A stretch of DNA of 29,950 bases. Source: Candidatus Cloacimonadota bacterium. GTDB lineage: Bacteria; Cloacimonadota; Cloacimonadia; Cloacimonadales; Cloacimonadaceae. This document shows, in pieces, positions 1 through 29,950 of this stretch. Every line of letters starts with the position of its first letter. Positions within the stretch are counted from its first letter, which is position 1. Location: assembly GCA_016875595.1 (NCBI GenBank), contig VGPI01000001.1, positions 1 through 29,950 of the forward strand. The letters run 5' to 3'. Under the pieces are notes generated by a model. The model did not search any database, was not told the origin of the DNA, and saw only the letters and a list, made by a program, of their open reading frames with translations. The position numbers and the translations under genes were made by a program.

Positions 1-2701
1 GGCGGGTGAGTGGGATCGCCTGTTCCAGTTGCTCGCGGTGGACTTCAAAGATCAGCTCATCATGCACCTGGAGGATCATTTTTATCCCGTCCATTCCGTC
101 GATCCGGCGATGGATATTGATCATGGCGATCTTGATCAGATCTGCGGCGGTACCCTGGATCGGCATATTGACGGCGATGCGTTCTGCCTCACTGCGCAGA
201 CGGCTATTCGAACTGGCAATGGCAGGCAGATAGAGACGCCTGCCGAAGAGGGTCTCGCTGTGGCGATGGATGCGGGCTTGGGCGATGCAATGATCGATAA
301 AACTGCGGATGCCGGGAATGCGCTGGAAGTAATTGGCAATGATCTGTTTTGCCTGGATCTGTGTGATGTCCAGTTCACGGGATAGTTTCACGGCGCCCAT
401 GCCGTACAGGATGCCGAAATTGATCACCTTTGCCTGTCGTCTTTCTTCGGGCGTGACTTGCTCCAGGGGCTTGCCGGCAATGTAGGCGGCGGTCTGACGA
501 TGAATATCGAGATCTTGGGCAAATGCCTCGAGCAGGACATGATCCCGGGACATCAAAGCCAGCAAACGCAATTCGATCTGGGAATAATCCGCTGCCAGGA
601 TGAGATGATCCGGATCGGAGGCGATGAAGGCACGGCGGATCTCTCTGCCGATATCGGTGCGGATGGGAATGTTCTGGAGGTTGGGATTGGAGGAGGAGAG
701 CCGTCCGGTGGAGGCGATGGTCTGATTGAAGGAGGAATGGATCCTGCCGGTGTGGGGATTGGTCATGCGGGGAAGAGCGGATACGTAGGTGCCTTCCAGC
801 TTGGTCAGCTGCCGGTATTCGATCAGGAGATCGGCGATGGGATGAACGTCGCTGAGTTCTTCCAGGACGACAATATCGGTGGACATGCCGGTCTTGGTTT
901 TTTTCCGGACGGGCAGTTTGAGGTTTTCAAAGAGCAGTTTTGCCAGTTGCTGCGGGGAATTGAGGTTCAGTTCATAGCCGGCGGTCTGAAAGATCCTGCC
1001 GGTCAATTCCTTGAGGCGGAGATTGATCTGATGGGAGATGGCGCTGAGGACGGCAGGATCGATGCGGACGCCGGTTTCCTCCATTCTTTGCAGGACGGGG
1101 ATGAGGGGCAGGTCAATATTGTCATAGACCGGGGCGAGCCCCTGAAAATCAAGCTTGCGACGATAGATCGGATATAGCCGCCATACCGCCCAGGCGTCCT
1201 CCGCCGAATAACGGCAGGCAGCTTGCACGTCCACCAGGTCGAAAGTGAGCTGGTTTTTGCCTTTGCCGATCAGGTCGCTGATCGGGATCATGGCGTGGCT
1301 GAGTTCCTTCTGGGCACAGTTATCCAGCGAGTATTGATTGGTGCCGGGGTCGAGGATGTAGGCGGCGAGCATGGTGTCAAAGATGGGATTGGTCAGGATC
1401 ATGCCGTTGCGCCGGAGGACGATGAGATCATACTTGAGGTTGTGACCGAGCAGCAATTTACCGGCAAGAGCAGCCATCATCCCGGGGCGGAGATCTGCCA
1501 GCGGGACATTATCCACCATACCATGCGCCAGCGGAATGTACCAGGCATGGGTATCGCTGGTGCAGAAAGAGATCCCGACCAGATGAGCAGTGACGGGATC
1601 GGTGCTGTCGGTCTCGGTATCAATGCTGATGATGGGGGCATTATGCAACTCGGTGATCAGGACATCAAGATGAGCAGCGCTGACCAAGCGCGCTTCGAAT
1701 GGAGCGCTATGCGCAGGGGCGGTATCCCTAAGCGCCCTTTCAGTTTGGATCGCATCGTTCTGACCATCAAGATCGAAGATATCGGCTTGGGTCTCGGGGG
1801 CATCATTTTGTCCCGGAGGGGTCGGTTCAGGAGAATGACCAAGGGCAGCGAGCATCTTATGGAGGCGCTGCCGGAGGGAGGGGATCTCATACTCGGTCAG
1901 GAGATCCATGGCTCCGGCGAGATAACTCCGGTTAAACTCTGGTGGGATCAGGATTTCTACCGGCACCTGACGGCAGATGCATGCCAGATCCTGGGAGAGA
2001 TAGGCATCCTCACGGTGCGTGATCAGTTTTTCCCTTACTTTATCAGGTAATTGACCGAGGTTGGCATAGATATTATCGAGGGTCTGATATTGCGAGAGGA
2101 GGTTTTCTGCGGTCTTGGGTCCGATGCCTTTGACGCCGGGGATATTGTCAGAGGCATCGCCGATCAGGGCAAGATAATCTATGAACTGCTCGGGCGTAAT
2201 ACCGTATTTGCGAATCACTTCCTGGCGATCGATGGTCATGTTCTTCATCGGGTCAAACAGCGTAACGGCTTCTTCCACGATCTGGGAATAATCCTTGTCA
2301 CCAGTAACGATGACGATGCGATGATCCCTTTTGTAACGCTCTGCCAGCGTGGCAAGGACGTCATCGGCTTCATAGCCCTCCATCGCCACTTCCGGCACCT
2401 GGATGAGACGGAAGAATTCCATCACCGGCTCCACCTGAGAGATCAGGTCATCCGGCATAGGGGGGCGGTTGGCTTTGTAGAGTGCGCTGCGTTCGTGACG
2501 GAAGGTGGGTTCCTTGCGATCAAAGGAAATGATGATGTGGCGGGGTTCGAGTTTGTCCAAAAAATGGAGAAAGGAATTGACCACCCCAAAGATGGCACTG
2601 GTGTTCTGCCCTTTGCTATTGATCAGCGGATTGCGGATAAAGGCGTAGTAGGCACGGTAGAGTAAGGCGGTGCCGTCAATCAGGTAGAGCGTTTTGTCCA
2701 T
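1..2701 (-). CDS. polA: DNA polymerase I (3' end outside window)
   Basis: Manual minus-strand translation from ATG at 2701: MDKTLYLIDGTALLYRAYYAF (5'-3' exonuclease), ExoI IDTETD, ExoII GHNLKYD, ExoIII YSAED, motif B RRQAKVINFGILYGM, motif C QVHDEL. Start, ExoI and motif C were checked to share one frame. The plus-strand ORFs listed here are its antisense shadow. Confidence 0.97.
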   Translation of the reverse strand, partial: MDKTLYLIDGTALLYRAYYAFIRNPLINSKGQNTSAIFGVVNSFLHFLDKLEPRHIIISFDRKEPTFRHERSALYKANRPPMPDDLISQVEPVMEFFRLIQVPEVAMEGYEADDVLATLAERYKRDHRIVIVTGDKDYSQIVEEAVTLFDPMKNMTIDRQEVIRKYGITPEQFIDYLALIGDASDNIPGVKGIGPKTAENLLSQYQTLDNIYANLGQLPDKVREKLITHREDAYLSQDLACICRQVPVEILIPPEFNRSYLAGAMDLLTEYEIPSLRQRLHKMLAALGHSPEPTPPGQNDAPETQADIFDLDGQNDAIQTERALRDTAPAHSAPFEARLVSAAHLDVLITELHNAPIISIDTETDSTDPVTAHLVGISFCTSDTHAWYIPLAHGMVDNVPLADLRPGMMAALAGKLLLGHNLKYDLIVLRRNGMILTNPIFDTMLAAYILDPGTNQYSLDNCAQKELSHAMIPISDLIGKGKNQLTFDLVDVQAACRYSAEDAWAVWRLYPIYRRKLDFQGLAPVYDNIDLPLIPVLQRMEETGVRIDPAVLSAISHQINLRLKELTGRIFQTAGYELNLNSPQQLAKLLFENLKLPVRKKTKTGMSTDIVVLEELSDVHPIADLLIEYRQLTKLEGTYVSALPRMTNPHTGRIHSSFNQTIASTGRLSSSNPNLQNIPIRTDIGREIRRAFIASDPDHLILAADYSQIELRLLALMSRDHVLLEAFAQDLDIHRQTAAYIAGKPLEQVTPEERRQAKVINFGILYGMGAVKLSRELDITQIQAKQIIANYFQRIPGIRSFIDHCIAQARIHRHSETLFGRRLYLPAIASSNSRLRSEAERIAVNMPIQGTAADLIKIAMINIHRRIDGMDGIKMILQVHDELIFEVHREQLEQAIPLTR

Positions 2702-2717
2702 AATCTATTCTTCGCTT

Positions 2718-2744
2718 AGGGCGGTGAAGGAGACCGCCCCGACG
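2718..2744 (-). repeat. REP-like 27-nt hairpin, copy between nitroreductase and polA
   Basis: Minus strand CGTCGGGGCGGTCTCCTTCACCGCCCT, with stem GGGCGGT/ACCGCCC; 22/27 identical to the copy at 29042. Confidence 0.7.
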
Positions 2745-3638
2745 TTATTTTTTGCCGACCGTGGCGATGTAGATGACGAATTCCTCTTCGCCGTCCACGC
2801 CAATGACCGTGTTCATCTGTTCATCGAGGAAAGCGCCGATCATGCAGGCACCGCCTTTGATCGCCTCGGCAGCCAGATGCAGGTTTTGACCGATATGCCC
2901 GGCATCGAGATAGAGGTAGCGATAACTGCGCTGTCCGTAACGCCAGGCGGAACGGTAAGGGATCGCTGTCCAGATAAATACCACGGGTGCAGTGCGGAGC
3001 ATCTCCTGACGGAAACAGCCCTCATAAATGGCAGCGGCGATTTCCTCGCCTTTTGTGACAACGACGAGTTCATGGTTGATCGGGTGGTAATAGTACAGTC
3101 CCTTTTCCATGCCTTCAATGTTGTTTCCCAGAATAAAAGTCTCGAAAGGGTGACGAGCGCCGGCAGAGGGAACGTTGCGCAGGGTGATCTCCATCTTTTC
3201 GTTGCTGCGGTGATCGCGTACCCACTGCGTTGCCCAAAGCAGCCAGGACAACTCATCCGGAGAAATGGGAAGATCTGCATACTTACGCAAACTACGCCGC
3301 GTAGCAATGGCTTCCGCCAGGGTCAGGCGCGGCTTGATCACCTCACGCACATCGGGAAGGGCGATCACCTCGCCCTGGCGTGGTTTGACGGCGGCAGGGC
3401 GGTACAGGTCCTTTTCCTGATCGCTGGGCTCGGAATAGATATATCGGGTCAGGCGGACAAATTCAGCACCGATATACTCCGCCCGGGGTTGTTCATTCTC
3501 GATCTCCTGCAACAAGACCTTGAGATTGGCTTCATAGAAATCATACTCGTCAGCTGTGATCTCTGCTTCCTTGATGATCTGCTCACGGTCAAATCCGCGG
3601 TTCTTGTAGTACAGGTAACCAAATGTCTTGATATCCAT
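2745..3638 (-). CDS. SagB/ThcOx-family dehydrogenase (FMN nitroreductase fold) with N-terminal extension
   Basis: Motifs RRSLRKY, RNVPSAGARHPFE and YRYLYLDAGHIGQNLHLAA. Start moved to ATG 3638, which follows an AAGGAGG Shine-Dalgarno. Confidence 0.88.
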   Translation of the reverse strand: MDIKTFGYLYYKNRGFDREQIIKEAEITADEYDFYEANLKVLLQEIENEQPRAEYIGAEFVRLTRYIYSEPSDQEKDLYRPAAVKPRQGEVIALPDVREVIKPRLTLAEAIATRRSLRKYADLPISPDELSWLLWATQWVRDHRSNEKMEITLRNVPSAGARHPFETFILGNNIEGMEKGLYYYHPINHELVVVTKGEEIAAAIYEGCFRQEMLRTAPVVFIWTAIPYRSAWRYGQRSYRYLYLDAGHIGQNLHLAAEAIKGGACMIGAFLDEQMNTVIGVDGEEEFVIYIATVGKK

Positions 3639-3690
3639 GGGAGTACCTCCTTGCATCGGCTGAGTGCCATCCTCTCCGTCTGACTCAGCT

Positions 3691-3750
3691 TGTCAAATAT
3701 AAAAATCGCCGCGGGCAGTTTTCTGGGCATGCTACGGATATTTCTTGACT
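3691..3750. promoter_or_regulatory. Divergent promoter region, candidate -35 hexamers
   Basis: TTGACA on minus (3691-3696) and TTGACT on plus (3745-3750) between divergent genes; -10 elements are weak. Confidence 0.4.
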
Positions 3751-3793
3751 TAATCGCCGGATGGAGGACAGTGGCTTACCAAAGGAGCGAGAG

Positions 3794-4420
3794 ATGAAGA
3801 ACAGACGAATCCTATATCTGCTGCTCATTATGGCAGTAGCGATCATTCTGGCCGCCTGTGAATCCGGTGGCAAGATCAGGGTGATCAACCGCACCGACTA
3901 TCCAATGTATGCCTCAGTGGACCGGGAACAAACGATCGTTATCCCGGGCGATAGTGAGCATGTCTTTGAGATCGATACCGATACGCAGACCTTTTATAGC
4001 GGGGAGGTAAAGAAGCAAGCATGGTTGAAACTCATAGGGGAAACATATACGATATTCGATCATTTTGAAGAGGTTTATGTCGATTCCACCCAAATCACGG
4101 TGAGGGCAGGGAAGACACTAAATGTCTTTCTCGATGCCAATCGTGCCAGCGTCAAGATATTGAATAGCAGCGATCTGAACATTGTAAGGGCAGAGATCTA
4201 CCAGGACTTTGGGGCTTATGATCAGGTGGTGGGATTGCTGGAGAATATCGCTCCGGGAGAAGAACGGTTCCTGCGGGTGAATTATGCCACGCCCACTTCT
4301 CAGTTCTTCTATCGGGTAAGGATCATGGACGAGAACAACCTCGTGTATAACTATGGAGGAAATCAGACCATACTGACCGTGGGACAGCAATTCCTGGTCG
4401 TCTTTACCAGCGGTAAATGA
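3794..4420 (+). CDS. Hypothetical lipoprotein with two similar beta-rich domains
   Basis: AAGGAG SD then ATG 3794. Signal MKNRRILYLLLIMAVAIILAA-C with lipobox LAAC. ATGA overlap with the next gene. Confidence 0.85.
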   Translation: MKNRRILYLLLIMAVAIILAACESGGKIRVINRTDYPMYASVDREQTIVIPGDSEHVFEIDTDTQTFYSGEVKKQAWLKLIGETYTIFDHFEEVYVDSTQITVRAGKTLNVFLDANRASVKILNSSDLNIVRAEIYQDFGAYDQVVGLLENIAPGEERFLRVNYATPTSQFFYRVRIMDENNLVYNYGGNQTILTVGQQFLVVFTSGK

Positions 4421-5421
4421 AGCTCCGGCTGTTGTTTGACGTCGGCAGGGCTTATCCGACGCCATCTCGGCTAAAGGCGGCGGCGGGATCCTGGCTTGCC
4501 TATCGCCGGTCTTTGCTCCGGGGCAAGGCATGGCAACCCTTATATCCTCCGGTGTTGATGGTGGAACCGACTAATCTGTGCAATCTCCGCTGTCCCCTGT
4601 GTCCCAGCGGCAATGGTAACTTGAAGCGTCCACGGGGGATGATGGGCATGGCGCTTTTCCGACAATTGATCAATGAAGTGTATCGCCAGATCGGGATGCT
4701 CATCCTCTGGAATCAGGGTGAACCCTTTTTACATCCGGGGATCTGGCAGATGATCAATACTGCAGTGCAGCGTGATATGTACGTCCTCACCTCCACCAAT
4801 TTCAGTATGCCAATCGATCTGCAGCGCATTCTGGATAGCGGTCTTCATCATCTGATCGTGTCGATGGATGGGATATCTGGGGCTACATACGATCAATACC
4901 GGGTCAATGGCGATTTCGAGCTGGTGATGCGGAATATGCGTGATCTTGTCCAGCTGCGCGGACGCCGGCGTCATCCCTATGTCATCTGGCAGTTTATCGT
5001 GATGAAGCACAACGAGCATGAAGTGGCAGAGGTAAAACGCCTGGCAAAGGCGATCGGGGTTGACCGGCTGGAATTTAAGACCGCTCAGATATATCATCCT
5101 GAGGACATGCCCCGCTTTCTTCCGCAGGATGGCAGTTTTTCCCGCTATCATATAGAGAATGGGGAGTATCGGATCAAGGCAGAGCTTTTGAATCGCTGCC
5201 ATCGCTTATGGATGCAGCCGGTGGTGAATTGGGACGGTGAACTGGCGGTGTGTTGCTATGACAAAGACCTCTCGCTCCCGATTGGGAACGTCAGGGACAA
5301 GGGCTTTGGGGCTCTCTGGTTTGGAGATCGGATCAACGCCATCCGGCAACAGATCCTGAGCGACCGGAAGGTCTATCCGATATGCCGGAATTGCGGAGAA
5401 GGCATCAGCCGGCGGGTGTGA
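4417..5421 (+). CDS. Radical SAM protein with C-terminal SPASM/twitch-type Fe-S domain
   Basis: CNLRCPLC (CxxxCxxC), WNQGEPFL, and C-terminal C...WDGELAVCCYD...CRNC. Confidence 0.92.
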   Translation: MKLRLLFDVGRAYPTPSRLKAAAGSWLAYRRSLLRGKAWQPLYPPVLMVEPTNLCNLRCPLCPSGNGNLKRPRGMMGMALFRQLINEVYRQIGMLILWNQGEPFLHPGIWQMINTAVQRDMYVLTSTNFSMPIDLQRILDSGLHHLIVSMDGISGATYDQYRVNGDFELVMRNMRDLVQLRGRRRHPYVIWQFIVMKHNEHEVAEVKRLAKAIGVDRLEFKTAQIYHPEDMPRFLPQDGSFSRYHIENGEYRIKAELLNRCHRLWMQPVVNWDGELAVCCYDKDLSLPIGNVRDKGFGALWFGDRINAIRQQILSDRKVYPICRNCGEGISRRV

Positions 5422-5458
5422 AGCCGGCGTTGTTCAGATCAAATCAGATCCGAGCGCA

Positions 5459-8356
5459 TCATGTCAGGCAGATAAAGGGACGCACCACTCCAGCCCGGAT
5501 GCGGGTATGAGGATCGATCAGGCAGTTCTCTCCGGTCTTAAACAGATCGATCATCCGCGGGGGCATTGCTTGTTCGCCAAAACCTCCAAGGATCAATAGC
5601 GTCAAGGGGATGCTTTCAAATCCGGTGTTGATCACGCCCGGCTCAAAACCCAGGTATGAGACCAGTTGCCCGGCGAGGATCATATAGATGATAACGCCGG
5701 TGGCTCCCGAGCCGGCTAAGGAACGAAGAAAACCAGTATCCGGTGCAAAGGTAAGCACAAGGACTTTGTCCTTCAGATCGGCATCGGTGAGTTCTTTCGG
5801 GCTCCTGATCACGGCAATCTCTCCATGGCTCACCTGTCCAAATCCGATCCGGGCAGTCAAACGCCTGCCGGAATAGCGGATACTGAGCCCTTCTTCGGGT
5901 TGCACCGCCGTCACGATCCCTCGCACATGTGCCTTAAATTCCATCGGTTTGTGCAGATAGGTAATGGTCAGGCGTCCGGTCTGTCGATCCAGATCGGTGA
6001 TCGTCCCGGTGATCGGTGCCATCACCAGTGCTGGTCTGTTGCTGTCTTTGTATCTCTCCAATCGCTTGGCGATCAGTTCATTTCGATAAACGAAATCGCC
6101 GACATTTTTAGTCAGGTAACGGGCTGCAAGCTTGGGTGGAACGCCTAAGCGTTCACCAAGATCGATGGTTGCGGGCTTGGCGGAATAATCCTGAATCTCG
6201 GACAAAACCACAATTCCGGATTGGGCGTTGACGAATTCGACCTTACCGTGGACAGGGGAAATCTGTTTTCGGGCATGGCGGAGGTTGGAAGGTAGTGCGA
6301 CCTCATCCGGAACCTGGGCATAAGCGGCGTTAAAATCAAGGACATCTCCCACCTTAACCTGAAGGGAACGCGCTATGACGGCGGGTTTGAGTTTCAAGGA
6401 CAACAGCGCATCCAGAATATACAGTCGGGGAGGATTAAAACGGTTCAGGGCAACCACGTCGTCGGGCTCGACCTGGTCACCGGCAGAGACGTTGACATCG
6501 CCCTTGTAGGGGAGCTTGATCTCCCTGATCCACTCGCTGGGGTGCAAATCATATTCATCGATCACATTGGTGATGGTGGGTGCAAGTGGATGGTCTCCCT
6601 CATAGAGCTGTATTTGCTGCTCTACTTTATCCCGGTGGGCGTAGGGTTTGATCCGTGTATCGATGATCAGAGGCAGGTCGGTGGTGAGATTTGAGCTCAG
6701 GGTCTCCTTGCCCAGCATTGCGCCGTTCAGCGCTTCCAGATTGATCTGCTGTGTGCCGGCATTCAGGTAGTAAAACTCATCGGGCATGATCTCCATTACC
6801 CTGGGCTCGCCATCCGGATCAATGGTCATTCGTAGCACCGCTTTCTGCTGTTTGGTCGAAAACAACGGAGAAATGTGCACAGCGAGTTTCTCCAGACAGG
6901 CGTTTGCCATCAGATGCTCAGCCCCAGACGGATCAACCGCACTCAATACACCGAGATGGGGACTGATAAAATGGCGATCCATCCAGATCTCGGTGATGCC
7001 CTTGGGCTGATAAGCATCGATCAGGATCATGATGGTTTGTTCTGGCTTTTGCGCATGGGCAAAGACGCCTCCGGCACCGATCAGCACATCCACATCACTG
7101 GGTGAAAAGCAGTATTTTCGCTCTTCCCGCGCATATTCAAAGATCACCTCAAACCTGTCGTTGTCGGATTTGCGCAGTTTATCCAGGAATCCTATCTTGG
7201 TTGTATTGTAGTGCATCTGGTAGTGCTGGATCAAAGCCATGGACAGCGCTTCCCGGGCAATGGCGTGTTCAATGCGGAAGTCATTCTCAGACCGGGGATT
7301 GGAGGTGGGATCAAGGGTTCTATTGGCGACATAGTTGCGTAGCATGTCCTCATTGATATGATCCGGTAGCCAGCGTATGACCGAATTGATCCCGCTTTCT
7401 CTCAAGACGTTCAAAGCACTGTAACTCATACCGAGATTGGCGCTTACGGTGCGATGGAAGTGGACATTGACATAGGAAAAGATGTCAGTGGTTGCGCCGC
7501 CGATATCGCAGGCAAAGATATTGCGGGATTGTTTGCCGGTAGCGATGGAGAGCGCTTTTTGTACTCCTGCGGGAGTAGGAATGATATTGGTCGAGACCAG
7601 TGGCTTCAAATACGTATAACCGGGGGCATGCTCCATCACGTTTTCCATAAATAGTTGCTGGATCATATCCTGCGTGGGCTGGAGATTTTCGTGATCCATC
7701 TCGGGACGCAGATTTGGCAGGATATGCAGGTCAAAGTCATCACTAATCAAACTCTCGATCAAAGGTGCGGCATCCCGGTTGCCGGCATAGATGGCGGGTA
7801 TCCTTCCAGCGGATGCAAACTTTGGTTCGGGAGCGGCGATTCGAACGATCTCTGCCAGCCGTAACACACCCGAGACCGCACCTCCGTCCGTTCCGCCACA
7901 AAGCAGGATCATATCCGGATGCAGATTGCGCATTGCCATCATCTGTTGCATCGCCTGTCGCTTATCATCAATGGCAAAGGTATCCAGGATAACGCCTCCA
8001 GCACCATAAGCGGCACGTCGCGCACTGCTGGCAGAATCAAACAGGGTAAGCCCGATCACGAGGATCTGCAATCCCCCTCCGGCGCTGCTTGTGGTGAGGT
8101 AAGTCACTTCCGGGGAGAGCGATAAGTCCGGCTCTACAGAGTTCTTATCACGCAATTGGATCCCGCTCTGGTTCTCCAATGCCTGGATCGCCCGGCAGAT
8201 ACCATATCTGACATCCGACACGGGTTTCTCGACCGTGGTGGGAGAATGGCTAAAGGCGACTATTGAGGAGGTGCCTTGCCGTCGGTCTAAAAGGATCGCT
8301 TTGGTGGTGGTGCTTCCGATGTCGGTGATTACAACATAAGGCGCTAAACTGTCCAT
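5459..8356 (-). CDS. MutL/GlmL-like (ASKHA) ATPase fused to an uncharacterised ~350-aa C-terminal region
   Basis: Actin/Hsp70-type motifs TDIGSTTTKA, DIGGATTDIF and GAGGVF. The C-terminus has repeated V-x-x-G-D and SP/AP-x-x-G-x-V/I segments. GGGAG SD. Confidence 0.8.
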   Translation of the reverse strand: MDSLAPYVVITDIGSTTTKAILLDRRQGTSSIVAFSHSPTTVEKPVSDVRYGICRAIQALENQSGIQLRDKNSVEPDLSLSPEVTYLTTSSAGGGLQILVIGLTLFDSASSARRAAYGAGGVILDTFAIDDKRQAMQQMMAMRNLHPDMILLCGGTDGGAVSGVLRLAEIVRIAAPEPKFASAGRIPAIYAGNRDAAPLIESLISDDFDLHILPNLRPEMDHENLQPTQDMIQQLFMENVMEHAPGYTYLKPLVSTNIIPTPAGVQKALSIATGKQSRNIFACDIGGATTDIFSYVNVHFHRTVSANLGMSYSALNVLRESGINSVIRWLPDHINEDMLRNYVANRTLDPTSNPRSENDFRIEHAIAREALSMALIQHYQMHYNTTKIGFLDKLRKSDNDRFEVIFEYAREERKYCFSPSDVDVLIGAGGVFAHAQKPEQTIMILIDAYQPKGITEIWMDRHFISPHLGVLSAVDPSGAEHLMANACLEKLAVHISPLFSTKQQKAVLRMTIDPDGEPRVMEIMPDEFYYLNAGTQQINLEALNGAMLGKETLSSNLTTDLPLIIDTRIKPYAHRDKVEQQIQLYEGDHPLAPTITNVIDEYDLHPSEWIREIKLPYKGDVNVSAGDQVEPDDVVALNRFNPPRLYILDALLSLKLKPAVIARSLQVKVGDVLDFNAAYAQVPDEVALPSNLRHARKQISPVHGKVEFVNAQSGIVVLSEIQDYSAKPATIDLGERLGVPPKLAARYLTKNVGDFVYRNELIAKRLERYKDSNRPALVMAPITGTITDLDRQTGRLTITYLHKPMEFKAHVRGIVTAVQPEEGLSIRYSGRRLTARIGFGQVSHGEIAVIRSPKELTDADLKDKVLVLTFAPDTGFLRSLAGSGATGVIIYMILAGQLVSYLGFEPGVINTGFESIPLTLLILGGFGEQAMPPRMIDLFKTGENCLIDPHTRIRAGVVRPFICLT

Positions 8357-8468
8357 GGCATCTCCCTAAATACGATTCGCTGATCGGATGATAACCTCGT
8401 GACCACGACAACATCGATCGTCCAAGAAGAGAATTGCCCGATGATAAATCTCACTACTGATCTGCCGG

Positions 8469-9182
8469 TCAGAGCAAGCGTAGAAGCTTCATAATCTGCA
8501 GACGCCAGACCATCCAGGCAGCTTCCCAGGCGATCCGGCGTGACATTTTGGATACGCCGTTGATTCTTTCGGTAAAGATGATGGGGATCTCTTTGATGCT
8601 AAAACCCTTGACCCAGGCACGGAAGTTTATCTCCACCTGAAAAGCATAGCCATCGGAGAGGATCTTCTCCAGTTCAATGGTTTCCAATACCTTGCGGTTG
8701 AAACACTTGAACCCACCCGTGGGATCCTTGACCGGCATCTTGGTGATCACTCTCACGTACTTAGAGGCAAAGTAGCTGAGCAGAAGACGGCGGATCGGCC
8801 AGTTGACGATATTCACACCGTTGCAATAGCGAGAACCGATCACCAGGTCATATTTCTGTGCCGCTTCGATCAGGCGCGGGACATCCAGAGGATTGTGAGA
8901 GAAATCGGCATCCATCTCCATTATGTACTGGAAATCCTGAGCCAGGGCGTACTTAAATCCAGTCACATAGGCAGAGCCAAGACCCATTTTGCCAGGCCGG
9001 CGGATAAGATGGATGCGCGGTTCATTGTCCTGTAGCCGGTGCACGATATCACCCGTCAGATCAGGTGAGCCATCGTCCACCACCAGGACCTCGATCTCCG
9101 GCGACAGCCCCAGCAGGATGTTCAGCAACCGTTCGATGTTGTCCTTTTCATTGTAGGTCGGGATAATGATCAGCGTCTTCAT
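8469..9182 (-). CDS. GT2 glycosyltransferase, polyprenol-monophosphomannose synthase (Dpm1/Ppm1)-like
   Basis: IIPTYNE, VVDDGSPD, GLGSAY, MDADFSH, DPTGGFK and GYAFQVE motifs. GGAG SD favours ATG 9182 over 9194. Confidence 0.92.
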   Translation of the reverse strand: MKTLIIIPTYNEKDNIERLLNILLGLSPEIEVLVVDDGSPDLTGDIVHRLQDNEPRIHLIRRPGKMGLGSAYVTGFKYALAQDFQYIMEMDADFSHNPLDVPRLIEAAQKYDLVIGSRYCNGVNIVNWPIRRLLLSYFASKYVRVITKMPVKDPTGGFKCFNRKVLETIELEKILSDGYAFQVEINFRAWVKGFSIKEIPIIFTERINGVSKMSRRIAWEAAWMVWRLQIMKLLRLL

Positions 9183-9233
9183 AAATTGCTCCATACCTGA
9201 ATAATAATCCGCATTGCCCGTATGTGCAAACTT

Positions 9234-9989
9234 TTATTGCTTATCCAGATTATTCTTCAGTAGTTGCGCCTCCGGCACATCCCGCAACGGCTTGGCGGGA
9301 CTGCCAACAACTATTTGAGCAGCGGGAACGTCACGCGTCACCACTGCTCCGGCAGCCACGGTGCCATCTTCCTCGATAGTTTTACCGGGAAGGATGGTAG
9401 CATGAACGCCGATCCTGCCACCACTTTTTATGGTTATACCTTTGAAGTGATTAAATCGTTCTTTGTCCCGTGCCATATAGTTATCATTGCTGGTGGCAAC
9501 GCACGGTGCCACAAAGCAATAGTCCTCCACAGTGGAATAGGCCGTGATATAACAATTGGTTTCAAACTTATTCCGTGAGCCGATACTCACAAAGTTCTCG
9601 ATGGTCACGTTCCTGCCGATGATATTGAGATCACCGATGTTCACATCTTCCCGGATGGTAGCCAGATCGGCGATCAGATTGCGTTCTCCGATTATTGCTT
9701 GCGCATAGATAACGACGTTGGTACCGATCTGGCAGGCGTCTCCAATCACCGTTGGCTTCAATTCTGCCGGCGGTTTGAAGATACTGCGCGGTGAGGACAA
9801 GGGCTTTTTTCCGATGATGGTGTTATCATCGATGCGCGTATAGGTCCCGATCCTGCTGTTTTCATAGATAATAACGTTGTTGGCGATGCTGACGTAGTCA
9901 CCGATTTCCACGCCGTCCATAATAACGACATTGAAGCCCAGCTTGACTTCCGTGCCGATCTTGACGCTTGGAGCGATATGCTGATTCAT
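9234..9989 (-). CDS. Hexapeptide-repeat (left-handed beta-helix) sugar N-acetyltransferase
   Basis: Repeated I/V-G-x-x-x-x-I hexapeptides, SNDNY, and terminal GAVVTRDVP...VGSPAK. GGGAGG SD before ATG 9989. The longer ORF-track start overlaps the xer gene. Confidence 0.9.
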   Translation of the reverse strand: MNQHIAPSVKIGTEVKLGFNVVIMDGVEIGDYVSIANNVIIYENSRIGTYTRIDDNTIIGKKPLSSPRSIFKPPAELKPTVIGDACQIGTNVVIYAQAIIGERNLIADLATIREDVNIGDLNIIGRNVTIENFVSIGSRNKFETNCYITAYSTVEDYCFVAPCVATSNDNYMARDKERFNHFKGITIKSGGRIGVHATILPGKTIEEDGTVAAGAVVTRDVPAAQIVVGSPAKPLRDVPEAQLLKNNLDKQ

Positions 9990-10064
9990 CAATTCCTCCC
10001 TGATAACGCCATTTTTTTCGTGACAATAAATCCTGCAAGCAAAATCTGTGTCCTGGTGACCCCA

Positions 10065-10973
10065 ATGAATATGCAGGAATTGATAGAAAAACACGCGCAG
10101 GCATTGCGCCTGGAGGGCAAGTCCAACCAGACGATCGACGGCTACCGGCTCGATCTGGAGCAGTGTTATACCTTCCTGACCAAGTATTGGGAAGATGGTA
10201 TGGTCAAAGTGGATGAGATCATTCCCTTCCAGATCCGGGACTGGCTGAGGCAGTTGCATGACAAGCCCGATTGCAACCGGTCACTTGCCCGTAAATTGGC
10301 ATCGTTGAAATCCTTCTTCCAGTATTGTAAACGGCAGGGGATCATCCAGGACAATCCTATAGACAAGATGCAACGTCCCAAATTTGAACAGAAACTGCCA
10401 CATTTCTTTACTGAGGAAGAGATCGAGGTGCTGCTCCGTATCCCTGATCCAGCCGACAAATATGGCATTCGCAATCGAGCGATCCTGGAATTGATCTATT
10501 CATCCGGACTCCGGATCGGAGAAGTGGGGGCATTGCGGCTCGGAGACATCGACCCCAAAAGGCAATTGGTCAAGGTCACCGGCAAAGGCAACAAGGAACG
10601 GATCATTCCGGTCGGATCAAACGCTCTCCAAGCCATTCGTGAATATCTGGACATCCGCAGCGAATTTGCTCCCGCCGACAATGAAAAGCACCTCTTTATC
10701 ACCCGCACCGGTCAGCCATTTGACAATAAACAGATCAACGTCATCCTCCAGCGTTACATCAGGTTGGTGGCACAGCAAAAAGGATATTCGCCACATACGC
10801 TCAGGCATAGTTTTGCCACCCACCTGTTACAACGCGGCGCAGACCTGAGAGCCATTCAGGAAATGCTGGGGCACGCCTCCCTCAGTACCACCGAGACCTA
10901 TACCCACGTTACCCTTGAAGACATTAAAGACGCTTACAAAAAAGGACATCCCAGATCGAAACAGGATAAGTAA
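10065..10973 (+). CDS. xerC: Tyrosine recombinase, XerC/XerD family
   Basis: Catalytic set: LYSSGLRIGE (R), GKGNKER (K), SPHTLRHSFATHLL (HxxR), LGHASLSTTETYTH (H, Y), plus an N-terminal SAM-like domain. Start is 10065 or 10071; xerC versus xerD is not resolved. Confidence 0.9.
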   Translation: MNMQELIEKHAQALRLEGKSNQTIDGYRLDLEQCYTFLTKYWEDGMVKVDEIIPFQIRDWLRQLHDKPDCNRSLARKLASLKSFFQYCKRQGIIQDNPIDKMQRPKFEQKLPHFFTEEEIEVLLRIPDPADKYGIRNRAILELIYSSGLRIGEVGALRLGDIDPKRQLVKVTGKGNKERIIPVGSNALQAIREYLDIRSEFAPADNEKHLFITRTGQPFDNKQINVILQRYIRLVAQQKGYSPHTLRHSFATHLLQRGADLRAIQEMLGHASLSTTETYTHVTLEDIKDAYKKGHPRSKQDK

Positions 10974-11156
10974 GAAAAAACCAAGTTTCTTCTGGACTAT
11001 ATTCAGACACTGAAAACAATAAAGCCGTTCTTAGGACTTCGAATAGAGTGTGAGAAACCAAGCCGTGGAATTGCCATGAGCCGGACAGAGTGTCAAAATG
11101 TCCGTTAAGCTATCTTTGGTGTACCTCAGTAATCAAGTAAAAAGGAGATTCTTGCT

Positions 11157-11660
11157 ATGATACACTCTTTCAAAACAATGGGACTGATCCTCATGTTGCT
11201 CTTTGTCATCGTTCAGAGCCCAGCCCAACTGGGGTCAAAGACGGAGATTGCAGATCAGCGCGTGGAAAAGGTACTCAAACAATCGGGATGGAAATACTCG
11301 ATCGATGACGATGGCGATTTTGAGCTACTTTTTGATACGGAAAACGGTAGAGATCAACTCGTCTGGATCAGATCACATACTGAAGATCTGTCACACCTGG
11401 AGATTAGGGAGATCTGGTCATTTGCCTACACATCCAAGAGACCTTTTAGCGCTGATATCGCCAACCGCCTTTTGGAGCACAACAGTCAGATGAAGCTGGG
11501 CTTCTGGCAGGTGAAGAAATTTGGGGACAAATATACCGCTGTTTACACTGCTCAGATTGCGGCTGAATCCGATCTGACAACCCTGCGTACCGTGGTCAAT
11601 GCGGTCGTGAAAACCGCCGACCAGATGGAGCTTGAGCTTACCGATAGCGACGAATTCTAA
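11157..11660 (+). CDS. YbjN-like (T3SS chaperone fold) protein with predicted signal peptide
   Basis: Y-S-I-D-D-D-G-D-F, R-x-Q-L-V-W-I and LLEHNSQMKLGFW pattern; hydrophobic N-terminus; AAGGAG SD. Confidence 0.7.
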   Translation: MIHSFKTMGLILMLLFVIVQSPAQLGSKTEIADQRVEKVLKQSGWKYSIDDDGDFELLFDTENGRDQLVWIRSHTEDLSHLEIREIWSFAYTSKRPFSADIANRLLEHNSQMKLGFWQVKKFGDKYTAVYTAQIAAESDLTTLRTVVNAVVKTADQMELELTDSDEF

Positions 11661-11768
11661 CCCCTGAAACACTGCTATAAATCCGCAAGCGTTGCCAAGC
11701 CACATAAGCAGTCTGATCCGATAGGGGCTTTGTCGTCTGGTGTTCAGGGCAGGATCGGAAGATTCTGC

Positions 11769-11797
11769 TTGACACATAACTAAGCTGAGTTTTACAG
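11769..11797 (+). promoter_or_regulatory. Sigma70-type promoter
   Basis: TTGACA (11769-11774), 17 nt, TACAGT (11792-11797); AAGGAG SD at 11833-11838. Confidence 0.65.
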
Positions 11798-11844
11798 TGC
11801 CCAGGCAAGGTACGAGATACTCACCCTAAGACAAGGAGTTTGAT

Positions 11845-12171
11845 ATGATAACAGCGGGATTGATCGCATTGTTACTGGTGTTGACATCTTTGGCGTTGAA
11901 TTACAAAAGCACCGGGCGTAGCACCTCTTTTCGTATCCTGAGATTAAGTGCCGGTCTGTATTTCACTCTACTGATCTCCATGCTCTTAAACGGATGCCAG
12001 ATTTTTGGCGGCAAATCGAGATCTGATGTCGTGTATGGTCCTCCCGAGTATTTTAACGGAGAGAAGACGGTGGAAAAGCCAGACACACTCAGCAAAAAGG
12101 CAGTGAAAGAAGAACCGGTGGGACCGATCGATCCGGTCATCTGCTATGGCCCTCCCTCGAGTTTTGAATAG
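11845..12171 (+). CDS. Small membrane/lipo-peptide with two YGPP motifs; candidate radical SAM substrate
   Basis: Two hydrophobic segments, the second ending in lipobox-like LNG-C (Cys51). DVVYGPPEYF (YGPP 12034-12045) and VICYGPPSSFE (YGPP 12145-12156). Promoter and SD present. Confidence 0.75.
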   Translation: MITAGLIALLLVLTSLALNYKSTGRSTSFRILRLSAGLYFTLLISMLLNGCQIFGGKSRSDVVYGPPEYFNGEKTVEKPDTLSKKAVKEEPVGPIDPVICYGPPSSFE

Positions 12172-12179
12172 GAGTCGCC

Positions 12180-13249
12180 ATCTCTCTGTTTGATCTGAAA
12201 TATACCCGCTCCCGACTGCAACTCAGCGCATTTTACCGGCAGTTTCAACTGCGCTTTCTCCAGACCGGCAGATATCCCCCCCAACCTATGTCCTGTGGGA
12301 CTGCACTCGCCGCTGTAACCTGAACTGTGAGCATTGCGGCGCTGCCAAAGAAAGATATGACCGGGAAATGGGCACCGATAAAGTGGTGAGTTTGATCAGT
12401 GAATTGGCTGTCCTGGGAGTAAGAACCTTTGCCGTGACCGGAGGGGAGCCCTTATTGAGAGAGGATCTGGCGCTGGTTTTACACCATGCCCGATCAGTAG
12501 GGATCAATACCGGCATCGCCACCAACGGGTTTTTGTTGGATGGATCGATGGCGCTTGCTCTGGCACAAGCCGGAGTATCTTCCGTCCAGATCAGCATTGA
12601 TGGCGACCGTGACCCGCATAACCGGATCAGACATAATGAATTAAGCTATGACCGGGCGGTCTCCGCCGCCAGAAATTGTCGGGAAGCCGGCATCGCCTTG
12701 ATCACGGTCGCCACGGTGGTCACCAAATCCAATATCGAAACACTGCCAACTCTTTTGAACACTTTACTTTCCGAAGGCATCAGGTATTGGAAGCTGATCC
12801 CTCTGATGCCGATTGGCAGAGCCGATAAGAGCGAACTCCAGATCGAACCAGCCACCCTGATCGCATTCCTGGAGTTTGTCCGGCAAGCCAGGCGCAGGAT
12901 CCGCATCCAGATCGGTGAAAACCTGCCCTATCTGGGTAAATATGACTCCCAAACAAGGAACCTTGTCACCTACTGTCCGGTAGGGATAACTGCCTGCTGT
13001 CTGGGAGTGGACGGCAAGATCCGGGGTTGTCCTGAGATGCCTGATTCCGCCGAGTTTTATGAGGGCAGTGTACTGGAGACCAACTTTGATACGATCTGGC
13101 AAAGGGGCTTCGTCAGATACCGTGAGGATCATCTCCGCCATCAGGATCACGACTGCGCCAAATGCTCTTGGTGGAACAGGTGCCGGGGTGGCTGCTGGGT
13201 GATGCGGACCGGGGAATGGCATTGCATTAAAAACTGGTTAATTTACTAA
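12180..13249 (+). pseudogene. Radical SAM/SPASM peptide-maturase-like gene, frameshifted in a C7 run (12276-12282); pseudogene, phase-variable or assembly error
   Basis: WDCTRRCNLNCEHCG lies in the frame of ORF 12368..13249 but upstream of its ATG, with no ATG/GTG/TTG back to the TGA at 12191. AGGAG SD (12170-12174) points to ATC 12180 in another frame. One extra C gives a 356-aa ORF. Also VTGGEPLLRED and SPASM C...CC...GCP...CAKC...CRGGC...C. Confidence 0.8.
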
Positions 13250-13272
13250 TACCGATGTTTGGAGCGAAACTT

Positions 13273-13287
13273 GTTACATCATGTAAC
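13273..13287. promoter_or_regulatory. Palindrome, possible operator upstream of the Omp28-like gene
   Basis: Perfect inverted repeat GTTACA-TCA-TGTAAC in a 73-bp intergenic gap. Confidence 0.35.
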
Positions 13288-13322
13288 TACGTCAAAATCA
13301 ACACATATAATGAGGTGAAACC

Positions 13323-15200
13323 ATGAAAACGATCAAAATGATCATGAATATCACGATTTTTCTGGGAGTGCTGCTATCGTTTGGCGTCCTGACGGCTGAG
13401 CCGGTTAGAGATATCTATGTGACCGAGGATTTCAGCTCTACCACTTTTCCGCCACCCGGATGGACGATCAGTGCCCAAAACGGAAACTGGAGCAGATACA
13501 TCGGCAATAACGCCGGTGGCACATCTCCCGAAGCGCGCTTGACCTGGCAGCCGCAGTTTAACGGTCAATCCCAATTGATCTCTCCGCCACTCAATACTCT
13601 CGGACAGAATTCGGTTTTCCTCGAGTTCCGGCACTTCGTGGATCATTATACTACACCTTACACTGTGGGAGTGGCTACGCGTTCCAATAACGGCGCCTGG
13701 ACGACGGTCTGGTCGGTCAATCCCACCGGCAATATCGGTCCCCAACTGAGAACAATCGAGATCAATAACGCCGACATACAGTCCAATACCTTCCAATTTG
13801 CCTTCTTTTTCAGCGGGAATTCCTACAATATCGATGACTGGTACATTGATAATATCAAGCTCTACACCCCCTTCGAGTTTGATCTGGCTGTGGTTGGTGT
13901 CCCTGGAGCAGCACAACTGGTTCCCGGGGATGGTTTTTTCCCCACCTGTGTGATCAAGAATGTCGGGATCAATACGCTTACCGCCGCGGTCACGCTTTCC
14001 ACCTATCTTTGGGATGTATTGCTCACTAATGAGGAATATCCCGTCCCAATTGTAATGGCAGCCGGTCAGGAAGAGACATTCGTCTTTGCCGATCAGTACC
14101 TCGATGAACCGGACGAGATGTATCGCTTTAGCTTCTCAGTGACCTCACTGGAGGATGTGGAGGACGGCGACCCGACAAACAACACCATGGACAAATGGGT
14201 CAATACTTACACCACTCCCCGCCAGAATGTCCTGCTGGAGATCGGTACCGGCGGCTGGTGTCCATATTGTCCCGGTGCCGCCATGGGTGCGGATGATCTG
14301 GTAGCGATGGGATACAATGTGGCAGTGATCGAAAACCACAACGGCGATCCTTATGCCAATGACTATTCCAATTTCCGCAATACCTATTATGGCATCAGCG
14401 GATATCCCACTGCGATCTTTGACGGTGTCCTGAGATATGTGGGCGGCAGTAATACCCAGAGCATGTACAACAATTATCTGCCCCTCTTCCAACAGCGCAA
14501 TGCCATCAAAACACCGCTGTGGTTGGATATCTACGGCTATGTTTCCCGCGACACCTATACGATCGAGGTCTGGACGCAAAAACGCTCAAATCTGATCAAC
14601 GAAAACACCGTTCTCCATTTTTCCCTCACCGAATCTGAGATCCAATACAACTGGCAGGGACAGACGCATTTCAACTTTGTCAATCACATCATGCTTCCCG
14701 GCGTGGAAGGGACGCCAATGGACCTGTTCAACACTCCCGTGATGGATGTCCTGGTGACCGAACTCGTCCTGCCGATCCAAGCCCTATGGGTGCCCGAACA
14801 CTGCGAACTGGTCGCCTTTATCCAGGATATCGAGACCAAAGAGATCCTCCAGGCAACCAATGTAGCGCTCAATGATCTGGCTGAACCACCCGTTTCCATC
14901 CATGAAGATACCCACAGCCCGGCGATCAATAAACTCTCCGGCAATTTCCCCAATCCCTTCAACCCATCCACCACGATCTGCTTTGCCACCGACGGCAAGA
15001 ATCCAGTGGAGATCGTCATTTACGACCTGAAGGGACGTCAGGTGCGCAGCTTGAAACTGGATACCAGATCAGCCGGTGAACACACCCTCGTCTTTGACGG
15101 ACTGGACGACCAGGGCAACCTTCTGGCAAGCGGGATCTATTTCTACCGCATGAAATCCGGCGCCTATTCCAATACCAAAAAGATGATCCTGATGAAGTAG
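13323..15200 (+). CDS. Secreted Omp28-related protein with CxxC motif and C-terminal FlgD-Ig/T9SS-like sorting domain
   Basis: Signal peptide; LLEIGTGGWCPYCPG, ENHNGDPY, GYPTAIFDG and ELVAFIQD; C-terminal GNFPNPFNPSTTI...IYDLKGRQV...ASGIYFYRM...KKMILMK; GAGGTG SD. Confidence 0.88.
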   Translation: MKTIKMIMNITIFLGVLLSFGVLTAEPVRDIYVTEDFSSTTFPPPGWTISAQNGNWSRYIGNNAGGTSPEARLTWQPQFNGQSQLISPPLNTLGQNSVFLEFRHFVDHYTTPYTVGVATRSNNGAWTTVWSVNPTGNIGPQLRTIEINNADIQSNTFQFAFFFSGNSYNIDDWYIDNIKLYTPFEFDLAVVGVPGAAQLVPGDGFFPTCVIKNVGINTLTAAVTLSTYLWDVLLTNEEYPVPIVMAAGQEETFVFADQYLDEPDEMYRFSFSVTSLEDVEDGDPTNNTMDKWVNTYTTPRQNVLLEIGTGGWCPYCPGAAMGADDLVAMGYNVAVIENHNGDPYANDYSNFRNTYYGISGYPTAIFDGVLRYVGGSNTQSMYNNYLPLFQQRNAIKTPLWLDIYGYVSRDTYTIEVWTQKRSNLINENTVLHFSLTESEIQYNWQGQTHFNFVNHIMLPGVEGTPMDLFNTPVMDVLVTELVLPIQALWVPEHCELVAFIQDIETKEILQATNVALNDLAEPPVSIHEDTHSPAINKLSGNFPNPFNPSTTICFATDGKNPVEIVIYDLKGRQVRSLKLDTRSAGEHTLVFDGLDDQGNLLASGIYFYRMKSGAYSNTKKMILMK

Positions 15201-15262
15201 ACTTACCTCATTATCTGCCGTTCATCAGCCGCAATTGACAGACGGCATTGCTGCATTCCGTT

Positions 15263-15297
15263 ACAAGGCATGGTCACGGCTATCATGCCTTGTTTTT
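15263..15297 (+). terminator. Rho-independent terminator
   Basis: Stem ACAAGGCATG/CATGCCTTGT followed by a T run, about 60 nt after the Omp28-like stop. Confidence 0.75.
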
Positions 15298-15339
15298 CCG
15301 GGGTCAGATCAGCCCAATTTCCCAAGCCCTTTCCTGGGT

Positions 15340-15455
15340 CCTTCTTCCATGCCCCTCTTTATCAAGTGATGATCAAGCGTTAATCAAGCGTTAATAATTA
15401 ACGCTTGATTAAGAGGGGATAATGACTTGATTAAGGCCGGCACACTGGAGGGAGA
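15340..15455. repeat. Long inverted-repeat element with perfect 33-bp palindromic core
   Basis: TTAATCAAGCGTTAAT-A-ATTAACGCTTGATTAA (15380-15412); ATCAAG at 15361, 15372 and 15383; CTTGAT at 15404 and 15426. Confidence 0.8.
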
Positions 15456-15666
15456 GAAACGTCCCGGAGATTGATCTACCTGGATGAGAATCTCGGTTAC
15501 AGAGATAATGGGTCAAGTTGGCAGTCCTGACAACTGCTTGAATCGGGTGGTTAACTATCAGGAATTACAGTTAGTTGAGCTCAGTTGCAAGAAAAGGATT
15601 GACAAGGATGAGTCGATTGTAACTGATGGAAAATGAGAGATGTGATCCATAAAAGTGGAGGATAAT

Positions 15667-15936
15667 ATGGCAATTTTGGTGCGCCAGTTGAGTGCTCCGG
15701 AGATCGGTGATTATCAAGTTAAGTCGTGGCCGGTCTGGGTGAAGGAGATATCCGAATTTGACTGGTATTATGATTCGACCGAGGACTGTCTGATGCTGGA
15801 AGGGGAGGTGGAGGTCAGTACACCGGACGGCAAGGTGACTCGAATTGTGGCAGGCGATTATGTGACTTTTCCGCAGGGTTTGTCCTGCCGGTGGAAAGTG
15901 ATTAAACCAGTTCGTAAACACTACCGGTTCCGCTGA
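15667..15936 (+). CDS. Cupin domain protein (DUF861/cupin_3-like)
   Basis: WPVWVKEISEFDWYY...EDCLMLEGEV...GDYVTFPQGLSCRWKV; GGAGG SD before ATG 15667. Confidence 0.88.
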   Translation: MAILVRQLSAPEIGDYQVKSWPVWVKEISEFDWYYDSTEDCLMLEGEVEVSTPDGKVTRIVAGDYVTFPQGLSCRWKVIKPVRKHYRFR

Positions 15937-15938
15937 TC

Positions 15939-17210
15939 ATGCCGCTCCGCGTCCAGAATGTCCTGCCCCGTGGTCTCGCCGCTAAAAGCGGGATCCGGGC
16001 AGGAGAGCGGATCCTGGAAGTAAACGGCAGCGCCATCAACGACTTCTGGGACTTGCAATACTACACTTCGGACTTCGATTTGTCCCTAACTGTCCTCGGT
16101 GATGATGGCATGATCCGCAAGGTCAATATCCTCCGGTCACCCGGGAAGGCAGTGGGACTGGAGCCGGAACCCTACCGCTTTGCCCGGTGTCACAATCATT
16201 GTCTCTTTTGCTTTATCGATCAGATGCCGCCCGCTTTGCGCGAGGATCTGTATGCCAAGGATGATGACTATCTCTTTTCCTATGTCTTTGGCAATTATAT
16301 CTCGATGACAAACCTGACGTCCGCCGAATATCAGCGGGTCATCGATCAGCGCATCTCACCGCTTTACATATCGGTTCATGCCGCCGATCCCTTGTTACGC
16401 AGCCGTCTGATGGGCTACCGCAAGGAGTTTGACATTATCGAAAAACTGAAGTGGCTCTCAGAGTATGGGATCAGATTTCACACCCAGGTGGTCGTGGTTC
16501 CCGGCTGGAATGATGGCGAAGCGCTTACCGATACGATCCTGGCTCTGATCCAGCCGGATCTGAATGTCCTCTCGGTGGGGATCGTGCCCGTGGGGCTTAC
16601 CCGCCACCGGCAACACCTTCTGCCGATCGATCTGGTCACTGCGGATGTTGCGGAACGCACACTCGATCAGGTGGATACGATCAAATCCCGCCTGGAGATA
16701 CACAATATCTACTGTGCTGATGAATTGTATATCCTCGCCGGACGGGCGATCCCGGAAAGCGCTTATTACGATGACTTCTGCCAGATCGAGAATGGCATCG
16801 GAATGATGCGGATGATGCTGGAGAACTTCAAAGGAAAAAAACGCACCCTGATCAAGGAACTACGGAAAAAAGGCAAGGATATGGTGCTGATCACGGGAGT
16901 TTCGGCTGCCGGAGCGATCAACGATCTGGCACGGTATATCCAGGCGAAACTGGATCCGCTGAAGGTTAGAGTGAGCGTGGTGCAGAATGATTTTATGGGT
17001 CGGACGGTGACAGTGAGCGGGCTTTTGACCTACGCCGATATCATTGCCCAGGCGGAAGTCAGACCCGACGAGATCGCTCTGTTGCCCGGAAATATCTTCA
17101 ATTATGAGGGGATCACGCTGGATGGCTATTCCCAGATTGATCTCAAGCATCAGTGGAAGAGCGATATCGTATTGGTGGATTATCTGTTTGAGGATTGGGA
17201 TTGGCTCTGA
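15939..17210 (+). CDS. DUF512 protein (PDZ plus radical SAM-like Fe-S domain)
   Basis: N-terminal PDZ-like segment, CHNHCLFCFIDQMP, KDDDY, GNYISMTN, PLYISVH, QIENGIG and VTVSGLLT. Confidence 0.88.
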   Translation: MPLRVQNVLPRGLAAKSGIRAGERILEVNGSAINDFWDLQYYTSDFDLSLTVLGDDGMIRKVNILRSPGKAVGLEPEPYRFARCHNHCLFCFIDQMPPALREDLYAKDDDYLFSYVFGNYISMTNLTSAEYQRVIDQRISPLYISVHAADPLLRSRLMGYRKEFDIIEKLKWLSEYGIRFHTQVVVVPGWNDGEALTDTILALIQPDLNVLSVGIVPVGLTRHRQHLLPIDLVTADVAERTLDQVDTIKSRLEIHNIYCADELYILAGRAIPESAYYDDFCQIENGIGMMRMMLENFKGKKRTLIKELRKKGKDMVLITGVSAAGAINDLARYIQAKLDPLKVRVSVVQNDFMGRTVTVSGLLTYADIIAQAEVRPDEIALLPGNIFNYEGITLDGYSQIDLKHQWKSDIVLVDYLFEDWDWL

Positions 17211-17275
17211 CCCGGAAATTTAGGTTGACCAAATTGAGGAAACGACTGGATATGCGCCACAGACTGATAAAATAA

Positions 17276-17300
17276 CGTAGGGGTGAATACCAGTCCGCCC
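17276..17300 (+). repeat. Degenerate GTAG-type REP-like sequence
   Basis: CGTAGGGGTGAATACCAGTCCGCCC shares the CGTAGGGG start and CGCCC end with the other copies; the stem is weak. Confidence 0.3.
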
Positions 17301-17323
17301 TTTGACAATGATAAGGAAAGAGC

Positions 17324-18253
17324 ATGAACATCAAAGCCGTAACATGGCTGACTTTGATCCTGGCAGTGTTGCTGTCCTGTTCCTCGGAAGCCGGCCGGAT
17401 CAATAAAGCCAATCGTAACTTGGGGAGCAGGGATAATCCCATCAAGATGTATTTTGTTCCGTCTCTGGAAGCGGGCAAGATCGTCAATAGCGCCGAGGGC
17501 ATTGCAGCTTATCTGCATCAAGCCACGGGACTGCAATTCAAGGTGGCGGTGCCGACCAGCTATGCGGCAGTGATCGAAGCGCTGGGTAATTATCAGGCAG
17601 ATATCGCCTGGTTGAGTACCTATGCCTATATTCTTGCCAAACAGAAGTTTGACGCCGAAGTGAAACTGATGACGGTGCGCAACGGGTTAAAATCATACCG
17701 CGGGCAATTCGTCGTCCGGGCTGATAGCGGGATCGAGAGAATCGAAGATATTGCCGGCAAGGTGATCGCCTACACGGATGCAGCCTCCACTTCCGGCTAT
17801 ATCTATCCATCCGCCATCTTGAAGCAGAAAGGGATAGCGCCACAGGATTATTTCTTTGCCGGAGGTCATACCCAGGCGATCCTGGCGGTGTATTCCGGAA
17901 GGGCTGATGTTGCCTGCACCTATTGGTCTCCGCCGGATGAGACCGGCAAGCCCAAAGATGCGCGGGAAAAACTGCTCGAGACCTATCCGGACATCTTCTC
18001 CCGCATCTCCATCATCGGTTACACTGATTGGATCCCGAACGATACCGTCACTTTCCGGAAACATATCCCGGTAGAGATCCGCGACCGGATCACCGGAGCC
18101 CTGCTGGAATTCGCTACGATCGAACAAGGCAGACAAACGCTCAAGTCCCTCTATGACATCGACGGTCTGGAACCAGCCAGCGATGCCGATTATGAGATCG
18201 TTCGTACCACTCTGCGGCTGCTGGATATGGATCCGGCGAAGATGATGAAGTAA
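17324..18253 (+). CDS. phnD: Phosphate/phosphite/phosphonate ABC transporter substrate-binding lipoprotein
   Basis: Lipobox LLS-C; VPTSYAAVIEAL, YRGQFVVR, ASTSGYIYP, GGHTQAILAV and WIPND. Confidence 0.88.
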   Translation: MNIKAVTWLTLILAVLLSCSSEAGRINKANRNLGSRDNPIKMYFVPSLEAGKIVNSAEGIAAYLHQATGLQFKVAVPTSYAAVIEALGNYQADIAWLSTYAYILAKQKFDAEVKLMTVRNGLKSYRGQFVVRADSGIERIEDIAGKVIAYTDAASTSGYIYPSAILKQKGIAPQDYFFAGGHTQAILAVYSGRADVACTYWSPPDETGKPKDAREKLLETYPDIFSRISIIGYTDWIPNDTVTFRKHIPVEIRDRITGALLEFATIEQGRQTLKSLYDIDGLEPASDADYEIVRTTLRLLDMDPAKMMK

Positions 18254-18272
18254 GGAATCTCACCGGTATTTC

Positions 18273-19025
18273 ATGCGCATCCTCTCCGTCACCGGTCTGT
18301 CCAAAACCTACAATGGCGTGGATTGGGCGCTCAAGGATGTCAGCTTTGAGGTCTGGCAGGGCAATTTCCTGATTCTCCTGGGTTTATCGGGTTCGGGTAA
18401 ATCCACGCTCCTCAGATGTATCAACCGTTTGGTTGAACCGGATGAGGGAGCTATCCAGTTCCAGGAGCGGGAAGTATTTAACGCTTCTCAGAGTGAAATC
18501 AGACAGATCCGTCGTAATATCGGGATGATCTTTCAGCAGTTCAATCTGGTCAAAAACCTCAGTGTCCTTACCAATGTCCTCTCCGGGCGGTTGGGGTACC
18601 ATGGACTGATCTCGCGGTTCACCACAGAGGAGCACGAGCTGGCACTGCACAATCTGGAGCGGGTGGGACTGGTCAATTATGCCCGCAGACAGGTTAAGTA
18701 CCTTTCCGGTGGTCAGCAACAACGGGTTGCCATTGCGCGTGCTTTGATGCAGCAGCCCTCTTTGATCCTGGCGGATGAGCCGGTTGCCAGCCTGGATCCT
18801 GCGACGGCAGATTCCATCATGCAGTATCTGGGAGAGATCAATCGTCAGGACAAGATCACCATCATCTGTTCTTTGCATTTCCTTTCGCTGGCGCGGAAGT
18901 ATGGTAACCGGGTACTGGCTTTGAAGGATGGCAGAGTGGTGTATCAGGGAATTCCGACCGATATCGACGAACAACGATTCAGGGAGATCTACGGGCAGGA
19001 CGCGGAAGAAGTCGAGATCCGATAA
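18273..19025 (+). CDS. phnC: Phosphonate ABC transporter ATP-binding protein
   Basis: Walker [40 protein letters not shown] and [11 protein letters not shown]. Confidence 0.9.
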
Positions 19026-19026
19026 T

Positions 19027-20301
19027 CTACAGATACCTGACCCAGATGTAGATGCTGGATACCACCAGCGAAATGGTCATGTAGATCAGACCATACTTGA
19101 CGAACTGGAAGAACCTGATCCGAAATCCATTGCGGTTGGCAATTCCGATGGCTACGATGTTGGAAGCAGCTCCGATCGGAGTACCCAGTCCACCCAGGCA
19201 TGATCCCAGTGCCAATGCCCACCACAGCGTGTTTTCCATGGCTCCGCCCATTGCCAGATTGACGTCATTGATCACCGGGATCATAGTGGCAACGACAGGC
19301 ACGCAGCCCATCAGAGCGGAAGCGATCCCGGAAACCCAGATGATGGTGAGAGCGATCAGTTTACTGTCATTATTGGTCACCTCGACGATCCAGTGAGCCA
19401 GGGTCCTGAGGATCCCCGTCTCGCTCAGCCCGCCCACGATCATGAAGAGTCCCATGAAAAAGAAGATGGTCACCCAATCCACTTCACTGACGATCTGTTC
19501 CACATACTTCCGGTTGCTGAAGATCAACATGACCAGGGCGGTGGTCATGGCGATCGTGGCGGACTCCAGAGCCAAAACGCCTTGTAACGAGAAGAGAACC
19601 AGCATCAGGCAGATCGCATACAAGGAACGGCGCAACAGCTTTCTGTCCTTGATCAGGATCCGTTCATTGTATTCCATCAGTTTGGCACGGTCGCGGTTGC
19701 TGACCTTGATCCGTTTCCGGTAGAAGATCCTGATCATGATCAAACTGATCAGCATTACGACCAGCACCGGAGGGACAAGATTGTAGATAAACTGCATGAA
19801 GGTCAGATCGGTGCGGCTGCCGATCAGGATATTGGGCGGATCTCCGATCAGAGTGGCGGTTCCACCGATATTGGATGCCATGGTGATATTGATGATATAC
19901 GGATAGGGGGAGATCTTCAGTTCCTGCGTGATCAGGAGCACGACAGGGATCAGGAGCATTACCGTGGTTACATTGTCCAGCACGGCGGATATGAGTGCGG
20001 TCATGACAAACAGCAGGAGCATGATCCAGATCGGTCTGCCCCGGGTTGCTTTGGCAGTTTTGATGGCGACATACTGGAAGACGCCGGTGTCCTTCAGGAT
20101 CGCCACCACGATCATCATCCCCACCAACAGGAAGACCACATTCCAATCGATGTATGAGAATGCCTGCTCCTGGGTCATGATCCCGGCAAGCACGAAAATG
20201 AAACTGCCCAAAAGAGCAGCGGTCATCTTGTTGATCCATTCGGTGACGATGAAGAGATAGGTGATGCCCATGATGATCAGGGCGGAGATCAATATCAACA
20301 T
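19027..20301 (-). CDS. ArsB/NhaD (ion transporter superfamily) permease
   Basis: Multi-TM protein; IDWNVVFLLVGMM, SAVLDNVTT, ASNIGGTATLIGDPPNI and IGAASNIV. Confidence 0.9.
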   Translation of the reverse strand: MLILISALIIMGITYLFIVTEWINKMTAALLGSFIFVLAGIMTQEQAFSYIDWNVVFLLVGMMIVVAILKDTGVFQYVAIKTAKATRGRPIWIMLLLFVMTALISAVLDNVTTVMLLIPVVLLITQELKISPYPYIINITMASNIGGTATLIGDPPNILIGSRTDLTFMQFIYNLVPPVLVVMLISLIMIRIFYRKRIKVSNRDRAKLMEYNERILIKDRKLLRRSLYAICLMLVLFSLQGVLALESATIAMTTALVMLIFSNRKYVEQIVSEVDWVTIFFFMGLFMIVGGLSETGILRTLAHWIVEVTNNDSKLIALTIIWVSGIASALMGCVPVVATMIPVINDVNLAMGGAMENTLWWALALGSCLGGLGTPIGAASNIVAIGIANRNGFRIRFFQFVKYGLIYMTISLVVSSIYIWVRYL

Positions 20302-20303
20302 GA

Positions 20304-21203
20304 TTATGCCCGGATGACTCTCCTGTAGATATCCATGGCGGTGATGACGCCGACCAGTTTGCCGTCCTGAACGACGGAGAAGAAGCGCTTTTTATGCTGG
20401 ATCATCTCAAAGACCGTCTCGATGATCGAGGTCTCCGGGCTGAGGACAATATCGGCGTTCTGCATGATCTCCCGGACCTGGATGTCAGTCTCCTTTTCGA
20501 TCAGCCGTTCCAATGGTTCAAAGGCGCGCAGGAATTGTAGATTGTCCATCAGCAACAGATATTCCGGGATCCCTACCTTGAGATAATTGAGTACGCTTGC
20601 TTCCCCCAGAAAGCGCATCTTCTCGTCGACCACGGGGAAAACAGATATGCCATGTTCAGCCATCAATCTACCCATTTCGCTGAGTTTGGACTCGGGTCTG
20701 ACGAATAATGGCTCTTGGGTCATTATATCGCCGATGGTCAGGTCTTCCTTGACCACAAGATCCATCATTCGGAATGAGCCGATCACATCATGAGCAGTAT
20801 TATCCGTCATCAGAAGCGACATTTGGGCGGGATTACGTGATAGCTTCAGCAGGGTGGCGACCAGATTGAGATACAGCTTGGAGGAGCTCTTATCTGTGAT
20901 GATCAGAATGACCATTTTCAGGGAGATATCACCGATCACAACAGGTTTTTTTAACACGCACATCCCGATTATCGTATCATCCAGATTATCCAGACGCACA
21001 TGAGGTATGGCTATTCCACTCGGATAGGTGGTCGATCCTTCTGCTTCACGCTTGAGGATGAGGTCCATGAGATGATTGCAACATTCGGGTAGGTTGTGGT
21101 GCTGGCAGATCTTTTCGACCAGCTTGGCGTATACCCGCACAAGCGTCGTCTCGTGATGTTCAATGTATATGGTTTGTGCATCCAGTAAACTCACCAGTCG
21201 CAT
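20304..21203 (-). CDS. PTS EIIA-like domain fused to a CBS-domain pair
   Basis: KREAEGSTTYPSGIAIPH (conserved His) followed by two CBS motifs (FPVVD...G; FSVVQDGKLVGVIT). GAGGTG SD favours ATG 21203. Confidence 0.87.
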   Translation of the reverse strand: MRLVSLLDAQTIYIEHHETTLVRVYAKLVEKICQHHNLPECCNHLMDLILKREAEGSTTYPSGIAIPHVRLDNLDDTIIGMCVLKKPVVIGDISLKMVILIITDKSSSKLYLNLVATLLKLSRNPAQMSLLMTDNTAHDVIGSFRMMDLVVKEDLTIGDIMTQEPLFVRPESKLSEMGRLMAEHGISVFPVVDEKMRFLGEASVLNYLKVGIPEYLLLMDNLQFLRAFEPLERLIEKETDIQVREIMQNADIVLSPETSIIETVFEMIQHKKRFFSVVQDGKLVGVITAMDIYRRVIRA

Positions 21204-21286
21204 AAGCACCTCGGTTCCTTTGGTGTGCTCATGCTGGCAAATGTCTCATTATCGTCAATAGAATTCTGCTCCAATTTTACAGTCGG

Positions 21287-21320
21287 AAAAAACCCGCGGT
21301 CAACATCTGTTGGCCGCGGG
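21287..21320 (-). terminator. Rho-independent terminator of the PPIase gene
   Basis: Minus strand CCCGCGGCCAACA-GA-TGTTGACCGCGGG then TTTTTT, 43 nt after the stop codon. Confidence 0.75.
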
Positions 21321-21363
21321 CGGCAGAGTTACCATGAACAGGGTTTACAAGAAACCCCAAGAT

Positions 21364-23400
21364 CTATTCCGGATCATCGCTTTCAAAAAAGGGCACTTCC
21401 TTGCCTTCGAGGATCTCGATCATAAATCGGGCAGAGTCATGCAGATCACCTTCAGGGAATTGCCTGATAAAGCCCTTGAATAGCTCAAGGCCAAGTACTT
21501 TATTGTCTATCTCCTCGGCTATGAGAAATGCCTTCATAAAAGCAGCTTTGTAATCATCCTCGCCATTGGGATAATTTTGCAAGATCTGGTCGTAATAAAC
21601 AATCGCATTGCGGAATTGACGCTGCCGGGCAGCATTATCGGCAAGGTTGAACAATTCTGCCGCCGTGAGCAGCAATCTGATCCGATCCGGATATTTGATC
21701 ATACCAAATTCAACAAATAGTTGCTCCTTGACCTCTTGCTCCTTGCTTTGCTGATTTTCCCGCTTCAGCACACTATAGATCCGGGGTTCGACTTCGATGA
21801 ATGGTTTAACGACCGGAGGATTTTCCTTGACCACCCGGAAAAAAGCATGCTCGCCTTTGGCAGTGACAAACACAGGGCTTACACCCCCGATGGGAGTATC
21901 CCAGATCCGCTTGGAAAATTCGGCATCTGGACCCACTCCTGTCACGATATCGTTACGATATTGGTTGTCCAGAATTGATTGCTCGGGACGGAGGGAGAAC
22001 TTCTTGATGATCTGGTCCATATCTTTGTCCCGGTTACGACGGGCGGCGCGGTCAAACCGTTTCCAAGCCTTGTTTGCCGTCTTCTCATTGTCAAACCACA
22101 AGACCTGGATCTGACGCGACTCCGGATTGGTATAGGCATCGAGATGTGCATTGTAATAATCGCGTGCCTGGTCAGAAGTGACCTCGATCGCATCTAACAC
22201 AAGCCGTTTATGGGCTTCTATTATGACATAATAACGCAATGTCTGGACATATTCCTCATCGGAGGTAAAGTATCTGTCATAGCCTTCATTCCGGGCATCC
22301 AGATACATCAGGTTCCGGCGCAATTCCTGATTGATCAGTTGCGGAGCACCGCCACCTTTGGTGTAAAACACTTGTTCTTGGGGGCTCATTTGGGTAAACT
22401 TGGTAATTACGTATTCCACAGTAATATCCAGTTCTGGAGTAGGAGCACTGATCACTTTTCGGTTCATGAGGTGCGTGTTCTTAACGGGATCGATGAGATT
22501 GATTGTGGCAATCAAAGCGGAATCGACGACCACGGAGTATTTGGCTACCAGGATCGCAGTAATCTGATCCATAACCTGTGCTTCCTTGATCGGGCGGTAG
22601 CGCTGATGAACTTCCGCTTCCACTTCGAGGTAGGGGCGTTGCCTGCCTTCGACACGTTCGGTTATACGGAAGATATGCCAGCCCAGTTCGGTCTTGAAAG
22701 GACCATGAACAATACTGGCATTCACTGGATACGAGGCGATCAGTGAATCCAGCACCGCATCATTGCCCAAACCGGGGATATGACCGTTATTGCGAATGTT
22801 CTTAATCACTCCTTTAAGGTTCTTGGCATAGGTGTTTATGGAGTATTTGTCGGAGACATCACCAAAGGGGACACCACCGCTGATCTCGGCGATTGCTTCT
22901 CTGGCTTTGGCTTCGTTATCGGTCTGGATATACTCGATGACGATATAAGGGCTCACGAAGAAGGCTCGTTTGTTCTCATTATAATACTGCTGTTTTTCAG
23001 CTTCAGTCAATTCTACCTGTTCAGTCACGTTCTTCTTATAATACTCACGGATATAAAACTGCTTTCTGGTCTCTTCGATTTTAGCGGCAACCGTAGGATC
23101 TTGATCGATGCCCATTCTCAATGCTTTCAGGTAAAAGACCTGTTCGGTGGCCATTACGTCCAGTAACTGCAATTGACCTTCTATCGTTTTCAAATAACCC
23201 CTGTTCTGGGGAGGATACTTCCATAGCCTGGTATCCACATCTTTGCGGGTTATGACGCCTCCCTGATACTCAGCCAGAATATCCTGATCGTTGATCTTTG
23301 TATCCGTTAAAACTGGAGTCGCCACATTCTGTGCGAACAGAGCCAGACCCACCAGTCCGAGGATTACCAGAATCTGACACATAAAGCGTGATAAATACAT
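21364..23400 (-). CDS. Exported peptidyl-prolyl isomerase/foldase (two parvulin-type modules) with C-terminal TPR-like region
   Basis: Signal peptide; F-x-D-V-S-D-K-Y-S, HGPFKTELGWHIFR and VSPVFVTAKGEH; C-terminal AIVYYDQILQNYP...KAAFMKAF; GAAGGAG SD. Confidence 0.8.
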   Translation of the reverse strand: MYLSRFMCQILVILGLVGLALFAQNVATPVLTDTKINDQDILAEYQGGVITRKDVDTRLWKYPPQNRGYLKTIEGQLQLLDVMATEQVFYLKALRMGIDQDPTVAAKIEETRKQFYIREYYKKNVTEQVELTEAEKQQYYNENKRAFFVSPYIVIEYIQTDNEAKAREAIAEISGGVPFGDVSDKYSINTYAKNLKGVIKNIRNNGHIPGLGNDAVLDSLIASYPVNASIVHGPFKTELGWHIFRITERVEGRQRPYLEVEAEVHQRYRPIKEAQVMDQITAILVAKYSVVVDSALIATINLIDPVKNTHLMNRKVISAPTPELDITVEYVITKFTQMSPQEQVFYTKGGGAPQLINQELRRNLMYLDARNEGYDRYFTSDEEYVQTLRYYVIIEAHKRLVLDAIEVTSDQARDYYNAHLDAYTNPESRQIQVLWFDNEKTANKAWKRFDRAARRNRDKDMDQIIKKFSLRPEQSILDNQYRNDIVTGVGPDAEFSKRIWDTPIGGVSPVFVTAKGEHAFFRVVKENPPVVKPFIEVEPRIYSVLKRENQQSKEQEVKEQLFVEFGMIKYPDRIRLLLTAAELFNLADNAARQRQFRNAIVYYDQILQNYPNGEDDYKAAFMKAFLIAEEIDNKVLGLELFKGFIRQFPEGDLHDSARFMIEILEGKEVPFFESDDPE

Positions 23401-24011
23401 TTTTTCTCCTTCAACTACTACCTGACGATTGGAAGCCCAAAATTGCGGGACCTGTCAATTCGTCAAGTCATTTGTGTTTTTTCATTGATTTCGCTGTGTC
23501 CTTCTTTGCTGCTCCATGTTACTCCTTGATTAAGAGGGGGCAGATAGAGAAGGGGTGGGCAAAATCCAGTTCACTTTTCACTGGTTTATCTTGAGGATTT
23601 CCGATCTTGCGCGTTCCTCGTGACTGGTGTAAGATCAAGTAGCAGATGACATTGTTTCCGGCTACCCCATACTTGTAGTGAAAATTGTTCGCACATTTAA
23701 TGAATTTGAACGGGATCCGTTGTTTCCTTAACAAAGGGGCAGGTCGATGTCGTTGTCGTGGAATGCCTGAGCCTACTGTTGCCGGGGCAAAACGGTGCCG
23801 GTGTGATGAAGGCGAATTGCTCAGGACAACGCGGGTGTATGATCGATAAATGGGCGGTAAAGTCAGCAAAAACAGATTCCGGAGCAAACCCCGCCCCAGA
23901 ATCTGTCTGAGCGTTCCAATCACGGCTAATCTATGTTGCATCGGAGCATAGAGCGATGCTTAGGGCAGATTTCCATTGACGGAAAGTGGCAAGGTGCAAT
24001 TTGTTGCGCCG

Positions 24012-24428
24012 ATGACACAGAAGATCCTGCAATATGACCACTGCTTCGCCTGCGGCAGTACAAACAAGAAGGGCTTGAAACTGAAGTTCTTTCAGGAGAA
24101 TGATCAGGCAGTGGCGGAGTTTGACTGTCCCAGCGATTATGAGGGGTACAGCGGTCTGATTCACGGTGGGATCATTGCCCTGCTGATGGATGAAGCAATG
24201 GCACATGCCATTATCAATCAAGGAGTTATCGCTGTTACCGCCCAGATGCACACGCATTACCGGAATCCGATGAAGACTGGATGCAAGGTGAAAGTGAGCG
24301 CCTGGATCAAGGTTGCCAAGACACGTACGATCCAAACCGCGGCCCATATCGAAGATGCAGATGGTACGATCATTGCCAGTGGCGAAGCGATCTATATCGT
24401 GGTGGAGAAAGTCCCCCAAGCGGAGTAA
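24012..24428 (+). CDS. PaaI-family hotdog thioesterase
   Basis: HCFACG...GLKL and EGYSGLIHGGIIALLMDE. ATG 24012 preferred over TTG 23976. Confidence 0.9.
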   Translation: MTQKILQYDHCFACGSTNKKGLKLKFFQENDQAVAEFDCPSDYEGYSGLIHGGIIALLMDEAMAHAIINQGVIAVTAQMHTHYRNPMKTGCKVKVSAWIKVAKTRTIQTAAHIEDADGTIIASGEAIYIVVEKVPQAE

Positions 24429-24432
24429 CGCC

Positions 24433-25116
24433 ATGCTGGTCCGGAAAAACCGCAATCCATTGTTGAACTACCTGACGCCAGGGGAGCAACGCGGGTTGTT
24501 AGTCCTTTGCGTCTTCATCCTCCTGGGTTGTGGGTTGAATGTGACGGGATGGGCACCTTTGCCGGCAGCACCCAAACAGAATGCCACAAACAGTGCCGGG
24601 CTGGCAGAAAAAGTAAGCCGGGATCACGTCGTCCTGATCGATATTCGCACCGCTGCCATTGAAGAATTGATCAAGCTTCCCGGCATCGGAGCCAAAAGAG
24701 CGCAAGATATCATCAACCGCCGTAATACCGAGCCCTTCCGCTCCACTTCCGACCTGCTCAGTATCAAAGGCATCGGCGAGAAGACCTATCTCAAGATGAG
24801 ACCCTATCTGGTTCTCTTTGGTGCCGATACACTTGCGGTTGCGGGGGCAGTGGGAACGGACAGCATAAAAGCAGATAAACCGGTAACAACGAGGGCTTCT
24901 TCCAAACCCAAGGCGGATAACACCGCTCCGGTCAATATCAATACGGCAGGACTGGAGGAATTGATGACCCTGAAAGGCATCGGCAAAGTAAAAGCCAACG
25001 CCATCATCGAATACCGCGAGGCAAATGGGGCATTCCAATCAGTGGACGATCTGGTCAAGGTCAAAGGCATCGGACCCAAAACCCTGGAGAATAATCGCCC
25101 ACGTTTACGGATCTGA
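24433..25116 (+). CDS. comEA: ComEA-like membrane-anchored DNA-binding protein with two helix-hairpin-helix modules
   Basis: One TM segment, IDIRTAAIEELIKLPGIG...KGIG, and VNINTAGLEELMTLKGIG...GAFQSVDDLVKVKGIG. Confidence 0.88.
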   Translation: MLVRKNRNPLLNYLTPGEQRGLLVLCVFILLGCGLNVTGWAPLPAAPKQNATNSAGLAEKVSRDHVVLIDIRTAAIEELIKLPGIGAKRAQDIINRRNTEPFRSTSDLLSIKGIGEKTYLKMRPYLVLFGADTLAVAGAVGTDSIKADKPVTTRASSKPKADNTAPVNINTAGLEELMTLKGIGKVKANAIIEYREANGAFQSVDDLVKVKGIGPKTLENNRPRLRI

Positions 25117-25214
25117 TTAGGCATCCGATCATCATTTCCCCATGCTTTTTCATTGACAGTTTACGTGCCTTCCCAAATAGGGTACGAATAAGGAAGAATT
25201 TTAATGGAGAGACC

Positions 25215-25787
25215 ATGAAGACCGGATCCGACAAACAGGGGTGGATGCCCACTCTGACGCTGGCGAAACTATTTGAGGAACAGAATCAGTTTCTCGATGC
25301 CCTGGCGGCGTATGAATTGATCAGTCAGACCGATTCATCACCGGCGGTCCGGCAGAAGATCGAAGCGCTGCACCTCAGAATCCTCACCGATCCCAATGCC
25401 CGGTATGATCCGCGGATCGAGAAACTCTTTTCACCGGAGGAGCTTGCCTATCTCAAGATATTGAACCACAGCGCTTTTGACAATCTGTCCCAGGTCGTGA
25501 ACCGGATGCAGGAAGGACTGGACGAGACGGACTTTGTCTTTGAACCGGAAGTGGAGATCGCCCCCGAGGAAGCCAATGACTTGCAGAGTATTCTCTCCGA
25601 GATCGAACAGCATGCCCAGCAAACCGAGATCCTTGGTCTGGAGGACGCTACCGAATTCAATACCGCTGATCTGATCATGGCACTTCTGAGCCGTTATGGC
25701 AAGGATACGCTGCTTCGGGATATCAAACTGGCGGATTTTCTCTCCTTGGTGGCGGACATGCAGAACCGCCGTCGTAAAAATGATTGA
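25215..25787 (+). CDS. Hypothetical protein (short TPR-like N-terminus, acidic middle)
   Basis: GGAG SD; TLTLAKLFEEQNQFLDALAAY resembles a TPR helix; compact operon context. Confidence 0.75.
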   Translation: MKTGSDKQGWMPTLTLAKLFEEQNQFLDALAAYELISQTDSSPAVRQKIEALHLRILTDPNARYDPRIEKLFSPEELAYLKILNHSAFDNLSQVVNRMQEGLDETDFVFEPEVEIAPEEANDLQSILSEIEQHAQQTEILGLEDATEFNTADLIMALLSRYGKDTLLRDIKLADFLSLVADMQNRRRKND

Positions 25788-25960
25788 TGAAGCCCATCAA
25801 ACCCGAGGAGATCAATCCCATCTGCCGGCGCTGTCGCGGTAAGTGTAAACAGCCCATCTACGTTCAATTGCTCTCCTGTCCGCATTTCGATAAAAAACCG
25901 GAGCAACTGGAGATCGACCTGAAGCCCAGACACTCCCGCAAAACCAACAAACCATCCTGA
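25787..25960 (+). CDS. Small 57-aa four-cysteine protein (not in ORF track)
   Basis: MKPIKPEEINPICRRCRGKCKQPIYVQLLSCPHFDKKPEQLEIDLKPRHSRKTNKPS. TGATG overlap with the upstream gene; stop lies 3 nt before rsmD. Confidence 0.72.
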   Translation: MKPIKPEEINPICRRCRGKCKQPIYVQLLSCPHFDKKPEQLEIDLKPRHSRKTNKPS

Positions 25961-25963
25961 TCG

Positions 25964-26500
25964 ATGCGCATCATCTCCGGCAAATACAAAGGGATGAACC
26001 TTGCCTCCGTCCCCGGTTTCACCACCCGCCCAACCACTGATTATACCCGTGCAGTGATCTTTTCCATTTTGCCGGACTGCGCCGGACTGAAGGTCCTGGA
26101 TCTGTATGCCGGAACCGGTTCCCTGGGTCTGGAAGCGCTGTCCCGAGGGGCTGAGTGGGTGGACTTCGTGGAATTCTCCAATAAAGCCATCGCCATTATC
26201 CGGCAAAATATCGACAAGCTGCGCCTGCGCAACCAATGCCACCTGTATAAACGCCGGGTGGAGGCATACCTGAAAGACCCGACATCTCCTTATGATCTCA
26301 TCTTTCTCGATCCGCCCTATGCTAAGGAACTGGTAAATAATACCCTGACAGGCATCTATGACAGTGATTTGCTGATTGATGACGGACTGATCGTGGTGGA
26401 ACATGCACCCCGGGAGATCATCGCAAGCGGGTTTCAGGACTTGATCGTCAGCAGCCGGTCAACCAAGACGACCACCGTTACCATCCTGCACTCCCGCTGA
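25964..26500 (+). CDS. rsmD: 16S rRNA (guanine(966)-N2)-methyltransferase
   Basis: MRIISGKYKG, TRPTTD, LDLYAGTGSLGLEALSRGA, DLIFLDPPY and VVEH. Confidence 0.95.
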   Translation: MRIISGKYKGMNLASVPGFTTRPTTDYTRAVIFSILPDCAGLKVLDLYAGTGSLGLEALSRGAEWVDFVEFSNKAIAIIRQNIDKLRLRNQCHLYKRRVEAYLKDPTSPYDLIFLDPPYAKELVNNTLTGIYDSDLLIDDGLIVVEHAPREIIASGFQDLIVSSRSTKTTTVTILHSR

Positions 26501-26565
26501 GAGATAGCGGTTTTCCTTGACGGCAAAGCCGTGTTCAAAATCCAATCTCTGATCGATATGCTTAT

Positions 26566-26654
26566 GGGGTGCTGAGGGAAAGCGCCCCTACGATATAGAG
26601 CGCTGAAGGAATATGTCCCCCGTATATGGGGTGGTGATAAACAAGATCCCGACG
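26566..26654 (-). repeat. Array of three REP-like copies at 31-nt period (one intact, two degenerate)
   Basis: Plus-strand units: 26566 GGGGTGCTGAGGGAAAGCGCCCCTACG, 26597 AGAGCGCTGAAGGAATATGTCCCCCGT, 26628 GGGGTGGTGATAAACAAGATCCCGACG. The first is the near reverse complement of the 28994/29042 unit. Confidence 0.7.
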
Positions 26655-26674
26655 ATTTGTAATGGGAGGAATGA

Positions 26675-28234
26675 TTGATTAAATTGGAACTAAGTCCGCA
26701 AAATGTGGAACGTGCCCGCAATGCCGCAGCCCGGATCGCTGACTCCATCGATTGGCTCTTCCGGGATTTCTCGTCAGTGACGATCGAACGGACTGTCCTG
26801 CGGCTCTTGGGCATAGATGGCGCTGGCAAGAATGGAAAACCCCTGCCCAATGTGGTGGTGGATCATCTCGCTGAGCTTCAGGCATTGAAGCGTGGTGCCG
26901 CCTGGTGGGTGACCAATGCTGCCGTCGCCCGGGACGTCGATCCGCAGGAAGTGGCGGAGATGGTGGGCTGGGATGAGATCGATCTGACCACTATTCCCGT
27001 GCAGGATAATGCCCTGGTACTGAGACGAATGGAGGAGATCGCGGAGCGAACGCTGGCTCATCTCCGCCTTCAGAGAGCCAGGCGCGAGGAATATCTGCAG
27101 AAATTCGGCGCGCGCCGTCGACCGGCGATCTACGTGATCGTTGCCACCGGTAATATCCATGAGGATGTGATCCAGGCACGTGCTGCCGCCAGAGAGGGAG
27201 CGGATATCATAGCCGTGATCCGTTCCACCGCTCAATCGCTTTTGGACTATGTGCCTTATGGAGCGACGACAGTTGGCTTTGGCGGCACTTATGCCACGCA
27301 GGAGAACTTCCGGATCATGCGGACTGCTCTGGACGAGGTGAGTGAAGAAGAGCGGCGCTATATCTGGCTGACGAATTATGCCTCGGGCTTGTGCATGCCG
27401 GAGATTTCCGCCATGGGGGCGCTGGAACGGCTGGATATGATGCTTAATGATGCGATGTACGGCATCCTTTTCCGGGATATCAACCCGCGCCGGACACTGC
27501 TGGATCAGTATTTCTCGCGAATGATCAATGCCTATGCCGGAGTCGAAATCCAGACCGGCGAAGATAATTATCTGACCACTGCCGATGCGGTGGAAAAGGC
27601 TTACACCGTTACTGCCTCGCAACTTATCAATGAACAATTTGCTATCAAGAGCGGGATCAAACCGGAGAAGATGGGGCTGGGTCATGCCTTTGAGATCAAT
27701 CCCGATCTGCCGGATTCGTTATCCTATGAACTGGCGCATGCGCTGCTGACACGAACGCTCTTTCCCGCTGCGCCGGTGAAGTATATGCCGCCAACGAAGT
27801 TTGCCTCCGGTAACATCTTCTTCACGCATTTGCTGGATGCGATGTTCAATTTCGTAGGACAGCTCACCGGTCAGGGTGTGCAACTCCTGGGGATGATGAC
27901 GGAGGCGATCCATACACCCCACTTGGTCGATCGTTCCCTGGCGATCGAGAATGCGCAGTATATCTTTCGGGCAGTGGGGAACCTGGCGGAGCATATCCAG
28001 TTAGAACCGGATGGATTTATTCCCCGGCGCGCCAATGATGTACTGGCTCAGGCGGCGGACTTCCTGGAAGGCGTGGCGGACGAGGGTCTGTTCATTGCCT
28101 TGGGGAAGGGAGAATTTGCCGATATCAAGCGTTGCGAAACCGGCGGGAAAGGGCAGATGGGTGTTTTTCCCAAGGATGATGATTACATCAATCCCTTCCT
28201 GACCAAGATGAAAAGGGAATTGGGGTTGTCATGA
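26675..28234 (+). CDS. kamD: D-lysine/L-beta-lysine 5,6-aminomutase alpha subunit
   Basis: TIERTVLRLLGIDG, YVIVATGNIHEDVIQA, IRSTAQSLLDYVPYG, GTYATQENF, NYASGLCMPEI and KYMPPTKF; TTG start after GGGAGG. Confidence 0.95.
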   Translation: MIKLELSPQNVERARNAAARIADSIDWLFRDFSSVTIERTVLRLLGIDGAGKNGKPLPNVVVDHLAELQALKRGAAWWVTNAAVARDVDPQEVAEMVGWDEIDLTTIPVQDNALVLRRMEEIAERTLAHLRLQRARREEYLQKFGARRRPAIYVIVATGNIHEDVIQARAAAREGADIIAVIRSTAQSLLDYVPYGATTVGFGGTYATQENFRIMRTALDEVSEEERRYIWLTNYASGLCMPEISAMGALERLDMMLNDAMYGILFRDINPRRTLLDQYFSRMINAYAGVEIQTGEDNYLTTADAVEKAYTVTASQLINEQFAIKSGIKPEKMGLGHAFEINPDLPDSLSYELAHALLTRTLFPAAPVKYMPPTKFASGNIFFTHLLDAMFNFVGQLTGQGVQLLGMMTEAIHTPHLVDRSLAIENAQYIFRAVGNLAEHIQLEPDGFIPRRANDVLAQAADFLEGVADEGLFIALGKGEFADIKRCETGGKGQMGVFPKDDDYINPFLTKMKRELGLS

Positions 28235-28977
28235 AGATCAGCAAAAACATCATCCGCCCCTATGGCGATACGGCAAATGACGGCAAGATGCAGTTCTCCT
28301 TTTCTCTGCCGGTGCCGGCGAGTGAATATGGCAAGGAAGCAGCCCGTCTCCTCCTCAAACAGATGGGACTGCAGGATATCGAGGTCTGCGGCATGCGTGA
28401 TCTGCATGAGGGTTTTACTCACTTTATCGCCTATGCCACGACCACGGTCTCCATCGATGGATCCAGGATCCGGGTGAAGGTAGTGGAAACTCCGGTGATG
28501 GATATGGCCGCCACCGATGAATATATCAGCCAGCACATCGGCAGACCGCTGACCGTGATCGGCGCGTGCATCGAAAGCGATGCGCATACGGTGGGGATCG
28601 ATGCCATTATGAACATGAAGGGCTACAATCACCGCTATGGCTTGGAACGATACCGGATGTTCAATGCCATCAACCTCGGGGCGCAGGTGCCTTCGGAGAC
28701 GCTGCTTGCCCGTGCCCGCTGTGAAAATGCCGATGCCATCCTTGTCTCGCAGGTGGTTACGCAAAAGAACATCCACATCAAGAATCTGACGCATTTGATC
28801 GAATTGGCAGAAGCGGAAGGTCTCCGCGGCAAGATGCTCTTTATCTGCGGCGGACCACGGATCACGCATGAACTGGCGATCGAACTCGGCTATGATGCCG
28901 GGTTTGGTACGGGTTCCTATGCCACTGACGTTGCTTCCTTTATCGCTATCACCATTGACGAGAGGATTGAAAATTGA
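28231..28977 (+). CDS. kamE: Lysine 5,6-aminomutase beta subunit (B12-binding)
   Basis: PYGDTANDGKMQFSFSLP, B12 motif DAHTVG, MNMKG (PLP lysine) and GGPRI; ATGA overlap with kamD. Confidence 0.95.
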   Translation: MKISKNIIRPYGDTANDGKMQFSFSLPVPASEYGKEAARLLLKQMGLQDIEVCGMRDLHEGFTHFIAYATTTVSIDGSRIRVKVVETPVMDMAATDEYISQHIGRPLTVIGACIESDAHTVGIDAIMNMKGYNHRYGLERYRMFNAINLGAQVPSETLLARARCENADAILVSQVVTQKNIHIKNLTHLIELAEAEGLRGKMLFICGGPRITHELAIELGYDAGFGTGSYATDVASFIAITIDERIEN

Positions 28978-28993
28978 GGATTGAGAATAATTA

Positions 28994-29089
28994 CGTAGGG
29001 GCGCTTTCCTTCAGTGCCCCAGTCAATCATGCCTTGCCGAGCGTAGGGGCGCTTTCCTTCAGCGCCCCAGTCAATCGTGCCTTGCCGCG
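28994..29089 (+). repeat. Tandem duplication (2 x 48 bp) of GTAG-type REP hairpin plus linker
   Basis: CGTAGGGGCGCTTTCCTTCAG(T/C)GCCCCAGTCAATC(A/G)TGCCTTGCCG at 28994 and 29042; stem GGGGCGCT/AGCGCCCC. Confidence 0.85.
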
Positions 29090-29101
29090 AAAGGGAACAG
29101 C

Positions 29102-29950
29102 TTGACCTGGCTGATCTCGATCATTGCCCTCGGCATCCTTGTCCTCGTCCATGAGACGGGACATTTCCTGATGGCGCGGCGACTGAAAGTGGGAGTGGAG
29201 AAATTCTCCATCGGGTTTGGCAAGCCCCTCCTGCGCTTTGTCCGCAAGGGCGTTGAATACCGTCTTGGCTGGCTGTTTCTGGGCGGATATGTCAAAATGA
29301 AAGGTGAGCATCCGGATGATCCGGCAGCTGATGCGGAGGATAGTTTCATCACCCGTCCCTGGTGGAAGAAGGCATTGATCGCCTTCGCCGGACCGATGGC
29401 AAATCTCATCTTCGGCATGCTGCTCTTCATCGGTTCCTTCACGCTTCCAATCCGCTACGAGGATCACCAACCGGTGGTGGATCACGTATCGCCATATATG
29501 GCAGAATATTTTATCGCCGGAGACACGATCAGAACGGTCAATGGACAGGAGATCAAGGGCTGGTATCAGTTCTTGAGCGGTATTGAAACAGGAAAGGACA
29601 ATATCCTGGAGATCAGCAGGATGGGGTCAAGCGTCAAGCTCCTTTTGAGGGCATCAGAGGTGGATTCGCTATATCCGGGTTTGCAGCCCAGGATCCCGCC
29701 TGTGATCGGAGAAGTGATCCCCGGTCTGCCGGCTTGGCAAAGGAAACTGAGACGCGGGGACCTTGTTCTGGCGGTGGATTCAGTTCGGGTGGCGGATTGG
29801 TATGGGATGCGTGAACTGATCGTCAATGCCCCCGGGAGTTCAGTCTGCTTGGATATCCAGCGCGGTGACAGCACCTTTCAAACCGAGGTGGCGTTGGATA
29901 CCAATCTCATGACCGGTGCTGCCAAGGCGATCGGGATTAGTCATTATATG
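29102..29950 (+). CDS. rseP: RIP metalloprotease RseP (site-2 protease, partial)
   Basis: Manual translation from TTG 29102: LVHETGHF (HExxH), FSIGFG, LGGYVKM, AFAGPMANL, then two PDZ-like segments; open to the window edge. Confidence 0.95.
   Translation, partial: MTWLISIIALGILVLVHETGHFLMARRLKVGVEKFSIGFGKPLLRFVRKGVEYRLGWLFLGGYVKMKGEHPDDPAADAEDSFITRPWWKKALIAFAGPMANLIFGMLLFIGSFTLPIRYEDHQPVVDHVSPYMAEYFIAGDTIRTVNGQEIKGWYQFLSGIETGKDNILEISRMGSSVKLLLRASEVDSLYPGLQPRIPPVIGEVIPGLPAWQRKLRRGDLVLAVDSVRVADWYGMRELIVNAPGSSVCLDIQRGDSTFQTEVALDTNLMTGAAKAIGISHYM

Follow-up and report, generated by a model that had tools for sequence, protein, structure and literature searches.

The window, i.e., the whole stretch of DNA that was analysed, comprises 29,950 nucleotides of contig VGPI01000001.1 from a Candidatus Cloacimonadota bacterium. 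Between positions 11769 and 13249 it holds a gene for a small membrane protein, P0001, followed on the same strand by a radical SAM/SPASM gene with a broken reading frame:

11769–11798, + strand: promoter-like site TTGACA-18 nt-TACAGT with 10 of 12 consensus matches, of putative function by consensus match alone
11833–11838, + strand: Shine-Dalgarno-like AAGGAG with an ATG 6 nt further on, read from the sequence
11845–12171, + strand: partner (putative substrate) gene encoding P0001, a 108-aa two-helix membrane protein with a hydrophilic tail, from the ORF and from ortholog and profile matches
11845–11988, + strand: hairpin of the partner, with helix 1 (residues 1–20), a basic loop (residues 21–30, +3/-0) and helix 2 (residues 31–48), from hydropathy and charge count
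11986–11997, + strand: lipobox-like L-N-G-C (Cys51) of the partner, read from the sequence
12028–12054, + strand: motif 1, V-V-Y-G-P-P-E-Y-F (Tyr64, codon 12034–12036), fitting the clade consensus h-x-Y-[GAM]-P-[PG]-[PE]
12136–12165, + strand: motif 2, V-I-C-Y-G-P-P-S-S-F (Tyr101, codon 12145–12147), close to the C-terminus of the partner, read from the sequence
12180–12281, + strand: N-terminal part of the radical SAM gene, frame 0, aligning with the conserved N-terminal ~38 residues of orthologs
12276–12282, + strand: C7 homopolymer with a 1-nt deletion, where orthologs read PPP[S/R]YVLWDC in one frame
12284–13249, + strand: main part of the radical SAM/SPASM gene, 321 codons and stop, from TIGR04133 and Pfam Radical_SAM matches and an AF2 model
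12314–12337, + strand: CX3CX2C, the radical SAM [4Fe-4S] cluster motif, from the sequence and invariant in alignments A1 and A2
12974–13225, + strand: SPASM region C-x6-CC...G-x4-C ... C-x2-C-x5-C-x3-C ... C, auxiliary cluster ligands, read from the sequence

The initial annotation had described a 108-aa ORF with two hydrophobic segments and LNG-C at residue 51, YGPP at residues 64–67 and 101–104, a Shine-Dalgarno sequence in front of the ORF, and a downstream radical SAM gene with a Cys-rich SPASM tail; all of these were recovered, with the hydrophilic tail of P0001 measuring 57 aa. The proposed promoter pair is also present, although its spacer is 18 nt and not 17. The start of the enzyme gene, placed 8 nt downstream of the partner, holds solely for a non-canonical ATC at 12180, whereas ATG, GTG, and TTG are all absent in frame; the candidates are this ATC, which follows AGGAG at 5 nt, and a CTG at 12186.

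The enzyme frame breaks at the C7 run, and with eight Cs it would read on into ...Y-P-P-P-T-Y-V-L-W-D-C. Assembled contigs from runs X1, X3, X5, and X7 all span the site and show C7 with no indel, and these assemblies are independent and differ by SNPs. Due to the break gene callers return just a 293-aa ORF from 12368 that has no Fe-S motif, so that annotation pipelines call a truncated, Fe-S-less protein at this locus. As the assembled frame reads, the enzyme cannot be synthesised in this MAG without recoding. With the enzyme gene disrupted P0001 is probably unmodified in this genome, where the system is probably shut down or in decay unless a little enzyme is regained by slippage on the C run. 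The odds are even that the cassette in this genome is a pseudogene remnant of recent origin that no longer has a function, independently of what the family does in other genomes. The enzyme gene carries two defects, the missing canonical start and the 1-nt deletion in the C run, the latter in four independently assembled runs; the enzyme was found in neither of the same-genus genomes and was not detected in 33 of 36 same-family genomes, and the segment 10962–13394 has no match in congeners. On the other hand all invariant residues of the enzyme family are intact, as is the partner ORF, and a C-tract is a classic on/off switch, in which a -1 slip or transcript slippage would yield exactly the conserved PPP-T-Y-V-L-W; minority length variants would moreover be hidden by assembled contigs.

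With its frame mended the window enzyme matches TIGR04133 best among NCBIfam families, at 210.4 bits (209.3 in the genome search) against a cut-off of 425. The next family is TIGR04103, which we take to be the PlpX family, at 137.9 bits against its own cut-off of 725. Pfam Radical_SAM scores 91.5 bits, enzyme homologs carry PF13186, and the SPASM cysteines are all invariant in alignment A1 and invariant or nearly so in A2. A reading as a cofactor-biosynthesis enzyme was rejected. The profile scores place TIGR04133 nearest and not NirJ, Ahb, or PqqE; these and MftC score well under TIGR04133 and far under their own cut-offs, and the conserved neighbour is a motif-bearing protein and no cofactor pathway. 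An AF2 model of the enzyme (pLDDT 90.3) finds its closest folds among the peptide maturases SkfB, SuiB, PqqE, and CteB, with Foldseek TM values of 0.69–0.80 against SuiB, SkfB, and PqqE at 18–22% sequence identity, and a sequence search of solved structures gave remote matches alone (BlsE, SkfB, MoaA). No RRE family in NCBIfam or Pfam matches the enzyme, and its N-terminal extension is merely ~38 aa.

The TIGR04133/TIGR04134 pair of a radical SAM enzyme and a lipoprotein, which the initial annotation had named, does exist in NCBIfam, and bona fide TIGR04133 enzymes from gut and rumen contigs score 487–632 bits. In a quick maximum-likelihood tree of 103 enzymes (34 window-clade and 67 TIGR04133-like entries; a 35th window-clade entry, L014, was a wrongly extracted ORF with a branch length of 10 and was disregarded) the window clade is split from the TIGR04133-like set by a branch of length 1.07 with SH-aLRT 96, and subclades follow partner architecture. 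For one Chloroflexota clade member the second-best family is MftC, at 157 bits. Judged from scores and tree, the window enzyme is a member of a sister clade of TIGR04133 and not a true member of that family, and the window clade has no curated model.

The partner protein likewise falls outside the curated family. In a profile search with NCBIfam TIGR04134 had no match to P0001 at E<=1, none anywhere in the MAG at E<=10, and none among 10 clade partners; the cut-off of this model is 39.8 bits and the partner in L107, used as a positive control, scored 111.6 bits. Nor does any Pfam or NCBIfam family cover any of the clade partners tested. The TIGR04134-type layout consists of an N-terminal lipoprotein signal with Tyr-Gly right after the lipobox Cys; in P0001 Tyr64 lies 13 residues beyond Cys51 and an additional N-terminal helix lies ahead. 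P0001 aligns over its full length, first helix included, with a Cloacimonadota ortholog in L010 (38% identity, E 3e-17), a hairpin profile built without the motif recovers it at E 3.4e-5, and L34 and G37 do not vary within the hairpin family. The C-terminal motif ending of P0001 is shared by its orthologs in L009 and L012, and the one in L010 ends on a similar motif. From these alignments P0001 is a member of a conserved family of two-helix hairpin membrane proteins and not a TIGR04134 lipoprotein.

The YGPP sequence is rare in this genome. It occurs in just 4 six-frame ORFs of the whole 2.0-Mb MAG, and the partner ORF (11845–12171) is the sole six-frame ORF with two h-x-Y-G-x-P motifs. This rarity excludes a chance origin of the motifs in P0001. 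In its strict form the motif occurs 3 times in 4.03 million six-frame residues, and ~0.012 occurrences are expected by chance per locus flank. The other YGPP ORFs of the MAG were considered as substrates and rejected; one is a Walker-A AAA+ site, another is probably an outer-membrane barrel, and the third is a dubious ORF of 73 aa.

The pairing of enzyme and partner is conserved across the clade, which is found in Cloacimonadota, Chloroflexota, Patescibacteria, Omnitrophota, methanogens, and DPANN archaea. A YGPP protein adjoins the enzyme, upstream or downstream, in all Cloacimonadota orthologs, and a small membrane protein bearing the motif adjoins it in all of the ~37 clade loci with usable flank from genomes and metagenomes. 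The proposed association of the enzyme with a neighbour carrying a YGxP-type motif thus stood up to the neighbourhood scan (~37/37). The motif of the clade partners is h-x-Y-[G/A/M]-P-[P/G], on the predicted outer side of the membrane, in 1 to 5 copies per partner. Its Gly is swapped for Ala or Met in several lineages (Y-A-P-P, Y-M-P-G, Y-M-A-G), which makes the definition of the site loose. Clade partners are tiny, at 65–90 aa, with the site 5–15 residues from the C-terminus. In an all-versus-all comparison of the flanks of 40 loci only the enzyme and three partner types recurred, and no third gene, protease and exporter included, was conserved. The earlier remark that neither a protease nor an exporter is adjacent is therefore valid for the clade. 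The motif is the only element kept across the three partner architectures. Sequence conservation extends to the helices and loop of the hairpin (GL-x-LTF-x-x-PG). The motif-free hairpin profile recovered 77 further protein clusters, 42 of which have Y[GAM]P[PGA] after the hairpin while most of the remaining ones bear Y-x-P variants, and all three clusters whose neighbours were examined have a radical SAM/SPASM gene at most two genes downstream.

Taken together the enzyme very probably modifies the Tyr-Gly-Pro-Pro motifs of the adjoining membrane protein, and the pair represents a new branch of a widespread system. The locus had been read as a RiPP-like system, and in the classical sense that reading was abandoned, as neither a leader nor an RRE, protease, or exporter was found. 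The system is instead likely to be a two-gene protein-modification cassette, and there is good reason to expect that the motif of the partner is the substrate of the enzyme and is modified while still in the cytoplasm, ahead of its insertion into the membrane or its export. A cytoplasmic radical SAM/SPASM enzyme with no RRE would recognise hydrophobic-x-Tyr-Gly/Ala/Met-Pro-Pro/Gly and, by means of a 5'-deoxyadenosyl radical, modify the site around Tyr in every copy of the motif. The tail bearing the motif would then be transferred to the outer face of the cytoplasmic membrane, where the modified motif would be displayed near the membrane. The motif is predicted to lie outside the cytoplasm from the basic loop in the hairpin types and from a basic C-tail in the signal-peptide types, and the enzyme has no export signal; an order of modification followed by insertion is assumed from this topology together with the precedent of the anaerobic sulfatase maturases. 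A complex prediction for the intact ortholog pair of L010 scored 0.00, with a partner pLDDT of 26–28, and speaks neither for nor against an interaction. A literature search on TIGR04133 or on pairs of Tyr-Gly motif and radical SAM enzyme gave no paper on the chemistry of any member. As to the chemistry, a Tyr-centred C-C or C-O cross-link is a possibility of some substance if hardly probable, splicease-type excision of tyramine is an unlikely one, and some other modification is somewhat easier to credit than either, though short of probable.

The initial annotation pictured a surface lipopeptide exported by the lipoprotein pathway. A true lipoprotein, which cleavage and lipidation at Cys51 would turn into a modified surface lipopeptide of 58 aa, is doubtful, even though LNG-C follows a hydrophobic segment with a basic stretch ahead of it, a Cys after helix 2 is also found in L009, L012, and L010, and the members of the sister family TIGR04134 are lipoproteins in which Y-G immediately follows the lipobox Cys. 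The would-be signal peptide of P0001 is preceded by an extra conserved N-terminal helix, with the ortholog alignment running from the ATG on. Asn is moreover atypical at lipobox position -2. The Cys is found in just some of the Cloacimonadota copies; the L011 paralogs lack it, as do the partners in every other phylum, those of Chloroflexota, CPR, and archaea included, and hence most of the clade. As the lipobox Cys is not conserved across the clade lipidation of Cys51 is uncertain, and export of a lipopeptide does not describe the general logic of the system.

Modification of the Tyr motif on a membrane protein could also proceed by splicease-type chemistry, in which a tyramine equivalent is excised at X-Tyr-Gly as by PlpX and RhaX; we consider this unlikely. 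X-Y-G is an established splice motif and radical SAM/SPASM spliceases can act leaderless on proteins (PMC11414181, PMC11626197, PMC9811515), and YG-rich neighbours of SPASM enzymes occur in 189 genera, with 27 pairs confirmed, according to a survey as summarised in PMC10849128. The motifs of the window contain X-Tyr-Gly (V-Y-G and C-Y-G), and Tyr-Gly is retained throughout TIGR04133 proper, but in clade relatives the corresponding site reads Y-A or Y-M, with Y-A-P-P, Y-M-P-G, or Y-M-A-G replacing Y-G in several lineages, and the conserved Pro-Pro after Y-G is not among the described requirements of spliceases. Although TIGR04103 is the second-best NCBIfam match of the enzyme at 138 bits, this is far under the cut-off of 725 and no better than NirJ2, MftC, or the GDL-maturase, and for a Chloroflexota member MftC and not TIGR04103 comes second. 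A Y-protein/RRE gene recurs in none of the compared loci. It is tempting to speculate, if with low probability, that backbone splicing or another Tyr-destroying rearrangement takes place on a whole integral membrane protein and is switched by the C-tract in the lake Cloacimonadota population. If such a reaction did occur, the outer face of the cytoplasmic membrane would carry a reactive ketoamide or a cofactor-like group derived from Tyr, as a conserved surface chemistry common to anaerobic bacteria, CPR/DPANN episymbionts, and methanogens.

That the small protein is only a membrane anchor, scaffold, or regulator while the target of the enzyme is a lipid, a cofactor, or some other protein would accommodate the sequence conservation of hairpin helices and loop, an enzyme with no RRE, and a motif predicted on the opposite side of the membrane, but is very improbable, as the hairpin is replaced by a signal peptide with C-terminal helix or by a lipoprotein signal while the Tyr motif is always kept, motif copies vary from 1 to 5 as expected of modification sites, and the fold of the enzyme is closest to peptide maturases. 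The conservation of the hairpin helices does suggest that the partner could do more than carry a substrate site.

If the partner motif is indeed the substrate, modification of Tyr-Gly/Ala-Pro-Pro by radical SAM enzymes would be a widespread and never-studied post-translational modification, in anaerobes, of proteins that are anchored in the membrane and face outward, reaching from gut Bacteroidota (TIGR04133/04134) to Chloroflexota, candidate-phyla bacteria, DPANN archaea, and methanogens. The tiny clade partners of 65–90 aa are very tractable test substrates for the chemistry. New here are the separate enzyme clade, its consistent motif-bearing partner, and the broken enzyme gene, while the TIGR04133/04134 pair itself was already curated in NCBIfam.

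This pair, rSAM_w_lipo/lipo_with_rSAM, is the closest known system, and its two families are hypothetical equivalogs of NCBIfam/TIGRFAMs with no experimental function. A Y-G-x-P lipoprotein neighbour is found at 63 of 69 TIGR04133-type loci, and one such neighbour is a true TIGR04134 member. The two systems share a radical SAM/SPASM enzyme of ~350 aa with no RRE, a small exported or membrane-anchored partner with a hydrophobic-Tyr-Gly-x-Pro site, and a two-gene arrangement with neither protease nor exporter. They differ in the partner, which is a two-helix hairpin in the window clade and in TIGR04134 a lipoprotein whose Y-G directly follows the lipid Cys, in the motif (Y-[G/A/M]-P-[P/G] versus Y-G-[T/S/V/M]-P), and in the hosts, i.e., Cloacimonadota, Chloroflexota, CPR, Omnitrophota, and archaea as opposed to the gut and rumen contigs of true TIGR04133 members.

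Tyramine spliceases (PlpX/PlpY, PcpX, RhaX, and RcsX, which make spliceotide RiPPs) are also radical SAM/SPASM systems, acting at X-Tyr-Gly and often at several sites per precursor; their signature is the loss of a tyramine equivalent (~-135.06 Da), leaving a ketoamide. The window enzyme has no specific sequence affinity to them, Gly is not invariant in its clade whereas a Pro-Pro tail is conserved, and its putative substrate is a membrane protein instead of a Nif11/NHLP-type or small secreted precursor. The SPASM-type enzymes anSME and QhpD act in the cytoplasm on a short motif of a complete protein that is exported afterwards, but they convert Cys/Ser to formylglycine or make Cys thioethers and do not address a Tyr motif; TIGR03942 matches the 293-aa ORF at 54.9 bits and is outside the best 25 families for the mended enzyme. 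With PqqE, MftC, SuiB, SkfB, and CteB the window enzyme shares the overall fold, and those enzymes carry out radical reactions at aromatic residues in ribosomally made peptides. Unlike the window enzyme, they depend on a chaperone of the RRE/PqqD type and on precursors that are small and soluble, with the motifs E-x3-Y in PqqA and a C-terminal V-Y in MftA.

The initial annotation's observation of a protein with two YGPP motifs beside a radical SAM/SPASM gene was confirmed, with both tail sites where they had been placed. The promoter-like pair was also recovered, although its spacer measures 18 nt and not the 17 nt originally given. The features of the 108-aa partner P0001, the putative substrate, and of the enzyme gene immediately 3' of it are as follows.

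11769-11798: promoter-like TTGACA-18 nt-TACAGT
6 nt 5' of the P0001 ATG: AAGGAG
11845-12171, + strand: P0001 ORF, 108 aa (ORF reading)
P0001 residues 1-20: helix 1, hydrophobic (hydropathy)
P0001, between the helices: short loop, three residues basic and none acidic (charge count)
P0001 residues 31-48: helix 2, its end being L-N-G-C with Cys51 (hydropathy)
P0001 after Cys51: charged tail, 57 aa
P0001 Tyr64: tail motif 1, V-V-Y-G-P-P-E-Y-F
P0001 Tyr101: tail motif 2, V-I-C-Y-G-P-P-S-S-F
12180-12281, + strand: conserved N-terminal part of the enzyme, about 38 residues, in a different frame from the main part
12276-12282: run of seven Cs (C7) at the junction of the two enzyme frames
12314-12337, + strand: radical SAM CX3CX2C
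12974-13225, + strand: full SPASM cysteine set

The motif pair of P0001 is beyond chance, because YGPP occurs in just four six-frame ORFs of the entire 2.0-Mb MAG and no other six-frame ORF of the MAG than that of P0001 carries two h-x-Y-G-x-P sites; the strict motif has three occurrences in 4.03 million six-frame residues.

Orthologs of the enzyme were found in 3 of 36 genomes of the same family and were absent from both same-genus genomes searched. A YGPP protein adjoins the enzyme in all three ortholog genomes; in one of these lineages the partner lies 3' of the enzyme, and one lineage has two paralogous partners with six motif-like Tyr-Gly sites in total, three of them full YGPP. Wider searches placed members of the clade in MAGs of Chloroflexota/Anaerolineae, Patescibacteria, Omnitrophota, Methanobacteriota and Methanosarcinales, on metagenome contigs and in DPANN archaea (as named by the sources themselves), and more than 120 clusters (90% identity clustering) have at least 43% identity to the window enzyme. 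At every locus with usable flank the enzyme is adjoined by a small membrane protein with h-x-Y-[G/A/M]-P-[P/G], and this motif is conserved across unrelated anchors: a hairpin of two helices joined by a basic loop, with the motif 5-15 residues ahead of the C-terminus (Chloroflexota, archaea, some CPR), a signal peptide followed by the motif and then a C-terminal helix and basic tail (other CPR), or a hairpin with a long tail and 1-5 motifs (Cloacimonadota). For the first two types the positive-inside rule predicts a motif outside the cytoplasm. Enzyme subclades track partner architectures in the tree, catalytic motifs are intact in the family, and an all-versus-all flank comparison of 40 loci revealed no recurrent gene other than those for the enzyme and the three kinds of partner. 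Some of the partners, from Methanosarcinales and other sources, are tandem duplicates with two hairpins per ORF and motif-bearing linkers (locus L023, 2486-2989; P0124, P0128, P0154).

The adjacency holds in both search directions. A hairpin-only profile, cut from partner alignment A3 six residues ahead of the Tyr, was searched against 1.84 billion representative proteins and matched 78 at E<=0.001, including P0001. Y[GAM]P[PGA] follows the hairpin in 42 of the other 77, so that the motif is kept in partner homologs found without it; the remaining matches are mostly Y-x-P variants or belong to a subfamily with C-Y-x-P plus a C-terminal domain. In all three matches inspected, two of them from the variant subfamily, a radical SAM/SPASM gene lies at most two genes downstream. 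This sister subfamily (P0146, P0157, P0159, P0165, P0167, P0172-P0174, P0176, P0182, P0194, P0198, P0199; loci L131-L135) has h-x-C-Y-x-P after helix 2 and then a conserved basic C-terminal domain (...Y-R-K-x-L-x-K-K...L-P-x-D-V...), and it too has a radical SAM/SPASM gene 3'. At L134 (GCA_964490125.1 contig, genes 1-4731) genes for SufBD, cysteine desulfurase, NifU and DUF1858 immediately precede the hairpin protein and radical SAM/SPASM genes, followed by a small ferredoxin, an order that suggests co-expression of the pair with Fe-S cluster assembly.

The window's own enzyme copy is broken. Ortholog enzymes read P-P-P-[S/R]-Y-V-L-W-D-C in a single frame with C-runs of 3-6 at this position, and the window sequence with eight Cs would give Y-P-P-P-T-Y-V-L-W-D-C. 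Downstream of the preceding stop codon the N-terminal frame lacks ATG, GTG and TTG, the possible starts being only ATC at 12180 (AGGAG 5 nt before) or CTG at 12186. Because of the split at C7 and the missing canonical start, gene callers give only P0002, 293 aa from 12368, which is without the Fe-S motif. The P0001 stop TAG overlaps AGGAG, with the ATC 5 nt later (12170-12186 region); if used, this ATC would be a rare non-canonical start in tight coupling to the P0001 gene. C7 is not an assembly slip, since Logan contigs of lake-water metagenomes (four runs, X1, X3, X5 and X7) read through it with no indel, and at four SNP positions outside the site they differ from the window. As the enzyme gene is disrupted, the modification system is probably off in this genome. 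The intact residues and the position of the defect in a homopolymer leave room for a reversible C7/C8 on/off switch, as does the fact that the four runs are possibly from related samples and that contigs hide minority variants. For experiment, an intact ortholog is worthwhile.

The partner and enzyme genes share a segment (10962-13394) with a 167-aa secreted ORF, which is YbjN-like. The cassette is accessory, as this segment begins right behind the gene of a tyrosine recombinase (9978-10973) and is missing from the two same-genus genomes, where both flanks are found on different contigs with other neighbours. The window encodes two further radical SAM proteins. One (4417-5421, +; PF04055 and PF13186) weakly resembles a tungsten-cofactor oxidoreductase maturase (TIGR04317, 87 bits) and rSAM_Geo_metal, and the ORFs 5' of it (2694-3683 and 3761-4420) have no NCBIfam match; the other (15939-17210, +) is of the PDZ, Radical_SAM_2 and DUF512 type (TIGR03279, 295 bits, under the cut-off of 575). 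In the 625-aa product of 13323-15200 (+) a C-terminal T9SS sorting domain is accompanied by an Omp28-like region and by a thioredoxin-like C-P-Y-C motif; the protein scores 76 bits on the 'Omp28-related selenoprotein' model (cut-off 200), with Cys, not Sec, at the site.

A confident AF2 model of the main part of the enzyme (321 aa, pLDDT 90.3) is nearest to the peptide maturases SkfB, SuiB, PqqE and CteB (TM 0.68-0.80, 18-22% identity). The RiPP-like interpretation proposed from the sequence was borne out in part, in the pairing, the motif conservation and the closest enzymes, which are not of cofactor pathways; the role of the partner as substrate, the moment of its modification and the type of chemistry are our inference. 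Most likely the enzyme would recognise the short Tyr motif with no need of a leader and modify it by radical chemistry while it is still in the cytoplasm. Translocation of the tail would follow and bring the modified site to the external side of the membrane.

A literature search found no publications on a YGPP/radical SAM system. The nearest characterised chemistry is that of radical SAM/SPASM spliceases, which perform tyramine splicing at X-Y-G and are able to act on whole proteins (PMC11414181, PMC11626197, PMC9811515); a survey devoted to SPASM enzymes with YG-rich neighbours has been published and is summarised in PMC10849128. Splicing of this type in the window clade is a possible chemistry but has no specific support, as TIGR04103 gives scores no higher than several unrelated SPASM families do and the motif has Ala or Met in place of Gly in several lineages. 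Among NCBIfam models the best match of the window enzyme is TIGR04133, 'rSAM_w_lipo', with 210 bits (next family 138 bits), far under the cut-off of 425, and P0001 has no match to TIGR04134. As controls, four enzymes on gut, rumen and other metagenome contigs scored 487-632 bits on TIGR04133, and the neighbour of one of them 111.6 bits on TIGR04134. A long branch (length 1.07, SH-aLRT 96) parts the window clade from the TIGR04133-like set in a tree of 103 enzymes. At 63 of 69 TIGR04133-like loci an adjacent same-strand ORF carries Y-G-x(0-2)-P, typically a lipoprotein with ...A-C-Y-G-T-P-Q-D... or a protein with repeated V-Y-G-S-P-E-I. The window pair is therefore a system of the same known but uncharacterised kind, a radical SAM enzyme with an adjoining Tyr-motif protein, but it constitutes a new and separate branch, without a curated model and with a different partner family.
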